Assembly (NCBI GenBank): GCA_030590485.1 | Contig: JAUUYL010000003.1 | Coordinates: 6,977 to 70,976 of the forward strand | Source: Lentisphaerota bacterium | Lineage (GTDB): Bacteria > Verrucomicrobiota > Kiritimatiellia > UBA8416 > JAUUYL01 | Direction: 5' to 3' | DNA length: 64,000 bases | In this document: piece after piece, positions 1-64,000 of the stretch | Numbering within the stretch: position 1 is the first letter of the stretch | How the letters are laid out: each line of letters starts with the position of its first letter | Position numbers and translations under genes: made by a program | Notes under the pieces: generated by a model | The model's input: the letters and a program-made list of their open reading frames with translations, nothing else | What the model was told of the DNA's origin: nothing | Databases searched by the model: none

Positions 1-206
1 AAAGAAAAAAAAAGATGAGCAAAGTGACATCTGACGCACTGTCACCGATCAGCATGAGCTGTGAAGAATTGCCAGCACCGCTATCCTTCAATTCATCACT
101 TAGACTCGACCATACTTCAGCAACTTCCATCAGCGAACGAGGCGTAGTGTCTCCAATCTCAGGCTCTCTTCCGGCTAGAGGTATAGGGGGCATTATCCTC
201 TCGTTT

Positions 207-3200
207 TCAGGATTTCTCCTGCAAGGGCGTAAAGAATGCCTCAATATCAGCAACGTCCCATTTGCTGATGACCTCTTTCTGATCGCTTAAAAGACCATTA
301 ATCAGCGCACTTTTCTTCTCCTGCAGCTCGAGAATCTTATCCTCAACAGTTCCCGCGGCAATAAGCTTGTAAACGAAAACCGGCTTATCCTGACCAATAC
401 GATGCGCACGGTCAGTAGCCTGATTCTCCACAGCAGGATTCCACCATGGATCATAATGAATCACAGTATCAGCGGCCGTCAGGTTTAGCCCTGTCCCTCC
501 GGCTTTCAGGCTGATGAGAAAAACAGGCACTTCGCCTGATTGAAATTCGCGTATCGGAGTTTTGCGGTCTTTTGTCCGACCGGTAAGCTTAACATACTTA
601 ATATTCTCCGCATCCAGAAGCTCTTCAATCAACTTGATCATGCTGACAAACTGTGAGAACAGAAGAATTCTCCGCCCTTCAGAAACCAGCTCCAGCAGTA
701 GATCGCGCAAGGCATCAAGCTTGGCCGAGTCTTTAACTTTTTCGGCCGCCTTCAGCTTGAGCAGCTTCGGGTGACAGCAGACCTGCCGCATCTTCAGCAA
801 AGCGTCCAGAACAATGATGTGCGATCGAGCCAGCCCTTTCTGTCTGATTGCATCGCGAACCGTTTTTTCCATAGATGCCCTGACGGTTTCATACAGATCT
901 TTCTGCCCGGCCGATAGTTCAATATGTTGGATCATCACGGTTTTCGGCGGCAACTCCTTAGCAACTTCATCCTTGGTGCGACGGAGCATAAACGGAGCAA
1001 TGCGCCGGGCCAGCAGGCGACGCGAATCCACATTGCCTGCCTTCTCAATTGGCACTCGGAACAGTCGCCGGAACAAAGCCTGATCACCGAGCAGACCCGG
1101 CACTACAAATGAAAAAAGCGACCACAGGTCGTCGAGATTGTTTTCCAGCGGTGTTCCGGTCAAAGCAATTCGTTGTTTCGCATGCAGCAATCTGACCGTT
1201 CGAGCCGCCTGTGTTTTATGGTTGCGCACAAACTGCGCTTCGTCCAACACCACCATATGAAACTCGTTTTTCAACAGCATCTTCCCGTCACGAACTAGAA
1301 GCGGATAGGAAGTTACAATCAAATCATATTCCGAAAATGTATCAAAAAACTCATCCCGCTCCGGGCCGTGCGATACATGAACCCGAAGTCCCGGGGCAAA
1401 TCGCCGCGTTTCGTCCTCCCAATTGTACAAAACGCTTGTCGGCGCAACAATCAGACAGGGTTTATCCAGGCGCCCTGATTCTTTTTCTATCAGAATATGC
1501 GCCAGCGCCTGAACGGTCTTTCCAAGCCCCATGTCATCTGCCAGTACCGCACCGAATCCGCTCTCCCGGAGAAACTGCATCCAGCTCACCCCTTCCTGCT
1601 GGTAGTCACGCAGCTCAGTCTTCAATCCCTTCGGAACCTCAACTGCAGGCACTTCCGGTAGCTGCATAAACCGCTGAAGCTTGCTCTTCAGCGATTCAGG
1701 CAAACGCCCCTCCCACGCTGATTCACCATCCAGGAGCCGTCCTAATTCCATGGCCCTTAACCATGGAATCTGCAAACACCCCTCTTTTTTTGCGACAACC
1801 TTTGTATCAAACAGCTCAAGAAGCATTGAGGCCAGCATTCGTAGCCGTTCCGCAGGAATCAGAAGATTACGTTCTTCCGACAATGGGAACACTATATTGC
1901 TGTCTAAAGCTTTGTTCAGTGAGCGTACGGAGGTGCGCCGAAGAAAATCCGTCAGCAACGGGATCAAGTTTATCTTCTCTCCATCAACGACAACGCCCAC
2001 TTCCGCATCAAACCAATCTACGCCAGATGCGCTCTCCTCCAGGTCAGCAAACCAGCTCTCAGGCTCTATCAGCGTCAATTCAAAAGATGGATCAAATTCG
2101 ACATCCCAGCCAAGCTCCTCCAGTCGGGGAACGGTCTGCGAGAGAAACGTCAAAAAGTCATTTTCCTCCTTCAGGGTCAGCCAGCCCCAGACCGGATCAG
2201 AAGGGTCTACCCAGTAGTAGACCCGCCCGACAACTTTGAAACCAACTCCGGCAAACGGGGCTTCCAGCCGTTCTTCCGCCTCGTAATCACGAATCACCGA
2301 GACAAGTGTATCACCATTCCACACAGAAATTAGTTCATCATGTGCAGCGGGGTCAACTGATACCGACCCATACAAATACTCAATCTTCACAGCGTGAACA
2401 GGCTGCCTGGACCCATATGCAAAATGGTTGACCTTAAGATCCTTTTCAGAGAACGTAAATAATGTCATTCGCGCTTTAGACAAAACACGCTCCTCACAAT
2501 GCGTAATATGCAAAGGCCTATGAATGCCCATATCTTTAGAAAATGTTTCATCCATTTTCTTAGAGAGCGCCTCAACATCGGAAGGATGAACCCCCGGCCC
2601 GCTTAGCCACGCATTCATCTGCGATGAAGTAAAAGATGTCTTCAGGCGCCCGAACGTCTTGGCCACCCCGTCAACATAGCACGGAATATCCATCGGAAGG
2701 AGAACCCCGTCACCACCGATTGCCAGATCCGGCTGTTGAGTTCCATCAGGCAGTACAGCCCAGGACAACTCCGCCTTTAAGGCATCACCCGGAGCCAGGA
2801 CATTCTCTTTGCCGATTTCCATCCAGCAACAGCGCCCGGTACCGACAACCCGCCCCAGCCATTCAACGGCCTTCGCTGAATTCAACGGCACAGAATGGAA
2901 TTCTGCTGACGGCAGCAACACCAACAGCTCCAGCAAGAGCTTCCTGTCAATATCCGAAACATACTCCTTTGTGACCAGCCTGGAAAAATCCTGCACGGCT
3001 TTCTGAGGTTCCCCCCACCGCCCGTCTTTCAATACTCTGGAAACAGAGAAGCCGATTGAAACAGAATGTCTCATCCTGTCCGGATTATTCCGCAAAAGAT
3101 AGACCAAAAACCTGTCGTCGCCCTTCTTTACGGGAACCGACACTTCGTTCGTAGTATCTGCCGCATATTGAATCGACGAAAGCCATGGCTGGTAGGGATC

Positions 3201-3554
3201 CGCAGGTACTATAGAAAACTCTTTTACGCGCATGATTTCTGCGAGCTTGTCCTGAGCCTCAGCTGCGAACATAGCCGCTGCTGCATGTTTGCACTGTTCA
3301 AAAACAGGGCAGTCGCAGTAACTCTCTACAGTAACCCAGCCATGCTCATTGAACGACAAACCCATATCAACTTCATATGAAGGCGCATATGATCCTGTAA
3401 CTATAGCGGAAATCGACAGATCTTCAACGCCAGGGAACAGGCGCTGGACTCCGCCAGCCCGGCAGATTTCACGCCCACGCCTCAGGGTCCTGGTATCAAA
3501 ATTATGTAGCCATTCAAGCATAGATGAAAAAAATACCTTTTGAAAACCCCGCAA
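207..3554 (-). CDS. SNF2-family DNA/RNA helicase with N-terminal SWIM zinc finger
   Basis: The 1115-aa ORF carries Snf2 ATPase motifs (GLGKT Walker A; DEAQ box in VLDEAQFVRNHKTQ; helicase C-terminal QATDRAHRIGQ). The N-terminal region has a CxC...CxH cluster (CDCPVFEQCKH) typical of SWIM. Confidence 0.85.
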   Translation of the reverse strand: MRGFQKVFFSSMLEWLHNFDTRTLRRGREICRAGGVQRLFPGVEDLSISAIVTGSYAPSYEVDMGLSFNEHGWVTVESYCDCPVFEQCKHAAAAMFAAEAQDKLAEIMRVKEFSIVPADPYQPWLSSIQYAADTTNEVSVPVKKGDDRFLVYLLRNNPDRMRHSVSIGFSVSRVLKDGRWGEPQKAVQDFSRLVTKEYVSDIDRKLLLELLVLLPSAEFHSVPLNSAKAVEWLGRVVGTGRCCWMEIGKENVLAPGDALKAELSWAVLPDGTQQPDLAIGGDGVLLPMDIPCYVDGVAKTFGRLKTSFTSSQMNAWLSGPGVHPSDVEALSKKMDETFSKDMGIHRPLHITHCEERVLSKARMTLFTFSEKDLKVNHFAYGSRQPVHAVKIEYLYGSVSVDPAAHDELISVWNGDTLVSVIRDYEAEERLEAPFAGVGFKVVGRVYYWVDPSDPVWGWLTLKEENDFLTFLSQTVPRLEELGWDVEFDPSFELTLIEPESWFADLEESASGVDWFDAEVGVVVDGEKINLIPLLTDFLRRTSVRSLNKALDSNIVFPLSEERNLLIPAERLRMLASMLLELFDTKVVAKKEGCLQIPWLRAMELGRLLDGESAWEGRLPESLKSKLQRFMQLPEVPAVEVPKGLKTELRDYQQEGVSWMQFLRESGFGAVLADDMGLGKTVQALAHILIEKESGRLDKPCLIVAPTSVLYNWEDETRRFAPGLRVHVSHGPERDEFFDTFSEYDLIVTSYPLLVRDGKMLLKNEFHMVVLDEAQFVRNHKTQAARTVRLLHAKQRIALTGTPLENNLDDLWSLFSFVVPGLLGDQALFRRLFRVPIEKAGNVDSRRLLARRIAPFMLRRTKDEVAKELPPKTVMIQHIELSAGQKDLYETVRASMEKTVRDAIRQKGLARSHIIVLDALLKMRQVCCHPKLLKLKAAEKVKDSAKLDALRDLLLELVSEGRRILLFSQFVSMIKLIEELLDAENIKYVKLTGRTKDRKTPIREFQSGEVPVFLISLKAGGTGLNLTAADTVIHYDPWWNPAVENQATDRAHRIGQDKPVFVYKLIAAGTVEDKILELQEKKSALINGLLSDQKEVISKWDVADIEAFFTPLQEKS

Positions 3555-3776
3555 GCAACGTCAATGCTGCCTTTATAAAATCAACCTGTCTACACAAGCG
3601 TAACCAGCCTCACATTCCAAGACCACATTAATCATCTGAAAGGTTACACTGGGAGTGATGATTTACAAAAATGTCCCGCAAGAGTCAAGAAGCGTATAGC
3701 AGGGAGGCCCTTCCGAAAAAGAGGAATTTGTATTGCCGGCCAAGCATTCTCCCTTCATTCCATCCGTCAGCCGCGC

Positions 3777-3843
3777 CTACGAGAGTGAACTTGCCGGCTG
3801 AATGCTCTGTTTCTTCAAGATGCAAAGAAAGTTTCTCCTGCAC
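3777..3843 (-). pseudogene. hipA/hipT-like relic (P-loop region fragment) in an intergenic spacer
   Basis: The 67-bp stretch 3777-3843 is about 87% identical (58/67) to 6380-6447 inside hipT. Its reverse-complement translation reads KKLYSFTVQEKLSLHLEETEHSAGKFTLVG, against the HipT stretch SVTIPGVQEKLSLHLEKAEHSSGKFTLVG. There is no start codon, and similarity is lost on both flanks. Confidence 0.5.
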
Positions 3844-3958
3844 AGTGAAAGAATAAAGCTTCTTGAAAAATCAGGAAAGAAAGCAGAAGCTGACAAGCTG
3901 AAGAAACAGTTCGAGGCAAACAAAAAAGCCACTATGGCGTAGAACAACAGAGGTATCA

Positions 3959-5440
3959 ATGAATATAAAGACTATATTAGTTATATACATTTCGTTATTA
4001 GTGAGTTTTGTGTCAGCAGCTGACCTTGAGCTTGCGTCACCATTTTCAGAGCACATGGTGTTGCAGAGGCAGATGCCTATTCCTGTCTGGGGCTGGGGTA
4101 AGCCGGGAAGTAAGATATCAGTCGAATTTGCGAGTAAAACAACAAAAGGCAAGGTCAGAGCAGACGGCAGATGGAAAGTTATTTTGCCAGCCGTTAATAA
4201 AGCAGGCGGCCCACATAAATTTACCGTTAAATCGGGTGATGCAGTAATTGAATATAAAGACGTTCTTGTTGGCGAGGTCTGGATATGCTCCGGCCAGTCA
4301 AATATGCAACAAGGTAGAGGAGTCCTGAAAAATGCTAAGCAAATGCTGGTCGTAGCCGCGAAGAAACCCATTAGATGTATGGAGGTGAAGCGCACGGTAA
4401 GATTTGAGCCGCAGGAACGTTGTTCGGGTAAATGGTCTAAACAAACTCCTAACAGTGCCGTTGCATTTGCGTTTGCTTATTATCTGAATAAAGATCAGGA
4501 CATACCTGTGGGAATCATTCTGACATGTTGGAGTAGCTCAAGCATAGAAGGCTGGATGCCTCTTGAGATGCAAAAACAGCTTCCACATTTCAAGACACAT
4601 ATGGATAAATTCAAGAAACAGGATACCAAGAAAGTAACAGCGCTTATAACTCAGGAAAAGAAAGGCAAAAAATGGGCGCAAAAGGATAATGTCTTTCTGC
4701 GTACTAGGCCTAATATCCTTTATAATGCTATGATGCATCCGCTTATTCCTTATGCAGCAAGAGGAATAGTCTGGTACCAGGGTGAGGCAAACTCTGAAAC
4801 CATGCAGACAACAAAACAGTATGGAACTACTTTGTCGTTATGGTGCAAAGAACTTCGCAATCGCTGGGGCAGGATCGAGCTATGTTTTATACCGGTGATG
4901 CTGCCAAGATTCGGGAAGATTCTCCCAAAGTCGCCCTCCACTGACCCAGGTAATCCTTCTGCGTATAGCTGGGCTTATTTCAGAGAAGCTCAAATGAAAA
5001 TTCTTGATCTTCCTAATACAGCAATTGCGAACACCATTGATCTTGGCGCTTTAAAGAACATTCATCCGAGAGATAAAGAGCTTATTGGTAAGCGACTTGC
5101 ATTATTAGCAGGTGGTTTAACTGGCGATGCTAAAGGTCTCGTGCAAGGACCTGTTTTTTCTGGAATGAAGAAAGAAGGCAAGAATCTGAGAATAAGCTTT
5201 AAGAATGCGGATGGATTAAAAACAATTGACGGCAAACCGCCCGCCGAGTTCTGGGTTGCCGGTAAAGACAATAAATGGGTACAGGCTACAACTAAAATAA
5301 GTAAAGACTCTGTAATACTGTCATGGGACGGTAAAGCTACGCCTGTAGCAGTACGCTATGCTTTTGCCGGATTTCCGAAAGTAAATCTTGTTAATAGTGC
5401 AGGACTACCTGCTATACCTTTCAGAACAGATACAAATTAG
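3959..5440 (+). CDS. secreted carbohydrate esterase, sialate O-acetylesterase-like (SGNH/DUF303 family)
   Basis: It has an N-terminal signal peptide and a GQSNMxxG motif (CSGQSNMQQG) with downstream conserved W/Y-rich blocks typical of sialic-acid-specific 9-O-acetylesterase domains. The gene is AT-richer than its surroundings. Confidence 0.55.
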   Translation: MNIKTILVIYISLLVSFVSAADLELASPFSEHMVLQRQMPIPVWGWGKPGSKISVEFASKTTKGKVRADGRWKVILPAVNKAGGPHKFTVKSGDAVIEYKDVLVGEVWICSGQSNMQQGRGVLKNAKQMLVVAAKKPIRCMEVKRTVRFEPQERCSGKWSKQTPNSAVAFAFAYYLNKDQDIPVGIILTCWSSSSIEGWMPLEMQKQLPHFKTHMDKFKKQDTKKVTALITQEKKGKKWAQKDNVFLRTRPNILYNAMMHPLIPYAARGIVWYQGEANSETMQTTKQYGTTLSLWCKELRNRWGRIELCFIPVMLPRFGKILPKSPSTDPGNPSAYSWAYFREAQMKILDLPNTAIANTIDLGALKNIHPRDKELIGKRLALLAGGLTGDAKGLVQGPVFSGMKKEGKNLRISFKNADGLKTIDGKPPAEFWVAGKDNKWVQATTKISKDSVILSWDGKATPVAVRYAFAGFPKVNLVNSAGLPAIPFRTDTN

Positions 5441-5672
5441 CAAGATAGGTTGTTAGGCTATTAGGATGATAGAAAAAAGGAGAGTGAGCACCGGAGGTGG
5501 GAGGTGGTTTGCATAGCTCACAGAGCGATACATGGGTCTTGCTGAGGCGTTGTAGGGGATTGCCATAATCCCGCTAATACACCTTGTTTTAGGGCATAAT
5601 CAGGCAACCAAATATTCAAATGAGCTTGCGTTTTTGATTTTTTCTTTGGCATAATATTTACCCTTGATCAGC

Positions 5673-6629
5673 TCAAAGCTCTAACCGCTCACGCCGAACA
5701 TTAATAAGGTCTTCAAACTCCTCTTTCTTCTCATCAGAGATAAAGCTTTGTTCAATAAATGACAAGACCGAAGAGATATTCGATACGACTCGTTCATATG
5801 CATTGTCTGCCTGCTTGTCATTCAACCCTATAGCCCCGGCAAAGGTGTCAAAATCACGGCGCTTCAGTTTTGCTTTCTTTCTGTTCAACGCAAGAGCGAT
5901 CTCTTCTGGATCATCAGCCTCTGAAATTAGAAGTCTGGTGGCAACAAGGTCATATGCCGGTGCCAACTGAACAAGATCCATCTTAGAATAATAGAGAGAG
6001 AAGTTCTTCAGGTGCATGTCAGCATTTCCAGTCAGGAAACAAAACAGCGTTATATCGAAGAGCTTGGTGATATCCAGCAATGGATGAGAAGAATACTCAC
6101 TGATAGCTTTCCCAATATTCTCCATGGAACTCCGGTATTTCTGCTCCGTCAACCGCTCTGTCAACTGACACATATCCTCCATGTGATGTATCTTCTTATT
6201 CTGAGTTCTGTCTATTCGCTTTGTAATATACGCCAACTCGCCAGAGTTAAGGCGTATCAGCCCATGAGCAACTGTCTTTATTCCGCATAACTCCGCAAGA
6301 TTCATAGTCAGGTCTTCAATTTCCGGCATCTCCGGATATTTCCTTACAGGAGGCTTCAGTATATAATCCCCCCATAAACCTACGAGAGTGAACTTGCCAG
6401 AAGAATGCTCTGCTTTCTCAAGATGTAAGGACAGTTTCTCCTGCACACCCGGAATGGTTACGCTACTCTTAACAATATTCTCAGCCAACGCCTCCAGCTC
6501 GTCCAATGCGTAAGGCATCTCGGGCGGAGTTGTCTTGCCGAAAAGAGACTTACTACAGGCCGGATGATACTCATTCTCTGAATCATCCAACGGCTGATAA
6601 CAACGCAAACATTTCCCTGTTATACTCAT
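5673..6629 (-). CDS. hipT: HipT-like Ser/Thr kinase toxin (HipA core kinase domain without the N-subdomain)
   Basis: It carries a Gly-rich loop VTIPGVQEKLSL (HipA ISVAGAQEKTAL), a catalytic motif GNADMHLKNFS (HipA GATDGHAKNFS) and a downstream AP-YDLVAT motif. Its stop/start overlaps the upstream hipS-like gene by 4 nt (ATGA). Confidence 0.85.
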   Translation of the reverse strand: MSITGKCLRCYQPLDDSENEYHPACSKSLFGKTTPPEMPYALDELEALAENIVKSSVTIPGVQEKLSLHLEKAEHSSGKFTLVGLWGDYILKPPVRKYPEMPEIEDLTMNLAELCGIKTVAHGLIRLNSGELAYITKRIDRTQNKKIHHMEDMCQLTERLTEQKYRSSMENIGKAISEYSSHPLLDITKLFDITLFCFLTGNADMHLKNFSLYYSKMDLVQLAPAYDLVATRLLISEADDPEEIALALNRKKAKLKRRDFDTFAGAIGLNDKQADNAYERVVSNISSVLSFIEQSFISDEKKEEFEDLINVRRERLEL

Positions 6630-6967
6630 TCGGCGTTATCTCCATCAATGGGCAGCGCGCCCACCATCCCAATGCAATCCTTGCAACAGGCAAGCAGAAG
6701 CCCCATCCTGTCATGAACATCTATCTTCCATGATCTATGAGCAATATCCAGGAGCCAGCCTTCCGGAATCAAACCATCAAAAAATGGAAACATGTATTTC
6801 TCATAAAACGGTTCTGACTGAAGCGGAAGCGTAAGACTGACACCCATGGATTCAGGATTCTCAATATACGCATTCTCATATGTAAAGGTATACCCATCGT
6901 CAGTCTCAGTCAGAATCCCTGCAATGACGTCATTATACAGTATGCTTGCTTTTCTATTCATGTTCAC
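6626..6967 (-). CDS. hipS: HipS-like protein (stand-alone HipA N-terminal subdomain)
   Basis: The 113-aa ORF resembles the HipA N-subdomain (the CKDCIGMVGALP block parallels HipA RDSVGAV). It is translationally coupled to hipT. Confidence 0.8.
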   Translation of the reverse strand: MNMNRKASILYNDVIAGILTETDDGYTFTYENAYIENPESMGVSLTLPLQSEPFYEKYMFPFFDGLIPEGWLLDIAHRSWKIDVHDRMGLLLACCKDCIGMVGALPIDGDNAE

Positions 6968-7172
6968 TTCTTCTCTGCTTCGGAGTCGGACTCATCTCAT
7001 GCCCGAACAAAGCAAGAACCTGATTAACCTTTTCCATATCCAAGCTCTTTTTCCCCTGCTCCATATCACGAATAAAGCGCAAACCAACACCAGCCCTATC
7101 CGCAAGATCCCTCTGCGTCATTTTCAACAGCTTACGCTTCTCCTTAAGAAACTTTGACAAAGTATTTTTCAT
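6954..7172 (-). CDS. hipB: HipB-like XRE-family HTH transcriptional regulator
   Basis: The roughly 72-aa ORF has the helix-turn-helix LKMTQRDLADRAGVGLRFIRDME. It overlaps the hipS start by 14 nt. The track ORF begins at GTG 7178, and an in-frame ATG lies at 7172. Confidence 0.75.
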   Translation of the reverse strand: MKNTLSKFLKEKRKLLKMTQRDLADRAGVGLRFIRDMEQGKKSLDMEKVNQVLALFGHEMSPTPKQRRSEHE

Positions 7173-7185
7173 AACCACAATACAA

Positions 7186-7284
7186 TATACCCGCTCGGGT
7201 ATATTGTCAATATATTTTTAGCCATTTATACCCGTACAGGTATATATTTTACTCAAAGCTGTTGAATATACCCGTTCGGGTATA
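7186..7284. promoter_or_regulatory. array of three 18-bp palindromes TATACCCG-NN-CGGGTATA (candidate HipB operators)
   Basis: The palindromes are at 7186-7203 (perfect 8-bp arms), 7227-7244 (one arm mismatch) and 7267-7284 (perfect arms). Centre-to-centre spacing is 41 and 40 bp. The array starts 14 nt upstream of the hipB ATG. E. coli HipB operators are TATCC-N8-GGATA palindromes. Confidence 0.6.
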
Positions 7285-7528
7285 TTCGGCTCGCAATTAC
7301 ACGATTTGTAGCAAACCCGTAACAAAATTCATGATTGCTGAAAAGTATATATCGCCATTACTCAACATTCATAAGCTATATCTGAGTTTCCAATCGTATA
7401 ACTATGGCGGTCTTGCGCACTGCCACAATTGCTCCAACACCCCTTATTTCACTGTATAATTTGTTACCTGCTCTTTCAAAAAAGCTTGCTGTTACAGTGC
7501 TAATACCCCATATTCATGCCCTCTTCAC

Positions 7529-7616
7529 GGAGGGGTGCCAGAGTGGCCGAATGGGGCGGTCTCGAAAACCGTTGATCCTTACGGATCCGTGGGTTCGAAT
7601 CCCACCTCCTCCGCCA
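7529..7616 (+). tRNA. tRNA-Ser (anticodon CGA), CCA encoded
   Basis: The 88-nt cloverleaf has acceptor GGAGGGG/CTCCTCC, an anticodon stem GCGGT/ACCGT with loop CTCGAAA, a long variable arm TGATCCTTACGGATCCG, a T-arm GTGGGTTCGAATCCCAC and a 3' GCCA end. Confidence 0.9.
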
Positions 7617-7626
7617 TTTTGCGGCC

Positions 7627-8169
7627 CTACTCCACCGACATCACTGTGAAGGTGTGAGTGTCCGGACCCATTTTGAGATTGAAGGTGTCGCCAACAGTTC
7701 TGCCGAGAACAGCTTTGCCCATAGGCGAAAGTGATGTGACAACAACTATTGCTTCGCCGTCAGACGTAATTTTCTCTCCACCAGCGGCTGGACCGAGAAA
7801 CAGAACACGCCTCTCTCCGTCGGATCTTTCCAACCGAATTAGAGCACTAAGCTGAATTGGGGAGTTGTCGTTCAGGTCTTTGAGCGGAAGTATCTGAAAG
7901 CGATCTAACGCGTCGGTCAATTCCGCAACCCGCTTCGCCTGCCCTCTTGCCAGATAGGATGATTCCAAACTAAATGTCTCGTATTTGCTCTTGGCCTGAT
8001 GCTCATCGTTAGTTGCCGAATCGAGGGATTTTTTCGCTGCATCGGAGAGAAACGCCAATTCTTCGCTTATCTGATCTACGTAACACTGATGGATTTCTTT
8101 TTTCGTCACAACTGTTTCATCATCACCCCAAACAGGATGTTTGTCAATTATTACAATCTTCACGATCAT
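7627..8169 (-). CDS. GreA/GreB-family transcript cleavage factor (divergent N-terminal half)
   Basis: The C-terminal domain carries the GreA-C signature (VTSLSPMGKAVLGRTVGDTF, compared with ISxxSPxGxALLGxxxGDxV). The start was moved to ATG 8169 (MIVKIV...), because the track ORF reaching 8442 adds 91 low-complexity residues. Confidence 0.65.
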   Translation of the reverse strand: MIVKIVIIDKHPVWGDDETVVTKKEIHQCYVDQISEELAFLSDAAKKSLDSATNDEHQAKSKYETFSLESSYLARGQAKRVAELTDALDRFQILPLKDLNDNSPIQLSALIRLERSDGERRVLFLGPAAGGEKITSDGEAIVVVTSLSPMGKAVLGRTVGDTFNLKMGPDTHTFTVMSVE

Positions 8170-8227
8170 TTTTTTCCGATCATCTTTTTCTAATGACAAA
8201 CCTTTCGCAGACGTATACACTATGTAA

Positions 8228-8914
8228 ATGGAGAATTTAATGTTAAAAGTATCAATGTATCTACTGATGTCGCTGCTTATTTCGCAGTCTGTTTTCGCAG
8301 ATGTGCTTGTCGTGGGAAAGACCAGAAACGAAGGTACGTTCAAGGGCTTTGCCAACAATAACTTTGAATTAGAGCAGAAGGACGGCAAAACCCTTAAGAT
8401 CAATCGTACCAAGGTAAAAGCTCTGGAACTGGATAAGCCCACAAAGGTCTCCTATCTGCAGAGAGGTAAAAAAGAGGTTCGAAACGTTGAATTGCTTCGT
8501 TACGAGAGATTCAAGTTCTCATTTGCCGGCAAGAAGAAAGAAACGCATGTGATGGGTTCTATAATGAAGAACATCACTAAATCCTGGAGTTATTCCGGGA
8601 CCGGTGGTGGAGCAGCAAGGAGCGACATTCCAACCGCACCCCCAGCATTGGACTTAAGCGGCGTCGAAGGCGCCGATCTAACACCTGAGCAGGAAACAAC
8701 GCTGGCTTCATACAAATCCGCCCGCGCAGATTACGATAAGTTTCTAAACGAAAATACCGTACTGGTCAAACAGATGGACGTAGCAACCCATGAGACCAGA
8801 GAAAAGCTTCTGAACGAACTCCGAATCCGAAAACAGAACGAACAGCCACTCAGAATCGCGCTTCAAAAGGCTACGGACGACACACTTGCCGCCTTCCCGC
8901 CGCCGGCAAAATAA
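8228..8914 (+). CDS. hypothetical secreted protein
   Basis: It has an N-terminal signal peptide (MYLLMSLLISQSVFA) and a Lys/Glu-rich coiled-coil-like C-terminus. I recognised no family. Confidence 0.45.
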   Translation: MENLMLKVSMYLLMSLLISQSVFADVLVVGKTRNEGTFKGFANNNFELEQKDGKTLKINRTKVKALELDKPTKVSYLQRGKKEVRNVELLRYERFKFSFAGKKKETHVMGSIMKNITKSWSYSGTGGGAARSDIPTAPPALDLSGVEGADLTPEQETTLASYKSARADYDKFLNENTVLVKQMDVATHETREKLLNELRIRKQNEQPLRIALQKATDDTLAAFPPPAK

Positions 8915-8940
8915 AATGCCAGCAATAATAGCTGAACTCA

Positions 8941-9609
8941 CTACGAAAATATATTCTCAGCCATTATATTGTTAAAACGCTGGGTACTGTCAGGATAGCT
9001 TTCCGCAAGGGCATCGACCCAGGCGGTGGCAAGAGCAACATCGGGCTTCCTGATCTCGAACGGCGCCACACAGGAATAGAAGGTGCAGTAAACCGGCTTC
9101 TCCGTCAGACAAGAATTACTTTCGGGACCATGAAGAATACAGTTTCGACTTTCGCCAGGCTCACCATCCGGCCATTCGGTAATCTTCCGGTCAAGAAAGA
9201 CGCAGCCCGCAGACTTGCCGAGCCTGTCGATAAGCTCAGGATTTTTGGACCCGTAACTATCTATCGCGTGCCATGACACCAGATCACCATTCTGCGTCAA
9301 GGTCTTGACATAGAACAAGACAAGAGAGCCGGAGGACGACGGCATGAAACAAACATCAAAGTATCTGGCTACAAATGCAGGCAATGACAAACCCGTTTCG
9401 AATGCGTAATCCCGCCTGACCAACTCACCGCGCTCATACGCCTCATATATAAACAAAACGTTTTCGAGAATTCCGGGTCCACCCTGTATGCAGCATAGTC
9501 CGGAACAATCTGCACATACCGACGAGTCAACACTGTCACGATGATTCTTTTCCAATATCTCCGTCAACTCTTTGGGAAACTGCTCATACTTCCTGTTCTT
9601 TTGCTTCAT
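8941..9609 (-). CDS. YkgJ/UPF0153-family putative Fe-S or zinc-chelating protein
   Basis: It has a CADCSGLCC cluster and a later C...C...P...C block (NCILHGPESNSCLTEKPVYC) resembling the CxxCxxCC domain family. The start was set at ATG 9609. Confidence 0.5.
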   Translation of the reverse strand: MKQKNRKYEQFPKELTEILEKNHRDSVDSSVCADCSGLCCIQGGPGILENVLFIYEAYERGELVRRDYAFETGLSLPAFVARYFDVCFMPSSSGSLVLFYVKTLTQNGDLVSWHAIDSYGSKNPELIDRLGKSAGCVFLDRKITEWPDGEPGESRNCILHGPESNSCLTEKPVYCTFYSCVAPFEIRKPDVALATAWVDALAESYPDSTQRFNNIMAENIFS

Positions 9610-9751
9610 ATGAATAATCATAAGAAACTGTACCGTTTTTCGCAAGAACAGACACGGCACCCTCTGGAATGACGGCAGGATCATTCTCTTCTCGGTAAGT
9701 TATTTGATAGCAGAATATTGTGTAACTTCAACACGATACTTGTGTAAATCC

Positions 9752-9884
9752 TAATGACGAAATACCCAAGCCAGAATGAAATCCGAAACTCAAATGCCTA
9801 AGAATGCATCGAACAGCCCCAGACTCAGGCCTTTTTTCGAGCTTCGGGTTTATGCATTCATTAGTGCTTGGGTATTTCGTCATT
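9752..9884. repeat. long nested inverted repeat (about 133 nt hairpin) in the recN upstream region
   Basis: The outer arms TAATGACGAAATACCCAAGC (9752-9771) and GCTTGGGTATTTCGTCATT (9866-9884) pair. The inner arms CTAAGAATGCAT and ATGCATTCATTAG also pair. Confidence 0.4.
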
Positions 9885-10080
9885 CGTCATTATTGGCAAG
9901 TCTCTCCATTTCAGATAGTTAACTCTATGGAGAGATTGGCCCTGGGAATGATGGGCTTTGTGGTGATGGCTGTGTGTTAAGGCTCGCGAGGACGCTCGCC
10001 CTCCATGTTACTTGAAAGCTTACTGCTTCGACGAAGCCGTGTCCCTTGACAGCCGACAGCCGACACTCTATTCTTCTCAC

Positions 10081-11754
10081 ATGTTACAAACACTGAACGT
10101 TAAGAATTTGGCTATAGTCGAGAATATCGAAATCGAGTTCGAGCAGGGCCTAAATGTAATCACAGGGGAAACCGGCGCAGGAAAGTCGATTATCGCTGGT
10201 GCCCTCAACCTGATTCTTGGCGATCGGGCGGACAAGAACATGATTCGCGCGGGTGAAGATAAATGCAGCGTAAACACATCATTTCAATTCGAAGACACAT
10301 CAGTGATAGATGCTGTTCTTGATAACCTGGGCATTGACGCATGTGAAGACGGACAGCTTCTCATCCGCAGAATCATATCTACATCCGGATCCGGCAAGAA
10401 CATGATCAACAACTGCCCGGTTACCCTGCAAGCCCTCAAGCAGGCAGGAACCGTACTGGTAGACATGCACGGTCCGCACGACCATCAATCTCTTCTCAGC
10501 AAAGATTTTCAGCTCGATCTTCTGGATGCGTTTGGCCACACACAGGATACCGGCTCTAAATACGAGGCCATCTACAAGGAAGTCCTGGATCTCAGAAACA
10601 AACTCCATGACCTGGATGGTGACGATCAGGAAGTTGCTCAGCAGATAGATCTTCTGGCATACCAGGTCAACGAGATAGAAAACGCCGAGTTGTCTGAAGA
10701 CGAAGAAGAGGAACTTAAGAAGAACCATACAATTGCCGCCAATACACAACAGATTCTCGAACTGAGCAACGGTATTAACAGCGCACTGACCGAGAGCGAT
10801 GAAGCCGCGTTTAACAATATCGCTGCGGCTCAGAACATGTTGCGCGAACTGTCGGGCATACTTGATGATGCGGAGGAATGGGAAACGGAAGCTGAATCCA
10901 TAAACATACAAATACAAGAGCTGACCAAGAATGTCAGCGATTACGCCTACACTCTTGATGCTGACCAGAACAATCTGCAGGAACTCGATGACCGCATGAC
11001 TCTCATTCATTCACTGAAGAGAAAGTATGGAGAAACGATTCCTGATATACTTGAGTTTCACTCCAAAGCCAAAGATCGGCTTGATGATTTGAATTCGCGG
11101 GGTGAAAGAATAGCCGAAATAAACACATCGCTCGAAAGAACCACAAAAAAGATTGTTAAAACCGGAGCGAAACTCAGCAAAGACCGTAGTGATGCTGCAA
11201 TCGACTTAGGGGAAGCTATTACGAAGGAATTGCATCATCTCGGTTTTGAGCATGGCTCGTTCACTGTAAACCTCGAATCCACAGAACCAGGACCGAAAGG
11301 AATGGACGATATAGAATTCGGGTTCGCTCCCAACGTAGGCGAACCCTCACGGCCATTACGCGCAATAGCATCCAGTGGCGAGATCTCGCGCGTTATGCTC
11401 GCTACAAAAGCTGTCCTGGCTAAACATGACAAGATTCCCATACTTGTCTTCGACGAGATTGACTCTAATGTAGGAGGCGAGATGGGTAATGCAATAGGCA
11501 AGAAGCTTGCCGTCGTCGCGAGCAATCATCAGGTTCTGTGTATTACACACCTGCCGCAAGTCGCGGTGCATGGAACAAACCATCTGGTCGTTTCAAAAGC
11601 AATACAGGACAACCGAACTCGCACACAGATCAAGAAAGTAACGAAAGACGACCGGGCAGAAGAAGTCGCCCGTATGCTCGGAGGGAAAGATCTTACCAGC
11701 GTAACGCTCGACCACGCCCGTGAAATGCTTACGCCTTCGGCGCGTGAATCGTGA
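10081..11754 (+). CDS. recN: DNA repair protein RecN
   Basis: The N-terminus reads MLQTLNVKNLAIVENIEIEFEQGLNVITGETGAGKSI (SMC-like Walker A). It has coiled-coil central regions and a C-terminal signature/Walker B region. The track's TTG start at 10012 was replaced by ATG 10081. Confidence 0.9.
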   Translation: MLQTLNVKNLAIVENIEIEFEQGLNVITGETGAGKSIIAGALNLILGDRADKNMIRAGEDKCSVNTSFQFEDTSVIDAVLDNLGIDACEDGQLLIRRIISTSGSGKNMINNCPVTLQALKQAGTVLVDMHGPHDHQSLLSKDFQLDLLDAFGHTQDTGSKYEAIYKEVLDLRNKLHDLDGDDQEVAQQIDLLAYQVNEIENAELSEDEEEELKKNHTIAANTQQILELSNGINSALTESDEAAFNNIAAAQNMLRELSGILDDAEEWETEAESINIQIQELTKNVSDYAYTLDADQNNLQELDDRMTLIHSLKRKYGETIPDILEFHSKAKDRLDDLNSRGERIAEINTSLERTTKKIVKTGAKLSKDRSDAAIDLGEAITKELHHLGFEHGSFTVNLESTEPGPKGMDDIEFGFAPNVGEPSRPLRAIASSGEISRVMLATKAVLAKHDKIPILVFDEIDSNVGGEMGNAIGKKLAVVASNHQVLCITHLPQVAVHGTNHLVVSKAIQDNRTRTQIKKVTKDDRAEEVARMLGGKDLTSVTLDHAREMLTPSARES

Positions 11755-11991
11755 AGCGTGAATCGTCGTTCGTGATTATAGGCTCTGGAATGTTTTGACA
11801 GACTACGAGGGCTAGGGAAGCCCGATGAAGAATTCGAGCGCAGCGAGAAGGTCCCAGCCTGCCCCCGACCAGGCGAAGGATTGAGACGATGGGAATCGGC
11901 GAGTCAATTTACAGAATGGGATGGTAGGCTGGGTGCTGGGAAAGATAATATTCCGCCTGAAATACAGAAATCACCTCATCACGTTTCACTC

Positions 11992-12852
11992 TTATATACT
12001 CTTTCCGCGCCAGCCAAGCTTCTGTCTCAAGACATCAAAGTAACTGTGACCGGGCAGATGTAACATGCTCACCGTGCGCGCACTCCTCTTTACTTCAACG
12101 TAATCGTCCAGACTTAAATCCTGCCCCACCTGACCGTCAACTGAAAGCAAGATGTCACCTGCTGTCTCCATAACATGGATTCGCACCTTGCTGTCATCAG
12201 ACAGAACAAGTGGGCGCGAGCTGAGAGTGTGAGGACATATCAGACTTATCACAAAAGCGCCTGTCTCCGGCGGAAGAATCGGTCCACCAGCAGAAAGAGA
12301 ATGCCCCGTACTGCCAGTCGGCGTGGCAACGATGAGACCATCACATCTATAGGAAGTGATCGGCTCATCATTCGCGGAGACATCAAGTGTCATTACCCTG
12401 GATATTGGACCATTGGTCACGACAGCATCGTTCAACGCATGATAATGCCCCAACTCCTTTCCATCTCTCAAAACAGAGCAATGCAGCAACATACGTTGGC
12501 TGATATCGTACTCGTCATTGGCAAGACACTCCAGCGCACGGTCGAAGCTATCTTCCGCAACGCTCGTCATAAAACCTAATGCGCCAATATTAAAACCTAT
12601 TATCGGCTTATCCCTGCCATCAAGCTCCCTTACCGCCCTGAGCATTGTCCCGTCACCACCCAGCGCCAACACAACATCGACAGTATCAAACATCTCGTCG
12701 TACGAAACCGGCTGTGCACCTTCAAGAAGCTCCGCAGTACATTCATCGGCATATAGCTCAAGCCCCAACTCACCAGCTTTGCTCCATATCTGCGAGAGAA
12801 CTGCCGGCGCTCTGCTCTTCTTATAATTAGCGATAATTCCTATTTTTTTCAT
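11992..12852 (-). CDS. nadK: NAD+ kinase
   Basis: It has the GGDGT motif (VVLALGGDGTMLRA) and NE/D...D motifs. The length of 286 aa is typical. Confidence 0.9.
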   Translation of the reverse strand: MKKIGIIANYKKSRAPAVLSQIWSKAGELGLELYADECTAELLEGAQPVSYDEMFDTVDVVLALGGDGTMLRAVRELDGRDKPIIGFNIGALGFMTSVAEDSFDRALECLANDEYDISQRMLLHCSVLRDGKELGHYHALNDAVVTNGPISRVMTLDVSANDEPITSYRCDGLIVATPTGSTGHSLSAGGPILPPETGAFVISLICPHTLSSRPLVLSDDSKVRIHVMETAGDILLSVDGQVGQDLSLDDYVEVKRSARTVSMLHLPGHSYFDVLRQKLGWRGKSI

Positions 12853-12861
12853 AGTCTCACA

Positions 12862-13956
12862 CTAGAATTTTTTTATTGCGGGAGATTTCTTGAGGGGTAG
12901 CTTCACTTCTTTCCCACCACTCGCCGCAGATTTGTAGATTGCCAGTATCAACTCGACCGATTTTCGCGCCTCTTTCCCGTCAATAGCAGGATTCTTTCCA
13001 GCCCTGATCGCCTTGACTGCAGCCTCGAAATTCAATTTGTGAGGCCTATAATCAATCGCAGTCGGATCCGCCGCGCCGACAGCGACCGCGCCAGCCTTCG
13101 CACCCAGATCCTTCATGATTTGCTCATCCGCCTTGAACTTTTTGCGGAAATCCCACGCGGAAATCCTGTCGTCTTTTATAAAAATAGATCCATCAGAACC
13201 ACACAACTGTACTTCTAGCGGATGTCCATCGTTTGAGAAGCAGTTCGTGGATCCCTCCATCACGCCCATGGCACCATTTTTGAATTTTAATATCGCCACA
13301 GCAATATCTTCAACCTTGATCCTCTTGTGGTTCTTCGTCCCTGCATACGCACAGACAGATTTGACGTCCCCTGCCAGATGCAGCAACAGATCAACACCGT
13401 GAATCGACTGATTCATAAGCGCTCCACCGCCGTCCATCTCCCACGTACCGCGCCAGGCACCGCTATCGTAATAATCCTGAGTTCTGTACCACTTAACGTA
13501 AGAGTCGGCCATCTGCATCTTTCCGAGACGCCCTTTATCAATTGCATCTTTCGCCTTGATACTGGCCTCATAAAACCGTCTCTGGAAGACGCCTGCCAGC
13601 ATCACCTTGTTCTTTCGGCATGCGGCTATCATCTTGTCTATACGTTCCAGCTTAATCTCAAGTGGCTTTTCGCAAATGATGTGCTTTCCCGCATTCGCGG
13701 CAGCAATAACCGGCTTCATATGAGAACCGCTTGGAGTCGCAATCGTCACGATATCAAGACCCGGATGATTCAGGAATTTCTTCAGATCAGAATAAGCCGT
13801 ACAGGCTACCTCATCACCAAACCGCATAGCACTCTCAGAAATAGTGTCGAAAACACATTCCAGATGTCCGCCGCGCATCTCGGCAATAGCTTTCGCGTGA
13901 AAGCGGCTGATCATCCCGCAGCCAATAATTCCAAATCCATAATTTCTCTTCTTCAT
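12862..13956 (-). CDS. Gfo/Idh/MocA-family NAD(P)-dependent oxidoreductase
   Basis: The N-terminal Rossmann GxGxxG reads FGIIGCGMISRFH, followed by an EKP motif (ICEKPL) and the C-terminal alpha/beta domain typical of the family. Confidence 0.85.
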   Translation of the reverse strand: MKKRNYGFGIIGCGMISRFHAKAIAEMRGGHLECVFDTISESAMRFGDEVACTAYSDLKKFLNHPGLDIVTIATPSGSHMKPVIAAANAGKHIICEKPLEIKLERIDKMIAACRKNKVMLAGVFQRRFYEASIKAKDAIDKGRLGKMQMADSYVKWYRTQDYYDSGAWRGTWEMDGGGALMNQSIHGVDLLLHLAGDVKSVCAYAGTKNHKRIKVEDIAVAILKFKNGAMGVMEGSTNCFSNDGHPLEVQLCGSDGSIFIKDDRISAWDFRKKFKADEQIMKDLGAKAGAVAVGAADPTAIDYRPHKLNFEAAVKAIRAGKNPAIDGKEARKSVELILAIYKSAASGGKEVKLPLKKSPAIKKF

Positions 13957-14063
13957 ACAGCAAATGCCCCCTTTTATGTCATATCAAATGATATCGTAGC
14001 TTGATTTTTATCTCCTCTTCAAGTATTTATAGCATATTAATACTACAGAAAGGTGCTATACAT

Positions 14064-14924
14064 ATGTATTTAACTGGATTTGCTGACGAGGCCGCACAGG
14101 ACATAGACAACCAGATTCGCATAACCAAGGTGCTGGGCTGGGAAAATATTGAAGCCCGCAGTATAGACGGCATAAACATCCACGATCTTCCAGAAGACAA
14201 ATTTGACGAAGTTGCTGGCAAACTCGCTGATGCGGGCGTGAAGGTAAACTGTTTCGGCTCGACTATCTCGAACTGGGCCTCTCAGATCACTGATCCATTT
14301 GAGGATACAATCGAACGGGTCGAACGAGCCATACCGCGTATGCAGAAACTTGACACGAAGCTTATTCGCATCATGAGCTACGCTTTTCCATCCGACATGA
14401 ACGATCTACAAGAGGAAGAGCGTTTCTCCCGCCTCCGCGAGATTACCCGCAGGTTTACTGATGCAGGACTTCAGCCAGTCCATGAGAACTGCATGAACTA
14501 CGGCGGAATGTCATATCAACATACCATCAAGATGCTCGAGAATGTGCCAGGCCTGAAGCTTGTCTTTGACACCGGCAATCCAGTTTTCAACAAGGACCGC
14601 TCAAAGCCCGAGCCATGGCCCTGGCAGTCCAGCTGGGAGTTCTATTCAAATGTAAAAGAACACATCGAGTATATTCATATCAAAGACGCTCAGATGCCCG
14701 ATGGCTCTGAAGAGCCGGTATATACTTATCCCGGCGAGGGGGATGGGAACGTTAAGCGTATACTGGATGACTTACTCGCCTCAGGTTATGATGGCGGCAT
14801 CTCCATTGAACCCCACCTTGCTACAGTCTTTCATGCTGACGATGCATTCGACTCAGTCAAATGTGAAGAGACATACACAGAATATGGACAACGGATAATG
14901 AACATGCTGGGCATATCTCAATAA
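14064..14924 (+). CDS. sugar phosphate isomerase/epimerase (xylose-isomerase-like TIM barrel)
   Basis: The roughly 286-aa ORF has the conserved E/H/D metal-ligand spacing of the AP-endonuclease-2/TIM-barrel family. The start was placed at ATG 14064. Confidence 0.65.
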   Translation: MYLTGFADEAAQDIDNQIRITKVLGWENIEARSIDGINIHDLPEDKFDEVAGKLADAGVKVNCFGSTISNWASQITDPFEDTIERVERAIPRMQKLDTKLIRIMSYAFPSDMNDLQEEERFSRLREITRRFTDAGLQPVHENCMNYGGMSYQHTIKMLENVPGLKLVFDTGNPVFNKDRSKPEPWPWQSSWEFYSNVKEHIEYIHIKDAQMPDGSEEPVYTYPGEGDGNVKRILDDLLASGYDGGISIEPHLATVFHADDAFDSVKCEETYTEYGQRIMNMLGISQ

Positions 14925-14934
14925 CTACTTCCAA

Positions 14935-15219
14935 ATGAATACAACATCAAAACACAAGATATTCCCCTGGCTAAAAATTGGGGTTACGCTGGTTGTTATA
15001 AGCTACATTCTCTGGGTGCCAGTATTTCTGTTTCTGAGCCTGGCAATTGGTGCGAAGACGTGGTTATGGTGTCGCCTTGCAGGAATAACATACGGAATCA
15101 GCTGGGTGCTTTTTATAGCAGGGTTCATCATCGCAGGCTCCGATGCCACACGATTAGGACGACGTTGGATACTCAAAAAACTCAAAAAGAAAGATTCGTC
15201 GAACCCATCTGACACCTGA
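14935..15219 (+). CDS. small two-TM membrane protein, hypothetical
   Basis: The 94-aa ORF has two hydrophobic helices and a basic C-terminal tail. It lies 10 nt downstream of the isomerase gene. Confidence 0.35.
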   Translation: MNTTSKHKIFPWLKIGVTLVVISYILWVPVFLFLSLAIGAKTWLWCRLAGITYGISWVLFIAGFIIAGSDATRLGRRWILKKLKKKDSSNPSDT

Positions 15220-15245
15220 CAACACAAGTGTCGTTAACGACGTAG

Positions 15246-15635
15246 CTATTCGGAAGTGGTATCGCCTTCGCTCTCAGATTCTGAGGTCTTCTGCTCCTTC
15301 AGCTTGAAGTCAAAACATACGTCGGTCGCATCGACTTCTTTTTCGTGGAGAGAACACCGCTGAACAAAAGGATTTACGATATAATATTCACAATGGCGGC
15401 AATTCCGGGTTCGCTCTTCATCTTTAAAGATATCCAGCTTCTTAGACTTGTCGCTGTCGTTAAAGATTGCGGGTTTCTTCTGCTCTTGATAAAGGATCTC
15501 GTTCTCATTCGAGAACTCGTAGCCGCATGATATGCAAAAGACCTTTTCGCCAACCTTCTTGAACCCGTCGTAAACAGGCTCCTTGCGCACCAGGGTATCT
15601 GCGCCGCATTCAGTGCATATTATCTCCAGACTCAT
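15246..15635 (-). CDS. double zinc-ribbon protein, hypothetical
   Basis: The Cys motifs are CTEC...CISC and CRHCEYY...C, followed by an acidic C-terminal tail. It lies 5 nt downstream of alaS. Confidence 0.5.
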   Translation of the reverse strand: MSLEIICTECGADTLVRKEPVYDGFKKVGEKVFCISCGYEFSNENEILYQEQKKPAIFNDSDKSKKLDIFKDEERTRNCRHCEYYIVNPFVQRCSLHEKEVDATDVCFDFKLKEQKTSESESEGDTTSE

Positions 15636-15640
15636 GCCAG

Positions 15641-17428
15641 CTACTCCAAGACAGCTTTTATCCGTCTGACTCCCGCACTTGATGACTCTTCCTTCTTTAT
15701 CCGGAAATGACCCAGCTCGCCTGTTCTGTCAGCATGCGGGCCGCCACAAACTTCCATAGAAAAGTCGCCTATCGAATATACCTTTACCTGCTCTTCGTAT
15801 TTCCCTGCGAACAGCGCCATAGCGCCACGGCTCTTCGCCTCTTCCAGCGTCATCACCTCCATGGCAACAGGAAGATCTTTCTGAATGACATCATTGACCA
15901 TATCTTCAACCTGTTTGCGCTCTTCCTCAGTCATCCTGGCATGATGCGAAAAGTCGAATCTGAGCCTTGATGCAGTGATGTTTGATCCCTTTTGCTGAAC
16001 ATGCTCACCCAGAATATTCCGGAGGCTTTTGTGCATGATATGTGTAGCCGTATGCAATCGTTTCGTTGCATCTGAATCATCGGCCAGCCCGCCCTTAAAA
16101 GCTTTATCGGCTCCCTGCTTAGAGACTTCGCGATGTTTCTTGAATGCTTTCTCGAAGCCTGCCTTGTCAACAGTCAAGCCCTGTTCAGCGCATATCTCCT
16201 CCGTAAACTCCAAAGGAAACCCGCAGGTATCATAGAGTCTGAAGGCCACACGTCCGGAAACCATCGTCTGGCCATGCTTCTTAAGATTGTCCACCACCTT
16301 TTCGAGTTCAGCTGTTCCCTTGTTAAGGGTCTTTTCGAATTTCTCCTCTTCCCGAACGAGCTCAGCAAGAATCTTCTCCCTGTTGTCCTGCAATTCGGAA
16401 TAAACATGGCTGTAATTATCGATTACACATTCAGCAATAGGCTTTGAAAATCCTATGTCCAGATTCAGTTTCTTAGCGTAACGTACTGACAGTCTGATCA
16501 GACGCCTGAGAACATATCCTTGCCCCAGATTTCCGGGCACAATACCTTGCGAATCACCAATAATAAAGACTGAACTGCGAATATGGTCCGCTATAACTCT
16601 GAAAGCATGACCAACTTCTTCATTATCATCAATTTTCTTCCCAGACATCTTTTCGATTATGGCAATAATTGGCGTAAACAGTTCCGTTTCAAAAACCGTA
16701 CTCTTTCCCTGAAGCATAGCTATCGTTCGCTCGACACCCATGCCCGTATCAACATTATGCTGCGCGAGTTTAACGTACTCGCCAGCCTTGGTCTTCTCGT
16801 ACTGTATGAAGACATCGTTCCATATCTCGAAATACTTGCCGCAAGAACAGCCGGGTCTACAGTCTTCGCCACACAGGTCCTTACCCGTATCAATGAACAT
16901 TTCCGTGTCAGGCCCGCAGGGTCCAGTCTCGCCAGCCGGCCCCCACCAGTTGTCCTTCATGGGAAGCGCATATATCCTTTCCTCGGGAATTCCCAGTTTC
17001 TTCCATATTGCAATTGATTCATCATCACGCGGAACAGATTCGTTACCCTCAAAAACTGTGACGGACAGTTTTGACTCGTCAAAGCCGAGATATTCACTGG
17101 ACGTAAGGAACTCATGTGACCAAGCTATTGCCTCCTCCTTGAAGTAATCACCAAGCGACCAGTTGCCCAGCATCTCGAAAAACGTCAAATGGGTGCTGTC
17201 GCCCACTTCGTCAATATCTCCGGTACGGATACATTTCTGGCAATTGCAGAGACGTTTCCCTGACGGATGTTCCTCGCCAAGGAGGTACGGCACAAGCGGA
17301 TGCATTCCCGCCGTCGTAAACAATACTGTTGGATCGTTCTGAGGAATCACTGAACTGCCGGATATCCGGACATGGTTCTTTGACTCAAAGAACTTTAAAT
17401 ACATTTCCCTGAGTTCGTCTGCTCTCAC
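15641..17428 (-). CDS. alaS: alanine--tRNA ligase, short form lacking the C-Ala domain
   Basis: The class II AlaS N-terminus reads FTTAGMHPLVPYLLGEEHPSGKRLCNCQKCIRT. Editing-domain motifs are HTATHIMH and CGGPH. It has only 595 aa, against about 875 aa for canonical AlaS. Confidence 0.85.
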   Translation of the reverse strand: MRADELREMYLKFFESKNHVRISGSSVIPQNDPTVLFTTAGMHPLVPYLLGEEHPSGKRLCNCQKCIRTGDIDEVGDSTHLTFFEMLGNWSLGDYFKEEAIAWSHEFLTSSEYLGFDESKLSVTVFEGNESVPRDDESIAIWKKLGIPEERIYALPMKDNWWGPAGETGPCGPDTEMFIDTGKDLCGEDCRPGCSCGKYFEIWNDVFIQYEKTKAGEYVKLAQHNVDTGMGVERTIAMLQGKSTVFETELFTPIIAIIEKMSGKKIDDNEEVGHAFRVIADHIRSSVFIIGDSQGIVPGNLGQGYVLRRLIRLSVRYAKKLNLDIGFSKPIAECVIDNYSHVYSELQDNREKILAELVREEEKFEKTLNKGTAELEKVVDNLKKHGQTMVSGRVAFRLYDTCGFPLEFTEEICAEQGLTVDKAGFEKAFKKHREVSKQGADKAFKGGLADDSDATKRLHTATHIMHKSLRNILGEHVQQKGSNITASRLRFDFSHHARMTEEERKQVEDMVNDVIQKDLPVAMEVMTLEEAKSRGAMALFAGKYEEQVKVYSIGDFSMEVCGGPHADRTGELGHFRIKKEESSSAGVRRIKAVLE

Positions 17429-17447
17429 TGTTGATCTCCCTGCCCTG

Positions 17448-18461
17448 TTATTCCCCCGCGGCGACCTTGTCCTTGACCATAGTGATCAGTTTCTCGACGA
17501 GTTCGGGATGTTCCACCAAATGTTTTGTGGCCCCTGACTGCCCCTGCCCTATCTGTTCTCCGTCCAGAGACAGCCACGAACCTTTCTTGGTAATCAGGTC
17601 ATGTTGCATGGCACAATCGAGCACAGATCCTTCCCAGGATATTCCCTGCGAATAGAGAATATCGAATTCAGCCTCTCCGAAAGGCGGAGCGACCTTGTTC
17701 TTAACGACCTTGACTCTGGTCCGGTTGCCTATAACGGCTCCGCTGGAATCTTTTATTGCCGCAATCCTACGGATATTCAACCGGACCGAACTATAGAACT
17801 TCAGGGCGCGTCCGCCGGGAGTAGTTTCCGGGCTACCGAACATGACACCGATCTTTTCGCGAATCTGGTTTGTGAAGACGACCATGGTGTTGGTAGTAGC
17901 TATGGCTCCTGTTAATTTCCGCATAGCCTGCGACATCAATCTCGCCTGGAGCCCCATATGCGAAGCGCCCATCTCACCATCAAGCTCAGCTCGCGGCGTA
18001 AGCGCTGCGACAGAATCTATAACAACCAAGTCTATGACTCCGCTTCTAACCAGCGACTCAACGATAGTCAAAGCTTCTTCACCGGAGGTCGGCTGCGACA
18101 CAAGGAGCTCATCCAGATCAACACCTATCTTCTTGGCATAAGCAGGATCCAACGCGTGTTCAGCATCGACATACGCGGCTGTTCCGCCCGTCTTTTGCAC
18201 GTTAGCAACAAGGTGCAATGCTAATGTTGTCTTGCCGGATGATTCCGGCCCGTAAACTTCCATCACCCTGCCGCGCGGCAAGCCGCCCACGCCCAATGCC
18301 ATATCCAGGGAAAACGACCCTGTAGATACACTTGGTATGTCCTTCTTGAAATCTGCATCGCCCATTCGCATAATCGCGCCCTCACCGAATTCTTTCCGGA
18401 TCTGGGCGAGAACTGCGTCAAGATCTTTAGCTGGTTCCTTCGCCACTGTCTTCTTGCTCAT
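17448..18461 (-). CDS. recA: recombinase RecA
   Basis: It has Walker A (GPESSGKTT), L1/L2 loop regions and typical RecA length and sequence throughout. Confidence 0.95.
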
Positions 18462-18963
18462 AATATTCTCCCTCTGTTTTAAGAAAATCCCTGATCATCT
18501 CCAGCGCTCCGCTGGCAGCTGTTTCTTTTACCATATTTCTTCGTTTGCCACGAATGTCAAATCTGCACACCCGACAGCGTTTCCCGTCCGCAAGTGCGAT
18601 ATAAACAAGTCCTACAGGCTTCTCTTCCGAGCCGCCCGATGGGCCTGCAACCCCAGTGATGCCAACGCCAATATCAGCCATAAAGCGTCCTCTTACGGAT
18701 GTAGCCATCTGGATAGCAACCGTTTCGCTTACCGCGCCTTCCCGCCTGAGGACATCGTTCCCTATTCCCAACACCCTGTTCTTTATTTCATTCGAATATG
18801 CGATGACGCCGCCGAGAAAATATTCCGAACTGCCACTCACGGAAGTTATCTTGTGCCCTAGCAAACCGCCAGTGCATGATTCTGCAACTGCAATTTGCAA
18901 CCCCGCCGCCGCGAGAAGGACACCCACTTCATCTTCCAGTTCATACTTTTTCACTTTAGTCAT
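18427..18963 (-). CDS. cinA: CinA C-terminal domain protein (nicotinamide-nucleotide amidohydrolase PncC-like)
   Basis: The protein carries the CinA-C signature [35 protein letters not shown]. It overlaps the recA start by 35 nt. The start was set at ATG 18963. Confidence 0.8.
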
Positions 18964-19927
18964 TATAGCCTTCGGGATGTGCCTGATGCCATTTCCACGC
19001 GCTTTCAATTATATCGCTAAGTTCCGGTATACGCGGCTTCCAACCAAGTACCTCACGCGCCTTATCAGCCGCCGCTATCAATGTGTCCGGGTCGCCAGGC
19101 CTGCGGTCAGATATATCCGCCGTAATATTTACACCCGTGACTTCCCTGGCCGTCTCAACCACCTGTTTCACCGAATACCCGCTTCCGTTACCCAGGTTGA
19201 ACGGCCCGGAGAAATCCGACTCAATTGCCAGAATATGAGCCTGCGCCAAGTCGACAATATGTATATAATCACGCACACACGTTCCATCAGGTGTATTATA
19301 ATCATCCCCACATATAAAGACCTTTTCGCGCTGACCGAGCGCCACCTGCAGAACTATAGGAATAATGTGAGTCTCAGGATCGTGATCCTCGCCAAATTTC
19401 TCTGTCGCACCGCATGCATTAAAGTAGCGAAGAAATATCGTCTGCATTCCATGAAGATCATGATACCACTGCAATATCTTTTCGAAAGTCAATTTAGAAT
19501 CACCATATGGATTTGTCGGTTTCTGCGGCAGATCTTCGCTTATCGGAACTCTCTCCGGAACTCCATAAGTTGCACAAGTCGAGGAGAACACAATCTTTTT
19601 CACGCCAACGGTATGCATTGCTTCCGCCAGATTGATACCGCCTATAACATTGTTCCTGAAATATATTTCAGGCTGCGACATTGATTCCGGGACCAGTGCA
19701 TATGCGGCAAAATGCATTACTGCATCCGGCTTGCTCTGGCTCATAGCCGACAAGATACTTTCCTTGTCTCGCAGGTCACCCTCGACAACTGTAGCGCGCT
19801 CATCAACGGCACTTCTGTGACCTCGTTCGAAATTATCGAAAATGATTACCTCATGCCCGGAATCAAGCATTAGCTCGCTAGTAACACTTCCGATGTATCC
19901 AGCACCACCTGTAACCAATATCTTCAT
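18956..19927 (-). CDS. galE: UDP-glucose 4-epimerase
   Basis: The N-terminus MKILVTGGAGYIGS is an SDR-type Rossmann motif, with a YxxxK active site and GalE-like sequence throughout (323 aa). Confidence 0.9.
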   Translation of the reverse strand: MKILVTGGAGYIGSVTSELMLDSGHEVIIFDNFERGHRSAVDERATVVEGDLRDKESILSAMSQSKPDAVMHFAAYALVPESMSQPEIYFRNNVIGGINLAEAMHTVGVKKIVFSSTCATYGVPERVPISEDLPQKPTNPYGDSKLTFEKILQWYHDLHGMQTIFLRYFNACGATEKFGEDHDPETHIIPIVLQVALGQREKVFICGDDYNTPDGTCVRDYIHIVDLAQAHILAIESDFSGPFNLGNGSGYSVKQVVETAREVTGVNITADISDRRPGDPDTLIAAADKAREVLGWKPRIPELSDIIESAWKWHQAHPEGYND

Positions 19928-20071
19928 ACTCTAACTTACCCTTCTTCCTGTCTCCCGGCCGCATCGTATATGCATGTATCTTAACCGCCTTTTTGTACGG
20001 CATGACAGGAAGCCAAAAAACGTGGGAGCCTGGCTCGGTATCCTTTGTTACCGCAGCAACTGTCATGACAA

Positions 20072-20623
20072 TTAATCCTTCTTTTCCTTCTCCACTAGTT
20101 TTAACACCTCTTTGGTGATGTCGATACTGCCTTTATTATAGATCAATGCCGATACATCTATAACCATGCTATACCCCTTCTTTTTGGAGTGCCCGGCTAC
20201 TATCTCGCTCAAATTTTCAAATATACGCTTCTGCAAACGTCTCTTCTCGTCGCCTATCTGCTGTTGTCTCAACTTGAGTCTTTCCATGATGTCCTGGCGA
20301 TACAGCCTGAATGCCATCACTTCCTCCTCAACTTCTTTTTTCTTCTTCGCAGCCATCTCATCGCTTAAAGCGTCGTCCTCACTCTGCATGACAAGCTTCT
20401 GAATAGCCTCTTGTTTCTCTTCGAGCCTTTTCATCATATCATTCTTCTCTGCTTCAAACTCTTCGACCTGATCCTTCAGGATAGCCCCGGAAGATTCTGT
20501 CCCAGGATATGCCTTGACAAGCGCAGACATATCGACCACCACAATCTCTCCCTGGTTCTGTTCTTTAGCAACCACAGAGATTGCCATCATCATTACACAT
20601 ATTATTATAATATTTCTTTTCAT
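20072..20623 (-). CDS. skp: Skp/OmpH-family periplasmic chaperone
   Basis: It has a signal peptide and a long Lys/Glu-rich coiled-coil, and lies immediately downstream of bamA. The start was set at ATG 20623. Confidence 0.7.
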   Translation of the reverse strand: MKRNIIIICVMMMAISVVAKEQNQGEIVVVDMSALVKAYPGTESSGAILKDQVEEFEAEKNDMMKRLEEKQEAIQKLVMQSEDDALSDEMAAKKKKEVEEEVMAFRLYRQDIMERLKLRQQQIGDEKRRLQKRIFENLSEIVAGHSKKKGYSMVIDVSALIYNKGSIDITKEVLKLVEKEKKD

Positions 20624-20678
20624 TTGGTTTCCTTGTTTGCAACTCCCTGTTCCGTCATATGTCACGATGGCTTCCGGC

Positions 20679-23012
20679 CTAAAAATCATGACCTATCCAA
20701 ATTGCCCACTTATCCTCGTTAGTAATTTCGTGATCCTTCTCAAGCACCCAGGCGCGATCCAGCCGAATCGGAAATCCCGGCATATCCAGACGCAACCCCG
20801 TCCCCACACTTGAGGCTAAATTATGCCCGCTAAATTCGTATACGTCACGCCAAACATTGCCTATATCATAAAATAATGCAACCCTGACCCCCGGAACAAC
20901 CGGTACTGTATAGCTGGCGCTACCGTACAAAAGGGTATTTCCGCCATAAGCCTTGTAAAGACCCTCGCTGGAGTGGGGCTCAGGCAAGACTTTTGGACCG
21001 ATGTCCCTATAATCGAACCCGCGTATTGTACGGCCACCGCCCAGAAACAAGCGCTCAGAATAAGGGACTTCATCTGTATTACCAAAGGTATCTACCACCT
21101 CACATCTGCCACGCAAACTGAAGACATGCCCGAACCACAGTGGGAAAAACTGGGCAGCCTTGACACCAAGCGTATATATATCCGCATCAAAACCTAAAGG
21201 GCCGCCTGACAAAGAACCATGGATGCTCGCCCTCATACCCTTTGTTGGTGCAAAGGGATTATTGCACGTATTATGAATGATGCTTATGCTCAGCGTGCTC
21301 TGAACCCTGGCCTCTTCAATAAAATCGGCTTCCTCACCTGATTCGATGAAATAATATGTGTTTGTGTCCGTGATGCTGCTCACCTTCTCAAGCTCATAGC
21401 GAAATCTTATACGGTTAGGCCCGGGAAGTTTTTTCGCCAGACTGATTGCGCCGCCGGTTCGCTCTACCTCATAATCACTGGAGCTCACCTCGGTCCTGTA
21501 CAGATCTACACCCAGGGACAGTTTTCTATCAAAGAACCACGGTTCCACAAACGACACTTCGTATATCTCACGCTCGGATCCAAATTGCGCCCTGAGTTTC
21601 AGCTTCTGTCCGCCACCGGTAGGGTGACGCCAATTGGTGATATCGAAGTTACCCTGCGAAAGTTCCAGAAACCCCATGATTTTGTCTATGCTCGAAAAGC
21701 CCGCACCCATCATAAGGTTGCCGGTCGGCTTCTCCTCAACATCCAGCACGAGATCTTTATAATCAGCCAAGGGTGTCGACAAAGGTCTAACGCGAACGCT
21801 GGAAAAGAAACCCAGATTGGAGCAGATCAGCCGGCTCCGGCGAACCTTAACCTCATTATAAATATCCCCGGGATACACCAGAAGTTCACGCCTGATAACC
21901 TTGTCCTTTGTTCGTGTGTTACCTTCAATCTTTATATTCCTGATCCTGATGAGCGCGCCTTCTGTAATCTGATAGTTAATATCCACGACACCCGACTTGC
22001 TGTCCGGCTCCAACACGAGGCGCACATCGGTATTGATGTATCCCCTTCCTCCATAGTAATCCCTGAGTACCATTTGGAACTGATCCATTCTGGCTGATGC
22101 AGCAATGCCGCCTTTCTTCAAAAACATCAGACTTGTCAGGTCTTCTTCAGGAAAGAGTGTTATCCCGTCGATAGAAATATCGCCGATTCTGTACTGGTCG
22201 CCTTCGACAACAGACACCTGCACCTGCAATTCCCGATCATCCGTGCTCAAGATGGGTTTATTAACCACAACATCCATAAAACCTGCGTTAAGATAATAGT
22301 CTCTGATGGTAACTTGCATCATATCAAGCTCATCGCTTGTGTATTTCTTTTTGCGAAACAGCCATCTCGGATCCCACCAGGACCTCCTCTTAATAATTGA
22401 CCGCAGATCACCTGTTGAGACTTGATTGTTACCCTCAATCACGACGTGTTTGACCTTTAAACGCTTTCCCTCATCTACATCGAGAACCACCCTTGCGAAG
22501 CCATGATCATGATCCGTCTCGATTATGTCCCACTTGAGTTTGCAGTCGGAGAAATAGTCTACCCCGTATTCTGTGACAACATTTTGACCCCGAACCTGGA
22601 GGATCTGCATATCCACAAGATCGCCCGGGTAGAGACTCAACATTTCGCGCAGCCGTTTCTCGCCAAAGTGCTTACTTCCTCTGACTTCAATAGCCTGCGC
22701 CAGCCTGAATTTATTACGAACCGAATAGGTCAACCGCAAACCATCATCCATCGGCTCAATCTCGACAAGAACATCTGTAAACCTGCCTGTTGCGAGAAGT
22801 TTCTTGATGTCCTGCGCAATCAGATTTCTGTCAAGAGCGGCATCAATGCCTGACCCTATATGTGCCACAACATAGCTATCATCAACTTTGCCGGCGCCGA
22901 GATTAACAACCTGTAATTCACGAACAAGCGGTGCTTCAGGGTTCTGAGCAAACCCCACGAATGGAAGAAGAATTAAAAAAAAACACACTAATAGAGATCT
23001 GAAATACATCAT
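20679..23012 (-). CDS. bamA: outer membrane protein assembly factor BamA
   Basis: The 777-aa ORF has a signal peptide, repeated POTRA-like modules, a C-terminal Omp85 beta-barrel ending in an aromatic residue (...IWIGHDF) and a downstream skp gene. Confidence 0.9.
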   Translation of the reverse strand: MMYFRSLLVCFFLILLPFVGFAQNPEAPLVRELQVVNLGAGKVDDSYVVAHIGSGIDAALDRNLIAQDIKKLLATGRFTDVLVEIEPMDDGLRLTYSVRNKFRLAQAIEVRGSKHFGEKRLREMLSLYPGDLVDMQILQVRGQNVVTEYGVDYFSDCKLKWDIIETDHDHGFARVVLDVDEGKRLKVKHVVIEGNNQVSTGDLRSIIKRRSWWDPRWLFRKKKYTSDELDMMQVTIRDYYLNAGFMDVVVNKPILSTDDRELQVQVSVVEGDQYRIGDISIDGITLFPEEDLTSLMFLKKGGIAASARMDQFQMVLRDYYGGRGYINTDVRLVLEPDSKSGVVDINYQITEGALIRIRNIKIEGNTRTKDKVIRRELLVYPGDIYNEVKVRRSRLICSNLGFFSSVRVRPLSTPLADYKDLVLDVEEKPTGNLMMGAGFSSIDKIMGFLELSQGNFDITNWRHPTGGGQKLKLRAQFGSEREIYEVSFVEPWFFDRKLSLGVDLYRTEVSSSDYEVERTGGAISLAKKLPGPNRIRFRYELEKVSSITDTNTYYFIESGEEADFIEEARVQSTLSISIIHNTCNNPFAPTKGMRASIHGSLSGGPLGFDADIYTLGVKAAQFFPLWFGHVFSLRGRCEVVDTFGNTDEVPYSERLFLGGGRTIRGFDYRDIGPKVLPEPHSSEGLYKAYGGNTLLYGSASYTVPVVPGVRVALFYDIGNVWRDVYEFSGHNLASSVGTGLRLDMPGFPIRLDRAWVLEKDHEITNEDKWAIWIGHDF

Positions 23013-24523
23013 TCAATACCCGCATCCATGTCTCCCGGAAGACTACCATCATCTTCCTCGACCTCGGACAAGCCCATCTCCTCAACAACTTGAGGCTGCA
23101 CCATCTCTTCGACTACACCACCTGGCTCAAGCCCATCAACACCATGTGCCCTGTCCCTGAATCGGGTATAATCTTCTTCAAAGTTCAATCGGACTTCCCC
23201 TGTGGGTCCATTTCTCTGTTTAACAATATCTACTATCGCCAGGGATCTATCTTCGGACTCTTCATCATCAGGGTATTTACATGGTCGCCTCAACATGCAG
23301 ACTACATCAGCGTCCTGCTCGATGGCGCCCGAGTCACGAAGATCCGAGAGCTTGGGTTTGCCGAGCTTGTCTCTTTGCTCTGGAGCCCTGCTGAGCTGAC
23401 TGAGCACCAGCACTGGAACCTTGAGCTCTTTCGCCATGGCTTTCAGATTAGCTGATATGTTCGCGGTCTCTATTTGTCTGCCCTGCCTGGCATATTCACT
23501 TGAATGCAGTAACTGGAGGTAATCCACAACAATAAGCTGAACATCCTGCTTCTTGTGCATTCTTCGCGCACGAGCGCGCAGTTCCATTATGTCGAGCCCA
23601 CCAGCGTCATCAAGAAATATAGGCGCTTTTGTCAAAAGGGATGCCGCCTGCATCAACTTGCCATGGATAGTCTGCGAAACGTAGCCGCGGGCAAGTCTAA
23701 AAGATGACACGCCCGCATGCGAACAAAGCATTCTCATGACAAGTGCTTCCTGCGACATTTCCAGGCTGAAGATCCCCACAGCTCTTGGAGTCGAATCATC
23801 GACTGCACCGAGTGCAACATTTTCTGCAATATTCATCGCCAGCGATGTCTTACCCATAGACGGCCTCGCAGCCAGAACTATCATTTCACCTGCCCGGAGA
23901 CCCTGCGCAACCTTATCAATGTTCTTGAATCCCGTCGGAATCCCCGACATGACTTTAGCTCCATTAAAAACGTTTTCGATATTCTGCATCGTGTCCTTGA
24001 CCGCACCAGACCATGACAGCATCGAGCCATGTTGTCCCTCGGAAATATCAAGGAAGCTCTGTTCGAGATGGCTCAGAATCGTATCAGCGCCCTCCAGCGA
24101 ATCGTAACAGGCGTTCTCTGCGGCATGCGAGCAAGTGATGATTTTTCGGAGCAGGAATTTCTGCCTCACGATATCGATATAATACTCTGCATGTGCAGCC
24201 GTGGGTGTAGAATCGACAAGCCTATCCAGATATGTCGCCCCGCCGATTTTCTCGAGTATTCCGGTTGAGGTCAGATGCTCAGCAACCGTAAGCACATCTA
24301 TAACGTTACCCGCGAGAAACATATCTCTCAGGGCACCATACAGAAGATTGTGAGTGGGGACGTGAAAGGACTCTGGTAATATCTGGTTTTCAATACAGAT
24401 ATCAACGACCCTGGTCGGGTCTAGAAGAATCGAGCCAAGAACACCTCTCTCCGCCTCCTCACTATAAGGAGGAATTCTGCCTATTCGTGTAGCAGAAGGC
24501 ACAGACAAAGATTCCTGAGACAT
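23009..24523 (-). CDS. dnaB: replicative DNA helicase DnaB with acidic C-terminal extension
   Basis: The DnaB N-domain reads PPYSEEAERGVLGSILLDP. It has Walker A GKTSLAMNIAENVA and RecA-like fold motifs. An acidic tail of about 45 aa (EEMVQPQVVEEMGLSEVEEDDGS...) is present. It overlaps the bamA start by 4 nt. Confidence 0.95.
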   Translation of the reverse strand: MSQESLSVPSATRIGRIPPYSEEAERGVLGSILLDPTRVVDICIENQILPESFHVPTHNLLYGALRDMFLAGNVIDVLTVAEHLTSTGILEKIGGATYLDRLVDSTPTAAHAEYYIDIVRQKFLLRKIITCSHAAENACYDSLEGADTILSHLEQSFLDISEGQHGSMLSWSGAVKDTMQNIENVFNGAKVMSGIPTGFKNIDKVAQGLRAGEMIVLAARPSMGKTSLAMNIAENVALGAVDDSTPRAVGIFSLEMSQEALVMRMLCSHAGVSSFRLARGYVSQTIHGKLMQAASLLTKAPIFLDDAGGLDIMELRARARRMHKKQDVQLIVVDYLQLLHSSEYARQGRQIETANISANLKAMAKELKVPVLVLSQLSRAPEQRDKLGKPKLSDLRDSGAIEQDADVVCMLRRPCKYPDDEESEDRSLAIVDIVKQRNGPTGEVRLNFEEDYTRFRDRAHGVDGLEPGGVVEEMVQPQVVEEMGLSEVEEDDGSLPGDMDAGIE

Positions 24524-24526
24524 CTA

Positions 24527-24976
24527 TTATTCCTCAACAACCCATACCTTTATGGTTGCTTCTATTTCTTTGTCCAACTTGACAGCAATATCGAAAACGC
24601 CCAACTCTTTGATTGGATGCTCGAGCTGAAGACTGTTTTTCTCCAGTTCGACGCCCTGCACCTTGAGTGCTTCAAGAATATCCTTGGCAGCTACAGATCC
24701 ATACATCTTGTCTTCATCATCTGTTTTAACAGGAATGGTACAAGATACTCCAGAAAGCTTCTCTGCCTGCTTGCGAGCTGCCTCCATCTGCGCGGCGCGC
24801 TCAATCTCGCGTTTTTCCTGGATCTTCCCCAATTGCCTCTTAGTCACGTCGCTTACAGCGGCACCCTTCTTTCTTGGGAACAAGAAATTTCTCGCGTACC
24901 CATCGGCAACTGTGACAATGTCACCCTCTTCTCCCAAATCCTTAACGTCAGCCATTAAAAGAACTTCAGTAGTCAT
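24527..24976 (-). CDS. rplI: 50S ribosomal protein L9
   Basis: The 149-aa ORF begins with the L9 N-terminus (MTTEVLLMADVKDLGEEGDIVTVADGYARNFLFP). Confidence 0.9.
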   Translation of the reverse strand: MTTEVLLMADVKDLGEEGDIVTVADGYARNFLFPRKKGAAVSDVTKRQLGKIQEKREIERAAQMEAARKQAEKLSGVSCTIPVKTDDEDKMYGSVAAKDILEALKVQGVELEKNSLQLEHPIKELGVFDIAVKLDKEIEATIKVWVVEE

Positions 24977-24988
24977 AATAACAATCCT

Positions 24989-25237
24989 TTACTGCAATAA
25001 ACCCATAGTGCGTGCACGACGGATACCGTGCTTGATCTGTCGCTGCTGTTTGGCAGAAGCTCCAGTCATGCGAGCGGGAATAATCTTCCCGTGCTCAGTC
25101 ACAAATTTCCTGAGAAAATCATGATCCGTTATATCTATATCCGTTACTCCTTCGAGGAAGCGAGAGCGTTTTTTAACTTCGTCTTCCTGGCCTCTTCTCT
25201 TGTTGTTCGTTCTCTTTTTTGGTGGTCTTTTTGGCAT
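24989..25237 (-). CDS. rpsR: 30S ribosomal protein S18
   Basis: The S18 C-terminal motif reads GKIIPARMTGASAKQQRQIKHGIRRARTMGLL, with a basic N-terminus. Confidence 0.85.
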   Translation of the reverse strand: MPKRPPKKRTNNKRRGQEDEVKKRSRFLEGVTDIDITDHDFLRKFVTEHGKIIPARMTGASAKQQRQIKHGIRRARTMGLLQ

Positions 25238-25260
25238 TTCTATTCAACCTCTCATTTCAA

Positions 25261-25728
25261 CTAAAAGGGAAGATTATCGTCATCTCCCGTACTATTAACA
25301 TCTGGTTCGTTTGCCGGCATCATCGGCTCCTGCTCTGGCTCTCCAGCCGCTTCTTGTTTTTGCGCTGGCACGCCACCGTCTTGAATTTCACCTTTTTTAG
25401 GAGAGCCCAAAAACTGAACACGATCAGCCCTAACCCTGAGCTTACTCCTGTTCTCGCCCTCTTTATTCTGCCATTTATCAAGCTGGAGCCGCCCTTCAAC
25501 AAGCAAGGAAGAACCTTTAGAAAGATACTCTCCGCAAGTCTCAGCCTGCCTTGCCCATACTATCACATCGACAAAACACGTGTTCTCCACCTGCTCGCCA
25601 TCTTTGTTCTTGAAAGTCTCATTTATCGCCATTGATAAGTCCGCCACGGCAGTTCCGGACGGAATATAGCGCACTTCAGGATCTTTGGTAAGATTCCCTA
25701 TTAACATGACTTTGTTATAATTAGGCAT
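25261..25728 (-). CDS. ssb: single-stranded DNA-binding protein
   Basis: It has an OB-fold N-terminus (NKVMLIGNLTKDPEVRY) and an acidic C-terminal tip DDDNLPF. The start was set at ATG 25728. Confidence 0.9.
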   Translation of the reverse strand: MPNYNKVMLIGNLTKDPEVRYIPSGTAVADLSMAINETFKNKDGEQVENTCFVDVIVWARQAETCGEYLSKGSSLLVEGRLQLDKWQNKEGENRSKLRVRADRVQFLGSPKKGEIQDGGVPAQKQEAAGEPEQEPMMPANEPDVNSTGDDDNLPF

Positions 25729-26065
25729 CTTCCTTAACCCTCTCTTTCCTGGGTGGCTCCGATACCTTGGCAACAAAGGTGCTTGGGCGTGTAATCTGAA
25801 CCCTGAAAACTTCTTCGTTCAATGTAAAGCGAGCGTTCAGCGCATCTACCTTCGCAGGCTCGAATTCGAATTTTATTTTGACATAAATTCCATCATTCTT
25901 TTTATTCATCGGTCTGGCAAATGTATGTTTACCCACGACCTTACTGTCGCCGCTTGTTCCGCCCAACTTTTCTATCTCTACCTTTACTCGGCCAAGCGCC
26001 TTCTGAAGCCCCTCTTCGCTCATCGAACTCTCAAAAATGATCATCGCATCATATTTATTCAACAT
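25721..26065 (-). CDS. rpsF: 30S ribosomal protein S6
   Basis: The S6 N-terminus reads MLNKYDAMIIFES. It sits in the conserved rpsF-ssb-rpsR-rplI order, and the start was set at ATG 26065. Confidence 0.85.
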   Translation of the reverse strand: MLNKYDAMIIFESSMSEEGLQKALGRVKVEIEKLGGTSGDSKVVGKHTFARPMNKKNDGIYVKIKFEFEPAKVDALNARFTLNEEVFRVQITRPSTFVAKVSEPPRKERVKEDA

Positions 26066-26633
26066 CCTGTCTCCCATTATATATATTCATTGTCTCTTCC
26101 ACACTTGATTCAAGCAGGTGCAAAACCGATTGCGCAGACGTTGCCACAATCTTTTCAGCTAACCCTTTTTCCTTCACCGAAAACCGCCGCAAGACATGAT
26201 CCTCAAGACCTTGTCCTTCCCGTCCCTTGCCGACCCCGACACGAACACGGGCAAACTCCTTTGTCCCTAAATGCTGAACAAGCGAGTTAATACCCCTATG
26301 TCCAGCGCTTCCACCGCCGACTCGCACCCGAAGAACCCCGAGTTCAAGATCAGCATCATCCGAAACAACCACAATTCCAGAAGGATCCACCTTCTGATAC
26401 CTTACTACCGACCCAACAGCCTCTCCGCTGTTGTTCATATAAGTCTGCGGCTTTAGCAGCAAAACCTTTTCGCCGTTCCAGATTGTCTTTCCCAAACAAG
26501 CATTGAACCGCAAGCTTTTCTTCAGAGCGCAGGACATTATGTCCGCGAGCTCATCAATAACCGCAAACCCAATGTTATGCGGCGTCCGCTCGTACTTCCG
26601 GCCCGGATTCCCAAGGCCAACAATAATCTTCAA
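26055..26633 (-). CDS. pth: peptidyl-tRNA hydrolase
   Basis: The Pth N-terminus reads MKIIVGLGNPGRKYERTPHNIGF, and the 192-aa length fits. Confidence 0.9.
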   Translation of the reverse strand: MKIIVGLGNPGRKYERTPHNIGFAVIDELADIMSCALKKSLRFNACLGKTIWNGEKVLLLKPQTYMNNSGEAVGSVVRYQKVDPSGIVVVSDDADLELGVLRVRVGGGSAGHRGINSLVQHLGTKEFARVRVGVGKGREGQGLEDHVLRRFSVKEKGLAEKIVATSAQSVLHLLESSVEETMNIYNGRQDVE

Positions 26634-26662
26634 AACGATCCTCTTCCCGACTTATCCTCCGA

Positions 26663-27352
26663 CTAGCTATCGCCCTCAGACTTATCAGCATCAGCTTTAT
26701 CGCCTTCAGCGCCTTCAGCTTTATCGCCTTCAGCGCCTTCTGCACCTTCTTCGCCCTCGATGCCTTCAGCGTCATCTGGCTCCTCTTCGACTCTTGGAGC
26801 CGCCACAGCGACCACCGCCACACCTTCTGCGGTAATAATCGTCAATTTCGAATCAATAACAATATCTTTGACCAATATTGAGTCGCCTACATCCAACGCG
26901 GATACGTCAAGCTCCAAAGTCTCAACAAGATCCGTGGGCAGGCACTCGACTTCTATCTCTCTGACTAGCTGCTCCATGATGCCGCCGCTTTGCGTTACAC
27001 CAACAGGTTCGCCTTTCAGTTCAACGCCAATTCGGAATGTCATCTTGTCGGTCATGGATATTTCCATGAAATCAACATGAAGGACATCGCCCGACACAGG
27101 GTGGTGCTGGATGTCCTTGAGAAGCGTCTTTCTGACCCTACCCTTGCCAACTTCCAAATCAAGAATCAAATGCTCACTCTTATGCTGCTTTAAAAGCATC
27201 TCAAAATCGTGCCTGTTAAATTGGATGCATTCCGTGTTGGTCTTGGAATCATAAATAATCCCGGGAATCACACCTTTCCGTCTCATATTACGCGCTAAAG
27301 CTGTACCAGTCCCCACACGTGATTCGGCAACCAGTTTTGTTTCATCAGACAT
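26663..27352 (-). CDS. rplY: 50S ribosomal protein L25 / general stress protein Ctc, with repetitive acidic tail
   Basis: The L25/Ctc N-domain reads RVGTGTALARNMRRKGVIPGIIY. The C-terminal tail (AEGAEGDK)n is encoded by a tandem 24-bp DNA repeat at about 26690-26760. Confidence 0.85.
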   Translation of the reverse strand: MSDETKLVAESRVGTGTALARNMRRKGVIPGIIYDSKTNTECIQFNRHDFEMLLKQHKSEHLILDLEVGKGRVRKTLLKDIQHHPVSGDVLHVDFMEISMTDKMTFRIGVELKGEPVGVTQSGGIMEQLVREIEVECLPTDLVETLELDVSALDVGDSILVKDIVIDSKLTIITAEGVAVVAVAAPRVEEEPDDAEGIEGEEGAEGAEGDKAEGAEGDKADADKSEGDS

Positions 27353-27383
27353 TTCCTTCTCCCTTTACTGTAATAAGAACAGT

Positions 27384-28313
27384 TTACTGCAACCTGAACA
27401 AAGAGGTTACCGATCTGTTCTCGTGTATTCTCATTATAGCTTCGCCCAACAGTTCTGCCACCGAAAGCACTTTTACGGGGAAGTCTGAGGCCTCCTCGAA
27501 CGGCACTGAATCAGTAACAACCATTTCTGTTATTGGCGACTTTTTCAATCGCTCTAAACCCAAACTCGTAATACAGGCGTGACTGACAGCAGCATATATG
27601 TCTTCAGCCCCCTTCTCTTTCAAAAGAGCTGCTGCTGTACAGAGTGTGCCTGCCGTTGTCGTGAGATCATCCACCAGCAATGCCGTCTTACCTTTGACTT
27701 CACCAACAAGTGTAGACGCCTCGACTTCCGTCGCGCTCTTTCTTTCCTTGGCAACAACGGCTAATCCGCATTGCAGCATTTCAGCGTATGCCTGGGCGAC
27801 CTTGACTCCGCCGGTATCCGGAGCTACCACGACGGGATTAGCAAAATTCTTTTCCTTCATATGTTTCACAAAGATTGGGAACGCATAAAGGTGATCGACT
27901 GGTATATCGAAGAAGCCTTGAATCTGCTGAGCATGCAAGTCCATGGTTAATACGCGGTCGGCGCCCGCGGCCACTAGAAGATTAGCGACCAGCTTGGCCG
28001 TAATAGGAACCCTTGGCTGGTCTTTGCGATCCTGACGAGCGTACCCGTAAAAAGGCATGACCGCCGTGATGCGCGCTGCAGATGCCCGCTTCATGGCATC
28101 AATCATTATAAGAAGCTCCATGAGGTTTTCGTTTGGCGGCTGACAAGTCGGCTGCAGAATAAAAACATCCCTACCGCGAATATTTTCTTTAATTTTTACA
28201 AAAATCTCGCCATCGGGGAAATGGGTGATTTCCACCTCGCCAAGAGTTTCGTGCAGAAAGTCTGCAATCTTCCCAGCCAATACCGGATTAGCATTTCCAG
28301 TAAACAACTTCAT
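27384..28313 (-). CDS. prs: ribose-phosphate pyrophosphokinase
   Basis: The N-terminus MKLFTGNANPVLAGKIADFL is typical of Prs. It has a PRPP-binding motif (VLVDDLTTTAGT), and the 309-aa length fits. Confidence 0.95.
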   Translation of the reverse strand: MKLFTGNANPVLAGKIADFLHETLGEVEITHFPDGEIFVKIKENIRGRDVFILQPTCQPPNENLMELLIMIDAMKRASAARITAVMPFYGYARQDRKDQPRVPITAKLVANLLVAAGADRVLTMDLHAQQIQGFFDIPVDHLYAFPIFVKHMKEKNFANPVVVAPDTGGVKVAQAYAEMLQCGLAVVAKERKSATEVEASTLVGEVKGKTALLVDDLTTTAGTLCTAAALLKEKGAEDIYAAVSHACITSLGLERLKKSPITEMVVTDSVPFEEASDFPVKVLSVAELLGEAIMRIHENRSVTSLFRLQ

Positions 28314-28341
28314 AATTTTTTCCTTCTTCTACGTTAAACCG

Positions 28342-28415
28342 TGGTTGCCCGACCAGGATTTGAACCCGGACAAGCAGTACCAAAAACTGCTGTGCTACCA
28401 TTACACCATCGGGCA
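28342..28415 (-). tRNA. tRNA-Gln (anticodon TTG), CCA encoded
   Basis: The reverse complement gives a 74-nt cloverleaf: acceptor TGCCCGA/TCGGGCA (U1:A72 as in E. coli tRNA-Gln), anticodon stem GCAGT/ACTGC with loop TTTTGGT, T-arm CCGGGTTCAAATCCTGG, discriminator A and CCA. It lies between prs and ispE, as in many bacteria. Confidence 0.85.
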
Positions 28416-28418
28416 ACA

Positions 28419-29345
28419 TTAAAGCAATGTCCTGACAACCTTAGTCCACACCGGCGCTTCCGAATCATTTTGCACACGCTCAGCAATATCGCACGCGTGT
28501 TTCTCGTCTCGCGCCAATCCAAAGACCGACGCACCACTGCCAGACACAAGAACTCCGATTGCACCCGCCTTTTCAATGTCTTCTGCTACAATCTCAATTA
28601 ATGGATATTTCGTAAAAACTGTCTCCTGCAGCCCATTAAACATGCATTGAGAGACTTTGTCCACGTCCCCTTCCTTTAAACAGGAACACATACTACTAAA
28701 GGGAATTGCCTCAGAAGTCAAGCCCGAGCTGCAACGGGTATATATATCCTTTGTGGAGACCTCAAACTGCGGATTAACCAATACAAGCCATATTTCTTCT
28801 AAACCATTGGTGCTAAGCGCACTAACCCTTTCTCCTGCGCCTTCTATCACCACCATTCCGCCATGAATCAAACTGGGAATATCGCTACCCAATTCAGCGC
28901 CAATAGCCATAAGTTCCTCGAGCGGCAAATTCAATGCCCAAAGGTCGTTCAATGCTCGTAAAACTGCGGCCGCATCAGAACTGCCGCCGCCAAGCCCTCC
29001 GCCAATCGGTATATTCTTCTCAAGATTAACTTTTACACCACCCTGACAACCGGTCTTGTCGCGCAACAAACGTGCCGCTTCGGTCACCAGATTGCCCTCG
29101 GAATCCTCCACACAATCCCCTCCAATATCTTTAAGACACGGTGACGGTGTGGTGATTGTCTCTATACGCCCATCTTCGGTGGCTTCGATGTTTAATATAT
29201 CGCACAGAGAGACCGGAACTACCACGCTTCTTATCTCGTGATATCCGTCATCTCTCTCACTCAGCACCTCAAGGTACAAATTGACCTTTGCAGGAGCCTC
29301 AACAACAATGGTTTTTTTTCCAGACATGAGGGGCGCAAATACCAC
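28419..29345 (-). CDS. ispE: 4-diphosphocytidyl-2-C-methyl-D-erythritol kinase
   Basis: It has GHMP kinase motifs (PAKVNLYL near the N-terminus; Gly-rich PIGGGLGGGSSDAAA). Confidence 0.85.
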   Translation of the reverse strand: MVFAPLMSGKKTIVVEAPAKVNLYLEVLSERDDGYHEIRSVVVPVSLCDILNIEATEDGRIETITTPSPCLKDIGGDCVEDSEGNLVTEAARLLRDKTGCQGGVKVNLEKNIPIGGGLGGGSSDAAAVLRALNDLWALNLPLEELMAIGAELGSDIPSLIHGGMVVIEGAGERVSALSTNGLEEIWLVLVNPQFEVSTKDIYTRCSSGLTSEAIPFSSMCSCLKEGDVDKVSQCMFNGLQETVFTKYPLIEIVAEDIEKAGAIGVLVSGSGASVFGLARDEKHACDIAERVQNDSEAPVWTKVVRTLL

Positions 29346-29505
29346 ACCGAACCAATGGTGTCAATGCTTTATTATAGACAATAGGCGATTGGTGATTGTA
29401 GTATTAAATGTCGCAGGTGTAAAAAGGAGCGTTCCAAGCCAAGGTGCGCTTTCTTTCTATCAGTGTATCTGCTTAACAATAAGTGCAATAAAAACGGAGT
29501 ATATA

Positions 29506-30897
29506 ATGAGCAATAAAAGAACAGATGTCGCAAGGATGACTTTTTGCTTTATCACATTGCTGGCAACGTGTCTTCTGACGACTGGTTGCGGTTCAATTCG
29601 TTTTTCAACCTCGCTCCGCACAGATCCAACAATAAAAAATATGCAGGTTGCGGACGGTGTGAAGTTCTCAATCCGTCAATATACAGCAAATCAGCACAAG
29701 AAAAGAACTTCTCGCATATTTCTCTTTGATCCAATAGATATTGCGCCCATCACCAGCGTCTCGCAAGTGGACTTATCTAATCATGCCACACAGGTTTATC
29801 CACGCTTGTTTGGTGATAATTTTACCGATCTTCCTCTTTCTCTTATTGTCTCTGGCAAATCCTCGAGCTTTGTGCTGGGCGAATGGTTACAATGCCTTAC
29901 GTTTGCAACAGTTCCATTCCCTTCATGGGCCCATGTTAACTGCAAGGTTCATGTTACGGCTCAAGGAAACCATGGCTACGTAGTTAATAGAGCGGAACAC
30001 TTTAAGCAGAATTTCAGTTGGTGGCGATCCGTTTATACGCCTCTGGGCATATTACCTATTCCTGGATTCTCCGATGCAAGAGATACCTCTTTCGGTATAA
30101 TGGGCTATGTTTCCTTCGGCAATAATTGCGCTGGCTATAATAAGAATGCATTAACCATGGACTCTCTGATAGAGGCTGTCGCCCAATGCGTCAAACAGGC
30201 TGACCCTGCAAAGTTAAAGGCTGCATATGAAAGCCGTAAAGCAAGACTTCGGCAGATTGAGATCCATGGACAGACTTATTGGTCCTTTATGGGGCTTGGT
30301 TACGCCAAGGGTAAAGATGAGCCTGCGGAAGCCCGCGTCTTGCTTTATCGCAAATACCCTACATGGGAAATGAAGCCTATTGATAAAGTCGTCATTGCAA
30401 GAAAGCGGATATCAAACGACAAATGGGAAGCTGTAACCAATTATTTCGGGAATATACAGGCAATAGCAACTGCGACTGCGCTTATAGTTGACGAGAACCC
30501 TGTAAAAGCTGTCATTCAAGAGGTCGATAAGCCAGCGCTGGAAGACTGCTTCAGAACGCCTTCACGTTTAGCAGGTGCATGGGGCGCCCGTTACCTGCGA
30601 TGGAATAACGATGCATTGCTGGAAGCAAAAAACCGTACTCTGCCTGACTTCGTTCAAAAACGAAGCGAGCAGGATCTGCTAGACTTGATAATAGCGGCGG
30701 AGAAGGAAATATTGAAAATCAGTGAGCTGGCAGAAAGCGCCAAGAACCGTGCCCAGCGAATTGTTGGACTGGGCGGCAACCCTGAAGCAAGTCGGCAAAT
30801 GTCTGTCGTATGTCGTCAGCGTATTGAAATTATCAAGGTTGTCCTCAGAAGCTTGAGACAAGGCCTCTCTGCAAGACAACGTGCATCTGCGGAATAA
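29506..30897 (+). CDS. hypothetical lipoprotein (463 aa)
   Basis: A signal peptide with lipobox LLTTGC follows ATG 29506, and an RBS-like GGAG sits 8 nt upstream. I recognised no family. The track ORF starts further upstream at 29281, probably non-coding leader. Confidence 0.5.
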   Translation: MSNKRTDVARMTFCFITLLATCLLTTGCGSIRFSTSLRTDPTIKNMQVADGVKFSIRQYTANQHKKRTSRIFLFDPIDIAPITSVSQVDLSNHATQVYPRLFGDNFTDLPLSLIVSGKSSSFVLGEWLQCLTFATVPFPSWAHVNCKVHVTAQGNHGYVVNRAEHFKQNFSWWRSVYTPLGILPIPGFSDARDTSFGIMGYVSFGNNCAGYNKNALTMDSLIEAVAQCVKQADPAKLKAAYESRKARLRQIEIHGQTYWSFMGLGYAKGKDEPAEARVLLYRKYPTWEMKPIDKVVIARKRISNDKWEAVTNYFGNIQAIATATALIVDENPVKAVIQEVDKPALEDCFRTPSRLAGAWGARYLRWNNDALLEAKNRTLPDFVQKRSEQDLLDLIIAAEKEILKISELAESAKNRAQRIVGLGGNPEASRQMSVVCRQRIEIIKVVLRSLRQGLSARQRASAE

Positions 30898-30899
30898 AC

Positions 30900-32036
30900 A
30901 TGAGCAAAATAATATCTACCGCCAAAACAGAGTCCTGTCATAATGTCCGCTGTCTGCTGCTTATTGTAATCACAACGTTTCTATTTCTTGCGCCTTGTCT
31001 TACAAAAGCACAGACGCCATCTTGCGCTTGTTGCGGCCAACGTCACGGAGCAGGGCATGCAGTCAATTGCAGATATTACCAGGGTGCATCGTCATCTGGA
31101 AACGCAAGCTCAAGCGACCCGGTTTTACAAGCCTTACAAGGTATTCTTGACGGCGGATTTAGTCAGCCAACAGGACCCAGCGCCGCAGAACTTCACAGAC
31201 TCAAACAACAAAGATTGGAACAGGAGCGGCGCAGACAGGAAAAAGAACGACGCAGGCAGGTAGCCCTGCGCCAAGCGCGCATTAGAGAGGGACAATTAAT
31301 GCGAACATCAATGGAACAAAGTGACGCAGATATATCTTCTTCTTTATCAGGAGTATTCGACAGCGAACTCGGAGAAGGTGGCAGTGATTTCTTCGGGGAG
31401 CCTATAGAAAATACCGCCGCCGCTGTTTGCAAATCAAACGATCCTGCGGGCATTACATCCCAAACAGCTGATCATATTTCTTCTCTGAGTGATGTCCAGC
31501 TGGATCAGGAGATAGAAGTGGTTATAAGAACATTGAAACAAATAGGTAAAGATTCCCAAAGAAATATCACGGAATTAAACGAATGGGCAAAGATCAGCCA
31601 CGATGCACAGGTCAGCGCACTGAAATCGAGTGTCGATCTTTTTCTGGACGCAACCACTGATAAGCTGAAAAGTTCTAGCTCTGCCGATCACCGCAAGTTC
31701 GCCAAAAGAGCCAATAATATTCGCAGCAAGATTGAAGATTTGGAGAATCTTGGCGAGACAGCGTCTCAACAGGAAGAAAAGAAGCTATACGAAGCCATAA
31801 AAAAGCTGGTAAAGGAAAATGAGATCATTGCTGAGGCAAATAATATCCCTGTCGTTCGCCTCGCATCCTTCTCGATTGACTATACTTATGACGCATCCAG
31901 ATGGTGGGTAGCACGAAAGCAGATCCTCTCCATCACTGACAATCTGGATAAACCGGGCGGTGTCCTTGAAGCGCAGAAAATGCTGATCACGCGTCACAAG
32001 CAACTTATTGCCGAACGAAATCGCAGAAAAGATTAG
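30900..32036 (+). CDS. hypothetical secreted coiled-coil protein (378 aa)
   Basis: It starts 3 nt after the previous gene. It has a signal-peptide-like hydrophobic segment, a Cys cluster (CACCGQRHGAGHAVNC), a highly charged R/E/Q helix (LKQQRLEQERRRQEKERRRQ) and a helical C-terminal half. Confidence 0.5.
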   Translation: MSKIISTAKTESCHNVRCLLLIVITTFLFLAPCLTKAQTPSCACCGQRHGAGHAVNCRYYQGASSSGNASSSDPVLQALQGILDGGFSQPTGPSAAELHRLKQQRLEQERRRQEKERRRQVALRQARIREGQLMRTSMEQSDADISSSLSGVFDSELGEGGSDFFGEPIENTAAAVCKSNDPAGITSQTADHISSLSDVQLDQEIEVVIRTLKQIGKDSQRNITELNEWAKISHDAQVSALKSSVDLFLDATTDKLKSSSSADHRKFAKRANNIRSKIEDLENLGETASQQEEKKLYEAIKKLVKENEIIAEANNIPVVRLASFSIDYTYDASRWWVARKQILSITDNLDKPGGVLEAQKMLITRHKQLIAERNRRKD

Positions 32037-32075
32037 TTGCACCGACTGTATCGCAGACACTGCGGGCAGGTGCAC

Positions 32076-34796
32076 TTACTGATTTGAGAGCATTTCAAGG
32101 AGGTGTTGAACTTTATCTTTCTTCTCGATCAGATCTTGCTTAAGAGTTTTCTGACGGTCGATGACATGTTGCGGTGCCTTGCTGACAAAATCTATGTTAT
32201 CAAGTTTCTTGGCGGTGCGTTCGATATCGCCATTCAATTTGTCAAGCTGACCTTCAAGTCTTTTGATCTCTGCCTCTACATCTATGATTCCTTCGATAGG
32301 CATATAAATAGCACCCAGCTCTGTCACAGCGCATGGCGTCGCCTTGTCGTGTTTAAGCCCGCCATCGATCAATAATGACTCGGCCCTGAGCAGAGCCTTA
32401 AGTGACCCCGCATCCTTTTGCATACGCTCAGCGGTAACATCACAATCCGGCTTAATCTGATAATTCATCTTCATTGATGCCGCAACGCCATAGTCCGTCT
32501 TCAAAGTTCGCGCGATTCGAATTAGATCATGCTTTTTGTCAACATACTCGACGCTCTCTGCATCAATGCCCCATTCGTCAAGCACCTTTCTGCTAATTGG
32601 CTCAGGCCACTGCGCATTCATAATAGAATCTGAATCTTCCACCAATTGACATTTTCCTTTGTATCCCATTGCATGCCAAAGTTCTTCCGTCAAAAAAGGC
32701 ATAGTCGGATGCAACAAACGCAGTATTGAGGAGAACACGTAATTCATTATGCGGCGAACAAGAACCTTGCGGTCTTCATCATCACCAAAAAGAATATTCT
32801 TCGCATATTCAAGATACCAATCGCAGTATTGATGCCACGCAAACTCGTAGAGCGTATGCGACGCATCATTAAAGCGATATTTCTCAAGGTTTTCGGTGCA
32901 TTCCGCAATAGCAACCTGAAGACGGTCGATAATATATTTGTCGTCAAAACCAAGTAAACTGGAATCTAGCCCTTCGCATAAGTCACCAAACCCGGTGACA
33001 ATGACGTCCTCCTCATTGCTTCCGTTCATCTCCATTAGACGCGCAGCATTCCAGAGTTTCGTGCCAAAGTTTCTGCCTATCTCGAACTTGTCATTGGAGA
33101 GAAATACATCTTGTCCTGTAGCGGTAATCATCATCAGACTGTAGCGAAGCGCGTCAGCACTGAATTCGTCTATTATAGTAATCGGATCGATGGAATTGCC
33201 AAGACTCTTGCTCATCTTAAGGCCTTTATCATCCCTGACGGTTCCGTGAATATAAACTTTCGAGAACGGAATATCATCCATGAACTCCAAGCCGGCCATT
33301 ACCATCCTGGCAACCCAGAAGAAAATGATCTCAGACGCAGTCACAAGGTCATGCGTGGGATAGTAAAATTTTAAATCATCATTGTTTTCCGGCCAGCCGA
33401 AGGTGCTAAACGGCCAGAGCCACGACGAGAACCATGTGTCGAGAACATCCTCATCCTGCCGGATGCCGGCATCTCCGCATTTGGAGCACTTGTCCGGAAC
33501 ACCCTTTGCCGCCCACTGATGTCCGCAGGCATCACAATAGAACACTGGTATACGATGCCCCCACCAAATCTGGCGAGATATACACCAATCCCGAATATTG
33601 TCCATCCATGACAGATAGACCTTCTCCCATCGTGCTGGAACAAATTCGATGTCACCGTTCTTAACTACTTCAATCGCCGGCTCAGCGAGCGGCTTCATTT
33701 TAACAAACCATTGCGGCGACAACCTCGGCTCAACTACTGTGTCACAGCGATAGCAATGCCCGACAGAATGAGCATGCTCTTCTGTCTTCTCGACAAGACC
33801 CGCATCTTCCAGATCTTTCAGTATCTGCTTCCGGCATTCAAATCGGTCCATGCCCTCATATGGGCCTGCAGCCTCGTTCATCGTTCCATCACCGTTCATG
33901 ACATTAATCGGCTCAAGGTTGTGACGCTGCCCCATATCAAAATCATTAGGATCATGCGCAGGCGTAACCTTGACGACCCCTGTACCAAAATCAGGATCAA
34001 CGAAATCATCTTTAATGACAACCAGCTCGCGGTTAAGCACAGGAAGAATAATCTTTCGGTCAGCAAGATCCGCGTAACGCTCATCGTTCGGGTTAATCGC
34101 GACTGCCACATCGCCAAGAAGCGTCTCAGGCCTCGTGGTTGCGACAACAATATAGTCCTTTTCATTGTCGTCTGCTGCCTGTATCTCGTATTTTAGATAG
34201 TAAAGTCTTCCCGATTCGGGGGCATGTTCACTTTCTTCATCAGAAAGCGCCGTTTGACAACGCGAACACCAATTTACAATATAGTTCCCCTTGTAAATAA
34301 GCCCTTTGTTGTATAAACGGACAAACACTTCCGCAACAGCATCGCTCAATCCCTCATCCATGGTAAACCGCTCGCGTTCCCAGTCGCAGGCACAACCCAG
34401 CCGCTTGAGCTGATTGATGATTGTGCCGCCATACTCTTTACGCCATTCCCAGACTCGTTCAATAAAAGCATCCCTGCCTAGGTCTTCACGGGTCTTGCCC
34501 TCTTTCTTAAGGGCGCGTTCCACAACATTTTGAGTCGCGATTCCAGCATGATCAGTACCGGGAATCCAGACCACATTGCGCCCCTGCATCTTCCTCCATC
34601 GCACCATGATATCCTGAATCGTATTATTAAGCGCATGACCCATATGCAGGATGCCCGTAACATTCGGTGGCGGAATAACCACACAGTAGGGCTCGCCCCC
34701 TTTGCTATGGTCTGAATGAAACGTTTTATTTTCCAGCCAAAGGTTATACCACTTCTCTTCTATACTCTTAGGGTCGTAATTCTTTTCCATAATCAA
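32076..34796 (-). CDS. valS: valine--tRNA ligase
   Basis: The class I HIGH motif is PPPNVTGILHMGHA and the KMSKS motif is present (KMSKSLGN). It has a C-terminal coiled-coil and the 906-aa length fits. Confidence 0.95.
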   Translation of the reverse strand: MIMEKNYDPKSIEEKWYNLWLENKTFHSDHSKGGEPYCVVIPPPNVTGILHMGHALNNTIQDIMVRWRKMQGRNVVWIPGTDHAGIATQNVVERALKKEGKTREDLGRDAFIERVWEWRKEYGGTIINQLKRLGCACDWERERFTMDEGLSDAVAEVFVRLYNKGLIYKGNYIVNWCSRCQTALSDEESEHAPESGRLYYLKYEIQAADDNEKDYIVVATTRPETLLGDVAVAINPNDERYADLADRKIILPVLNRELVVIKDDFVDPDFGTGVVKVTPAHDPNDFDMGQRHNLEPINVMNGDGTMNEAAGPYEGMDRFECRKQILKDLEDAGLVEKTEEHAHSVGHCYRCDTVVEPRLSPQWFVKMKPLAEPAIEVVKNGDIEFVPARWEKVYLSWMDNIRDWCISRQIWWGHRIPVFYCDACGHQWAAKGVPDKCSKCGDAGIRQDEDVLDTWFSSWLWPFSTFGWPENNDDLKFYYPTHDLVTASEIIFFWVARMVMAGLEFMDDIPFSKVYIHGTVRDDKGLKMSKSLGNSIDPITIIDEFSADALRYSLMMITATGQDVFLSNDKFEIGRNFGTKLWNAARLMEMNGSNEEDVIVTGFGDLCEGLDSSLLGFDDKYIIDRLQVAIAECTENLEKYRFNDASHTLYEFAWHQYCDWYLEYAKNILFGDDEDRKVLVRRIMNYVFSSILRLLHPTMPFLTEELWHAMGYKGKCQLVEDSDSIMNAQWPEPISRKVLDEWGIDAESVEYVDKKHDLIRIARTLKTDYGVAASMKMNYQIKPDCDVTAERMQKDAGSLKALLRAESLLIDGGLKHDKATPCAVTELGAIYMPIEGIIDVEAEIKRLEGQLDKLNGDIERTAKKLDNIDFVSKAPQHVIDRQKTLKQDLIEKKDKVQHLLEMLSNQ

Positions 34797-36406
34797 CTTT
34801 CGGACGCGGCTTCTCCGCTCTTGCTCTTTTCCTCTTCCATGAACAGTTTATATTCAACGCTATCGAGTAAAGCCTCCCATGAAGCCTCTATGATATTCTC
34901 AGACACGCCAACTGTGCCCCAGCTCTGTTCACCATCAGTAGATTCAATCAATACACGAGTGTGCGCCGAGGAAGCTTCTTCCGGATCAAGAATGCGCACT
35001 CTGTAATCCGTAAGACATACGTTTGCTATCTCAGGATAAAACCGCACAAGTGCTTTTCTCAGCGCGCCATTCAGCGCGTCGACAGGACCCACCGCTTCGG
35101 CAGCTGTCTGCTCGATCTCGTCGTTAACGCGAACTTTAATGGTAGCTTCAGACACACAAGGCTCATCCTTACCGCGCTTATCCACGATTACACGAAACCC
35201 TTCCAGCTCAAAGAACGACTTATGTTCCTTCAGAACTTTCTGGATAAGGATCTTAAACGATGCGTCCGCAGCTTCGAACGCATATCCTTTACTCTCCAGA
35301 TCCTTGAGAACATCGAGTACTTCTTTCATGTCTTCCTTCGAATCCCTGAGTCCCACACCAAGCTCAACGGCCTTCATCAACACCCCGCTGCGTCCTGATA
35401 ATTCAGAGACAAGCATTCGCCGCTCGTTACCCACAAGGCCGGGTTCAATATGCTCAAACGACCTTTTGTTCTTGTTTACCGCATCAACATGAGCTCCTGC
35501 CTTATGGCTGAACGCACTGTTTCCGACGTAAGGCAGCTTGGAATTGTGTGGAAGGTTGACAAGGTCGTCCACAAAGAGCGAAAGCTCGCGCAACCGTTCC
35601 AGGCTACCCTCTTTGAGGCATTTTTTTTCCATCTTGAGCTCGAGGCTGGCGACAATGGCCAACAAGTCGGCATTGCCGCAACGTTCCCCGTAACCATTAA
35701 TCGTGCCCTGCACATGGGTTGCGCCAGCCCTCACTGCCTCGAGTGAATTGGCAACAGCAAGACCCATATCATTGTGTACGTGAATGCCGACTTGCGTATT
35801 ACACTCAGAAACAACTTTCGCCGTCATCTCGTAGATTTCATGTGACAAACAACCTCCGTTTGTGTCGCACAGCACAAGAACATCAGCACCCGCTTCTTCT
35901 GCAGCGCGCAAGGCCGCCATAGCCATTTCAGGGTCGTCCTTCAGACCATCAAAGAAATGCTCGGCATCAAAGATGACTTCCTTCCCTTTTCCCTTAAGAT
36001 AAGAAACCGTGTCAGAAATCATCGCAAGATTTTCTTCTACCGTAGTGCCCAGCACATCAGTCACGTGAAGTTTCCAGGCCTTGCCAAACACAGTTACCAC
36101 GGGTGTCTCCACCTCTATCAGGCTGGCAATATACATGTCATCCTGCACATTGGCGCCAACACGGCGAGTACTGGAGAAAGCCGCCACCTTGGAACAATCG
36201 AAATCTTTCCCCTTAATTTCTTCAAAGAATTTCATATCCTTCTCGTTAGAGCCTGCAAAGCCGCCTTCGATATAATCGAAGCCAAACTCATTGAGCCGCT
36301 CAGCAAGGCGTAACTTGCCAACACTGGAGAAAGAGATACCCTCGCCCTGCGCGCCATCGCGCAAAGTTGTGTCATATATATATATCCTCTGATTCTGATT
36401 ACTCAT
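34793..36406 (-). CDS. cimA: LeuA/CimA-family synthase, probably (R)-citramalate synthase
   Basis: The N-terminal TIM barrel carries IYDTTLRDGAQGEGISFS, with HxH motifs and a C-terminal LeuA-dimer/regulatory domain. The length of about 537 aa fits CimA. The start was set at ATG 36406. Confidence 0.75.
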   Translation of the reverse strand: MSNQNQRIYIYDTTLRDGAQGEGISFSSVGKLRLAERLNEFGFDYIEGGFAGSNEKDMKFFEEIKGKDFDCSKVAAFSSTRRVGANVQDDMYIASLIEVETPVVTVFGKAWKLHVTDVLGTTVEENLAMISDTVSYLKGKGKEVIFDAEHFFDGLKDDPEMAMAALRAAEEAGADVLVLCDTNGGCLSHEIYEMTAKVVSECNTQVGIHVHNDMGLAVANSLEAVRAGATHVQGTINGYGERCGNADLLAIVASLELKMEKKCLKEGSLERLRELSLFVDDLVNLPHNSKLPYVGNSAFSHKAGAHVDAVNKNKRSFEHIEPGLVGNERRMLVSELSGRSGVLMKAVELGVGLRDSKEDMKEVLDVLKDLESKGYAFEAADASFKILIQKVLKEHKSFFELEGFRVIVDKRGKDEPCVSEATIKVRVNDEIEQTAAEAVGPVDALNGALRKALVRFYPEIANVCLTDYRVRILDPEEASSAHTRVLIESTDGEQSWGTVGVSENIIEASWEALLDSVEYKLFMEEEKSKSGEAASES

Positions 36407-36416
36407 TCGCAACCTC

Positions 36417-37772
36417 TTAAGATTTGAAGAAAGCGTTATATAGCGAAGTAACCGCTTTCTTTCGGTCAACAGCTTTTACGCCGAACATCATACTGATTTC
36501 TGATGAGCCCTGATTAATCATCTCAATATTCACTTCAGCATTGGCAAACGCATCTGTGGCCTTCGCGGCGACACCAACAGCATAGTGCATACCCTCGCCC
36601 ACAAGCATTACAATCGCAAGCCCACGCTCTATACCAAGTTCATCAACTTCGAGTTCGGTCTTTATCCTCTGTATAACATGCTCTTCTACCTCGGGCGTCA
36701 AACCGTCTTCACGAAGAATAACTGACATATTATCAATACCCGAAGGCATATGTTCATACGAGAGGCTTTCCTCTTCAATAATCTGTAAAAGACGCCTGCC
36801 AAAACCCACCTCCCTGTTCATAAGGTATTTGCTGATATTCAACGCGCAAAACCCATCGCTACTGGCGACACCAAGAACACGGCCCATTTCGTGCTCACGC
36901 TCGAGAACTATCCTGGTTCCAGGTGCTTCCGGCTTATTGGTGTTCTTAATACATATTGGAACACCCGCATGCACAGCCGGCACAATTGCCTCATCATGCA
37001 AAACGCCAAAGCCCGCATATGCAAGCTCCCGCATCTCATGATAAGTAAGTTCTATGATGGGCTTAACGTCTGGGACAATTCCCGGATCAACAGCAAAGAC
37101 CGAATCAACATCCGTAAAGTTCTCATAGACATCCGCATGAACTGCGGCAGCAATGATTGAGCCGGTGATGTCCGAACCTCCTCGCGGAAATGTTGCAATA
37201 TCGCCCGCACTGGTATAACCGAAGAATCCCGGAAATACAGTTATATGCTCATATCCGTCAAATGCTTTGGCAAGATTCTCATTAGAGTCCGGCAAAAGCT
37301 GAGCGTTGCCAAATTCATTGCTCAACAAAAGACCTGCATCCCTTGGATCCAGATATCTTGCCTCGACACCACGGCGCCTGAATTCCGCGGCGACCAATTT
37401 GGCGCAATTATTCTCGCCAGCCGCCTTCATCGCGTCCATAAACTTACCCGCTTCGCTATGATCTCCTTCAGCAATTGCCTTTATGGAACTACCAATCTCT
37501 TCAGTTATTGATTCGGGAAGACCCAAATCTCGCTGGATTGACGCAAATCGATCGACAACAGCTTTCAACTCATCTTCGGCGCTGTTACCCGCAAGCCTGC
37601 TCTCTGCACAGGCGATAAGCATATCAGTGACCTTGATATCGTCCGAATCACGTTTGCCCGGCGCCGATACAACAACAATCCGCCTGTCAGCATCTGCCAG
37701 AACAATATCGCACACCTTGCCCACCTGAACGGCATCGGCTAGCGAACTACCACCAAATTTGCATACTTTCAT
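36417..37772 (-). CDS. lysC: aspartate kinase
   Basis: The N-terminus MKVCKFGGSSLADA is typical of aspartokinase, with C-terminal ACT domains. The start was set at ATG 37772. Confidence 0.9.
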   Translation of the reverse strand: MKVCKFGGSSLADAVQVGKVCDIVLADADRRIVVVSAPGKRDSDDIKVTDMLIACAESRLAGNSAEDELKAVVDRFASIQRDLGLPESITEEIGSSIKAIAEGDHSEAGKFMDAMKAAGENNCAKLVAAEFRRRGVEARYLDPRDAGLLLSNEFGNAQLLPDSNENLAKAFDGYEHITVFPGFFGYTSAGDIATFPRGGSDITGSIIAAAVHADVYENFTDVDSVFAVDPGIVPDVKPIIELTYHEMRELAYAGFGVLHDEAIVPAVHAGVPICIKNTNKPEAPGTRIVLEREHEMGRVLGVASSDGFCALNISKYLMNREVGFGRRLLQIIEEESLSYEHMPSGIDNMSVILREDGLTPEVEEHVIQRIKTELEVDELGIERGLAIVMLVGEGMHYAVGVAAKATDAFANAEVNIEMINQGSSEISMMFGVKAVDRKKAVTSLYNAFFKS

Positions 37773-38360
37773 CTTGACACAACCCTTTATATGTAGTGAA
37801 AAACGGTGCACTTTAATCATATCTCTTGTAAATATACAAGAAAAAAGCGTGTCTTACGCTCGGATGCTATTCTTCTACAAATAATCGGAATCACAAACTT
37901 CAGAACACTCATCTCGAACAAATCGCTCAGATCGGTCCGTTCGTAGAGGGATCGCTCTGTGAGTACAAACGGCTCAAACAACTGATTCGCAAAGAAACGA
38001 AACAGTCTCTGGCGATCATCCACGGATACACCGCAAGCCAGCATTAATTGAATATAGGCAGACCGATCCCTGCGGAGAGTTAAGCGGAAGAGAAGCCGAT
38101 GGAAACTAAGCGGCTTTTTCTACATAGTAATGATTTAGCAGACCGCCGAGTTCAGAGTGGCATTTAACATCAGAAGGCTTAGCTGGTTTATCCGGGTATT
38201 GATATGGCGTATGTTGTTGCCCAGTCCTTGATGCGGCCAGAAATATGCCATATGGCAAACCACGCCAAGCAAAAGGAGGAAACAAGCTGATCTTGAAATA
38301 GAAACTTCCTTCATAGTTTGACAAGTATGAGAAAGAAGACTAGAAAAGACGAGAATAAAT

Positions 38361-38969
38361 ATGGAAAGAACCGCATTACTTCTATTGCTGGTCGGCTATT
38401 CTTTGGCCGGATGCATAACATTCAAAACAGGGGACGAAAAAATGGCTGATGGCATTTACGCAATATTTTACACATCAAGAGGTGACATAAAAGTAAGAAT
38501 GGAATATGAGAAGGTTCCGTTGACCTGTTGTAATTTTATCGGGCTAGCCGAAGGGACGCTGGATGCAGCGAACGGTAAACCGTTTTACGACGGCTTGGTT
38601 TTCCACCGCGTCATACCTGACTTCATGATACAAGGCGGCTGCCCGCTTGGAACGGGTACGGGCGGACCGGGATACAAGTTTGCAGACGAGATTGATCCTT
38701 CCCTGAAACATACAAGTCCGGGAATGCTGTCCATGGCGAATGCAGGACCGGGAACCAATGGAAGCCAGTTTTTTATCACGCATGCCCCCTGCCCTCATCT
38801 TGATGGCAAACACGCCGTGTTCGGTCAGGTCGAAAAAGGACAGGACGTTGTCGACGCTATCAAGCAAGGAGATACGATCGATAAACTGACTATTCTTCGT
38901 GTGGGCGATAAGGCAAAGGCGTTCCAAACAGACCAGGCAGCGTTTGATAAGTATCAATCCGAACTGTAA
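38361..38969 (+). CDS. cyclophilin-type peptidyl-prolyl cis-trans isomerase, lipoprotein
   Basis: The cyclophilin core reads [31 protein letters not shown] signal peptide with lipobox SLAGC is present. Confidence 0.9.
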
Positions 38970-38970
38970 T

Positions 38971-39675
38971 CTACCATATATTCTTACGGCGTCTGAGTTC
39001 GGAGAATTCCTTTTCATTGGCAGCTCTAAGAAAAGGATTAGTTAGTTTTTCGACTTTTATGGTGGATGGAACCGATGGTTTGTCGCGGTCAATCCATTCC
39101 CGCACTATTTCCAGCTTGTCCTGTATATCTATATTATTCGGCTCTATATGGAGGGCAAACTCCAGGTTGTCTAATGTATATTCATGACCGCAGTAAACAA
39201 GCGTCTCGTCCGGCAAGGCAAGAATGCGCTGTAACGAATTCCACATCTCCATGGCCGTTCCTTCGAGAATGCGCCCGCATCCTGCAACGAACAACACGTC
39301 CCCGGTGAAAAGAACACTCTTCTCTCTGCAATAGTATACCACGTGATCATTGGTATGTCCCGGCAGAGCCATGACTTCGAAGTCCAGGTCGGCCGTATGG
39401 ATTATATCACCATCCACAACCTCTCTGTCCAATCCGGGAATACTCGATTGGGCCGGCCCCACTATTTCACAGTGGGCGGCATGTTTGAGCTCATGACAGC
39501 CACCCGTATGGTCGAAATGATGATGAGTAACCAAAACGTGAGAGATATGGAATCCCGATTCCCGAACTGTAGCAAGTACTGACTGGGCGCTGGCTGGGTC
39601 GATTACCACTGCCTTCTTATCGACAACGATAAGGTATATGTAATTATCACCAGAACGAAGGATTTTGATATTCAC
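38971..39675 (-). CDS. gloB: hydroxyacylglutathione hydrolase (metallo-beta-lactamase fold)
   Basis: It carries the THHHFDHTGG motif and downstream His/Asp ligands. The 234-aa length fits. Confidence 0.85.
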   Translation of the reverse strand: MNIKILRSGDNYIYLIVVDKKAVVIDPASAQSVLATVRESGFHISHVLVTHHHFDHTGGCHELKHAAHCEIVGPAQSSIPGLDREVVDGDIIHTADLDFEVMALPGHTNDHVVYYCREKSVLFTGDVLFVAGCGRILEGTAMEMWNSLQRILALPDETLVYCGHEYTLDNLEFALHIEPNNIDIQDKLEIVREWIDRDKPSVPSTIKVEKLTNPFLRAANEKEFSELRRRKNIW

Positions 39676-39686
39676 GATGTCATCAA

Positions 39687-40106
39687 TCAGGCTAACGCGT
39701 TCTTAACCATATCTGTTAATGTAGTGTTATCAACGGGTTTTCTAAGAAGGTATGCTTTCTCGTATTGCAACAACACCCTGTTGGCACTGCTGGGTGGATC
39801 ATAGGCCGTACAAAAAATAATTGCAGGAAGCTCCCAGTCCATGATGCGACAATGATCCTCGATTTCCCTGAACGCCTCTGCGCCATCCATAATCGGCATG
39901 TGTAAGTCCATCAGTAATACCGCATGGTGACCTTCCATGAAACTGTCAACTGCTTCTGCACCATTGGCGGCCAATTCTACCCGCGAATCCGGCACGTCGG
40001 TCTCAACAAACAACTTGAACATTTCGCGAATCTGTTGTTCATCATCAACGACAAGAATCTTACGCTTGCCCACTGGCTGAAGATCTTTTGTTTCTCCGTC
40101 ACTCAT
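39687..40106 (-). CDS. single-domain response regulator (CheY-like receiver)
   Basis: The receiver domain reads ILVVDDEQQIREM...LLMDLHMPIMDGAEA, with the conserved DD...D...K pattern. The start was set at ATG 40106 with a GGGGG RBS, because the upstream part of the track ORF is Cys-rich low complexity. Confidence 0.75.
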   Translation of the reverse strand: MSDGETKDLQPVGKRKILVVDDEQQIREMFKLFVETDVPDSRVELAANGAEAVDSFMEGHHAVLLMDLHMPIMDGAEAFREIEDHCRIMDWELPAIIFCTAYDPPSSANRVLLQYEKAYLLRKPVDNTTLTDMVKNALA

Positions 40107-40252
40107 AACACCCCCTGTTAAGCTCACCACAGTAAGAAACACGAATTTTACAATATGCAACATGCTATTGCCAGTAAAAAACATAGCTGACCAAGCCACG
40201 CGCGAGCGTCTCGCAACTCGACATCCGCAGACAAACATATTATATTTGTCAC

Positions 40253-40708
40253 ATGAAAATACACATTGTACTTGTCCATCCGGAAATACCGCACAACACA
40301 GGCGCGATAGGCCGGCTTTGCGTTGGCCTGGATGCCAAGCTTCACTTGATACGTCCATTGGGGTTTTCTCTTGATGAAGCGGCTTTAAAGCGAAGCGGCT
40401 TGGATTACTGGGAGCATGTTGATGTTACCGTACATAAAAATTGGGAATCGTTTCTGAAAACGGAAGAACCTGAACAAATGCTTTTCGCCAGCACTCGCGG
40501 AAAACGCGATGTTTACGAGAGCGTCATGAGGGACGGCATATACCTGGTTTTCGGAAATGAGACAAGCGGACTTCCTGATGATATTTACGATACTTATAAG
40601 GATCAGCTCATACAGATTCCCATGCCGGGTAAGCACGCGCGCTCAATTAACCTCGCTAACGCGGCGTCCATAGTAGCCTACGAAGCGTATAGGAGAATTA
40701 GACGGTAG
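40253..40708 (+). CDS. trmL: tRNA (cytidine/uridine-2'-O)-methyltransferase TrmL (SpoU family)
   Basis: The N-terminus is MKIHIVLVHPEIPHNTGAIGRLC. It has the SPOUT fold motifs and NETSGLP, and the 151-aa length fits. Confidence 0.85.
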   Translation: MKIHIVLVHPEIPHNTGAIGRLCVGLDAKLHLIRPLGFSLDEAALKRSGLDYWEHVDVTVHKNWESFLKTEEPEQMLFASTRGKRDVYESVMRDGIYLVFGNETSGLPDDIYDTYKDQLIQIPMPGKHARSINLANAASIVAYEAYRRIRR

Positions 40709-41196
40709 ACGATGGACTGTGGACTATCCGCCTTCGCCAAGACTTCGGCGGACGAGCTGACCACAGATTGAGCTGTTTCCGTTGTTATGTTGAGTAGCTA
40801 TATCAACGTCTGACCGAGGTGAGAGAAAGAGTTTACCCCGGGACAGAGATTGGTTTATTGGGAAATTGGATTATTGGTGTAATAATTCGAGATCATGCCT
40901 TTGGCTTGATAAATATTGACCCCAAGAAAAATGACGGTTTACGTAACTAACCCGCATGTTTCACGAGATCACAGTAAGGCGGAGCTGTGTTTAAATCCTG
41001 CCCAAATCGCCTCTCCTACTCTGCGTTCTTCGGGCCCTCGAGGCGGGAACGCTGGGCGCGAAATCCTTTACAAGACAGAATCCTCATTATCTTGCTATGT
41101 GTAATTATATGAGGTATTTTCTTACCGTGTCTCGTGAGACCTGCCTGCCACGCTAGCGGCGTGGTTACGTGTCACGAGTTCCGAAGGAGCGTTTAT

Positions 41197-41415
41197 ATGC
41201 CAATTTACGAATACAATTGTTCGAAATGTGAACATGGTTTTGAAGTGCTGGTCCGATCCGATAAGGATCTGCCGAAGAAATGCCCAAAATGCGGAGCAGC
41301 TAAGCCAGGGAAAGCGTTTTCCTCGTTTGCGGTAACAGCAAGCGACCCCTGTAATGTCTGTCCCAGCAGCGGAGCAGGCTGCCCTTCGGCTGGAACCGGA
41401 TGCTGCGGGATGTGA
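41197..41415 (+). CDS. FmdB-family zinc-ribbon protein
   Basis: The N-terminus MPIYEYNCSKCEHGFEV...CPKCG is the FmdB/CxxC-x(n)-CxxC hallmark. A Cys/Gly-rich C-terminal tail is present, and an AAGGAG RBS sits upstream. Confidence 0.6.
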   Translation: MPIYEYNCSKCEHGFEVLVRSDKDLPKKCPKCGAAKPGKAFSSFAVTASDPCNVCPSSGAGCPSAGTGCCGM

Positions 41416-41441
41416 AACGAATTATAATATAAGGATGTAAT

Positions 41442-41744
41442 ATGAAAACCCGATTGCCCATCTATTGCCTATTGCCCATTGCCTATTGCCTTCTCTCGAC
41501 CGGTTGCGCCTATACAAATATCCAGGTTCCAATGGATAGGGATTTCAACAACACGCAACTGGGAAGTAAGGAGGGCGTTTCAAGCGCGAAGACAGTTCTC
41601 TATCTCGTTTCGTGGGGTGATTCCGGCACAAAGGCCGCAGCAAATAATGGTGGTATCACGACTATCAAGCATGCTGATCAACGTGTCTTTGCTGTTTTAT
41701 TTGGCCTCTATACAAAAGTTAGCACAGTAGTATATGGCGACTAA
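41442..41744 (+). CDS. small lipoprotein, paralog 1 of tandem pair
   Basis: It has a lipobox LSTGC and shared motifs with the next gene (DFNNTQLGSK against NFDNTPVGSK). Both proteins end in ...YGD. Confidence 0.5.
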   Translation: MKTRLPIYCLLPIAYCLLSTGCAYTNIQVPMDRDFNNTQLGSKEGVSSAKTVLYLVSWGDSGTKAAANNGGITTIKHADQRVFAVLFGLYTKVSTVVYGD

Positions 41745-42060
41745 ACTATTCTTTCTGTCAGCTATCCTGTTTATAACAGCGGGCTGCTCTGTCTCTGGCC
41801 GGCTGGTCACCAACAGTACCAGCCCGTATACCAGGAATTTTGACAATACGCCTGTCGGTTCAAAACAATGCGTTCTCCACGACTTCAGATTGAGAGAGCC
41901 GATAAGCGGGCACAGCATCTCGGCAGAATGGACGACGGATAAGATCCTCAAGGTTGCCGAAAAGGCTGGTATGACAAATATTTACTATGCCGATATGCAT
42001 ACATTCTCCCTTCTGCTTGGTATTTACAAACGTAAGAAATTGATTATTTACGGGGATTGA
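41734..42060 (+). CDS. small lipoprotein, paralog 2 of tandem pair
   Basis: It has a lipobox ITAGC and is a paralog of 41442-41744. The two genes overlap by 11 nt. Confidence 0.5.
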   Translation: MATKLFFLSAILFITAGCSVSGRLVTNSTSPYTRNFDNTPVGSKQCVLHDFRLREPISGHSISAEWTTDKILKVAEKAGMTNIYYADMHTFSLLLGIYKRKKLIIYGD

Positions 42061-42111
42061 GGTGGACACACGCTTTCTGTCTCTTTATCCTGATGTAAAA
42101 AGGAGATTCTT

Positions 42112-42612
42112 ATGAAATGTTCAGTAATTATCACATTCGTTGCTCTAGTGCTCTTCTCTGCAGGCTGCAAAATGGTTGAACCGCCGAAAGCGACCATGGC
42201 AGGCAAATCTTTTGATTCGGGTAACAAATTCTACGAAAAGGTCAGCGCGCATGAAAAGAACGGTTTCGGAAGATACACGTGGGCAAACGGCGATTTCTAC
42301 AAGGGTGAATTTAAAGACGACCAGATGCATGGTAAAGGACTTATGATATATGCTGACAGAAGCGTTTATCAGGGTGACTTTCGCGACGGCAACTTTCATG
42401 GCGAAGGCATATATGTATTCACGGACAACACCAGATATGACGGCTCATTCAAAAACGACATGATGTGCGGTAAAGGGCTTTTAGTATATGCTGACGGCAG
42501 CTGGTATGACGGCTCATTCAAAAACGATAAGATGCACGGCAAGGGGCAATACACTGACTCCAAAGGGAAAGTGTTCAAAGGTATGTTTCGTGACGGCTAT
42601 TTTGTAAAATGA
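42112..42612 (+). CDS. MORN-repeat lipoprotein
   Basis: It has a lipobox FSAGC and about five tandem Y-x-G-x-F/W-x-x-G-x-x-H-G-x-G MORN repeats. Confidence 0.7.
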   Translation: MKCSVIITFVALVLFSAGCKMVEPPKATMAGKSFDSGNKFYEKVSAHEKNGFGRYTWANGDFYKGEFKDDQMHGKGLMIYADRSVYQGDFRDGNFHGEGIYVFTDNTRYDGSFKNDMMCGKGLLVYADGSWYDGSFKNDKMHGKGQYTDSKGKVFKGMFRDGYFVK

Positions 42613-42656
42613 CACAGGGCAAGAGCAAAGGGTCTTGAAGGGGTAATATAGTGAAG

Positions 42657-42797
42657 ATGAATCTTGCTAACAAAGTGGCCTTTGTTACAGGTGCAGGTCG
42701 AGGAATAGGGAAAGCCATAGCATTGATGATCGCTAATGCGGGCGGGCATGTGATCCCTGCGGGGGACTACAAAAAAGCAAGATGGGATTATGATTAA
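42657..42797 (+). pseudogene. short-chain dehydrogenase/reductase N-terminal fragment
   Basis: The translation is [46 protein letters not shown]. The TGxxxGxG Rossmann start of FabG-like SDRs is intact, and the ORF terminates after 46 codons. Confidence 0.5.
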
Positions 42798-42818
42798 GAA
42801 TGAGAGAGGGAGATAGAT

Positions 42819-43094
42819 ATGGCGAAGGTTGAGATATATTATGCGCAGATGTGTGATCTTTGCCATAAGGCAATGGATTATTTCTCCGAAAAGGAAATCG
42901 AGTTTGAATCTTATGAGGTCAAGTGGAAAGGCGAAGGCTGGCTGGAAGATGATAACTCACGCGAGATGCTTCGCCGTTGTGGTGATGTGGATTTTGTTCC
43001 CCAGTTGTTCATAAACGATCAACATATCAAGGGATGGAAGACTCTCTCTGCACTCATCGAGACAGGCGAAATTGAAAACTTATTAAAGCAATAA
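42819..43094 (+). CDS. glutaredoxin-like protein
   Basis: The 91-aa ORF has a CDLC active-site-like motif after the first beta-strand (KVEIYYAQMCDLCHKA), with a thioredoxin-fold length and pattern. Confidence 0.55.
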   Translation: MAKVEIYYAQMCDLCHKAMDYFSEKEIEFESYEVKWKGEGWLEDDNSREMLRRCGDVDFVPQLFINDQHIKGWKTLSALIETGEIENLLKQ

Positions 43095-43104
43095 ACCATA
43101 CCGC

Positions 43105-43986
43105 TTATCGGCCGCAGAAAATACTGAACCCGGAGTGATACCTGCGGAACCTAGTGGGTACGGTCATCGGCTGGTAACCGAGCCTGCCGGAAGGAAGTCT
43201 TCCCCGGATTGGAAGCACCTGATATGCGACTGGCATCGGACAAGTGGAGCCATAGACAAAACGCATAGGGCTAGTTCGAGTCGGCCAGGTTATCTTTTGC
43301 GGCCTCCTTACAGCTCCGGCTGCTGCCAACTTTTCAAAAGCGTCTTCAAACTGTTCAGTTTTCTGCGCCCTTACCTCACGTGCAAGTTCAGCATCCTGCG
43401 CCTGCTTACAAGCGCGTTCAGCACGCATCCTCTTCAGGGTCTCTGTTTCTGCATCAGAGATCATTTGAACCTCGCTGATTACACCCCCGTTAAAGATTCT
43501 TGCTGTATTATCTTTAATCTCTATCACCCTGAGCTGACTGCCGTTTAAGACGAGCCCGTCACTTTGCCTTGCGAATTGCTTTCTGCCAGTTTCAAGGGAT
43601 ACAAGCCCTACCATACGGCCATTCGCCGACATGATTTCATTGAGAATCAAAGGTGTGATCCTTCCGGCATAATCCTCCAGCATCAGCGAACCTGACTTGA
43701 CGGTTTTGTAAGCCTTGAGCGACTTTCTATAGACGTGTTTACTGTCGGGTTCATATGACTTAACGAGATACGGGCCAACATGATCTCCTATCTCGACAAA
43801 ATGAGTGGTGCCGCTCAGGTGGTTTAACGAGAAAACGAATCCCGACGATTTCTTTGTGACAATGGAGGTGAATTTGTATGCGAAGCATGCCGGCCTTATC
43901 GAATAAACACGGATATCATCCAGCGATGCAACTGCACATGCGACAACAAGGTGCATAATAGTCGCTATTATGAAGCTTTTTCTCAT
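43105..43986 (-). CDS. hypothetical secreted protein
   Basis: It has a signal peptide. It ends in a Pro/Arg-rich low-complexity tail that may reflect a frameshift or read-through. Confidence 0.35.
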   Translation of the reverse strand: MRKSFIIATIMHLVVACAVASLDDIRVYSIRPACFAYKFTSIVTKKSSGFVFSLNHLSGTTHFVEIGDHVGPYLVKSYEPDSKHVYRKSLKAYKTVKSGSLMLEDYAGRITPLILNEIMSANGRMVGLVSLETGRKQFARQSDGLVLNGSQLRVIEIKDNTARIFNGGVISEVQMISDAETETLKRMRAERACKQAQDAELAREVRAQKTEQFEDAFEKLAAAGAVRRPQKITWPTRTSPMRFVYGSTCPMPVAYQVLPIRGRLPSGRLGYQPMTVPTRFRRYHSGFSIFCGR

Positions 43987-44098
43987 AACGGAGCCATTGT
44001 ACCACCACCTGACACGAATAACAATGCTGTTGATTCACTATTCATCAATCATCATTATCTTCCCTTGACCCCTACCCTCTTCCATATAGAATAGAGGT

Positions 44099-44935
44099 AT
44101 GAAATATGTACTCTTACTTTCTCTGCCGATAGCCGCAATTTTATATTATTCTATTAAATCATTCACACGCAAAGCGCGTCATCGTTCGCTACTGCACAAA
44201 CCGTTTCCTGATGACTGGTGTGATATCTTAAAAAAGAACCTCCCTCCTTACAGTCTTTTGACTGATGAGTTGCGCAAGCAGCTTCATTGGTATATTCATG
44301 TTTTTCTCGATGAAAAGACATTTGAAGGGTGCGGAGGGCTTGAGCTTAATGATGAGATTAAGGTCACTATTGCCGGGAACGCATGTCTCCTGCTTCTTGG
44401 TCATCCAAACCGTTTGTATCCAACGCTCAGAACTATCCTTGTATATCCGCGCACTTACGTTGCCGGGGGCAAGGGTATACTTGGGGGGCAGATCGACGAG
44501 CCGTCCGCCCGCCTTGGTGAATCCTGGCAAAACGGCCCGATTGTCCTCGCGTGGGACAGCGTTAAACAAGGCGCGGTAAATTTTGAAGACGGCAACAATG
44601 TTACCATCCATGAATTCGCTCATCAGCTTGATCAGGAAGACGGAGCCGCCGATGGCGCGCCCATTCTCGACAAAAGCATCTCCTCATACCGGACATGGGC
44701 AAAAGTATTCACCCGCGAGTACCAGGGGCTGAGAAAGAAAAAACGTAAGTTCAAGAAAAGCGTCATGAATAAATACGGAGCCACGAATCCTGCTGAGTTC
44801 TTTGCGGTAGCTACAGAATCATTTTATGAGAAACCCGAACAGATGGCAAAACGTCATCCGGAACTGTTTAATGAGTTGAAGCGTTATTACGGAGTAGACC
44901 CGGAAAAATGGACTACGGACTCTAATAACTATTAA
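44099..44935 (+). CDS. zinc-dependent peptidase, MtfA/M90-like
   Basis: It has an HExxH motif (TIHEFAHQLD), a downstream acidic block (EDGAADGAP) and an N-terminal membrane anchor. The overall length and motif spacing resemble MtfA. Confidence 0.5.
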   Translation: MKYVLLLSLPIAAILYYSIKSFTRKARHRSLLHKPFPDDWCDILKKNLPPYSLLTDELRKQLHWYIHVFLDEKTFEGCGGLELNDEIKVTIAGNACLLLLGHPNRLYPTLRTILVYPRTYVAGGKGILGGQIDEPSARLGESWQNGPIVLAWDSVKQGAVNFEDGNNVTIHEFAHQLDQEDGAADGAPILDKSISSYRTWAKVFTREYQGLRKKKRKFKKSVMNKYGATNPAEFFAVATESFYEKPEQMAKRHPELFNELKRYYGVDPEKWTTDSNNY

Positions 44936-44979
44936 CTGCGTTGAGCTTGTAAAAGCGAAACGCTACTGAGGAGACTGAG

Positions 44980-45252
44980 ATGAAACAGATAGATACAAAA
45001 AGTATGGTAATCGGAATGTTGCTGGTGGTGCTGGTCGCTGGGGCTGTAGCCGCTTCCGGCGGATACCCAGTGGTGAGATACGAATTGTTTACCATAAACA
45101 CAACGACGGCAAGTGGTGCAGAGTTGAAGATTGCTGATAGCCCCTCTGCTGCAACCGCTGCAGGCGTTCTCAAGCACGACACCCAGACGGGCCGTGTATG
45201 GGCATTGACTATACGCAACAATAAAGCTGACAAATGGGTTGAAATCAAGTAA
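44980..45252 (+). CDS. small secreted/membrane-anchored hypothetical protein
   Basis: The 90-aa ORF has an N-terminal hydrophobic helix. It lies 33 nt upstream of the next large secreted-protein gene. Confidence 0.35.
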   Translation: MKQIDTKSMVIGMLLVVLVAGAVAASGGYPVVRYELFTINTTTASGAELKIADSPSAATAAGVLKHDTQTGRVWALTIRNNKADKWVEIK

Positions 45253-45285
45253 TAGAAACCTGCTCCAGAGAACGAGATATAGTTC

Positions 45286-47049
45286 ATGAAATTGGCATCC
45301 AGAAATATTATTTTGCTGTTAGCCGGCTGCTACCTTGTCGCCGGGCACGCGCTGGCAGATAAAAACGTGTTCAATAATTTTATTCGCTCAGCGCGCAAGA
45401 ACATGGAAACTATTCTTCTCAAGGAGCGGGATGTAGTGATTAAGACAGGCCTTGCCGTACATATTACAAACAAAAGCGGTGATAACCTTCAGAATGTAAA
45501 AGTCGCTCTGAACGACAGAATATTAGCGTTCTCCGACAGTAAGGGCATCTGTGCTTTTCTCGACGTGAGAAAGGGCATCCATAATGTGGAGATCTCAGCC
45601 CACGGCTACGCAGTAATTAAAGATGCCAACGTTAAATATGATCCTGCTTCTCCCTGGGCAGCTCCCAGAGAATATAAACTGAAGGCTTTACCAACGACAA
45701 TGGTGGTGGGCATTGAGGACCGAGGCGGCATTCCCCTTGAGGGCGTTACAGTTAAAATGGCAGGGGAGGAAATCCAGACAAGCGAAAAAGGTGTAGCACG
45801 ATTTAACAATATCCTGCTTGATAATGCCACACCTCTAACCGCACAAAAACCAGGCTTTATCAAAGTAAGGAAGACATTGATATTATCTCCTGATAATTGG
45901 AGCACAGAGGTTTATCAAAGCATTGTATTGCAGCGTAAGAAACAATTTGAGCTCAACGGCGCGTTTCAGGTGAATGACCCACAAAGTCTGCCACAGAACA
46001 ACGGAGACGGAAAAGCCAACGCGGGCGAATCAATCAAGCTGCCTGTAAAGATTTCTAACATCAGCGATGAGATGACCGATTCCTGGACATTGGCATTCAG
46101 GTGCGATTCTCCACACATCGAATTCCAGGAAAAGCCGACATACGAGAACAAACCACTGAAGCCCGGTGAAGAACGTGGTTTTCTAATACCAATAAACATC
46201 AAGTCGTCTGTGAATAAAATAGAGGTTCTCAAAGTGGTCGCCACAATCATACCTAAGAATGACTTCTTTGGTGCAGAGCAGAAAACTTTTCCATTACCTG
46301 TTCATCCCGGAGAGCTGCTTAAATTTAAGCTGATGATAGACCCGATAGTACAGGATCAGGTTGTCGGGAATCTATCGCAAAGAAACAATGGCAACAATAT
46401 GCTGGGGCCGGGAGAATACGGGACAATCCGTCTGACTATCGGAAACCTGGGTGAAGCCGTTAAGAACGTCCAATTCTATCTGGAAACATTACCGTCGGAT
46501 CTTATTGATCCACGTGCAATCAAACAGCATAACCAGAAAAAGAATGGTGTTACTATGCAGGCAAACCAGCTGATGGATGCTGTATTCAAAATAGATGTTC
46601 CTAGAGATTATGATTATTCGCTCATACCACTTTTTGTCATGGCAGAAAGCCATGGTCGTGTTTGGGGCGAAAGATTCGCTATTCCCGTCGAAGGCAAAAG
46701 TGATTTCCACGCATCTATAGCGGGCAAAGGTCAACTTGCTAGGGGTGGAGTTTTCAGCTTCACAATAAAAATGACTTATTCCGGCTCAGAAAGCTTCAAG
46801 GGCAATCTGGTTCTTTCTTCAGAGAGTAAGCTCATAAAGACAAAGCCAGAGGTGTTTCGTGGACGCACAATAGTTCCTGACAAGACTATGGAATTGACTG
46901 GGATGATGACTATTCCGTCCAACTATTCCAGCGACACATTTAAACTGAAGTTTAAAATCAGAGACATGGGACTGGGGAACGCGGAAGTCTTCAGCAAGGA
47001 CTTTATGTTTAAACTGAAAAAACAGAAAAGACAAAATCAAAGACAATAA
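45286..47049 (+). CDS. large secreted hypothetical protein (587 aa)
   Basis: It has a signal peptide, several beta-rich modules reminiscent of carboxypeptidase-regulatory-like/Ig-like folds, and a basic tail KKQKRQNQRQ. Confidence 0.45.
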   Translation: MKLASRNIILLLAGCYLVAGHALADKNVFNNFIRSARKNMETILLKERDVVIKTGLAVHITNKSGDNLQNVKVALNDRILAFSDSKGICAFLDVRKGIHNVEISAHGYAVIKDANVKYDPASPWAAPREYKLKALPTTMVVGIEDRGGIPLEGVTVKMAGEEIQTSEKGVARFNNILLDNATPLTAQKPGFIKVRKTLILSPDNWSTEVYQSIVLQRKKQFELNGAFQVNDPQSLPQNNGDGKANAGESIKLPVKISNISDEMTDSWTLAFRCDSPHIEFQEKPTYENKPLKPGEERGFLIPINIKSSVNKIEVLKVVATIIPKNDFFGAEQKTFPLPVHPGELLKFKLMIDPIVQDQVVGNLSQRNNGNNMLGPGEYGTIRLTIGNLGEAVKNVQFYLETLPSDLIDPRAIKQHNQKKNGVTMQANQLMDAVFKIDVPRDYDYSLIPLFVMAESHGRVWGERFAIPVEGKSDFHASIAGKGQLARGGVFSFTIKMTYSGSESFKGNLVLSSESKLIKTKPEVFRGRTIVPDKTMELTGMMTIPSNYSSDTFKLKFKIRDMGLGNAEVFSKDFMFKLKKQKRQNQRQ

Positions 47050-47179
47050 TGGTGCAGAGAAAAATATCAAGGCTCAAAGTTTCAGGAGAGAAATAAGACC
47101 TATAAGACTTTTGTGACATATAGGACATATGGCATTGTGTTCCACAGTCCACCGTCCATAGTCCACGGTCCATGATAAT

Positions 47180-47644
47180 ATGATTTCAATGATATCCATA
47201 TTGGGACGTAACGGGGCAATTAGCCGCAACGGAGAACTGCTGTGGAGTATACCGGAAGATTTGGCTCACTTTAAGAAGCTGACCCTGGGACATACAATCA
47301 TCATGGGAAGAAAGACTTTTGCATCCATTGGCCGCCCCCTAACCGGCCGTACAAACATCGTCTTGAGCAAAAATCCAGATTATGACGCCGATGAATGCAT
47401 TATGTGCCAATCGCTTGAGGAGGCATTATGCAAGGCGCACGGTGACGAGGTGTTTATTATCGGGGGCGGCGAGATCTATGAGCAGGCGATATTTCTGGCC
47501 GATAAACTGTACCTGACTATTGTGAACGACCAACCGGAAGCCGACACTTTTTTCCCTGAATATTCGGAGTTTAAAGCCGTTATCTCAGAAGAGCAGCACC
47601 AACACAACGGCTTAAAATATACGTTCGTGGAACTCTCGCGCTGA
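47180..47644 (+). CDS. folA: dihydrofolate reductase
   Basis: The DHFR N-terminus reads ISILGRNGAISRNGELLWSIPEDLAHFKKLTLGHTIIMGRKTF, and the length fits. Confidence 0.9.
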   Translation: MISMISILGRNGAISRNGELLWSIPEDLAHFKKLTLGHTIIMGRKTFASIGRPLTGRTNIVLSKNPDYDADECIMCQSLEEALCKAHGDEVFIIGGGEIYEQAIFLADKLYLTIVNDQPEADTFFPEYSEFKAVISEEQHQHNGLKYTFVELSR

Positions 47645-47705
47645 GGCGAACCTAACCCCATGTCCCGAATGGTACTTTAAGTTAGTACCGTTCCCCCTTG
47701 ATCCT

Positions 47706-48218
47706 CTACTTGCAGTAGTGCAAGACGGAATAGACTTTCATATCGACCAGCTTGTCCGCCGCTTTCTGCTCTTCGAGCCATTCAAAGAGTCCGTCTACGG
47801 GAATTTCATGGACAATAATATCTTCTGAGTCGACCCCTCCCCCTGCACCTGTTTTCTTTAAGTTGGTCGCCAGAAAGAATGTGAGAATCTCGTCAGTTAC
47901 ACCCGGAGATGTCGCGCCCTCGAACAGAAATTTCATCTCGCCAGCCTCGTAGCCTGTTTCTTCCATAAGCTCCCGCCTGGCGGCAGACTCCAACGTTTCA
48001 TTCTTGTCGCCTTCATCACCAACGAGTCCGGCAGGCAGTTCGATAACGTTTTTATCGAGCGGCGGGCGGTACTGTTCGCATAGGATAATCTTGCCATCAT
48101 CGGTAAGCGGTACGATTCCGACGATTCCGGTAATATTCTTGCGCGTGGTGTATTCCCACGTATCACGCACCATAAAATCAATATAGCGCCCTTTACAAAG
48201 TCGTTCTGGGTTACTCAT
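47706..48218 (-). CDS. NUDIX hydrolase (ADP-ribose pyrophosphatase-like)
   Basis: The Nudix box is GLVGDEGDKNETLESAARRELMEETG. Confidence 0.85.
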   Translation of the reverse strand: MSNPERLCKGRYIDFMVRDTWEYTTRKNITGIVGIVPLTDDGKIILCEQYRPPLDKNVIELPAGLVGDEGDKNETLESAARRELMEETGYEAGEMKFLFEGATSPGVTDEILTFFLATNLKKTGAGGGVDSEDIIVHEIPVDGLFEWLEEQKAADKLVDMKVYSVLHYCK

Positions 48219-48344
48219 CTAGATACTATATTTAACCTTGCATTGAAGTGCAATGTGAATATATAAAAGTTCACGTAATTAACAAAAAAACATGACGCGC
48301 ACATCATCACATCGTTCGTAACTGTCCCAAACGAAAGAGACAAG

Positions 48345-49028
48345 ATGAGTTATACTAGAGAAGAAGTTGCAAAGACGATAGACCATGCGGTCCTTAAGCC
48401 AGATCAAACGGATGCGGATCTTAAAGCTAACGCACAGATGTGCATCAATAACAAAACTGCCAGCATGTGCGTGAAGCCATGTGATGTTAAGCAAGCAGCA
48501 GGACTGCTCAAGGATAGCGCGGTCATGGTGTCATGCGTGTTAAGTTTTCCGCATGGAGCCGAAGCCACGCCTACCAAAGCGTTTGCAACGAAGCAGGCTA
48601 TAGAGGACGGCGTTCAGGAAATAGATATGGTCATGAATGTCGGCAAATTCCTGTCAGGTGATTATGATTATGTCCGTGACGATATTAAGGCTGTCGTTGA
48701 TGTGGCACATGCTTCCGATGTCGCTGTAAAGGTAATCCAGGAAAGCGCCTTTTTGACGCTGGAACAGGTTGCTAAAGCATGCGAGCTTTCTCAGGAGGCT
48801 GGCGCTGATTTTGTTAAGACATCCACAGGTTTCGGGCCCGGCTCAGCAACCCCGGAGATTATTGACGTTATGATAAAGACCGTTGGCGACAAGATGAAGG
48901 TCAAGCCATCAGGCGGTATCCGCACATGGGAGACAGCTGTCGCATATCTTGAGCAGGGCGTAGACAGGCTGGGCGTTGGATCTACCGAGGCGGTACTTGA
49001 TGGCTCAGAAGCTGAGGGTGATTATTAA
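48345..49028 (+). CDS. deoC: deoxyribose-phosphate aldolase
   Basis: It is a class I aldolase with the Schiff-base Lys context ADFVKTSTGF, and the 227-aa length fits. Confidence 0.9.
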   Translation: MSYTREEVAKTIDHAVLKPDQTDADLKANAQMCINNKTASMCVKPCDVKQAAGLLKDSAVMVSCVLSFPHGAEATPTKAFATKQAIEDGVQEIDMVMNVGKFLSGDYDYVRDDIKAVVDVAHASDVAVKVIQESAFLTLEQVAKACELSQEAGADFVKTSTGFGPGSATPEIIDVMIKTVGDKMKVKPSGGIRTWETAVAYLEQGVDRLGVGSTEAVLDGSEAEGDY

Positions 49029-49230
49029 AGCTATCGAACTTTCAAACTCAATTCTGACTGCACGCATCGACGAGATGGGCGCAGAGCTTAAGAGTCTTAA
49101 GGAAAAATCTACAGACACAGAATATATCTGGTAGTCCGATCCCGAATGGTGGACCGGCGCGGCCCCTATCCTGTTCCCCATAGTCGGCGGCCTCGATGAT
49201 ATTGTTGAAGCTTATAAATTGATAAAGTAG
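49027..49230 (+). pseudogene. aldose-1-epimerase (mutarotase YeaD/LacX-like) N-terminal fragment with internal amber stop
   Basis: It reads KAIELSNSILTARIDEMGAELKSLKEKSTDTEYIW*SDPEWWTGAAPILFPIVGGLDDIVEAYKLIK* in a single frame. It has no start codon and carries an in-frame TAG at 49132-49134. About 230 codons are missing. Confidence 0.5.
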
Positions 49231-49297
49231 GGCGAAGCACTTGTATCGTAGAGGTGCCGTCCGATTAAGATTAAGAGCTCAACAAAGGAGTACTGAT

Positions 49298-49558
49298 ATG
49301 AGCGATGAAGGTATGACCATGAACCTGAGAATTAAGCTAAGCGCGATGATGTTTCTGCAATTCATGATGTTTGCAGTATGGTGGGTTCCGCTAGGTGCGT
49401 ATATGGCTGGAACATTGAAATTATCTCATCCTGCCACGGCAAACATCTTCAACACTATATCGGCTGTATTACTGGTAGCTTATCTGGTTCTTTTCCGCGA
49501 GAAGCTTGGCGGGGAGAAAGCCGACACAAAAGCGCCTGAAGATGCACCAGCAGGATAA
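49298..49558 (+). pseudogene. nucleoside:H+ symporter (NupG/XapB family) N-terminal fragment
   Basis: It reads MSDEGMTMNLRIKLSAMMFLQFMMFAVWWVPLGAYMAGTLKLS..., which matches the NupG N-terminus (MNLKLQLKILSFLQFCLWGSWLTTLGSYMFVTLKF). It ends after 86 codons, against about 418 for NupG. It sits next to deoC. Confidence 0.5.
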
Positions 49559-49616
49559 CTATTGTTTTGAGGCAGCTGTCATTCCGAGCCTACCGAGGAA
49601 TCTAAAGTTTCATGAT

Positions 49617-50699
49617 CTATATTTCGTCTGTTGTGTCAGCTTGCTGACGAATGGCTTCTTCATGAATGCCCTGGAAGAGCTGAAAGATGAAATTCTCTGA
49701 TAGTTGCAGGTCTTGCCCTGCCTCAATTCTGCTTTTTATTATTTCCTTCCAGCGATGAGGCTGAAGGGCTGACACATTATTGGCAAGTTTCAGGGCCCAC
49801 ATGTCCTGCACAATCTCCATACGTTTGCCGAGTAGCTCGAGGACGTTATTGTCAATGTGGTCGACTTCCGTACGAAGCTCTTTCAGTCTCGTCTTAAACT
49901 CCTGACTGTCGCTGAGTTCCCGCTTGAGTGTCAGGCGGTCGACAAGAGAATGGTATTGTTTGGGAGTGAGCTGTTGTTCGGCATCGCTCAAGGCCTTGGT
50001 CGGATCAATATGCACCTCGACCATCAGACCGTCATAGAGCAGGTCCAGTGCTTCCTGTGCGACAGAGAAAATTAATTCTGATTTTCCGCAGATATGGCTT
50101 GGGTCGCAAAGTATGGGAATCTCGGGCAGACGGCGTTTAAGTTCAATAGGTATCTTCCAGTTGGGTGCGAATCGGTAGATGCTCTGCCGTGAGGAGCTGA
50201 ATCCCCGGTGGATCGCCCCTATCTTCTTTAAGCCGACAGCATGCATGCGTTCAATCGCGCCCAGCCACAGTTCAATGTCGGGGCTGATCGGGTTCTTGAT
50301 TAATATCGGCATATCTGTACCCTTCAACGCATCGGCGATTGCCTGCACCGCGAAAGGGTTGGGTGTGGTTCTGGCTCCGATCCAGACGATATCGATGTTG
50401 TGTTTCAGGCAGGCTTCGACATGCTCAGGGGTTGCCACTTCAATGCCTATAGGTATGTTATATTCATCTCGCGCCCTGGTCAGCCAGTCCAAACCCTCGA
50501 TACCGACACCTTCAAAAGAACCTGGTCTTGTCCTGGGCTTCCACAACCCTACTCGCATAAAACTGATGTTAGAATCTGCGAGGCCCTTGGCTGTAGCCAT
50601 CACCTGTTCTTCAGATTCTGCACTACATGGTCCCGCCGAAAGAAGCAGGTTCTTTACAGGCAGTCCCCATTCGTTTAGAGGTGTAAGTGATAATTCCAT
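49617..50699 (-). CDS. 3-deoxy-7-phosphoheptulonate synthase (AroA(G)/KDO8PS-like type) fused to C-terminal chorismate mutase
   Basis: It has an N-terminal DAHPS/KDOPS-family TIM barrel (GPCSAESEEQV, LWKPRTRP) and a C-terminal AroQ-like helical domain of about 90 aa. Confidence 0.75.
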   Translation of the reverse strand: MELSLTPLNEWGLPVKNLLLSAGPCSAESEEQVMATAKGLADSNISFMRVGLWKPRTRPGSFEGVGIEGLDWLTRARDEYNIPIGIEVATPEHVEACLKHNIDIVWIGARTTPNPFAVQAIADALKGTDMPILIKNPISPDIELWLGAIERMHAVGLKKIGAIHRGFSSSRQSIYRFAPNWKIPIELKRRLPEIPILCDPSHICGKSELIFSVAQEALDLLYDGLMVEVHIDPTKALSDAEQQLTPKQYHSLVDRLTLKRELSDSQEFKTRLKELRTEVDHIDNNVLELLGKRMEIVQDMWALKLANNVSALQPHRWKEIIKSRIEAGQDLQLSENFIFQLFQGIHEEAIRQQADTTDEI

Positions 50700-50800
50700 A
50701 ATCTATTCTTTGTACTCTTATAGAGCGGAGGAAGCAAGAATAGTTGCCGGGGCGGCTTGAAAAAGGTTAGCCGTTTATTGGTGCATCTTTGTTAACTTCG

Positions 50801-51088
50801 TCAATCTTGAGAAAAACAATACCGCCCTTCTTCTCTGTTGAAATGAGTAATTCGAATGGTGCAACCACCACAATGTATGGTATGTCCGCAGCCCTGAGGC
50901 GAGGCTGCATATGCGCTCTCGAACACATCACCTGGGGCAAATCCTTCTATCTCATCGAGATTCTTGCCCAAAAGAGCCAACGCTTTTGAGTTGGCAGTCT
51001 CTTTATCGGCGTCATCTATCAGGCACGCCTTAAGATGGTAGCCTGAATGAATTGTTTGATTGAATTTCCCGCAGTTTATCTTGAACAA
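50801..51088 (-). CDS. hypothetical small Cys/His-containing protein
   Basis: The 95-aa ORF starts at a TTG codon that the track labels M. It has a C-terminal cluster CGHTIHCGGC, overlaps the upstream paralog by 59 nt, and is the last gene of a four-gene co-directional cluster. Confidence 0.3.
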   Translation of the reverse strand: MFKINCGKFNQTIHSGYHLKACLIDDADKETANSKALALLGKNLDEIEGFAPGDVFESAYAASPQGCGHTIHCGGCTIRITHFNREEGRYCFSQD

Positions 51089-51533
51089 CTTTCACGTGCT
51101 CGTGGGTATCGGTTGAGAGTCTGTCGGCAATAATTCTGTATTCCGAGGCATCTGAGTTCACTATATCATAAAAATGAGCATCCAGGACGGAGGATTCTAT
51201 ACCAAGAGCTGTTTTAATTGCAGTCTCTTGCGAAATAGGATTTTCTTTCGCGTCACTTATTGAATCATTCATCTTTTGAAGAAAGGCGTCTGTGTTCGTT
51301 GACTCAAATCTGCCAATGTTTTGAAAGATATTTCCCTTTGCCAGTTGTTTATGCATTGATCGGAGAAGATCCGCATGGATTTTTTCCTTCTTAGATAAAT
51401 CCTGCCAAAACTCTTCCATTTCAGGAATGGACATTGCGTAGACGGAATAAAGCGTTGATATGGCTTCTTCGCAAAGAACTAGATTGTCAATTATTGCACT
51501 TTGAATCTCTATAATCTTTTCTTTTGCATTCAT
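51030..51533 (-). CDS. ferritin-like four-helix-bundle protein, paralog B
   Basis: The 167-aa ORF has a predicted all-helical fold and a recurring E...ExxH pattern (EEAISTLY...EKIHADLL; THEHV). It is a paralog of the adjacent 185-aa gene. Confidence 0.4.
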   Translation of the reverse strand: MNAKEKIIEIQSAIIDNLVLCEEAISTLYSVYAMSIPEMEEFWQDLSKKEKIHADLLRSMHKQLAKGNIFQNIGRFESTNTDAFLQKMNDSISDAKENPISQETAIKTALGIESSVLDAHFYDIVNSDASEYRIIADRLSTDTHEHVKVVQDKLREIQSNNSFRLPS

Positions 51534-51534
51534 A

Positions 51535-52092
51535 TTATAGCTCTACGACTTGATCGTTGTTGTCTTTTGCTTTATTAAGACCATCTTCCACAAGCTTGAT
51601 ATGTTGTTTTGTGTGACGTTCGATTGCCTCCAGCTCTTTCTTTATGTGAGAGATATTGGTTTCTATAACTTGAAAATAACCCGCTTCAATAAGTGAATGT
51701 TCAATATCTACTGCAAGAGAAAATGCACAAATAGGCGTGATTCCTTGGGCGGACACTTTGGCAATCTCCTTTTTTATGTGTTCGATGTTTGTCTGAATGG
51801 CGTCAACATTGAACTTGCTCGGGTTAAAATATACGTCTTCTGATTCACACAATTCCGCAAGTTGTTTGAGCACTTCGCCATGAGCCTTTTCTTGAATGAC
51901 AAGGTTGCTCCAGAAGGCTTCCAATTCTGGCAACGCTACGCTGAATGCGGCATAAAGAGAAGCTATAGTCTCTTCCTGGGTTGACAGAGCAGTGATAATA
52001 TCAAAACGAGATGGATTCGTCATTCGCATACCTCCTTTTACGCTTTGTTTAATAAACATTTCAAATGGAGTATATGAGATATCGTTAATCAT
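51535..52092 (-). CDS. ferritin-like four-helix-bundle protein, paralog A
   Basis: The 185-aa ORF aligns with paralog B (QEETIASLY...QEKAHGEVL; ELEAIERH). It is separated from paralog B by 1 nt. Confidence 0.4.
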   Translation of the reverse strand: MINDISYTPFEMFIKQSVKGGMRMTNPSRFDIITALSTQEETIASLYAAFSVALPELEAFWSNLVIQEKAHGEVLKQLAELCESEDVYFNPSKFNVDAIQTNIEHIKKEIAKVSAQGITPICAFSLAVDIEHSLIEAGYFQVIETNISHIKKELEAIERHTKQHIKLVEDGLNKAKDNNDQVVEL

Positions 52093-52257
52093 CTCAAAAC
52101 CCCAATAATATTTTTGTTATTCCAGCAGATGAGATGTGGCAACATACCCTCTGCAGTTCCCCCTATTCTATACTTAGCAGTTGAGTGGTCAAGCGGAATG
52201 CCTGGATAATCATTAAGGTTTAAAGCTGACATTGGAGCCTTCCTGTCATAGATTCTT

Positions 52258-54273
52258 GTGATGGAGGAGAAAACCAGAATAATACCTATAGAGGCAGTAC
52301 CCAACGAACCGTTCAAGGTGGACTTTCATGGTGAACCGCTTGCCGAGTTGATGGATCGTAATTTCCTGGATTATGCTTCATACGTAATATGCGAGCGAGC
52401 TATCCCGAGCCTTTCAGACGGCCTCAAGCCTGTTCAGCGCCGCATTCTGCATTCGATGAACGAGATGGATGACGGGCGTTTCATTAAGGTCGCTAATGTG
52501 ATCGGCAACACCATGCAGTATCATCCGCATGGTGACGCCTCTATCGGGGCCGCATTGGTCAATCTGGCAAACCGAAGTTGTCTTATCGATAAACAGGGTA
52601 ATTTCGGAAACACCTTTACCGGCGACCCAGCCGCCGCCCCGCGTTATATAGAATGCCGTCTTACGAATATGGCACGCGATCAGCTTTTCAATAAGAACAT
52701 TACCGAGTATGTCCCATCTTATGATGGCAGGAACATGGAGCCGGTAGAATTCCCCTGCAAACTACCGCTTCTGTTGATGATGGGTACAGAAGGAATTGCC
52801 GTGGGTATGTCCACCCGTATCCTACCTCACAATCTGGGCGAGCTGCTGGATGCCCAGATAGCCTTGGTCAGCGGAAAGCAGGTGAAACTTCTTCCCGATT
52901 TTATCCAAGGCGGCCTAATGGATGTTGCAGAATATGATGAGGGGCGAGGCACAGTAAGGCTTAGAGCCAGGATTGAGGACCGGGAGGACGGCTCGCTTTA
53001 TATAACTGAGATACCTTTCAGCACAAATACCGATTCACTTGTAGCGTCGATTGACGATGCTGTCCGCGCCCGAAAGTTACCCATATCATCAATCAACAAC
53101 TATACAGCCGAAACAGTTAATATTGAATTGGTGTTGAAATCTGAGGCCGACACGGAAACGCTTATCAGTAAGCTTTATGCATTTACGCAATGCGATGTGG
53201 TGCTCAACAGCAGTATCATTGTACTAAAAGATAAGAAGCCGGTTGTACTGAAAGCGCATGAGCTACTTCACGAGAATACAAAACAACTTTTCAAGGTTCT
53301 TAAGAAGGAACTGCAGTTTCAGAAGCATGCCGCACTTGAAGCAATCCAGGCCCGGACTCTGCAACGAATCTTCATTGAAGAGAAAGTATATCAGGTTCTG
53401 GAATATTGCCTCGCGAAGGATGATATATCACGACTGACTAAAACACGCATGGAGCGCTACAAAGCAGAGTTTCTCAGGGATATCACAGACGCGGATATAC
53501 AGACACTGTTATCCATAAGGATAAGACAGATATCCGGCTATGATATGGATAAGAATCTACGCGTGATCAAAAAGATCAACAAAGACTTGGAACAAATCAA
53601 TTGGCGCCTGGACAACATGAAGAGACATGTTCTCAAGACATTACGAGACATGAAGAAGCAATATTGCCCTGAGACGGTTCGGCGCACAGAGATCACATCT
53701 TTCGAGCAGATCAAAAGAAAAGAACTGACGGCTAACGAAATCAAGATGTCGTTCAACAGCGAAACCGGATATGTTGGCTCAAAGATTGATGGTGATCGCT
53801 CCATCGAATGTTCTCCCTATGATAAGATAGTTTTAATCTGGAACAACGGTCGCTGCAAAGTGATCCGGCCATGCGAAAAGTTATTTACGGATGTTAACCT
53901 GGTCTATTTTGCGAAGGTGGACGCAAAGCGAATCTTGACCATTGTCTATAGCCAGGATGGGTTCTCATATCTCAAACGATTCAAATTCAGCGGCGCCGTC
54001 CAGAACAAGATTTATCGTTGCGCGCCCAGGAATGCAAAAATAATGTTCTCCAGCGATCAAGAACATGAAAAACTATATGTGAAATACCAGCCTTATGACG
54101 GCATGCAGATTGCCCAGCAGTATTTTGAACCAAGCGGTTTACCTGTGCAGAAAGTTCAAAGCGCCGGCAAACAGATGACATCCAAGGTAATCGACAAAAT
54201 AGCAACAGAGATGCCAAAATGGTGGGACGAAGAAGCAAAAGCCCCACGCGGCGTCTTTATGGATATGATATAA
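52258..54273 (+). CDS. type IIA topoisomerase subunit A (ParC/GyrA-like) with short C-terminal domain
   Basis: It has the motifs GLKPVQRRILHSM, YHPHGD, the active-site Tyr context AAPRYIECRL, and winged-helix/tower regions. It has only 671 aa, with about two beta-pinwheel blades at the C-terminus. Confidence 0.8.
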   Translation: MMEEKTRIIPIEAVPNEPFKVDFHGEPLAELMDRNFLDYASYVICERAIPSLSDGLKPVQRRILHSMNEMDDGRFIKVANVIGNTMQYHPHGDASIGAALVNLANRSCLIDKQGNFGNTFTGDPAAAPRYIECRLTNMARDQLFNKNITEYVPSYDGRNMEPVEFPCKLPLLLMMGTEGIAVGMSTRILPHNLGELLDAQIALVSGKQVKLLPDFIQGGLMDVAEYDEGRGTVRLRARIEDREDGSLYITEIPFSTNTDSLVASIDDAVRARKLPISSINNYTAETVNIELVLKSEADTETLISKLYAFTQCDVVLNSSIIVLKDKKPVVLKAHELLHENTKQLFKVLKKELQFQKHAALEAIQARTLQRIFIEEKVYQVLEYCLAKDDISRLTKTRMERYKAEFLRDITDADIQTLLSIRIRQISGYDMDKNLRVIKKINKDLEQINWRLDNMKRHVLKTLRDMKKQYCPETVRRTEITSFEQIKRKELTANEIKMSFNSETGYVGSKIDGDRSIECSPYDKIVLIWNNGRCKVIRPCEKLFTDVNLVYFAKVDAKRILTIVYSQDGFSYLKRFKFSGAVQNKIYRCAPRNAKIMFSSDQEHEKLYVKYQPYDGMQIAQQYFEPSGLPVQKVQSAGKQMTSKVIDKIATEMPKWWDEEAKAPRGVFMDMI

Positions 54274-54424
54274 TGGACTGTGGGTTCTTTACATGGCCGG
54301 AGTTTCATTAGGGTTCACTGCCGGATCAATGCATATTTGTCAGGTAGTTGCTGTTAAGAAAGAAAATGAAGGTGGCTCGGAACTGCCGCCGACTCGTGAA
54401 TATCTTTATTCCGATAAGTAATTA

Positions 54425-56275
54425 CTACTTATGGTATTTGCGTTTAGGGTCTTTTGGTTTTCTCTTTGGGCGCTTCTCGCGTTTTGGGTGCATGCCTGTC
54501 TCAACTGACCCAAACTTATTTGCCTCTTTTCGGCGTTCAGTTCGCTTGAAGCGTTTGCTTTGCTTGTCGTCATGAACCTGTTCCACTCGCACCTCACGAC
54601 CATGGTAATCAGCTCCGCCGAGCGATACCAGAATAGCCGAGACATTGGGGGGCGCGACTTCAAAGAAAGAGAACCTCTTCATAATGTCAACCTTTCCAAC
54701 AGTCACTTCGTGTCCGCTTTCGCCGTTAATCAGGCCGGACAGCTTCTTAGGATCAAGGCCATCAGATTTACCAAGGTTGATAAACATACGAACCGAGCTT
54801 GCCGGCTTTGGCCGTTCTTTACGCTCTGGTCTTTCGCTACGCTCGCTTGTCTTCCTGCGATCTGACCTTTCATTCCGATCGTCCTTCCTTCGGCGATCTG
54901 GTCGCTCGTTACGTCCGCGTGATTCTCTCTGGTTCGAGCGGTGTGAGTCAGGAGCAACATTCAGATCATCCGCACCACGGTAATATTTGAGCAGATTGTT
55001 AAACTCAAGTGATACAAAACGTTTTATGATCTCATCCCCGTCCATATCTTTCAGTGATTCAATGATAGCGGGTAGATATTTATCGATCTGCTTGTGGTCG
55101 ACCTCAACGTTCTTCATGCGTTCGATCAGACTAAAGAGCTGTGCTTCGCATATCTCGCGACCGGAAGGTGTGTCGCGGTACTCAAATTTCTTGTTAATCA
55201 TTTTCTCGATACGGCGGACTTTTCCTTTTTCGCGCATATTGACAATCACAGCTGATATACCGTTTTTACCGGCGCGCCCGGTACGTCCACTGCGATGGGT
55301 ATAACTACCCAGGTCATCAGGAAGATTATAATTGATAACATGTGTCAGGTCAGTGACATCCAATCCGCGAGCTGCCACATCGGTTGCCACCAAAATCTGG
55401 AGAGCTTTTGAGCGAAACTTCTTCATTACAGCATCGCGCTGTCCTTGAGAAAGATCACCATGTAATGCGTCTACGTTGTAGCCATCTCGGATCAGCCAAT
55501 TGGCCACATTCTGGGTATCCTGACGAGTACGGCAGAATACTATGGCATACATGTCCGGATAGTAATCAGCCAAACGTTTCAAAGCGCGGTAACGATCCTT
55601 CTGATGGACTATATAACATTCATGAGAGACATTCTCAGCTCCGGCATTGCGCTGTCCGATCGTGATCTCCTCCGCATCCTTCATGTATTTGCGAGCAATT
55701 GAAGCTACCTGCTTGGGCATTGTGGCGGAAAACAGCAGAGTATGTGCAGTTTTAGGAACTTCAGAGAGAATGGCTTCAAGATCTTCCTGAAAGCCCATGT
55801 TGAGCATCTCGTCGGCTTCATCGAGTATCACCCGCTCAACTCCGCTCAAGTCTGCCTTCTTGCGACGCAGGATATCAAGCATCCGACCCGGTGTAGCTAC
55901 AATGACCTGAACGCCCTTTTGCAAAGCTCTCAGCTGGGTATGGATGGGCGTTCCACCATAAACAGAAACAATGCTAACATCTGGCGAGCAGGCTGCAAAT
56001 GCCTCCAAGTCACGAGCAATCTGCACACATAATTCTCGTGTCGGACAGAGTACTAATGCCTGAGGTGCCCGATTGTAAGAATCGAGCATATTGAGGATTG
56101 GCAGACCAAAAGCGGCGGTTTTGCCGGTACCGGTCTGGGCTAACGCCACCATATCGCCCTTGTTTGCCAGGAGTCGTGGTATAACCTGAGCCTGGACAGG
56201 GGTCGGTTCTTTAAATCCCATACGGGATATGGCGTTCAGAATCTCCGGCTCCAAACCGAGTTCTTCAAAATTCAT
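54425..56275 (-). CDS. DEAD-box ATP-dependent RNA helicase (DeaD/CsdA-like) with Arg-rich linker and basic tail
   Basis: It has a Q-motif, Walker A AQTGTGKT, a DEAD box (VILDEADEM), SAT and HRSGRTGRAG motifs. A C-terminal DbpA-like RNA-binding region and R/K-rich tails are present. Confidence 0.9.
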   Translation of the reverse strand: MNFEELGLEPEILNAISRMGFKEPTPVQAQVIPRLLANKGDMVALAQTGTGKTAAFGLPILNMLDSYNRAPQALVLCPTRELCVQIARDLEAFAACSPDVSIVSVYGGTPIHTQLRALQKGVQVIVATPGRMLDILRRKKADLSGVERVILDEADEMLNMGFQEDLEAILSEVPKTAHTLLFSATMPKQVASIARKYMKDAEEITIGQRNAGAENVSHECYIVHQKDRYRALKRLADYYPDMYAIVFCRTRQDTQNVANWLIRDGYNVDALHGDLSQGQRDAVMKKFRSKALQILVATDVAARGLDVTDLTHVINYNLPDDLGSYTHRSGRTGRAGKNGISAVIVNMREKGKVRRIEKMINKKFEYRDTPSGREICEAQLFSLIERMKNVEVDHKQIDKYLPAIIESLKDMDGDEIIKRFVSLEFNNLLKYYRGADDLNVAPDSHRSNQRESRGRNERPDRRRKDDRNERSDRRKTSERSERPERKERPKPASSVRMFINLGKSDGLDPKKLSGLINGESGHEVTVGKVDIMKRFSFFEVAPPNVSAILVSLGGADYHGREVRVEQVHDDKQSKRFKRTERRKEANKFGSVETGMHPKREKRPKRKPKDPKRKYHK

Positions 56276-56447
56276 GATTATTCCTTCTTAGACTTCTCGC
56301 ACAGGATATATAGATATATTGCCGTACCGATATTCACTCCTGCGGAAATACCGGAATCTCATTAAGCGCGCGGAGTCTGAAGGCTGGCAGTCTAAAAGTC
56401 AACTACATTAACCTGCAATTCTAAAAATTGCTAAGAATATACAGGAT

Positions 56448-56915
56448 CTACCATTCAATATCGATGATAGCGATTGTCATTATCGCGGCACCAGCTATAG
56501 CCAGACCTGCATGGGTATCAATTTCCATCTTATCTCCATCGTCATCATAACTGCCAGCAGCGGCTAAAACGCCGGCTGTCAGGGCAATTGCGCCAATTGT
56601 GCCGAGCATGATATGAACGTTGTCTCTTGTGAAAAGTCCGTCGCTGAGATCAAAACGTTCGCGATGTTCAGCTGTTCCTAACAGGACTGTTGTCAATGCG
56701 CATGCAGCTGTTGCATATGCCAGGCCTTCATGAAGCTCGACATCGTCAACATTACCAGGTTTGGTAGCTGCTGTAGCGGCTGCCAGAACAATAGTTCCAA
56801 AACCAAAGTACTTATGGGCAGTACCCAAGCCCTCTGCAACGGCGGATAGAGGCAAAACACCCAATATCATAGCGGCTAACAATAGGATTCCGATTGGTTT
56901 ACGTGCACGTGACAT
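56448..56915 (-). CDS. hypothetical membrane protein with internal duplication
   Basis: It has four hydrophobic segments and internally repeated HEGLAYATAAC.../HAGLAIAGAAI... halves. Confidence 0.4.
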   Translation of the reverse strand: MSRARKPIGILLLAAMILGVLPLSAVAEGLGTAHKYFGFGTIVLAAATAATKPGNVDDVELHEGLAYATAACALTTVLLGTAEHRERFDLSDGLFTRDNVHIMLGTIGAIALTAGVLAAAGSYDDDGDKMEIDTHAGLAIAGAAIMTIAIIDIEW

Positions 56916-57085
56916 ATTAATGTCCTTTCAATTTTGCCTGATGAGTCAGGCTTGTTTTGCCTCTGGTTACCAAGAAGTATCTGCCTACCTTCAATAAAAG
57001 TCAAAGACAACTTGGATTTATTAATGAATTCTCTCACTACCACTTTCTAATCGACTTTTCCAACTCTACGGCTGAGAATCCTTTA

Positions 57086-58270
57086 ATGGGAAAAACGATT
57101 CTTCATGTTGATATGGATGCATTTTTTGCGTCTGTTGAACAACTGGATCATCCCGAATATGCGGGTAAACCAGTCGTTGTAGGCTCTCCGCGTGATAAAC
57201 GAGGAGTTGTCGCTGCGGCGTCATATGAAGCAAGAAAATACGGTATCCATTCGGCTATGCCATCACGTGAGGCCGCACGTCGCTGTCCTAAAGCAATCTT
57301 TCTGCCACCCAATATGGCACGCTATAAGGAAGTATCCGAACAGGTGTTTGCCATTTTTGATAAGTTTACACCATATAAGGAACCTGTTTCCATAGATGAA
57401 GCTTTTCTCGATGTCACGGGGGCATTGCGTATTTTGGGAACAGGTCCTGATATAGCTCGACAGATAAAGACGGCCGTAAAAATAGAGACGGGCTTAACAG
57501 CATCTGTCGGCGTGGCCATAAATAAGTTTCTTGCCAAAATCGCCAGTGATCTTGAGAAGCCGGATGGTCTCACAATCGTTCCTTCGGAGCCGGATCGAAT
57601 CAAAGAGTTTCTCGCACCCCTGGAAATAGGACGTATATGGGGTGTCGGTAAGGTCATGCGCAAGAAATTGGAGCTCGCAGGCTACTTTACCATCGGACAG
57701 CTTCAGCAGGCCTCTTCGGAAAGACTGATGAAAATACTGGGTGAACATTCGGCTAATCACCTCGCAGCCATGGCCATCGGCGAGGACACAAGGAAACTGA
57801 AGATGGACAGAGAGCAGAAGAGTTTTTCCCGTGAATATACTTTTGCCGAAGACTGTAGCGACAGCGAAGAGCTTGAACGGGTACTTTGCTCACTCGTGGA
57901 AGACGTCGGATCTCAGCTTCGGGTAGCTGGTAAATATGGCAATACAGTACAATTGAAGTTGAGATGGCAGGACTTCGAGACCATTACCCGTCAGCGCCGC
58001 TTCTCCTCGCCCTGCTGCGATGATTCATCTCTGAGGGAACTGGTAATGGCAATATTTCTTGATCAGGAAATAATCAAACCGGTGCGTTTAATAGGCTTTG
58101 GCGTCAGTAATGTTGTCAGCAAGAAACCGCCAGAACAGGTTGACTTGTTTGATACAGGCTCAAAGTCAAAGCATAAAAGAGAGACAATCAGCCGAACGGT
58201 CGATGATATACGCAAAAAATTCGGGAGCGACAGCATTTCGTCCGCAGGCACTATGACAACTGATGATTGA
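57086..58270 (+). CDS. dinB: DNA polymerase IV
   Basis: The Y-family N-terminus reads ILHVDMDAFFASVEQ, followed by SIDEAFLDV and little-finger domains. The start was set at ATG 57086, because the upstream portion of the track ORF lacks homology. Confidence 0.9.
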   Translation: MGKTILHVDMDAFFASVEQLDHPEYAGKPVVVGSPRDKRGVVAAASYEARKYGIHSAMPSREAARRCPKAIFLPPNMARYKEVSEQVFAIFDKFTPYKEPVSIDEAFLDVTGALRILGTGPDIARQIKTAVKIETGLTASVGVAINKFLAKIASDLEKPDGLTIVPSEPDRIKEFLAPLEIGRIWGVGKVMRKKLELAGYFTIGQLQQASSERLMKILGEHSANHLAAMAIGEDTRKLKMDREQKSFSREYTFAEDCSDSEELERVLCSLVEDVGSQLRVAGKYGNTVQLKLRWQDFETITRQRRFSSPCCDDSSLRELVMAIFLDQEIIKPVRLIGFGVSNVVSKKPPEQVDLFDTGSKSKHKRETISRTVDDIRKKFGSDSISSAGTMTTDD

Positions 58271-58272
58271 CC

Positions 58273-59097
58273 TCAGTCTCTTTTGTCGCCGCTTGCGCTC
58301 GGGTGGTACAGCTGCTGACCCAGCTTCTTGTATTTGCCAATCATCTTCTGACATTCTGGTGATGTTATCCATCCAATGAGCGACATTGACAGGTCATACT
58401 TCGCGTGTTTATGCAGATAGGGGCTTACGGCTATGATTCCGTATGGGTTCATCAGTACAGGGTCTCTTTCCAGGAGCAGGTCCAGCCTGATAGTCTTCTT
58501 ATTGAATATATAAGTAGCGCGATCAACCATGACATAGGCATTCTTCTCATCGGACATTCTGAGGGTAGCACTCATTCCCTGCCCCGACTCAAGATACCAC
58601 TTACCTTTCGGTTCTACTTTCGCAAGGTTCCAAATATGTTTTTCTTTCTTATGTGTTCCTGAGTCATCGCCCCGCGAGATGAATGTCGAACTGCTTGTTT
58701 GGATCTTTCTCAGTGCCTTTGCGGCATTTGCTGTTTTCCTGATGCCAGCCGGATCAGCCTTTGGGCCGAGGATAATAAAATCATTGTACATCACATCGCG
58801 TCTGTTGACGCCAAACCCGTCCTCAACGAATTTGTCTTCCGCTTTTCGCGCGTGAACCAGAATAATATCTACATCACCATTCTCGCCCAGCTTAATAGCT
58901 TTCCCCGTACCTACGGATATAATATGTACTTTGGCGTCATGTTTCTTCTCGAATGGCGGCAAAATATGATCAAGCAGTCCTGTCTCATATGTGCTGGTAG
59001 TTGTCGCCAACCTTAAGATCTCTTCAGCTTGCAATGATAAGACCATCGTCAGAATGGCAAATATCGCAGCGAGAACACCTGTAATCAATTTTGTCAT
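58273..59097 (-). CDS. periplasmic substrate-binding protein (PBP superfamily; tungstate/molybdate/phosphate-like)
   Basis: It has a signal peptide and a two-lobe PBP-like sequence with ...TTSTYETGLLD... and SRGDDSGTH motifs resembling oxyanion-binding SBPs. No permease or ATPase genes are adjacent. Confidence 0.55.
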   Translation of the reverse strand: MTKLITGVLAAIFAILTMVLSLQAEEILRLATTTSTYETGLLDHILPPFEKKHDAKVHIISVGTGKAIKLGENGDVDIILVHARKAEDKFVEDGFGVNRRDVMYNDFIILGPKADPAGIRKTANAAKALRKIQTSSSTFISRGDDSGTHKKEKHIWNLAKVEPKGKWYLESGQGMSATLRMSDEKNAYVMVDRATYIFNKKTIRLDLLLERDPVLMNPYGIIAVSPYLHKHAKYDLSMSLIGWITSPECQKMIGKYKKLGQQLYHPSASGDKRD

Positions 59098-59185
59098 ATT
59101 TCACATTCAGCGAGTTGTTTTTTGATGTCGTATATCGACCCGACACAAGTTGTAGTTGTTCAGCCTTTTGGTTGTCTAGCATGTT

Positions 59186-59563
59186 TTAGGGTTTGAATGA
59201 TTTAAGCTTCAACTCCTTGATAAATTTGAAATGCTTTACATTGCTCGAGCATAACTTGGCATTGTTCTCGGTGGCGGTAGCCGCTATGATTGCATCACCC
59301 GCTCTCAATCCATGCGACAAAGAATACTCTTCAATATAAACTGCAGCTCGGTGCCCGATGTTCTCCGAAAAAGGAATCACATGGAACCCAAAGTCTTTCA
59401 GAAATGACTTTGTGTAATCATGCTGTTTCTTGTTTTGGGCACACTGCAGGAGTTCCATGTATGACTGAACAGAAAGTAGGCGTTCGTCTTCTCTCTCGAT
59501 CAATCGGGCTGCTTTGATGTTACCCCTTTGTGTCCAAATAAAGATATCTGTATCAAAGAGCAT
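59186..59563 (-). CDS. vapC: PIN-domain ribonuclease toxin VapC
   Basis: It begins MLFDTDIFIW (the first acidic residue) and contains ...AIIAATA... and a distal acidic residue. It overlaps the upstream antitoxin gene by 11 nt. Confidence 0.85.
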   Translation of the reverse strand: MLFDTDIFIWTQRGNIKAARLIEREDERLLSVQSYMELLQCAQNKKQHDYTKSFLKDFGFHVIPFSENIGHRAAVYIEEYSLSHGLRAGDAIIAATATENNAKLCSSNVKHFKFIKELKLKSFKP

Positions 59564-59789
59564 TGAATCGTCCTCCGCGCAGTTGAGACATCTTTTCGTC
59601 CACTGATTCTTCTGCGTTGCTCATGTTGAAGAAGGCGTGCTCTGTAATCTTCTTTGATACAGTTTGGGCAGGCGATGAGATAACACCCTTGACTTTACCA
59701 TGATAAAGAATCGTTACATCCTCATTTCGATCCAGGGCTTTAAGGACATCGTTCATTTTGTATCTCAAATCAATCACTGATGCATTCAT
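59553..59789 (-). CDS. vapB: Phd/YefM-family antitoxin
   Basis: It reads MNASVIDLRYKMNDVLKALDRNEDVTILYHGKVKGVI, typical of Phd/YefM. An AGGAG RBS precedes ATG 59789. Confidence 0.7.
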   Translation of the reverse strand: MNASVIDLRYKMNDVLKALDRNEDVTILYHGKVKGVISSPAQTVSKKITEHAFFNMSNAEESVDEKMSQLRGGRFNAL

Positions 59790-59993
59790 AATAAACTCCT
59801 TTATGTATAATAGCACTATACATAAATGGAGTTACCTTGTCAAGCATGTCTGTCGCGACTAACGCTTGAATCAGGCGACAACCAACAGGACGGTAACCTT
59901 AATTATTCAGGCTGACTCGTTTCCTGTCCGACAATCCCTGCCGGACTTCCCAATCTGTGAAATCTTTTAGCGCCTGGCATCCAATAAAGAAAA

Positions 59994-60023
59994 CGTCCCG
60001 CCTGGCTGATGCCGGGCGGGACG
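59994..60023. terminator. bidirectional rho-independent terminator hairpin
   Basis: The hairpin CGTCCCGCCTGGC-tgat-GCCGGGCGGGACG has a 13-bp stem with one G-U pair and a tetraloop. It is flanked by an A-run upstream and TTCTGTTTT downstream. It lies 28 nt beyond the stop of the minus-strand gene 60051-60644. Confidence 0.55.
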
Positions 60024-60050
60024 TTCTGTTTTCAATTAAATGGTGCTGTT

Positions 60051-60644
60051 TTACGCAGCTTTGCCACCACCAACTTTGGCTTCGTACGCGCCTCTCCATG
60101 CGACTGTGATAAATCCGAATACCTGGCCAACGGCGCATCCAATCAATTCGGGGACAAGAACAGACTTGAAGCCGGCCATATTATGAGGGATGCCGATCTT
60201 TACAGCTTCACCAGCCTCGTTAAGGCCTACTCCGCCGCCAAGTGTCATGATAGCAAAGAACATACCGGATCCAATGAAAAGGCCTGGGATGAAATCCATC
60301 ATAGGCACTCTTTCAAGGCTGATAGCGGGGATAACGACAATGAATACCGCAATGGCGTAGCCATAGTAATAACCCAGACTTGTTGCTCCGAGCTTGTCAC
60401 CCAGAAGCATAATGGCGATTGATGCAGCAATACCGGCCGCATAGGCCAAGAAAACTTTAACACCATTTTTAGGGGTGCAGCCAGCAGCAAAATAAACTGC
60501 CCATGCCTGAAACGCTACAAAGATTAAAAGTCCCGGACCTCCGACTTCTGGCGTTGAACCCGGGATGAACTTTGCGATCAGCATCATTATTGCTGCCTGT
60601 ACACCAAGAAGAATTGGTATAACGATGAATTTTCCGAATGACAT
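60051..60644 (-). CDS. hypothetical integral membrane protein
   Basis: The 197-aa ORF has about six hydrophobic helices and Gly-rich segments. I recognised no family. Confidence 0.45.
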   Translation of the reverse strand: MSFGKFIVIPILLGVQAAIMMLIAKFIPGSTPEVGGPGLLIFVAFQAWAVYFAAGCTPKNGVKVFLAYAAGIAASIAIMLLGDKLGATSLGYYYGYAIAVFIVVIPAISLERVPMMDFIPGLFIGSGMFFAIMTLGGGVGLNEAGEAVKIGIPHNMAGFKSVLVPELIGCAVGQVFGFITVAWRGAYEAKVGGGKAA

Positions 60645-60812
60645 ATGCGAGTTTCCTTTCTTGTTACTACTACTTCGTTTGTTACTCCTATTAGCTAGAA
60701 AGGGTGTGAAATATTCGGCTCCAAGTCAACCCCTAATCCTCTCTTTCACCCTTGATTTACCGTAGAATATAAAATTCGCATAGCGGTCTCGCCGCGTATT
60801 TATGAAATAACA

Positions 60813-62138
60813 TCAGCGTTGGATAATCTTTTCGCCTATGGCACGTTTCATCTGTATGGAAGCCAACTCCATATCATGACGTGCGGTAGACTGTTCCAGC
60901 TGTGCACGGGTAAGCTGAAGTTGAGACTCCAAGACTTCCAACTGTGTCCCCTTGCCTGCCTTATATCTATTCCTTGCCAACTGGAGAGCTTCCCTTGCCT
61001 GTCCGATGACTTGCTTGCTCATTTCCAAAATGGAGGCTGCTTCCTGTTGATTGTAAAATGCCTGGCGGACTTCTCCTTTAATAGTAAGCGTCAACCCTGC
61101 TCCCTGCAACTTAGCTTGTATTGTTTGGGATCTTGCCTGGCGGACCTTACCGCGTCTTATTCCCCCATCGAACAATGCCCAGTTCATGCGCACCCCTGTG
61201 CTCCATCCCTCGAGTGAATCATCGCGTCCAAACATATCGCTTTCGATTCCATAGTTGGCAAACAGGTCAATCAGTGGTGCCTGTTCGCGTTTTACCACAC
61301 TAAGCTGCCGCCAGGCAGCTTCGATGGTATAAGCTGTACGTTCTATCTCTGGCCGATCTTTCATGGCTGTGGCAATAGCATCTCTCAATTTGACATCTGA
61401 CGGTGTTGCTCCTGACAGAGGTTGCAGCTTGACCCCTGACGCATCGACACCGTCCGGATATGGCAGACCTATTATCTCCTGTAACCTGTCGATGCTTCTA
61501 AGTCTGTCGTTCTGAGCTCGGATAAGCGGAGGCCTGGCATTGGCAAGAGCTACCTGCGCCTGGGTCACATCATACTTCTCGCCTACTCCGGCATCGAACA
61601 TGTTCTTCGTGATCTGGAGCTGTTCTTCAAAGACGGACACAGCCTCCATTTGTACCTGCACTCGCTGGTCAGCCAACCATGCATCGTAGTAGGCGCGATG
61701 TACCGAGAAGAGAAGATCCTCCTCAGTGGCATCGACAGCAGCGTCGATTGCGCGCAGACGTGCCTGCTCACCCTTGATATGATGGTAATTACGACCGCCG
61801 CTGAATATTGTCATGCTTGCGTCAACAGATGCATTCCAGCGGGTTGAATCAGGCCTGAAATTATCTCCAAAACTTTGCAGGCGATCATCATCAAAGCTCT
61901 CGTATCTTCCCGAAGCAGTGAGATGTGGATACATACTTCCTTTTGCTTCCGTGAGTACTCCGCTTTGTTGAACCAGCTGTTCACGAATAGATTGTATGCC
62001 TGGATTATTTGTCAGGGTCAGCATACAGGCTTCCTCTAGCCCGAGCTTCAAAGGCACTGCCTTCGATTTATTCTCTTCTGCATCTGCAACGGCAGATATC
62101 AGCAATAAGCATACTATGGCGTATAGTTTTGTTTTCAT
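60813..62138 (-). CDS. TolC-family outer membrane efflux protein
   Basis: It has a signal peptide and the two-repeat OEP architecture with coiled-coil helices. Its stop overlaps the upstream RND gene by 4 nt. Confidence 0.85.
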   Translation of the reverse strand: MKTKLYAIVCLLLISAVADAEENKSKAVPLKLGLEEACMLTLTNNPGIQSIREQLVQQSGVLTEAKGSMYPHLTASGRYESFDDDRLQSFGDNFRPDSTRWNASVDASMTIFSGGRNYHHIKGEQARLRAIDAAVDATEEDLLFSVHRAYYDAWLADQRVQVQMEAVSVFEEQLQITKNMFDAGVGEKYDVTQAQVALANARPPLIRAQNDRLRSIDRLQEIIGLPYPDGVDASGVKLQPLSGATPSDVKLRDAIATAMKDRPEIERTAYTIEAAWRQLSVVKREQAPLIDLFANYGIESDMFGRDDSLEGWSTGVRMNWALFDGGIRRGKVRQARSQTIQAKLQGAGLTLTIKGEVRQAFYNQQEAASILEMSKQVIGQAREALQLARNRYKAGKGTQLEVLESQLQLTRAQLEQSTARHDMELASIQMKRAIGEKIIQR

Positions 62139-64000
62139 TTTTCATCCTTCCTTGATCTTCTGCCTGCAAGGTCGGCAAGCAGTGTATAAATAACCGGTAT
62201 TACAAATAATGTCAGAATTGTACTGGTAATCATTCCGCCAACAGCAACGACACCCATGGGCCTTCTGCTTTCAGATGCAGCACCGAAGCCTATAGCAATT
62301 GGAAGGATGCCGGCGATTGTAGCCATACTCGTCATCAGAATCGGGCGAAAGCGAATCAGCCCCGCTTTAATCATCGCTGCTTTCGCGGACAGCCCCTGCG
62401 CTCTCTGCTGGTTGGCAAACTCAACGAGCAGAATGGAGTTTTTCGTAACCAGTCCTATGAGCAGGATAAGTCCTACCTGACTGAAAATGTTCATGTTCAT
62501 CGCAGGTATTCTCGGCACTATTGCGCTCAGTAGAGACAATATAGCTGGCGGATCAGCCGCATAGTTCGCGCCGGCATAGAGCATTGTGCCGAGACTGTTA
62601 ACGCCGCTCAAAACAAACAGAAGCCCAAACGCGCCGAGAAATGCCAGCGGCAGGGCCAGCATGACGACAAAGGGGCTGACGAAACTTTCAAATTGCGCAG
62701 CCAACACCATATATACAACGATTATCGCCAGAAGCATAAAGCCGTATATATCGGATGAAGATTCTTGAAGATCCTTTGCATCGCCAGCCCAGTCATAAGA
62801 AAAACCCTCGGGTATTGTTTCGGCCACTATTTCTTCGGCCAGCTGAACGGCTGTTCCAAGCGTGACTCCCGCCGGGGTAGCTTCGATAATTGCCGACCGC
62901 TCACGAGCGTGACGCATTATCATCGTCGGACCAGCCGTCTCTTTCGTAGTAACGACGTTGCTCAGCTGGACAAGAGCGCCATCCCTGCCCCGCACAAAAA
63001 GACGATCCATATCCGAAGGAACCATCCGGTTGTCGCGATCAAGCTGGGCAATCACCTCATACTGCTTACCGCCAAGTTTGATATCGCTGATATCCTCCCC
63101 GCCGAAGAGTATTTGCAGTGTTCGCGATATATCCCGTACGGATACACCCAGCTCGGCAGCGCGGCTTCGATTGATCTCTATGCTGAGCTCGGGCTTACTT
63201 AATGTAAATGCTGAACGGGGGCTGGCCACAAACCCTGCCTGCATAAATCTTCCAACAAGCTGTTGAGTATAAGCGTTAAGTTTCTCGAGATCATGATTCT
63301 TAATCACCAGCTGAAATGGTTGTTCGAATCCAATATCAACCGCCTTTGGCATAATGGGTATGCTGATTGCACCTTCTACCTCTGTAAAAAGCCTTGCGCC
63401 AAGTCCCGCAGGCCCTCCAACAATATCACGAATATGCGGTCGCTCTTCATTGAGACGCACGAAGACAAACCCCATTGAAGCATTACCAGGCCCGTTAAAA
63501 GGAAGTGCTACAGCGCTGAAGAATGTTTTTACTGCAGGCGTCTCACTCAGGATGACTTCGACCTGCTGCATCATCCGATCCGTATATTCCGGAGCCGAGC
63601 CGTCGGGCGCTATAGCAAGCACCAACAGCCGGCCTTTATCTTCATGCGGCAGGAACTCTTTATCCAGACTGCTGAACATGAAGTACGACACAACTATTGA
63701 GAGCATAGCAATGAGCATTATTTTACTCCTGTTGCACATCGACCAGTTCAAGCCTCTTTCATAATGACTGTTGATCCAATCAAACTTTCTTTCGAGCCAG
63801 TTGTATATCGGACCATGTTGTACGTCACTTATAGGTTTGAGAACACGTGCAGCCGTCATTGGAGCCAGCGTGAGGGCAACAATCGTGGAAATGACAACTG
63901 CCACAGACAATGCCACTGCAAATTCAAGAAGAAGCCTTCCTGTTACTCCGCCAATGAATGCCAGCGGTATGAATACGGCAACGAGCGACAGCGTGGTGGC
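62135..64000 (-). CDS. RND-family efflux transporter (AcrB/CzcA-like), 5' end beyond window
   Basis: Its C-terminal portion of about 620 aa matches AcrB from TM7 onward (AMALSV...LTPAL-like). The reading frame stays open to the window edge, where the reverse complement of 63917-64000 encodes ATTLSLVAVFIPLAFIGGVTGRLLLEFAV. Confidence 0.9.
   Translation of the reverse strand, partial: ATTLSLVAVFIPLAFIGGVTGRLLLEFAVALSVAVVISTIVALTLAPMTAARVLKPISDVQHGPIYNWLERKFDWINSHYERGLNWSMCNRSKIMLIAMLSIVVSYFMFSSLDKEFLPHEDKGRLLVLAIAPDGSAPEYTDRMMQQVEVILSETPAVKTFFSAVALPFNGPGNASMGFVFVRLNEERPHIRDIVGGPAGLGARLFTEVEGAISIPIMPKAVDIGFEQPFQLVIKNHDLEKLNAYTQQLVGRFMQAGFVASPRSAFTLSKPELSIEINRSRAAELGVSVRDISRTLQILFGGEDISDIKLGGKQYEVIAQLDRDNRMVPSDMDRLFVRGRDGALVQLSNVVTTKETAGPTMIMRHARERSAIIEATPAGVTLGTAVQLAEEIVAETIPEGFSYDWAGDAKDLQESSSDIYGFMLLAIIVVYMVLAAQFESFVSPFVVMLALPLAFLGAFGLLFVLSGVNSLGTMLYAGANYAADPPAILSLLSAIVPRIPAMNMNIFSQVGLILLIGLVTKNSILLVEFANQQRAQGLSAKAAMIKAGLIRFRPILMTSMATIAGILPIAIGFGAASESRRPMGVVAVGGMITSTILTLFVIPVIYTLLADLAGRRSRKDEK

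What the first reader, a model, noticed from the sequence alone, without database searches (positions are those of the whole stretch)
3777..3843. Intergenic relic of a second hipA/hipT copy
A 67-bp segment between the SNF2 helicase gene and the esterase gene is about 87% identical to the P-loop coding region of hipT, which lies 2.6 kb away. The reverse-complement frame still translates to TVQEKLSLHLEETEHSAGKFTLVG, but there is no start codon and both flanks are unrelated. This looks like the remnant of an earlier hipA-family gene that was deleted or replaced. It points to turnover of TA loci at this site, or to a recombination scar left when the island was acquired.
Basis: seen in the sequence. 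Interest (0 to 1): 0.55.

Follow-up and report, generated by a model that had tools for sequence, protein, structure and literature searches.

The report
Orphan fragment of a hipT toxin gene
A 69-base piece of a toxin-kinase gene (hipT) sits alone between two unrelated genes, 2.6 kb from the intact hipBST toxin-antitoxin operon; it looks like inert debris from a different hipT allele and is an ordinary mark of toxin-antitoxin turnover.

Summary
Window 3776-3844 (69 nt, not 67) matches 6379-6447, codons 62-84 of the intact hipT gene, at 60/69 bases without gaps (E 1e-17). It is the only other copy in the 64-kb window. The edges are abrupt: the 60-nt flanks are 18-20% identical, and a hipT profile finds nothing else in six frames.

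The fragment is not a recent copy of the resident gene. It is equally far from the resident hipT (9 differences) and from a foreign hipT allele (8), which themselves differ by 8. Six of the nine differences fall at third codon positions. All three amino-acid changes give residues seen elsewhere in the family.

I found no sign of function: no start codon with a ribosome-binding site, no plus-strand promoter, no terminator, no Rfam match and no unusual RNA fold. None of 83 other hipT loci carries a comparable partial copy.

Whether a whole gene once stood here cannot be tested, because neither flanking gene has a close relative in any database searched. A diverged 84-nt repeat bracketing hipBST, in the same order and orientation, gives modest support for an older module at this site.

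Verdict: a real but ordinary gene fragment. Interest 0.15.

The parts
3776..3844 (-). Orphan 69-nt hipT fragment. It reads in sense on the minus strand and corresponds to codons 62-84, plus the last base of codon 61.
   Evidence: 60/69 identity to 6379-6447. The hipT profile HMM hits only here, iE 5.7e-7, HMM positions 62-84. Flanks are 18-20% identical.
6379..6447 (-). The homologous segment inside the intact resident hipT (VQEKLSLHLEKAEHSSGKFTLVG).
5673..6629 (-). hipT, the intact 318-aa HipA_C kinase toxin gene.
   Evidence: Pfam HipA_C E 9e-45. PDB matches: Legionella HipT 7vkb/8ezr at E 2e-47, E. coli O127 HipT 7ab3 at E 2e-15. The DMHLKN catalytic loop is present.
6626..6967 (-). hipS, 113 aa, homologous to the HipA N-terminal subdomain. 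It overlaps hipT by 4 nt.
   Evidence: Pfam Couple_hipA E 7.6e-24
6954..7178 (-). hipB, an HTH protein. The true start is probably the ATG at 7172, giving 72 aa as called in L001.
   Evidence: Pfam HTH_3 E 7e-10; 72-aa gene call in L001
7184..7286 (.). Three 22-nt palindromes (AATATACCCGyTCGGGTATATT) spaced 40-41 nt apart upstream of hipB. They are probably HipB operators.
   Evidence: The region is also similar upstream of hipB in L082, L083 and L084.
5546..5629 (+). Left copy of a diverged 84-nt direct repeat. It lies just past the hipT stop codon.
   Evidence: 53/84 identity to 7406-7489. Ungapped score 22, against 9.5 +/- 1.2 (maximum 16) in 200 shuffles.
7406..7489 (+). Right copy of the 84-nt repeat. 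It lies immediately upstream of tRNA-Ser.
7529..7616 (+). tRNA-Ser(CGA), bordering the hipBST operon.
   Evidence: ARAGORN
207..3521 (-). SNF2/SWIM helicase gene. The fragment lies 255 nt upstream of its start.
   Evidence: Pfam. The exact 1104-aa product is on record.
3959..5440 (+). SASA-family sialate O-acetylesterase gene, between the fragment and hipT.
   Evidence: Pfam SASA E 4.7e-22

Best explanation
The 69-nt segment is an inert, untranslated orphan fragment of a hipT toxin-kinase gene. Its source was a hipT allele different from the resident one. Most likely it is what is left of an older hipBST module that lay between the SNF2 gene and tRNA-Ser. That module would have been displaced when the slightly GC-poor esterase-hipBST segment (about 3.5-7.5 kb) was installed. 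One breakpoint fell inside codon 61 (3844/3845). A second rearrangement removed everything beyond codon 84 (3775/3776). Shown: the fragment is hipT-derived, it comes from a distinct allele, its edges are sharp, and no functional signals are present. Inferred: the older module stood at this site, and the order of events.
For: Identity and uniqueness. Distinct allele: pairwise differences are relic-local 9, relic-L082 8 and local-L082 8, and the relic is the closest of the three to L084, 12 against 17 and 14. The relic peptide matches P0123 at 22/24 and the local HipT at 20/24. Six of nine differences are at codon position 3 (P = 0.04), the frame is intact, and the replacements are family-typical. 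This means the sequence diverged as a working gene and has decayed little since. Sharp edges: alleles as distant as L082 are 86-94% identical in the windows next to this segment, whereas the relic's flanks are 18-20% identical. Composition: GC is 43-44% across 3500-7500 against 47.3 +/- 2% for the window, and it drops from 45% left of the relic to 39.5% right of it. A tRNA-Ser borders the operon. A second collinear remnant exists: the 84-nt repeat 5546-5629 / 7406-7489 has the same order and orientation as relic and hipT. Second hipA-family genes or fragments lie near hipT in 4 of 83 loci, including a 127-aa C-terminal fragment in L149. No functional signals. No recurrence.
Against: No other piece of hipT, hipS, hipB or the operators survives next to the fragment. 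The in-situ model therefore needs two independent clean breakpoints only 69 nt apart. No related genome is available to show an intact gene at this position. The GC deviation is mild, about 1.5-2 SD. The 84-nt repeat can also be explained by insertion of the present hipBST cassette alone. Only 64 kb of the genome was searched, so a further hipT allele elsewhere cannot be excluded as the source.
Confidence: 0.5

Rival explanations
1. Ectopic capture of a short foreign DNA patch. A roughly 70-nt single-stranded or filler fragment of another hipT allele, taken up or released in the cell, was pasted into the intergenic spacer by illegitimate recombination. Short-patch double illegitimate recombination or double-strand-break filler DNA would do this. 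No hipT gene ever stood here.
For: One event explains both razor-sharp edges. It also explains the complete absence of other hipBST remnants. The fragment comes from a non-resident allele. Integration of short ectopic strands at microhomologies is a described mechanism (abstract of bioRxiv 10.1101/2023.11.22.568220, listed).
Against: No donor sequence was found: 0 hits for the relic peptide pattern in JGI metagenomes, and no exact peptide among the 120 best homologues. It would be a coincidence for a random patch of hipT to land 2.6 kb from hipBST, in the same orientation and collinear with the 84-nt repeat. Described SPDIR events are usually shorter (from my own knowledge).
Confidence: 0.25
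2. Local duplication of the resident hipT segment followed by neutral decay of the copy.
For: The two copies are direct repeats 2603 nt apart on the same strand.
Against: The relic is no closer to the resident gene than to a foreign allele, 9 against 8 differences. It shares E72 and A77 with other alleles. Its differences are concentrated at codon position 3, with no stop or frameshift. Neutral decay of a copy would spread changes over all codon positions.
Confidence: 0.08
3. A functional element. Either a plus-strand transcript, such as the esterase 5' leader, carries 69 nt antisense to hipT mRNA and damps toxin synthesis, or the minus-strand 52-codon GTG ORF makes a decoy peptide.
For: The complementarity to hipT mRNA is 87%, with perfect runs of 20 and 15 nt. 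The reading frame is still open. An 11-nt perfect inverted repeat, 3807-3817 / 3899-3909, involves relic-specific bases.
Against: No plus-strand promoter-like site and no terminator. No Rfam hit. Folding z-scores are -0.6, -0.3 and +0.1. The GTG has no Shine-Dalgarno-like sequence, whereas the esterase has AGAGGT. No gene is on record for the one ATG-start ORF here (3671-3856, +); the GTG- and TTG-start ORFs also returned no record, but that look-up is inconclusive because the start codon is not translated as Met (hipS and hipB missed in the same call). None of 83 other hipT loci, with 598 kb of flanks, has a partial copy of its own hipT.
Confidence: 0.05
4. Assembly artefact. In a metagenome assembly, reads from a second strain's hipT allele were threaded into this contig.
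For: The source looks like a poorly sampled, probably uncultured lineage. An independent Logan contig, L001, confirms only 5084-7254 and does not reach the fragment.
Against: A chimeric join produces a single switch at a shared k-mer. It does not produce a 69-nt insert whose two flanks are both unrelated to hipT. The contig continues coherently on both sides, with intact SNF2 and esterase genes.
Confidence: 0.05

Closest known systems
Gene remnants left by displacement of toxin/immunity modules, for example orphan effector or immunity fragments in Vibrio cholerae T6SS clusters (PMC5361080; only its title and the start of its abstract, as listed, were read) and orphan cdiA-CT/cdiI or rhs fragments (from my own knowledge)
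   Same: A short piece of a toxin gene, covering a conserved stretch, lies beside an intact module of the same family. It comes from a different allele and has no start codon. This is consistent with an incoming module replacing a resident one.
   Different: Those orphans usually keep a variable toxin tip together with an intact immunity gene, and they recur across strains. Here only 23 codons from the conserved kinase core survive, no antitoxin remnant is present, and no second example was found.
HipBST tripartite toxin-antitoxin system (PMC6581861, PMC10627512, PMC9325769; only their titles and the starts of their abstracts, as listed, were read)
   Same: The source gene family. The resident locus has hipB-hipS-hipT in the canonical order with overlapping genes. 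The fragment matches the VQxKLS glycine-rich-loop region of HipT.
   Different: The fragment is not a member. It has no start codon, covers 23 of 318 codons, and has no partner genes.
Short-patch double illegitimate recombination and homology-facilitated illegitimate recombination (bioRxiv 10.1101/2023.11.22.568220; PMC3240628)
   Same: These are mechanisms that put short or one-side-anchored foreign DNA into a chromosome and leave abrupt junctions.
   Different: No microhomology or donor could be identified here. The mechanism is inferred, not shown.

Membership tests
hipT pseudogene fragment (gene relic) | Significant nucleotide similarity to a functional family member | tested here: met
   60/69 nt, E 1e-17. 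61/69 to the L082 hipT.
hipT pseudogene fragment (gene relic) | Similarity follows the coding frame, with family-typical residues | tested here: met
   Profile HMM iE 5.7e-7 at positions 62-84. Six of nine differences at codon position 3. E72, T73 and A77 occur in the family.
hipT pseudogene fragment (gene relic) | Cannot encode the protein: truncated, with no proper start | tested here: met
   Only codons 62-84 are present. Flanks are 18-20% identical. No ATG and no Shine-Dalgarno-like sequence.
hipT pseudogene fragment (gene relic) | An intact orthologue at the same position in related genomes | not testable with these tools
   The closest esterase is 56% and the closest SNF2 42% identical. 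No synteny was found in 80 genome loci.
HipBST toxin-antitoxin module (resident locus 5673-7178) | Three genes in the order hipB-hipS-hipT, with HipT carrying only the HipA_C core, HipS resembling the HipA N-subdomain, and HipB an HTH protein | tested here: met
   Pfam HTH_3, Couple_hipA and HipA_C. Gene overlaps are 14 nt and 4 nt.
HipBST toxin-antitoxin module (resident locus 5673-7178) | Sequence relationship to experimentally characterised HipT | tested here: met
   7vkb/8ezr (L. pneumophila HipT) at E 2e-47; 7ab3-5 (E. coli O127 HipT) at E 2e-15.
HipBST toxin-antitoxin module (resident locus 5673-7178) | Kinase toxicity neutralised by HipS | not testable with these tools
   This needs an experiment.
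Dispersed repeat / MITE | Multiple copies outside hipA-like genes, with terminal inverted repeats or target-site duplications | tested here: not met
   Only two copies in 64 kb, one of them inside hipT. None in 164 loci, plasmids, phages or viral contigs. No flanking inverted repeats or target-site duplication. The rest of the genome was not available.
Diversity-generating retroelement template/variable repeat pair | Mismatches confined to adenines of one copy | tested here: not met
   The mismatched bases are T, T, G, A, G, A, A, G, C in the relic and G, C, A, G, A, G, T, T, T in hipT. The pattern is not adenine-specific on either strand.
Antisense or structured regulatory RNA | Promoter and terminator, stable or conserved structure, recurrence in related loci | tested here: not met

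The most novel reading that the evidence does not exclude
The fragment is retained because it does something. One possibility is a 69-nt antisense patch in a plus-strand leader RNA that titrates hipT mRNA. The other is a homology arm: recombination between the two direct repeats would delete the esterase gene and HipT codons 85-318, which would give the cell a built-in way to disarm the toxin.
Probability: 0.04. Interest if true: 0.6.

Novelty: new member of a known kind. Interest (0 to 1): 0.15.

Why it matters
It matters little beyond this locus. It is one more piece of physical evidence that toxin-antitoxin modules are gained, displaced and eroded at chromosomal hot spots, here beside a tRNA-Ser gene. 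It shows that a second hipT allele, about as diverged as one from another organism, once contacted this genome. For annotation, the segment should be flagged as a pseudogene fragment. It should not be called as a small ORF or a regulatory RNA.

Tried and rejected
1. Further degraded hipT, hipS or hipB similarity around the fragment. I used tblastn with word size 2, a 120-sequence hipT profile HMM on six frames of 3300-4200, tblastx and best-diagonal DNA scans against shuffles. Nothing beyond codons 62-84 was found.

2. Synteny in related genomes.
- The genome-contig scan with the esterase gave at most 56% identity, with no SNF2 or hipT nearby.
- Protein searches with the esterase and SNF2 found no close relatives.
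- Exact look-ups found only a 2.2-kb Logan contig that stops short of the fragment.

3. A donor allele. No homologue among the best 120 carries EETEHSAGKF. The degenerate DNA pattern had 0 hits in JGI metagenomes.

4. Recurrence near other hipT genes: 0 of 83 loci at the DNA level.

5. Mobile-element or repeat origin: no plasmid, phage or viral match, and no inverted repeats or target-site duplication at the edges.

6. RNA function: no Rfam hit, no plus-strand promoter-like site and no terminator, ordinary folding energies.

7. A DGR template repeat: rejected on the mismatch spectrum.

8. A tRNA-derived att repeat marking an island boundary: none found in the window.

9. A first version of the flank screen timed out and was rerun.

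Full report
**What is at the coordinates**

The spacer between the SNF2/SWIM helicase gene and a SASA-family sialate O-acetylesterase gene runs from 3522 to 3958. The helicase gene is 207-3521 on the minus strand; its exact 1104-aa product is on record. The esterase gene is 3959-5440 on the plus strand.

Inside the spacer, 3776-3844 matches 6379-6447 at 60 of 69 bases. The match has no gaps, lies on the same strand and scores E 1e-17. The target lies inside a 318-codon gene at 5673-6629 on the minus strand.

That gene is a genuine hipT:
- It carries Pfam HipA_C only (E 9e-45).
- It is preceded by a Couple_hipA gene (hipS, 6626-6967) and an HTH_3 gene (hipB, 6954-7178), with 4-nt and 14-nt overlaps.
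- Its best solved relatives are Legionella pneumophila HipT (7vkb/8ezr, E 2e-47) and E. coli O127 HipT (7ab3, E 2e-15).

The fragment corresponds to codons 62-84. It reads VQEKLSLHLEETEHSAGKFTLVG, against VQEKLSLHLEKAEHSSGKFTLVG in HipT.

**Uniqueness and edges**

blastn of the whole spacer and tblastn of HipT, HipS and HipB against the 64-kb window find no further copy and no further similarity. The 60 nt on either side of the fragment are 18% and 20% identical to the corresponding hipT sequence.

This is not just loss of signal through divergence. The resident hipT and its closest foreign allele (L082, 82% DNA identity overall) are 86-94% identical in the 69-nt windows that adjoin this segment. 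One breakpoint falls inside codon 61: Gly61 is invariant in 120 of 120 homologues, but the fragment reads ACT there.

Three further tests found nothing more:
- A profile HMM built from 120 HipT homologues, run on all six frames of 3300-4200, finds only positions 62-84 (iE 5.7e-7).
- Best-diagonal DNA comparisons of the remaining spacer pieces with hipBST and its upstream region do not exceed shuffled controls.
- The fragment's edges have no flanking inverted repeats or target-site duplication.

**Which hipT did it come from?**

It did not come from the resident gene in any recent sense. Among the best 120 HipT homologues, the fragment's peptide matches P0123 at 22 of 24 positions and the resident HipT at 20 of 24. 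P0123 is 82% identical to the resident protein.

At the DNA level the pairwise differences over the 69 nt are:

| Pair | Differences |
|---|---|
| fragment vs resident hipT | 9 |
| fragment vs L082 hipT | 8 |
| resident hipT vs L082 hipT | 8 |
| fragment vs L084 hipT | 12 |
| resident hipT vs L084 hipT | 17 |
| L082 hipT vs L084 hipT | 14 |

The first three form a three-way star, and the fragment is the closest of the three to the more distant L084 allele.

Six of the nine fragment-resident differences are at third codon positions (P = 0.04 under uniform placement). The frame carries no stop or indel. The three replacements give residues present in other family members: E72 in 25 of 120, T73 in 3 of 120 and A77 in 32 of 120.

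Together this says the sequence diverged while it was part of a working gene, and has decayed little since it was cut out.

**Tests for function**

- There is no ATG. The GTG at 3843 opens a 52-codon ORF, but no Shine-Dalgarno-like sequence precedes it, whereas the esterase start has AGAGGT.
- The ATG-start spacer ORF (3671-3856, +) has no gene on record. The GTG- and TTG-start ORFs also returned nothing, but hipS and hipB missed in the same look-up, so that result is inconclusive for them.
- The promoter scan finds no plus-strand site in 3400-4100 and no terminator. It finds one minus-strand consensus match at 3959-3931.
- Rfam gives nothing at E up to 1.
- Folding energies of either strand are ordinary, with z-scores of -0.6, -0.3 and +0.1. 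This holds despite an 11-nt perfect inverted repeat at 3807-3817 / 3899-3909.
- The arrangement does not recur. In 83 other hipT loci (80 from JGI metagenomes plus L082-L084, 598 kb of flank) no locus has a DNA-level partial copy of its own hipT.
- At the protein level, 4 of the 83 loci have a second hipA-family sequence within 10 kb. Three are intact ORFs. One, in L149, is a 127-codon C-terminal fragment. Neighbouring paralogues and occasional fragments are thus part of the normal background of these loci.

**Context**

The 3500-7500 segment, holding the esterase and hipBST, has 43-44% GC. The window averages 47.3 +/- 2% and the SNF2 gene is 50.7%. GC is 45% in the spacer left of the fragment and 39.5% to its right. 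A tRNA-Ser(CGA) gene at 7529-7616 borders the operon.

I also found an 84-nt ungapped direct repeat, 53/84 identical, at 5546-5629 and 7406-7489. The left copy lies just past the hipT stop and the right copy just upstream of the tRNA. Its score is 22, against 9.5 +/- 1.2 (maximum 16) in shuffles.

The fragment and this left copy lie in the same order and orientation as their partners in the intact unit: hipT segment first, then the tRNA-proximal sequence. That is what one would expect if an older unit of hipBST plus tRNA upstream region once lay to the left of the present one and was later gutted. However, the repeat could equally come from insertion of the present cassette alone.

**What could not be done**

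It is impossible with current data:
- The best esterase homologue is 56% identical and the best SNF2 homologue 42%.
- None of the 80 genome loci shares synteny.
- The only near-identical DNA is a 2170-bp Logan contig covering 5084-7254, which does not reach the fragment.
- A degenerate pattern for the fragment's peptide found nothing in JGI metagenomes.
- The spacer has no match in plasmids, phages or viral contigs.

**Explanation and rivals**

The best-supported reading is an inert orphan fragment of a distinct hipT allele. It was most likely left when an older hipBST module at this tRNA-adjacent site was displaced and then trimmed. My confidence in the full in-situ story is 0.5; my confidence that it is non-functional hipT-derived debris of some origin is about 0.85.

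The rivals are:
- **One-step capture of a short foreign patch (0.25).** It explains the two clean edges more economically. It leaves unexplained why the patch sits next to hipBST, in the same orientation.
- **Local duplication followed by decay (0.08).** The equidistance to foreign alleles and the codon-position pattern count against it.
- **A functional antisense or decoy element (0.05).** No positive support was found.
- **An assembly chimera (0.05).** It is unlikely, because both junctions lead into unrelated sequence.

**Comparison with known systems**

This is the familiar debris of toxin-module turnover. Examples are the orphan effector or immunity remnants in V. cholerae T6SS clusters (PMC5361080, known here only from its title and the start of its abstract as listed) and orphan cdiA-CT or rhs fragments (from my own knowledge). 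The resident locus meets the sequence-level definition of HipBST (PMC6581861, PMC10627512 and PMC9325769, known here only from their titles and abstract openings as listed). The fragment is not a member of anything functional.

Novelty: a new instance of a known kind. Interest: 0.15.

Noticed in passing
window 5546-5629 and 7406-7489: A diverged 84-nt ungapped direct repeat (53/84 identical; score 22, against a maximum of 16 in shuffles) brackets the entire hipBST operon and its operator region. The right copy lies directly upstream of tRNA-Ser and contains TGTATAAT. This suggests the tRNA upstream region was duplicated or split when a hipBST cassette arrived.
   Followed up: partly
window 7184-7205, 7225-7246, 7265-7286: Three 22-nt palindromes, AATATACCCGyTCGGGTATATT, spaced 40-41 nt apart upstream of hipB. 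They are probably HipB operator sites. The region is also similar upstream of hipB in L082, L083 and L084.
   Followed up: partly
window 7529-7616; 3500-7500: tRNA-Ser(CGA) lies next to the hipB promoter region. The esterase-hipBST segment has 43-44% GC, against 47.3 +/- 2% for the window. No partial tRNA copy (att-like repeat) was found in the window.
   Followed up: partly
L001 (Logan SRR18920793) vs window 6764-6793: An independent 2170-bp contig is 99.86% identical to window 5084-7254. All three differences, two substitutions and a 1-nt deletion at 6785, cluster within 30 nt of hipS and frameshift the antitoxin gene, while hipT stays intact. This could be an assembly error or a real antitoxin-defective variant.
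   Followed up: no
window 6555-6611 (HipT residues 7-25): The HipT N-terminus carries a CxxC...HxxC motif (C7, C10, H22, C25) that is invariant in 119 of 120 homologues of this subfamily. In the one alignment shown, the L. pneumophila HipT aligns no residue to C7 and has no Cys or His at the columns of C10, H22 and C25. It may be a zinc knuckle of unknown role.
   Followed up: no
window 3807-3817 / 3899-3909 and 3807-3823 / 3858-3874: An 11-nt perfect inverted repeat and a 17-nt 82% inverted repeat both use the relic-specific bases of the fragment. Folding energy of the region is nevertheless ordinary (z = -0.6).
   Followed up: yes
window 3847-3943 (+): A lysine-rich open frame, ERIKLLEKSGKKAEADKLKKQFEANKKATMA*, abuts the fragment and ends 16 nt before the esterase start. 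It has no start codon and no similarity to anything in the window. It may be a second gene scrap or only A-rich leader sequence.
   Followed up: no
L149 1244-1627; L132 7038-8009; L109 375-1460; L138 11021-12334: Four of 83 hipT loci carry a second hipA-family sequence within 10 kb. Three are intact ORFs. One, in L149, is a 127-codon C-terminal fragment 2.4 kb from the main hipT, a possible relic of the same general kind.
   Followed up: partly

Follow-up and report, generated by a model that had tools for sequence, protein, structure and literature searches.

The window analysed here, a stretch of 64,000 nucleotides, carries at 5673-7284 three ORFs in the order hipB-hipS-hipT, all on the minus strand, for which ORF calling returned the same coordinates as the earlier note. 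hipB (6954-7178) encodes a 74-aa protein from a GTG start, with an Xre/Cro-type HTH and a putative role as autorepressor; hipS (6626-6967) encodes a 113-aa homologue of HipA N-subdomain 1, also from a GTG and a putative antitoxin; and hipT (5673-6629) encodes 318 aa with a Ser/Thr kinase core of HipA-like type, a putative toxin. The hipB stop and hipS start overlap by 14 nt, or by 8 nt if hipS begins at ATG 6961, and the hipS stop and hipT start share 4 nt as ATGA. The upper bound of the locus, 7284, takes in three operator-like palindromes at 7187-7283. The original description of a tripartite HipBST system with a split HipA was borne out, the HipA_C, Couple_hipA and HTH_3/couple_hipB domains being distributed one per ORF; the Pfam matches of hipT to HipA_C (9e-45) and of hipS to Couple_hipA (7.6e-24) place neither protein in an unrelated family. 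The locus combines the gene order and overlaps of the HipBST family with a HipT core kinase that lacks N-subdomain 1, a HipS of about 100 aa and a small HTH protein, HipB, whose gene stands first, whereas the single HipA of about 440 aa with N-subdomain 1 that marks canonical HipBA is replaced by kinase and N-subdomain in separate ORFs. A profile HMM scan of all six frames of the window found one further hipB, hipS or hipT remnant only, a hipT relic of 69 nt (about 25 codons) at about 3775-3844, and Rfam gave nothing in the locus, its only matches being the two tRNAs of the window.

The HipA_C domain of HipT spans residues 58-287, and the protein has no Couple_hipA domain. Its kinase motifs are not degenerate: the Gly-rich loop VTIPGVQEK occupies residues 57-65 (T58-I59-P60-G61), the GNADMHLKNFS motif occupies residues 201-211 with the catalytic D204-M-H206-L-K208-N209, the Mg-binding Asp is D227, and an RxDR motif is present as R138-I-D140-R141. 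The residues essential in the Legionella pneumophila protein, HipT(Lp), are K61, K85, H199, N202 and D219 (PMC9325769), and these align, together with the catalytic Asp, to K65, K92, H206, N209, D227 and D204 of the window HipT. All six are invariant or nearly so among 114 HipT homologues, in which G61, Q63 and K208 are conserved too. The best PDB sequence matches are to HipT(Lp) (2e-47), the E. coli protein HipT(Ec) (2e-15) and HipA (2e-5), with 34-39% identity to the Lp protein and 22% to the Ec protein. Superposition of an AF2 model (pLDDT 87, pTM 0.88) in Foldseek gave a TM of 0.88 with HipT(Lp) (7wcf/7vkc), 0.83 with HipT(Ec) and 0.65-0.71 with HipA. Within the loop, position 58 is Thr in 89 and Ala in 18 of the 114 homologues and position 60 is Pro in 111, and T58-I59-P60-G61 follows the pattern of the T[IV][TP] loop group, namely Thr, a small aliphatic residue and Thr or Pro before the loop Gly (Baerentsen et al. 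2023, PMC10627512). Thr58 stands where the studied proteins have a phosphorylated Ser, and it is likely the autophosphorylation site. Because Thr replaces Ser here and the position is Ala in some homologues, the module may nevertheless not need autophosphorylation, which has been reported to be dispensable in HipT(Lp).

HipT begins with a conserved mini-domain (residues 1-56) containing C7, C10, H22 and C25 in the arrangement C-x2-C...H-x2-C. These four residues are invariant in all 114 close homologues and are found in 110 of 118 representatives; when lost, they are usually lost all together. Most single-chain HipS-HipT fusions keep them, and both solved HipTs (Lp and Ec) lack them, the Ec mini-domain retaining one Cys only. 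Pfam gave no match on residues 1-56 even at an E-value of 10, and we found no mention of these residues in the literature searched. One tentative reading, to which we give somewhat less than even weight, is that the mini-domain is a C2HC zinc knuckle (treble-clef-like) across most of the family and that the two studied HipTs are degenerate exceptions that lost it. The invariance of the motif suggests a structural feature lacking in both solved HipTs, and if the zinc-knuckle reading is true, kinase control or target recognition in the common FCB/PVC-type HipBST systems, the present one among them, could involve an element dependent on metal or redox state that is missing from current models.

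HipS, which probably starts at ATG 6961 (111 aa) to match its homologues, gave NCBIfam TIGR03071 couple_hipA at 8.6e-29 in addition to the Pfam domain. Its PDB matches are HipS(Lp) (1.7e-14), HipS(Ec) (4.9e-11), HI_0666 (1.3e-10) and HipA residues 10-107 (1e-3), and the suggestion that it corresponds to the HipA N-subdomain is thereby upheld by HipA itself and by the solved HipS proteins. The fold of HipS is assigned by sequence homology, its AF2 model from the single sequence being too poor for use (pLDDT 40). The protein carries the segment FFDGLIPEGW, including E69 and W71, which align to E63 and W65 of E. coli HipS (PMC10627512 for the E. coli residues), and W71 is present in all 79 complete HipS proteins of related loci. 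In the E. coli system, Trp65 of HipS wedges into the kinase (PMC10627512). A near-identical metagenomic contig has a frameshifted hipS adjoining an intact hipT; should this frameshift prove genuine, cells may be able to tolerate HipT in the absence of HipS.

HipB probably starts at ATG 7172 (72 aa) and matches Pfam HTH_3 (7e-10) and NCBIfam TIGR03070 couple_hipB (75.4 bits against a cut-off of 71.65); its sole HipBST match in the PDB is HipB(Lp) (8ezt, 6.8e-4). Upstream of hipB lie the operator-like palindromes O1 (7187-7202, ATACCCGCTCGGGTAT), O2 (7228-7243, ATACCCGTACAGGTAT, with one mismatch and 41 bp from O1) and O3 (7268-7283, ATACCCGTTCGGGTAT, 40 bp from O2). A consensus scan identified a sigma-70-like promoter candidate reading into hipB at 7182-7210 on the minus strand (TTGACA-17-TATTGT, 10 of 12 matches), whose -10 hexamer stops roughly 10 nt short of ATG 7172 and whose -35 and -10 hexamers enclose O1. 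The motif ATACCC-N4-GGGTAT has three sites in the 64 kb, all at this promoter region, with 0.03 expected by chance, and it recurs with roughly 40-bp spacing upstream of hipB in 76 of 78 related loci. These three conserved palindromes overlap the promoter-like site and are candidate operators for autoregulation by HipB, and the motif with its spacing, conserved across phyla, makes a convenient starting point for studying how HipB binds.

The match scores place the locus closer to the Legionella-type systems than to the E. coli one for HipT (2e-47 versus 2e-15) and HipS (1.7e-14 versus 4.9e-11), and HipB matches the Lp protein only; judged by its sequences, the locus is a member of the HipBST(Lp)-type subclade of Lin et al. 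2023. HipBST was called widespread already in 2019 (PMC6581861), and the Legionella-type subclade is widely distributed in distant groups outside Proteobacteria, especially the FCB superphylum (Lin et al. 2023, PMC10653801). Our database search turned up relatives in no fewer than 577 species genomes (about 8000 proteins), Verrucomicrobiota MAGs among them, and the order hipB-hipS-hipT is kept in 79 of 81 related loci from many phyla. The earlier statement that the architecture is known from a few enterobacterial systems is therefore out of date, and the cassette, although correctly called, is unsurprising because its type has already been described from hundreds of bacterial species. Similarly, the host, which belongs to the PVC group and is Kiritimatiellia-like by ValS, does stand at a great distance from Enterobacteria, but such a distant host is not notable for the Legionella-type subclade, given the Verrucomicrobiota MAGs among the relatives. 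Together, we conclude with high confidence that the chromosome carries here an intact type II toxin-antitoxin module, which belongs to the HipBST family, Legionella-type subclade and T[IV][TP] loop group. It is one more uncharacterised member of a widespread family, from a phylum (Kiritimatiellota/PVC) in which that family had not previously been given particular notice.

Two other accounts of how the locus arose deserve consideration. HipS and HipT jointly cover the HipA architecture, and the clade does include single-chain HipS-HipT proteins (15 among the best 150 representatives), as expected if this were a hipBA pseudogene whose hipA had been broken into two ORFs by a frameshift, a nonsense mutation or an assembly error rather than a designed split; one such fusion, P0275 (450 aa), matches HipS at 2e-35 and HipT at 2e-85. 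The fusions are co-linear with the window proteins (50% identity to HipS and 42% to HipT for P0275) but join the parts through an extra linker of 25-40 residues, which is absent here. Moreover, nearly all related loci keep the split, across phyla and with a clean overlap of stop and start, HipT opens with a conserved mini-domain of its own, and the nearest solved proteins are split HipT and HipS rather than HipA, so that a broken hipA is extremely improbable and is effectively refuted; the fusions indicate instead that the split or fused state has changed within the clade. Having noted an AT-richer segment beside tRNA-Ser, the first reading of the sequence suggested horizontal acquisition, for instance as a cassette recently brought in on an island integrated at that tRNA. 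The GC content of the locus is modestly low, 43.7% where the window as a whole has 47.3% (5th percentile of equal-sized stretches), and no other 4-kb stretch in the window is as poor in GC as the block 3555-7528 (43.3% versus 47.1 +/- 1.3%); the hipT relic hints at past rearrangement; the nearest HipT relatives have unrelated surroundings, with other TA pairs next to them; named relatives at 57% identity belong to other phyla; and homologues are found on Bacteroidota plasmids. However, the GC3 of hipT (0.49) and hipB (0.51) equals the window mean (0.50 +/- 0.04), and the only GC3 outlier is the neighbouring SASA esterase (0.39). Genomic islands normally integrate at the 3' end of a tRNA, whereas the locus lies 5' of tRNA-Ser(CGA) (7529-7616, plus strand) and is transcribed divergently from it. 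No integrase or recombinase ORF was found in 3555-7528, no second copy of the tRNA 3' end (an att-like repeat) in the 64 kb and no match to HipT in the phage collection. With an integrase, a tRNA 3'-end repeat and a placement 3' of the tRNA all absent, the case for a horizontal island is weak, and a recent arrival on an island at tRNA-Ser appears quite unlikely.

For the intact HipBST module, the mechanism would follow the systems of E. coli O127 and L. pneumophila, from whose homology we infer that HipT is toxic and autophosphorylated, that HipS acts as the antitoxin, that the operon is repressed and what class of target is involved; for toxicity, neutralisation and repression, the identity that underlies this transfer is that given above for HipT. 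One promoter would drive hipB-hipS-hipT, with the overlapping stop and start codons coupling translation. Free HipT, as a HipA-type Ser/Thr kinase, would phosphorylate an essential cellular protein and cause growth arrest, its toxicity presumably being kinase-dependent as in the two homologous systems (PMC6581861, PMC9325769, PMC10653801). HipS, the detached N-subdomain 1, would bind HipT beside the Gly-rich loop and keep the kinase off, probably with Trp71 inserted as is E. coli Trp65; by analogy with the two tested homologues, HipS rather than HipB would be the antitoxin. HipB would dimerise, bridge HipS-HipT units and repress the operon through the three promoter-overlapping palindromes. 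Whether HipT works exactly as in E. coli O127, phosphorylating TrpS, blocking translation and triggering the stringent response, is a separate matter. No HipT substrate other than TrpS has been proven, three gammaproteobacterial HipTs could be rescued with TrpS of E. coli (PMC6581861, as cited by PMC10653801), and the window HipS retains the E. coli-type Trp. The window HipT is, however, much closer to HipT(Lp) (2e-47, TM 0.88) than to HipT(Ec) (2e-15, 22% identity), HipT(Lp) toxicity was not rescued by TrpS or GltX, neither of which appeared in phosphoproteomics (PMC10653801), and the two solved HipTs are not alike in their target-binding loops (PMC10627512), so we regard TrpS phosphorylation as unlikely in this case. 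Because HipT(Lp), the nearest characterised relative, does not act through TrpS or GltX, TrpS is not to be assumed as the target, and the E. coli label 'TrpS kinase' should not be carried over when the large Legionella-type subclade is annotated. A role in anti-phage abortive infection, rather than in persistence or stabilisation, would be compatible with the main mechanism. It draws on weak matches of HipT to the PADLOC candidate defence family PDC-M03A (8e-10), on AbiEi/AbiEii and PIN/Phd modules adjoining close relatives and on the general implication of TA modules in phage defence (PMC8262856). Since the PADLOC matches are partial (HipT residues 105-230), PDC-M03A is a candidate family only, the flanking genes in the window are housekeeping or glycan-related rather than a defence island, and we found no experiment tying HipBST to phage defence in the literature searched, this role is doubtful. 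A SNF2 helicase match to DpdE was set aside as a mark of a defence island; no other dpd gene is in view, and the DpdE models are generic SNF2 models.

Among systems already characterised, the Legionella pneumophila HipBST (Lpg2368-Lpg2369-Lpg2370; PDB 7vkb, 7vkc, 7wcf and 8ezr-8ezt) has the same three genes, order and overlapping frames, the same essential HipT residues, one phosphorylatable position in the Gly-rich loop and a HipB of about 72 aa. It differs in its loop (S-V-Q instead of T-I-P), in the HipT mini-domain, which is devoid of C7, C10, H22 and C25, and in its host, which belongs to the Legionellales rather than the PVC group. HipS(Lp) has Ile65/Met66 where the window HipS has Trp71, and the Trp wedge has been demonstrated in E. 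coli HipS only. HipT(Lp) has reportedly been described as a Dot/Icm effector as well. The HipBST system of enteropathogenic E. coli O127:H6 (PDB 7ab3-7ab5) follows the same tripartite logic, with HipS as HipA N-subdomain 1 (PMC10627512), and its Glu-x-Trp (E63/W65) is kept as E69/W71 in the window. Its HipT likewise has an extra N-terminal mini-domain and superposes on the window HipT at TM 0.83, but has only 22% identity (2e-15), a dual phosphoserine loop (S-I-S) and TrpS as target, and an N-terminal extension makes its HipB longer. HipBA of E. coli K-12 and Shewanella oneidensis shares the kinase fold and catalytic motifs (TM 0.65-0.71), the HTH partner and multiple upstream palindromic operators; in contrast, its HipA is one 440-aa chain that matches HipT only at 2e-5, and the antitoxin is HipB. 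For HipBA the operator is TATCC-N8-GGATA, from which the window motif, ATACCC-N4-GGGTAT, differs.

The minus strand of the window carries three consecutive ORFs at 5673-7178, and their order and families bear out the tripartite hipB-hipS-hipT locus described in the earlier note. ORF calling placed hipB, the HTH gene for the putative repressor, at 6954-7178 (74 aa from a GTG; 72 aa from an ATG at 7172, the form that matches a protein already on record), hipS, for the putative antitoxin, at 6626-6967 (a 113-aa ORF) and hipT, for the putative kinase toxin, at 5673-6629 (318 aa). The ATG at 6961, giving 111 aa, is the more likely start of hipS because homologues begin with MNRKA or MSRKA. An ATGA is common to the hipS stop and the hipT start, and the hipB stop TAG falls within the first codons of hipS; these two overlaps are the sequence basis for the predicted translational coupling. 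In Pfam and NCBIfam, HipB was assigned to HTH_3/couple_hipB, HipS to Couple_hipA and HipT to HipA_C, the latter two domains thus lying in separate proteins; all three proteins exceed the curated cut-offs, and the tripartite locus is therefore real, far beyond chance.

The kinase motifs are also intact, and neither the unrelated families nor the degenerate motifs that would have told against the earlier note were found. In a comparison with the whole PDB, the best match of HipT was the Legionella pneumophila protein, HipT(Lp) (7vkb/7vkc/7wcf/8ezr; E ~2e-47), followed by E. coli O127 HipT, HipT(Ec) (7ab3-5; ~2e-15), and HipA (2e-5). An AlphaFold model built on an alignment of 114 homologues (pLDDT 87, pTM 0.88), with uncertainty confined to the Gly-rich loop (residues 55-63), was superposed by Foldseek on HipT(Lp) with a TM of 0.88, on HipT(Ec) with 0.83 and on HipA with 0.65-0.71. 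Zhen et al. found K61, K85, H199, N202 and D219 to be required for HipT(Lp) toxicity (PMC9325769); in the HMMER alignment these correspond to K65, K92, H206, N209 and D227 of the window HipT, and the catalytic D197 to D204, all six being invariant or nearly so among the 114 homologues. The RxDR motif, which holds the phospho-residue (PMC10627512), is kept as R138-I-D140-R141. The autophosphorylated serine of the known kinases (S54 in HipT(Lp), S57 in HipT(Ec), S150 in HipA) is replaced by Thr58; together with the adjoining Ile and Pro, this residue assigns the window HipT to the T[IV][TP] group that Baerentsen et al. had described (PMC10627512).

The partner proteins have relatives in the same systems. 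HipS matched HipS(Lp) (1.7e-14), HipS(Ec) (4.9e-11), Haemophilus HI_0666 (1.3e-10) and residues 10-107 of HipA (1e-3) in the PDB, and HipB matched HipB(Lp) (6.8e-4). HipS E69 and W71 align to E63 and W65 of E. coli HipS, whose W65 wedges into the kinase (PMC10627512), and W71 is present in 79/79 complete HipS sequences of related loci. A 2.2-kb metagenomic contig (L081; Logan SRR18920793) is 99.86% identical to window 5084-7254, with an identical (100%) hipT and all three differences within 30 bp, in the region of contig positions 421-490 (window 6834-6764); one of them, a 1-nt deletion at window position 6785, frameshifts hipS ahead of its conserved motif FFDGLIPEGW and may reflect faulty assembly or a naturally antitoxin-null variant.

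Upstream of hipB, the palindrome ATACCC-N4-GGGTAT occurs at 7187-7202, 7228-7243 and 7268-7283, spaced by 41 and 40 bp; allowing one mismatch, these are the only three matches in the 64 kb, against 0.03 expected. The first lies between the hexamers of a promoter-like TTGACA-17-TATTGT oriented into hipB, whose -10 hexamer ends ~10 nt upstream of the ATG of hipB; the hipB mRNA leader may therefore be very short or absent. Of 78 related loci, drawn from many phyla, 76 also have this palindrome upstream of hipB; the copy number ranges from one to four and the spacing is mostly ~40-41 bp. Putative operators arranged in this way are the pattern expected under HipB autoregulation.

At its N-terminus, HipT carries C7, C10, H22 and C25 (C-x2-C-x11-H-x2-C; window 6555-6611), which are invariant in 114/114 homologues and present in 110 of the 118 cluster representatives with a complete N-terminus; the other eight usually keep the first cysteine alone, which is also the case in HipT(Ec) and HipT(Lp). 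In the model (pLDDT 75-94), C7 and C10 flank a hairpin beta-bridged between residues 6 and 13, while H22 and C25 open helix 23-30, a topology resembling that of a treble-clef zinc knuckle. The HipBST papers searched say nothing of cysteines or zinc in this mini-domain. A fused form also exists: 15 of the top 150 representatives consist of one chain of ~440-455 aa that joins a HipS-like domain, the C2HC mini-domain and the HipT kinase, and examples such as P0267, P0275, P0276, P0286, P0321 and P0324 have a 25-40-residue linker and 37-46% identity to the window HipT; the clade has therefore switched between split and fused states. In a further protein, P0386 (1387 aa), a HipT-like N-terminus leads into a long extension with a P-loop (GEPGAGKST).

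A split kinase could in principle be a broken hipA pseudogene, but this reading is excluded because the HipS/HipT split is conserved across relatives, the two genes meet in a clean ATGA and HipT possesses its own N-terminal mini-domain. The case for the proposed horizontal acquisition of the locus beside tRNA-Ser is weak. The segment is indeed AT-richer, with a locus GC of 43.7% vs 47.3% for the window (5th percentile) and the lowest-GC 4-kb stretch at 3555-7528; however, GC3 of hipT (0.49) and hipB (0.51) matches the mean of the window (0.50 +/- 0.04), and the low GC of the 3.5-7.5 kb block is driven by a SASA-family carbohydrate esterase gene (3959-5440, plus strand; signal-peptide-like N-terminus), whose GC3 of 0.39 is the lowest in the window. 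Moreover, the cassette lies 5' of tRNA-Ser in divergent transcription, no integrase was found in 3555-7528 and no second copy of the tRNA-Ser 3' end in the 64-kb window, so a recent tRNA-targeted island is not supported. Movement over evolutionary time, which is usual for TA modules, is likely, since the closest HipT relatives (70-75% identity; L082 8427-10116 and L083 9217-9830) have unrelated surroundings, with further TA or abortive-infection pairs (AbiEi/AbiEii; PIN/PhdYeFM) at distances from a few hundred bases to ~3 kb, and the best named relatives belong to other phyla.

The sole other hip-like remnant in the window is an intergenic 69-nt stretch at 3776-3844, between the SNF2 helicase and SASA esterase genes, with sharp borders and 87% identity to hipT 6379-6447 (codons 62-84, just past the Gly-rich loop); it is a relic of another copy. 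The helicase (207-3554, minus strand; 1115 aa, SWIM/SNF2-type), whose gene abuts the window start, gave very strong PADLOC matches to DpdE (2e-215) and ZorD, which probably reflect similarity among SNF2 proteins in general, as the window shows no further dpd or zor genes. The window is chromosomal and carries AlaS, BamA, ValS, RecN, ParC, PrsA and IspE, with ValS sharing 64-71% identity with proteins from Kiritimatiellae, Lentisphaerae and Verrucomicrobia MAGs. The host accordingly belongs to the PVC group, probably to Kiritimatiellia. The alanine-tRNA ligase of the window (15641-17428, minus strand), a full-length match to NF002436, is short at 595 aa beside the ~870 aa usual for bacterial AlaS.

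The view that this architecture is known from a few enterobacterial systems has to be abandoned. When the HipBST family was first described in 2019 it was already called widespread, at that time mostly gammaproteobacterial (PMC6581861), and with one genome scanned per species we confirmed relatives in at least 577 species genomes. The best 80 of these are mostly Bacteroidota and also include Cloacimonadota, KSB1, Marinimicrobia, Armatimonadota, Ignavibacteria, Chlorobium, Verrucomicrobiota, Desulfocapsaceae and Caenarcaniphilales. The gene order is hipB-hipS-hipT in 79/81 loci, the other two being interrupted by contig ends. A word-indexed search returned at least 7987 proteins with E <= 1e-10 among 8000 scored, and an exhaustive search of 1.84 billion cluster representatives returned 1743 clusters with E <= 1e-10, of which 329 reach E <= 1e-30. 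Relatives occur on 12 plasmids, mostly of Bacteroidota and one of Legionella, and no HipT relative was found in the phage collection.

HipT would cause kinase-mediated growth arrest, HipS would neutralise HipT and HipB would autoregulate the module. TrpS is an unlikely substrate of the window HipT: the toxicity of HipT(Lp), the defining member of the same subclade, was rescued by neither TrpS nor GltX, neither was found phosphorylated, and PheS and RpoC are unconfirmed candidates (PMC10653801). Given these results, our commitment stops at kinase-mediated arrest countered by HipS, with autoregulation by HipB, and no substrate is named. Phage defence, considered as an alternative role of the module, has a low probability. 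In the Hip kinase tree, HipBST makes up clade III (PMC8262856), and the Legionella system defines a second HipBST subclade with a broad distribution in remote groups, above all the FCB superphylum (Lin et al. 2023, PMC10653801); the window locus belongs to this subclade as judged by sequence, making it a further member of a family already described. The earlier call is thus correct, the locus being intact and its family known and common; anything new would have to come from the substrate of the Legionella-type subclade or from the unreported C2HC mini-domain of HipT, whose full motif is present in the window protein, in contrast to both structurally solved HipTs.

Follow-up and report, generated by a model that had tools for sequence, protein, structure and literature searches.

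In Escherichia coli K-12, the operators of the hipBA operon have the sequence TATCC-N8-GGATA and are present in four copies (Black 1994, Schumacher 2009/2015). Four copies are also found in the HipBA system of S. oneidensis, where the operator reads GTGTA-N6-TACAC (Wen et al. 2014, PMC4150777) and where ITC with HipB found no cooperativity between adjacent operators (PMC4150777). Among the tripartite hipBST systems, HipB of E. coli O127:H6 is both necessary and sufficient to repress its operon, repression being stronger when HipT is co-expressed (Baerentsen et al. 2023, PMC10627512); the operator sequence is not defined in that paper. In Legionella, HipB binds three conserved 18-nt inverted repeats, as proven by EMSA; the proximal repeat, located 24 nt before the start codon, overlaps the predicted promoter (Lin et al. 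2023, mBio; PMC10653801). Read from the published oligonucleotides, the Legionella operator is TTACTG-N6-CAGTAA, O1 being TTACTGCTATAACAGTAA. Neither HipS nor HipT alone binds promoter DNA, while HipT-HipB-DNA and HipS-HipT-HipB-DNA complexes do form, and the authors suggest an intermediate occupancy of the operators (PMC10653801). These operators are stated to be the first identified for any HipBST system, operator sequences being defined only for Legionella, and homologues of HipBST(Lp) are said to occur widely across the FCB superphylum (PMC10653801).

The hipBST Operon of the Window

The window, that is, the whole 64-kb stretch of DNA analysed here, contains three adjacent and co-oriented genes whose products match, in this order, the Pfam families HTH_3, Couple_hipA and HipA_C, the arrangement that defines a HipBST module (Table 1). 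The window probably derives from a Kiritimatiellota (PVC group) MAG, its RecN sharing about 60% identity with RecN of Kiritimatiellae MAGs. The genes are tightly packed: hipS overlaps the end of hipB by 14 nt and hipT overlaps the end of hipS by 4 nt. HipB scores 75.5 bits on NCBIfam TIGR03070 (couple_hipB / Y4mF family antitoxin; cutoff 71.65), and a profile built from 45 HipB homologues matches HipB(Lp) (8ezt) at an E-value of 4e-10; E. coli HipB was not reached by this profile at E<=0.1. The AlphaFold (AF2) model of HipB (pLDDT 83.7) comprises helices at residues 2-16, 20-27, 31-39 and 46-54, of which residues 31-39 constitute helix 3 of the HTH fold. The closest structural match of this model is HipB(Lp) (TM 0.75-0.82); the HipB proteins of P. 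fluorescens, E. coli (3dnv, TM 0.72) and S. oneidensis (4pu7, TM 0.74-0.83) come next. HipT aligns over nearly its full length with Legionella pneumophila HipT (Lpg2370; 7vkb/8ezr) at E 2e-47, as against E 2e-15 for E. coli O127 HipT (7ab4) and E 2e-5 for HipA (4pu5). With both HipT and HipB closest to Legionella proteins, sequence similarity places the window module among the Legionella-type HipBST systems. It shares its gene order with HipBST of E. coli O127:H6, whose HipT is only distantly related. PADLOC returned only weak and generic matches on the window.

Table 1. Genes, putative promoter elements and palindromic sites of the hipBST region (coordinates in the window).
Feature	Coordinates	Strand	Description
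hipT	5673..6629	minus	318 aa, HipA_C kinase core; presumed toxin
hipS	6626..6967	minus	113 aa, HipA N-terminal subdomain, Couple_hipA / TIGR03071; presumed antitoxin
hipB	6954..7172	minus	72 aa, Pfam HTH_3; recognition helix residues 31-39
Putative -10 hexamer TATTGT	7182..7187	minus	17-nt spacer; shares its first two bases with the end of operator 1
Operator 1 (proximal)	7186..7203		TATACCCGCTCGGGTATA, perfect palindrome, within the -35/-10 spacer of the putative hipBST promoter
Putative -35 hexamer TTGACA	7205..7210	minus	1 nt upstream of operator 1; consensus match
Operator 2 (middle)	7227..7244		TATACCCGTACAGGTATA, one inner-arm mismatch (CAGG for CGGG)
Operator 3 (distal)	7267..7284		TATACCCGTTCGGGTATA, arms perfect

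Compared with 7vkb, HipT keeps the catalytic motifs GNADMHLKNFS (GNEDMHLKNFS in Legionella) and PAYD (identical in Legionella). In the Gly-rich loop (window 6440-6470), a Thr stands where Legionella HipT has its autophosphorylated Ser54 (VTIPGVQEK versus MSVQGVQKK); the roles of these residues are taken from the names of the published Legionella oligonucleotides. At its N-terminus, HipT carries a CxxC...HxxC motif, CLRCYQPLDDSENEYHPAC (residues 7-25, window 6555-6611), possibly a small zinc-binding element, and the HipT proteins of Legionella and Cytophagales begin with a related Cys-containing segment (MKHCPITYE and MNRCPITYEPCG, respectively). A Logan contig (L001:1-2170, SRR18920793, equivalent to window 7254-5084) is 99.86% identical over 2.2 kb and differs by a 1-nt indel, as a result of which hipS is called there as only 65 aa; either the antitoxin gene is frameshifted in that contig or an assembly is at fault.

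Three Palindromes Upstream of hipB

An earlier note on this DNA had described three 18-bp palindromes spaced by 41 and 40 bp in front of hipB, and the sequence reads as claimed: the motif TATACCCG-N2-CGGGTATA is found at 7186, 7227 and 7267, with start-to-start distances of 41 and 40 bp and gaps of 22-23 bp between neighbouring sites. A search allowing up to three mismatches found no further copy in the 64-kb window; shuffling gives an expectation of 0.07 sites per 64 kb, and three sites were reached in none of 100 shuffles. A repeat finder extends the repeat unit to 22 nt, AATATACCCGnnCGGGTATATT. All three sites, operator 2 included, match perfectly the core TATACC-N6-GGTATA of the family described below and, as three 18-bp copies upstream of hipB, they form an operator array in the usual sense of a 16-18 bp inverted repeat present several times in front of this gene. 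The sites had been placed about four helical turns apart on one face of the DNA, which stands as an approximation: at 10.5 bp per turn, 40-41 bp correspond to 3.8-3.9 turns, so that the phase is not exact and operators 2 and 3 lie on roughly the same face, just under four turns apart. Elsewhere in the window, two weak matches to the core at 30034-30051 and 30082-30099 (two and one mismatches, respectively, 48 bp apart) were judged to be chance occurrences, since they fall inside a 538-aa ORF (29281-30897) and their frequency is at the chance level.

The best analogue of this array is not, as had been proposed, that of E. coli hipBA; Legionella HipBST, with its three EMSA-validated 18-nt operators and the nearest HipT and HipB, is closer. 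Both the Legionella O1-O3 and the window array belong to a tripartite operon, consist of three 18-nt inverted repeats of 6-N6-6 layout upstream of hipB and have a proximal operator near the start codon, which overlaps the predicted promoter in Legionella and a putative one in the window. The sequences, however, are distinct (TTACTG-N6-CAGTAA in Legionella versus TATACC-N6-GGTATA), so that the window sites are not Legionella-type operators; the gaps are 53 bp (71 bp centre to centre) in Legionella versus 22-23 bp (40/41 bp) in the window, and the HipB helix reads KTVIYDIEKGK in Legionella versus LRFIRD.EQGK in the window's family. Binding is established by EMSA in Legionella and predicted for the window HipB. 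By comparison, E. coli K-12 hipBA also has an HTH HipB dimer acting at several palindromic operators of 18-bp span on its own promoter, but it is bipartite, encodes a full-length HipA and has four operators, more closely spaced, whose inner 8 bp are not conserved. The half-site had been called different from that of E. coli, and the K-12 consensus is indeed not matched; the difference between TATAC-N8-GTATA and TATCC-N8-GGATA nevertheless amounts to one base per half-site over the same 18 bp, with the inner CC(C)/(G)GG conserved in addition in the window's motif. The S. oneidensis system likewise has repeated palindromic HipB operators, upstream of and partly within the operon, and a matching HipB fold; it differs by its 16-bp site, the opposite arrangement of its half-sites and its bipartite nature. 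The window motif thus matches no published consensus and falls outside each specific operator type, while it would work like all of them. In open-access papers and preprints on the motif, y4mF and HipBST operators, no description of TATACC-N6-GGTATA was found, and this operator consensus is apparently undescribed.

The hipB Start and Its Putative Promoter

The hipB ATG at 7172-7170 of the minus strand agrees with the N-termini of the homologues, which upholds the distance of 14 nt claimed between the proximal palindrome and the start codon (13 nt lie between the two). On the same strand, TTGACA-17-TATTGT scores 10 of 12 as a consensus match, and its spacer is essentially operator 1. The array had been said to overlap both promoter and RBS; the former holds for operator 1 and a putative sigma-70-type promoter, the latter does not, as no recognisable RBS precedes the window hipB. 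In the closest relatives (L214-L218 and L121, HipB 72-83% identical), the proximal operator is without exception preceded, at a distance of 1 nt, by TTGA. The ATG of L214-L218 (HipB 79-83%) follows the proximal operator by 13-14 nt with no Shine-Dalgarno-like sequence in between; in L121 (HipB 72%), the distance from operator to ATG is 36 nt, and the Shine-Dalgarno-like GGAAGGG stands in front of the ATG. The predicted transcription start of hipBST would fall near 7175, leaving a leader of about 3 nt. With the ATG 13 nt from operator 1 and no Shine-Dalgarno sequence before it, the hipB mRNA is probably leaderless or nearly so.

In Firmicutes and Spirochaete loci, the elements are nested in the same way: TTGnnn comes first and, after 1 nt, the operator, at whose position 17 the -10 element starts. 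About 35 nt of leader, including a Shine-Dalgarno sequence, follow in these loci. Family-wide, a TTG at this offset precedes only 20 of 141 proximal operators, TTGACA at this offset is absent from most members, which are largely Bacteroidota, and in some loci the -35 element sits before the middle operator instead. The layout of a promoter wrapped around the operator is thus not extendable beyond the window's relatives and Firmicutes- or Spirochaete-like loci, and lineages may differ in the position that the promoter takes with respect to the operators. Bacteroidota use different promoter elements, which is probably why this position is not uniform.

Occurrence of the Motif across Loci and Genomes

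Two samples, one drawn by protein and one by motif, bear on the association between palindromes and hipB. For the first, 80 metagenomic loci were fetched by HipB protein similarity alone (55-72% identity), the query being an alignment of HipB homologues, and the motif was ignored. Within 300 bp upstream of hipB, at least one operator-like site is present in 80 of 80 loci, at least two in 79 and at least three in 59. Of the 146 pairs of neighbouring sites, 140 have a spacing of 40 or 41 bp. As a background measure, 130,217 positions downstream of hipB contain 11 such sites. The presence of the phased motif upstream of every one of these protein-ascertained genes supports the earlier reading of the palindromes as HipB operators.

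For the second sample, the exact pattern (16 specified bases) was scanned in one genome per species across 185,579 species, giving at least 119 loci, and HipB homologues beside the sites were sought by tblastn with the window proteins. Among the matches listed, a HipB homologue (41-71% identity) directly adjoins the site in 69 of 119 loci, most of which continue with hipS and hipT, and there is essentially one locus per genome; motif and hipB are thus found together in both samples (80/80 and, among the matches listed, 69/119). These 69 loci, again among the matches listed, are in their majority from Bacteroidota, the others being from Clostridia/Lachnospiraceae, Pseudomonadota, Spirochaetota, Bdellovibrionota, Ignavibacteria and further groups. 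When up to four mismatches are allowed, exactly three sites is the modal number upstream of hipB (43 of 71 cases among the matches listed, namely 70 upstream regions from the motif scan plus the window's own), and the distance between neighbouring sites is 40 bp in 37 pairs and 41 bp in 90, together 127 of 130 pairs among the matches listed.

The remaining 50 of the 119 listed loci lack a detectable hipB, and about 36 of these, among the matches listed, are lone single sites. As simple arithmetic predicts about 139 chance matches to 16 specified bases in 596 Gb, the number of such singletons is compatible with chance. Phased partner sites accompany about 13 of the 50 hipB-less loci (among the matches listed), and these look like remnants or block-edge cases. 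Phased pairs or triplets with no detectable hipB are seen at L095:2280-2520 and in L021, L041, L066, L069, L084, L101, L104 and L115; the three sites of L095 precede an ORF of 11 codons, and arrays of this kind are probably decayed hipBST loci.

Viral contigs (IMG/VR) contain 13 matches, none of them beside hipB, hipS or hipT, and by a rough estimate the count of single matches looks compatible with chance. Seven viral matches have phased partners (L204:7543-7629, L209:5636-5725, L210:2623-2681, L211:645-702, L203:9099-9143, L213:4467-4511 and L201:2108-2207), forming sets of two or three palindromes 27/28, 40/41 or 82 bp apart; in L209 and L213, the palindromes adjoin tRNA genes.

Short palindromes with a GC core and AT-rich flanks can be repeat elements, and operator 1 was flagged as terminator-like on both strands by a promoter/terminator scan, so that a generic dispersed repeat (REP/MITE-like), lying upstream of hipB by chance and devoid of regulatory role, had to be considered; the earlier note had itself raised the eventuality of a repeat common throughout the genome. 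A repeat of this sort would be expected neither to be confined to hipB in the window, where all three sites of the 64 kb lie, nor to travel with hipB across genomes at essentially one locus each (among the matches listed), nor to stand at fixed phasing in 80 of 80 hipB loci ascertained by protein; exact matches in species genomes are either hipB-adjoining, phased remnants or singletons at chance level. Uniqueness in 64 kb and both genome tests lead to the rejection of this reading as far as the data reach, and we regard it as next to inconceivable.

The number of operators appears to be linked to the presence of hipS/hipT: none of 116 hipB genes with hipS/hipT downstream has a single site, versus 6 of 13 orphan hipB genes (Fisher p = 3e-7), each of the 13 having at least 500 bp of downstream sequence. 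Single-operator hipB genes without hipS/hipT are located at L019:3316-3597, L043:1698-1979, L114:2279-2560, L117:189-470, L094:3833-4063, L074:3057-3254 and L065:1974-2189, and a nearly identical orphan hipB copy is common to several Clostridia MAGs.

A Possible Mobile Cassette Next to a tRNA Gene

Beyond operator 3, at a distance of 245 bp and on the opposite strand, lies a tRNA-Ser(CGA) gene (7529-7616) that is divergent from hipBST. Taken together with the two viral contigs in which similar sites adjoin tRNA genes, this neighbourhood might suggest that the array acts on the tRNA gene instead of on hipBST, or that it is the mark of an integration site. The array, however, adjoins the start of hipB and not the tRNA gene, and in the close relatives L214-L218 the array and hipBST occur together in unrelated surroundings: no tRNA is nearby, and what lies upstream is AhpC, an epimerase or an AAA ATPase. 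The similarity of these relatives to the window (7285-7330 compared) stops just outside the distal operator. A function tied to the tRNA gene is therefore extremely improbable. The unrelated contexts and the end of similarity just past operator 3 rather suggest that the operators and hipBST move together as one cassette.

Operator Consensus and the HipB Recognition Helix

A frequency matrix of the 225 sites of the protein-ascertained set defines the family core as TATACC-N6-GGTATA, each arm position being 81-99% conserved; in full, the matrix reads T95 A86 T84 A96 C99 C96 C91 G64 A76 W (A52/C39) (G55/A36) G98 G95 T95 A81 T89 A93 (percentages). The arms keep their sequence instead of covarying, and inner positions are often non-complementary (CCCGAAAAGG is common): position 12 is G in only 55% of the sites, versus 91% C at position 7.

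This pattern helps to decide whether the palindromes would act as RNA, in the form of 5'-leader hairpins, terminators or attenuators, instead of as protein-binding DNA. Each site can form a stem-loop of at least 8 bp, one of them is the terminator-like element mentioned above, and some proximal sites of Firmicutes could be transcribed if the promoter lay upstream. The arms, however, show no covariation, and the inner stem positions are frequently unpaired, as in CCCGAAAAGG; strict 40/41-bp phasing is a property of duplex DNA and, with the best promoter of the window, none of the three sites lies downstream of the predicted transcription start. Conserved, non-covarying arms combined with fixed 40/41-bp phasing are characteristic of DNA sites bound by protein, not of RNA hairpins, and operator 1 was called terminator-like as a consequence of its palindromic nature. 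A role at the RNA level is thus very improbable.

Among 146 motif-associated HipB homologues, residues R13, Q20, G28, G30, L31, R32, F33, R35, E38 and K41 are 97-100% conserved, and the recognition helix LRFIRD.EQGK is 94-100% conserved, with identity over the whole of HipB going down to about 46%. An alignment with 434 Cro, read in the light of what is established for 434-type HTH proteins, would place L31, R32 and R35 at base-contacting positions. In three Cytophagales MAGs (L046, L060 and L090) with a Legionella-type hipBST, HipB has a Legionella-like helix, GVGKSVIFDLEKGK, and this hipB is preceded by three Legionella-type sites (TTACTG-N6-CAGTAA-like), for example TTACTGTTATAGCAGTAA. Helix and operator change together, an argument for HipB itself being the protein that reads the sites. 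In the same MAGs (L046:200-900, L060:1790-2260 and L090:3650-3920), one or two TATACCCG-N2-CGGGTATA sites are present 200-250 bp further upstream with no matching Y4mF-type hipB; they may be the remnant of a replaced cassette.

The sites might alternatively be bound by another regulator, either a global factor of the host or HipS/HipT themselves, and the arrays with no detectable hipB in genomes and viral contigs do indicate that no neighbouring hipB is required for the motif to be retained or used. Unrelated phyla, however, share no host regulator, and yet the motif goes with a HipB of invariant recognition helix whose switch coincides with that of the operator type; as for HipS and HipT, they have no DNA-binding domain, and in Legionella neither binds promoter DNA alone (PMC10653801). 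Recognition by a protein other than HipB is accordingly improbable.

Proposed Mechanism of Autoregulation

On these grounds, it is highly likely that the three palindromes are the HipB operators of a Legionella-type hipBST operon subject to negative autoregulation by promoter occlusion. In this model, in which HipB binding, promoter occlusion, transcription start and cooperativity are all predicted elements, a HipB dimer would sit on each 18-bp site and place one recognition helix (residues 31-39, LRFIRDMEQ) in each outer half-site (TATACC / GGTATA). Because operator 1 fills the 17-nt spacer between the -35 and -10 elements, HipB bound there would exclude RNA polymerase and shut off transcription of its own operon. 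Operators 2 and 3 would most likely raise the occupancy of the promoter site by cooperative contacts, possibly mediated by HipT/HipS bound to HipB. Given the lack of cooperativity in S. oneidensis and the intermediate occupancy suggested for Legionella, cooperativity is not a given.

A bolder and rather unlikely extension of HipB autoregulation gives the array the role of a scaffold on which a higher-order repression complex assembles with the help of the toxin side: HipT/HipS-HipB would bridge neighbouring operators, the occupancy of the promoter would reflect the HipB:HipS:HipT state (conditional cooperativity), and operators plus genes would spread from phylum to phylum as one self-contained cassette. 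The single-site counts (0/116 versus 6/13) are a supporting hint for toxin-dependent bridging, compatible with it and no proof of it. Much less likely than such a scaffold is the use by phages of the hipB-less phased viral arrays to titrate or exploit HipB.

Implications for the HipBST Family

The kind of control proposed here is the one expected of a type II toxin-antitoxin operon autoregulated by an HTH protein and leaves the accepted picture unchanged. What the sequences add is, apparently, an undescribed and clean class of operators, conserved together with their spacing across phyla. The Legionella-type HipBST clade is large, common in Bacteroidota and present in many other phyla, with operators so far known only in Legionella; TATACC-N6-GGTATA, in three sites 40/41 bp apart, provides a testable recognition sequence for its HipB. 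The motif could also aid the annotation of hipBST promoters and of decayed loci. That operator number goes with the presence of hipS/hipT points to toxin-dependent cooperativity as a question, and the near-invariant pairing of operator and helix, set beside a second class of HipB with another helix and another operator, constitutes a natural pair for the study of HTH-operator specificity.

Follow-up and report, generated by a model that had tools for sequence, protein, structure and literature searches.

Among the main sources of di-metal chemistry that activates O2 and peroxide is the ferritin-like superfamily, whose small "erythrin" members are considered to lie near the ancestral form. Manganese catalase, which is longer (~270–300 aa), uses the ligand set Glu, Glu-x-x-His, Glu and His. 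Among the single-domain four-helix di-metal carboxylate proteins, those closest to the proteins analyzed here are symerythrin of Cyanophora paradoxa (PDB 3qhb, 3sid; ~180 aa) and TM1526 of Thermotoga maritima (PDB 1vjx; 157 aa), a functionally uncharacterized "putative ferritin-like diiron-carboxylate protein" no paired or fused form of which is known to us. EncFtn and EncB are two-helix half-ferritins in which the metal site is formed across a dimer interface. Sulerythrin and ferriperoxin carry a ferritin-like domain without a rubredoxin domain and, like rubrerythrin, are homodimeric; ferriperoxin is a rubrerythrin-like peroxidase that receives its electrons from a ferredoxin:NADPH reductase encoded by another gene (PMC3317640). 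Tandem ferritin-like paralogs of a size similar to those described below are found in YciE/YciF (DUF892, PF05974), and YciF is reported in a preprint to bind iron and to have ferroxidase activity (bioRxiv 10.1101/2023.01.20.524870).

The window analyzed here, a stretch of 64,000 nucleotides from a Lentisphaerota bacterium, encodes on its minus strand two predicted four-helix bundles, the erythrin-like (ferritin-like) protein A (51535..52023, stop codon included; 162 aa) and the ferritin-like protein B (51030..51533; 167 aa). A single nucleotide separates the two genes (TAA of A at 51537..51535, T at 51534, ATG of B at 51533..51531). This spacing and the length of B, which is identical to the database protein P0001, agree with the preliminary description, but A is shorter than the 185 aa given there: a Shine-Dalgarno-like GGAGG read from the sequence at 52031..52035 (minus strand) lies 7 nt before the ATG at 52023, and this ATG is the N-terminus of all A orthologues and of the database copy P0013 (source NCBI), so that A comprises 162 aa. 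The tandem paralogy that had been suggested was confirmed, with 25% identity between A and B over 148 aa (BLASTP, E 6e-22) and a profile–profile match between the two ortholog groups (hhalign, probability 99.5%, E 4e-22); by these sequence comparisons, the two are true paralogs. In-frame codon scores were 0.19–0.22 for A, B and the neighboring genes (0.22 for A).

AF2 models of both proteins (pLDDT 89.4 for A and 89.7 for B; pTM 0.86) consist of four long helices in the up-down-down-up arrangement of the ferritin-like superfamily. Every one of the top Foldseek neighbors in the PDB was ferritin-like, with TM-scores of 0.5–0.7 and modest E-values (0.015–0.04) of the kind usual for helical bundles. 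For A these neighbors were symerythrin (top), ferritins, aldehyde-deformylating oxygenase and TM1526 (TM 0.66/0.71, the best score for A, at an rmsd of 4.7 A), and for B they were MJ0754, ferritins, a Dps-like protein (DpsL), bacterioferritin and symerythrin. The models and aligned motifs thus bear out the earlier prediction of all-helical proteins with E...ExxH patterns, and the structure prediction and profile checks proposed with it recovered a ferritin-like fold for both paralogs. The reading of A and B as ferritin- or rubrerythrin-like bundles with a di-metal ligand pattern gains further support from the family-level matches described below.

The putative metal ligands are E17, E45-x2-H48, E108 and T138-x2-H141 in A, and E22, E50-x2-H53, E113 and T143-x2-H146 in B, corresponding to a family signature of E-x6-Y, W-x6-E-x2-H, E and T-x2-H. 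Counted over 200 aligned family domains in B numbering, these positions are nearly invariant: E22 was conserved in 197 domains, Y29, W43 and E50 in 199 each, H53 in 196, E113 in 197 and H146 in 195. Equivalents of E22, Y29, E50, H53 and E113 are present in both A and B and align with the same residues of TM1526 and symerythrin, in keeping with the helix 1 Glu (with Tyr at +7), helix 2 ExxH and helix 3 Glu that characterize the superfamily. The canonical second Glu-x-x-His of helix 4 is replaced by Thr-x-x-His, with Thr at position 143 in 155 of the 200 domains and Glu in only 6. With this sixth canonical ligand missing, the site may hold a single metal ion, accommodate a different metal or lack activity. 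Just before the Thr, 116 of 200 domains carry D, E or H, and at this position the Asp of B (D142) or the His of A (H137) could substitute for the sixth ligand.

A profile built from 132 family members matched symerythrin best (E 3.2e-5, over helices 2–4), followed by TM1526 (E 6e-3), and also reached the designed diiron DF1 bundles, EncB and sulerythrin (E 0.17). Symerythrin aligns with the family at its helix 2 ExxH and helix 3 Glu but retains the second ExxH ("SETKH"), the Glu of which corresponds to the Thr of T-x-x-H in the family; it is also encoded by one gene, whereas the window carries an A/B pair with ~15% identity to it. TM1526 was matched over nearly its full length (E 0.006–0.009), with E-x6-Y, ExxH and the helix 3 Glu aligned, but its helix 4 bears a canonical E-K-E-H unlike the TxxH of the family, and identity is ~14%. 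The extra helix 3 Glu and second ExxH of rubrerythrin are both missing from A and B, as is a rubredoxin-like C-terminal Cys4 domain, since both proteins stop after helix 4 and contain no CxxC pairs; in this they resemble sulerythrin and ferriperoxin, from which they differ in forming an A/B pair.

Pfam Rubrerythrin (PF02915) was touched at E≤0.01 by 61 of the 132 members (best E 2.3e-8). Against its gathering threshold of 22.8 bits, B scored a sub-threshold 16.6 bits (E 0.011) and A gave no match, and one of ten relatives scanned singly exceeded the cut-off (P0023, 25.6 bits). NCBIfam scans of A and B returned no matches. The preliminary description had likened the pair to yciE/yciF, and as family membership this analogy failed: DUF892 gave no match to A or B at E≤1 or to the ten relatives at E≤0.1, and among the 26 families that the 132 relatives matched at E≤0.01 it was not one of the 25 listed, placing the pair in a different family of the same superfamily. 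Membership in the encapsulated ferritins was likewise rejected: EncB was matched only weakly, over helices 1–2 (E 0.015–0.03), A and B are full four-helix bundles, no Pfam match of the EncFtn (PF22277) type was found for either protein, and neither bears an obvious cargo-targeting tail by eye. Counted in cluster representatives, the family has 149 at E≤1e-30, a number that rises to 1,709 at E≤1e-10. It has no dedicated model in Pfam-A or NCBIfam and no solved structure, and 20 cluster look-ups yielded no name but "hypothetical protein". It is an unnamed and widespread family at the edge of the rubrerythrin/erythrin group.

Adjacent A-then-B genes occur in the window and at the related loci L001/L002, L003 and L010, with spacings from −4 to +23 nt across L010, L003 and L001. 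Among the best 150 family representatives, ~30 are two-domain proteins, 21 of them fusions in A-to-B order, and two fusions were confirmed as single stop-free frames. The A-to-B fusions suggest, at the level of gene architecture, that A and B work together. Across lineages the two are thus adjacent or fused, except in two lineages (L004/L005 and L006–L009) that contain A without an adjacent B, so that a heteromer would not be obligatory everywhere.

The preliminary description placed A and B within a cluster of four translationally coupled genes, in which a downstream Cys/His-rich protein could act as an electron or metal donor. The frame proposed to encode this donor, a 95-aa ORF (50801..51088, minus strand), is open and contains the described CGHTIHCGGC within C67-x5-C73-x2-C76...C91, but it overlaps B by 59 nt, at odds with tight coupling, and starts at a TTG without a ribosome-binding site. 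It is probably a non-coding intergenic stretch separating B from the gene for DAHP synthase/chorismate mutase. No homologue was detectable among 5.8 billion proteins, a set from which even its own sequence is missing although A and B of the same contig are present, and its codon score was 0.09–0.13 with a second frame almost level. Length is no evidence for coding here, as out-of-frame shadow ORFs of 95 aa or more number 43 in the window. A comparable Cys motif was found in none of 81 shadow ORFs of the window, and the cysteine spacing weakly resembles the cluster loop of Pfam Fer2 (PF00111; E 0.085 over 20 residues), but the 13.2 bits fall short of the 21-bit cut-off and the ORF stops four residues past its fourth Cys. 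We rejected a plant-type 2Fe-2S ferredoxin on the basis of this sub-threshold score, a length too short for the Fer2 fold and the absence of homologues.

The ORF upstream of A (52089..52316, minus strand; 75 aa, or 47 aa from an ATG at 52235) is also probably non-coding. It covers the promoter region between the divergent genes and runs into the 5' end of the topoisomerase gene, has no family matches, and scores 0.05 for codon usage; in the 47-aa version, GGAAGG stands 5 nt ahead of the ATG. The 4-nt overlap with A that had been described involves a real open frame, but the ATGA contains a codon at which A does not start, the overlap depending on a long start of A that is false.

Neither small ORF has a counterpart at any related locus, A-B pair loci included, and their codon scores (0.05–0.13) are below those of A, B and the neighboring genes. 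A four-gene module composed of A, B, a small protein encoded upstream of them and, downstream, a 2Fe-2S or zinc donor of electrons or metal would be compatible with the open state of all the frames and with the occurrence of small redox partners of other kinds at other family loci. Given the weak codon scores, the lack of homologues and of recurrence, and a terminator-like hairpin inside the 95-aa ORF, we consider such a module highly improbable. Only A and B are conserved together, the flanking genes differing at every locus, and at the level of sequence the four-gene module is largely refuted by this non-conservation. The genetic unit consists of two genes and not four, and the Cys/His-rich "partner" should be dropped.

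On the upstream side, a promoter-like TTGAGA-17-TATACT (52069..52097, minus strand; 10/12 to consensus) would start the A-B transcript ~40 nt before A and downstream of the upstream ORF; an alternative from the consensus scan, the weak site TTGACC-16-TAGAAT (52165..52192, minus strand; 10/12), lies within that ORF. Over the 2.4-kb region the scan found 10 sites, where shuffled sequences gave 4.2 ± 1.9, so support for each site is weak. The hairpin, also found by scanning, has the form GCCAAC-N8-GTTGGC followed by TCTTTTGGG (50976..50995, minus strand), 35 nt past the B stop; the fold of its region is unexceptional (z = −0.84), and it is suggestive by position alone. A topoisomerase IV/gyrase A-like gene (PF00521, E 8e-104) is oriented divergently from the pair, in agreement with the parC-like neighbor described earlier. 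All ten neighboring window genes that we scanned are housekeeping genes, and no gene for a reductase, a rubredoxin or a peroxide regulator adjoins the pair in the window.

We propose that A then B would form a self-contained two-gene operon on the minus strand, encoding diverged subunits of one ferritin-fold di-metal-carboxylate protein. Each subunit would provide a Glu on helix 1 with its Tyr at +7, the ExxH of helix 2, a Glu on helix 3 and the TxxH of helix 4, yielding a predicted two-metal site with five canonical ligands and Thr at the sixth position. In view of the A-then-B fused polypeptides elsewhere, a heterodimer or hetero-oligomer would be their most likely assembly. If A/B behave like the single-domain rubrerythrin-like proteins, Fe, or possibly Mn, would occupy the site, which would reduce H2O2 or O2, or oxidize Fe(II), drawing its electrons from reductases whose genes lie elsewhere. 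We infer for A/B the binding of metal, the formation of a heteromer and the peroxide or oxygen chemistry. On balance, we lean toward a heteromeric di-metal protein of the erythrin-like kind, reducing peroxide or O2 via unlinked reductases, as a somewhat probable account of the pair. Elsewhere in the family, the gene immediately downstream in L011 encodes an FMN reductase, the fused A-B gene of L014 precedes overlapping genes that include one for a ferric-reductase-like flavoprotein, an EncFtn-like gene stands downstream in L010, and P0134 is a member fused to a hemerythrin domain; redox or iron hints of this kind occur in only ~4 of 12 independent contexts.

The same fold and ligands could serve other functions. 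E-x6-Y with ExxH is the established ferroxidase-centre pattern of ferritins and bacterioferritins, H-chain ferritin too is without a second ExxH, the top structural neighbors include ferritins, the Dps-like protein and bacterioferritin, and an EncFtn-like gene adjoins the pair downstream in L010, all of which would suit a mini-ferritin, built as a cage of the Dps or ferritin type or as an oligomer resembling YciF, that oxidizes and sequesters Fe(II) without turning over peroxide. We regard iron storage as unlikely, as symerythrin and TM1526 stand far ahead of ferritins among the matches of the family profile, the Pfam Ferritin (PF00210) signal is confined to one of the 132 members (E 0.006), and cage ferritins are not typically two-domain fusions. 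With Thr in place of the bridging Glu, the residues E, ExxH, E and H amount to the five-ligand set of manganese catalase, and it is conceivable, though rather unlikely, that A/B act as a dismutase with such ligands (3 Glu and 2 His, with one carboxylate bridge) or as a small-molecule oxygenase, the latter recalling the aldehyde-deformylating oxygenase among the Foldseek matches of A. Single members do touch Pfam Mn_catalase (one fused member, E 0.0034), MiaE_2 and Ald_deCOase weakly, but all of these touches are sub-threshold and sporadic; moreover, minimal bundles of 160 aa lack both the substrate-channel helices of oxygenases and the long helices of manganese catalase, and the family has no conserved biosynthetic neighbors. 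Since manganese catalase differs in its bundle elaboration and greater length, the likeness, judged from sequence, is a resemblance of sites and not family membership.

A non-catalytic role, in which the di-metal bundle senses O2, iron or redox state and signals via partners, draws on a member fused with a hemerythrin domain that is encoded beside PAS histidine kinases and response regulators (P0134), and on L003, where genes for a PAS kinase and a sigma-54 activator are oriented divergently from the pair. However, signaling genes are common as chance neighbors and no output domain or regulator is linked to the pair in the window or at most loci, and we consider a sensor very unlikely. We look less doubtfully, if still tentatively, on the possibility that A and B are obligate heteromers or fused pseudo-dimers of an unrecognized and widespread erythrin-like family, in which chemically inequivalent sites (Thr for Glu in helix 4, next to Asp versus His) could support new chemistry. 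If so, the inequivalent sites could give a split catalytic and electron-transfer arrangement or a mixed Mn/Fe cofactor, and the chemistry of A/B could be unlike that of rubrerythrins, ferritins and symerythrin.

Two traits of the family are unusual, namely the conserved loss of one canonical carboxylate ligand and the recurrent split into diverged subunits that also occur fused. A family profile would make many hypothetical proteins testable for roles in oxidative stress or iron handling in poorly sampled bacteria.

The two genes of interest lie on the minus strand at 51535..52023 (paralog A, 162 aa) and 51030..51533 (paralog B, 167 aa), in a region where the open reading frames (ORFs) of the preliminary description are all present. 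The 1-nt spacing reported between them was borne out, because the stop codon of A (TAA at 51537..51535 in minus-strand reading), a single T at 51534 and the ATG of B at 51533 can be read directly from the sequence. The length of 185 aa originally given for A was an artefact of choosing the longest ORF: a start at 52023 is given by the spacing to a GGAGG motif (52035..52031, minus strand), which precedes the ATG at 52023 by 7 nt and the ATG at 52029 by just 1 nt, by the A orthologs, whose N-termini are all equivalent to this start, and by P0013, the 162-aa database copy of A from NCBI. A and B are 25% identical over 148 residues (BLASTP, E 6e-22), and their ortholog groups, compared as profiles, matched with 99.5% probability (E 4e-22, 154 columns); judged by these sequence comparisons, they are true paralogs.

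Single-sequence searches of the PDB with A or B returned nothing useful, and PDB sequence matches came from profiles only. An NCBIfam scan of both proteins gave no match, and the sole Pfam signal for either was that of B to Rubrerythrin (16.6 bits, under the 22.8 cut-off), both falling short of the formal PF02915 threshold. AlphaFold2, supplied with a 19-sequence alignment, modeled B and A as confident four-helix bundles (pLDDT 89.7 and 89.4 respectively, pTM 0.86), for which Foldseek searches of the PDB retrieved ferritin-like proteins exclusively: MJ0754, H-ferritins, a Sulfolobus Dps-like protein, bacterioferritins and symerythrin for B, and symerythrin, ferritins, aldehyde-deformylating oxygenase and TM1526 for A, with TM1526 giving the top TM-score (0.66/0.71). 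The Foldseek E-values were modest (0.015-0.04), as they commonly are for helical bundles. A profile built from 132 members of the family matched symerythrin (E 3.2e-5) and TM1526 (E 6e-3), as well as designed DF1 diiron bundles, EncB and sulerythrin, and 61 of the 132 members touched Pfam Rubrerythrin at E<=0.01. Together, the models, their Foldseek neighbors, and the profile and Rubrerythrin matches support the ferritin-like or rubrerythrin-like reading proposed earlier, and we regard the ferritin-like fold and superfamily of A and B as very probable. The tandem ferritin-like paralogs are thus real on the evidence of paralogy and fold. The analogy to yciE/yciF did not extend to family: in Pfam scans DUF892 was matched by neither A nor B nor any of ten relatives, and it is not among the 25 listed of the 26 Pfam families touched by the 132 members. 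A literature search on MJ0754 and TM1526 found nothing relevant.

The preliminary description had also joined A and B with two small flanking ORFs in a four-gene module, which was not supported: neither small ORF recurs in related loci, and both are weak by codon score. The upstream ORF (52089..52316, minus strand; 75 or 47 aa) sits in the divergent promoter region, overlapping the 5' end of the topoisomerase gene, and has a codon score of 0.05, zero family matches and no counterpart in the related loci examined. The ATG involved in its supposed 4-nt overlap with A is not the start codon of A, and both promoter-like sites of the A-B pair lie within or downstream of this ORF. The sequence TTAATGATTATC (52199..52217, minus strand), which resembles half a Fur-box consensus at about 10 of 19 positions by eye, is placed just 5' of the stronger promoter-like site. 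No operator-like palindrome turned up when the two intergenic regions were searched for inverted repeats, and an Rfam scan of 50600..52400 found no RNA element even at E<=1.

The 95-aa ORF downstream of B (50801..51088, minus strand) had been put forward as a Cys/His-rich partner, a proposal undercut by its lack of homologs and of counterparts in related loci and by weak coding signal. It shares 59 nt with B, starts with TTG without a ribosome-binding site, and contains a terminator-like hairpin 35 nt past the B stop (z = -0.84, thermodynamically unexceptional). A search of a 5.8-billion-protein collection returned no homolog, its own sequence being missing too, unlike A and B of the same contig, and no counterpart was seen 3' of B in any related locus examined. 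Its codon score was 0.09-0.13, with a second frame nearly equal, compared with 0.19-0.23 for real genes in the region. A tblastn match downstream of B in locus L010 (E 0.4) fits no ORF frame there and was dismissed as chance, and a zinc-ribbon gene 3' of a fused homolog in locus L021 was rejected as a relative, being membrane-anchored and unrelated. The Cys motif scored 13.2 bits against Pfam Fer2 (E 0.085), with the last Cys four residues from the ORF end. Counting in favor of the ORF, a C-x(2-5)-C-x2-C motif occurred in 0 of the 81 shadow ORFs in the window, 43 of which are at least 95 aa. On balance, we consider it quite improbable that the ORF is a real gene.

The A-then-B pair was seen in three further, unrelated genomic contexts, with spacings of 23 nt (L001/L002) and 2 nt (L003) and a 4-nt overlap (L010). 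Among the best 150 family representatives about 30 contain two domains, arranged A-to-B in 21 cases; two such fusions that were checked, P0020 and P0021, are single frames without stops. Identities are 52-69% between A proteins and 49-72% between B proteins, against 20-28% between A and B. These fusions, the tight coupling and the separate conservation of the two lineages suggest that A and B form a heteromer, an arrangement that we moderately favor. A counter-example to pairing is provided by L004/L005 and L006-L009, where A occurs without an adjoining B.

In the window, the neighbors of the pair are housekeeping genes (DHFR, NUDIX, DeoC, DAHP synthase-chorismate mutase, topoisomerase IV/gyrase A-like, DEAD-box helicase and DinB), and every related locus has different neighbor genes. 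The G+C content of the pair (51030..52100) is 36-41%, versus about 48-54% in the flanking housekeeping genes, and this low value together with the differing neighbors suggests that A-B was acquired horizontally. A 67-aa phage-integrase fragment lies just 5' of a stand-alone A-type gene in L004 (5594..5797) and L005 (215..418), hinting at spread of the family by mobile DNA; combined with the low G+C and the differing neighbors, it suggests that A-B is a mobile, self-contained module. PADLOC and PHROGs scans yielded coiled-coil-type noise only, and a defense-system or phage origin of the pair was therefore rejected. The topoisomerase IV/gyrase A-like protein (52258..54273, plus strand) is short, at 671 aa, and a scan for its gene in 185,579 species-representative genomes found a single relative, 40% identical, in a Bacteroidota MAG; the lineage of the window appears to be poorly sampled. 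Adjoining the DeoC-like aldolase gene is a 105-aa ORF (49241..49558, plus strand), residues 27-77 of which match the first 52 of the 400 positions of PF03825 (Nucleoside H+ symporter; E 3.9e-5, just under the cut-off). This ORF resembles the leftover N-terminal end of a truncated nucleoside transporter and may be a pseudogene.

A word-indexed homolog search found 12 B-type and 7 A-type relatives only, and the resulting reading that the family is extremely rare was overturned by an exhaustive profile search of 1.84 billion cluster representatives, which recovered 2,644 at E<=1e-3, 1,709 at E<=1e-10 and 149 at E<=1e-30. A profile search with the B alignment found zero relatives in the contigs of the 185,579 species-representative genomes. 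Near-invariant in 200 aligned domains (numbering of B) are Glu22 and Tyr29, forming the E-x6-Y pattern of ferroxidase centers, Trp43, Glu50-x-x-His53, Glu113 and His146. Canonical diiron proteins have a Glu three residues ahead of the His equivalent to His146, a position that is Thr in 155 of the 200 domains and Glu in 6. The symerythrin ligand motif SETKH aligns with T-x-x-H of the family. At the position just ahead of the Thr, 116 of the 200 domains carry Asp, Glu or His (Asp in B, His in A), and from the alignment this residue could be a candidate register-shifted sixth ligand.

Redox or iron hints were present in 4 of about 12 contexts inspected, out of roughly 1,700 family members. In L011, an FMN reductase gene lies directly 3' of the family gene. 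In L014 (845..3720, plus strand; assembly GCA_036681025.1), the fused A-B protein P0021 is followed by overlapping genes, one for a 196-aa protein without a Pfam match and the other for a 448-aa ferric-reductase-like flavoprotein with transmembrane, FAD-binding and NAD-binding domains; the set looks like an operon with a candidate electron supply. Directly 3' of the A-B pair in L010, a 2-kb metagenome contig that stops before an encapsulin shell gene could come into view, is a gene for an EncFtn-like 114-aa half-ferritin (1573..1917, plus strand; Pfam Rubrerythrin E 6e-8, EncFtn-like E 0.0018). The fourth, P0134 (316 aa; L015-L017), combines a B-type domain with a C-terminal hemerythrin domain (PF01814), and its gene occurs on 14 contigs, with PAS histidine kinase and response regulator genes 3' of it.

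Rival readings take A and B as an iron storage or ferroxidase protein, an enzyme of Mn-catalase-like or oxygenase type, or a sensor. The redox and iron contexts, together with the precedent of ferriperoxin, a rubredoxin-less rubrerythrin-like peroxidase that receives electrons from a separately encoded reductase (PMC3317640), point instead to a di-metal erythrin-like protein that would reduce peroxide or O2, a chemistry that we put forward tentatively, by analogy. The family of A and B, on the margin of the rubrerythrin group, is sizeable, lacks a model in both Pfam-A and NCBIfam, and combines a non-canonical ligand set with a pair or fusion architecture.
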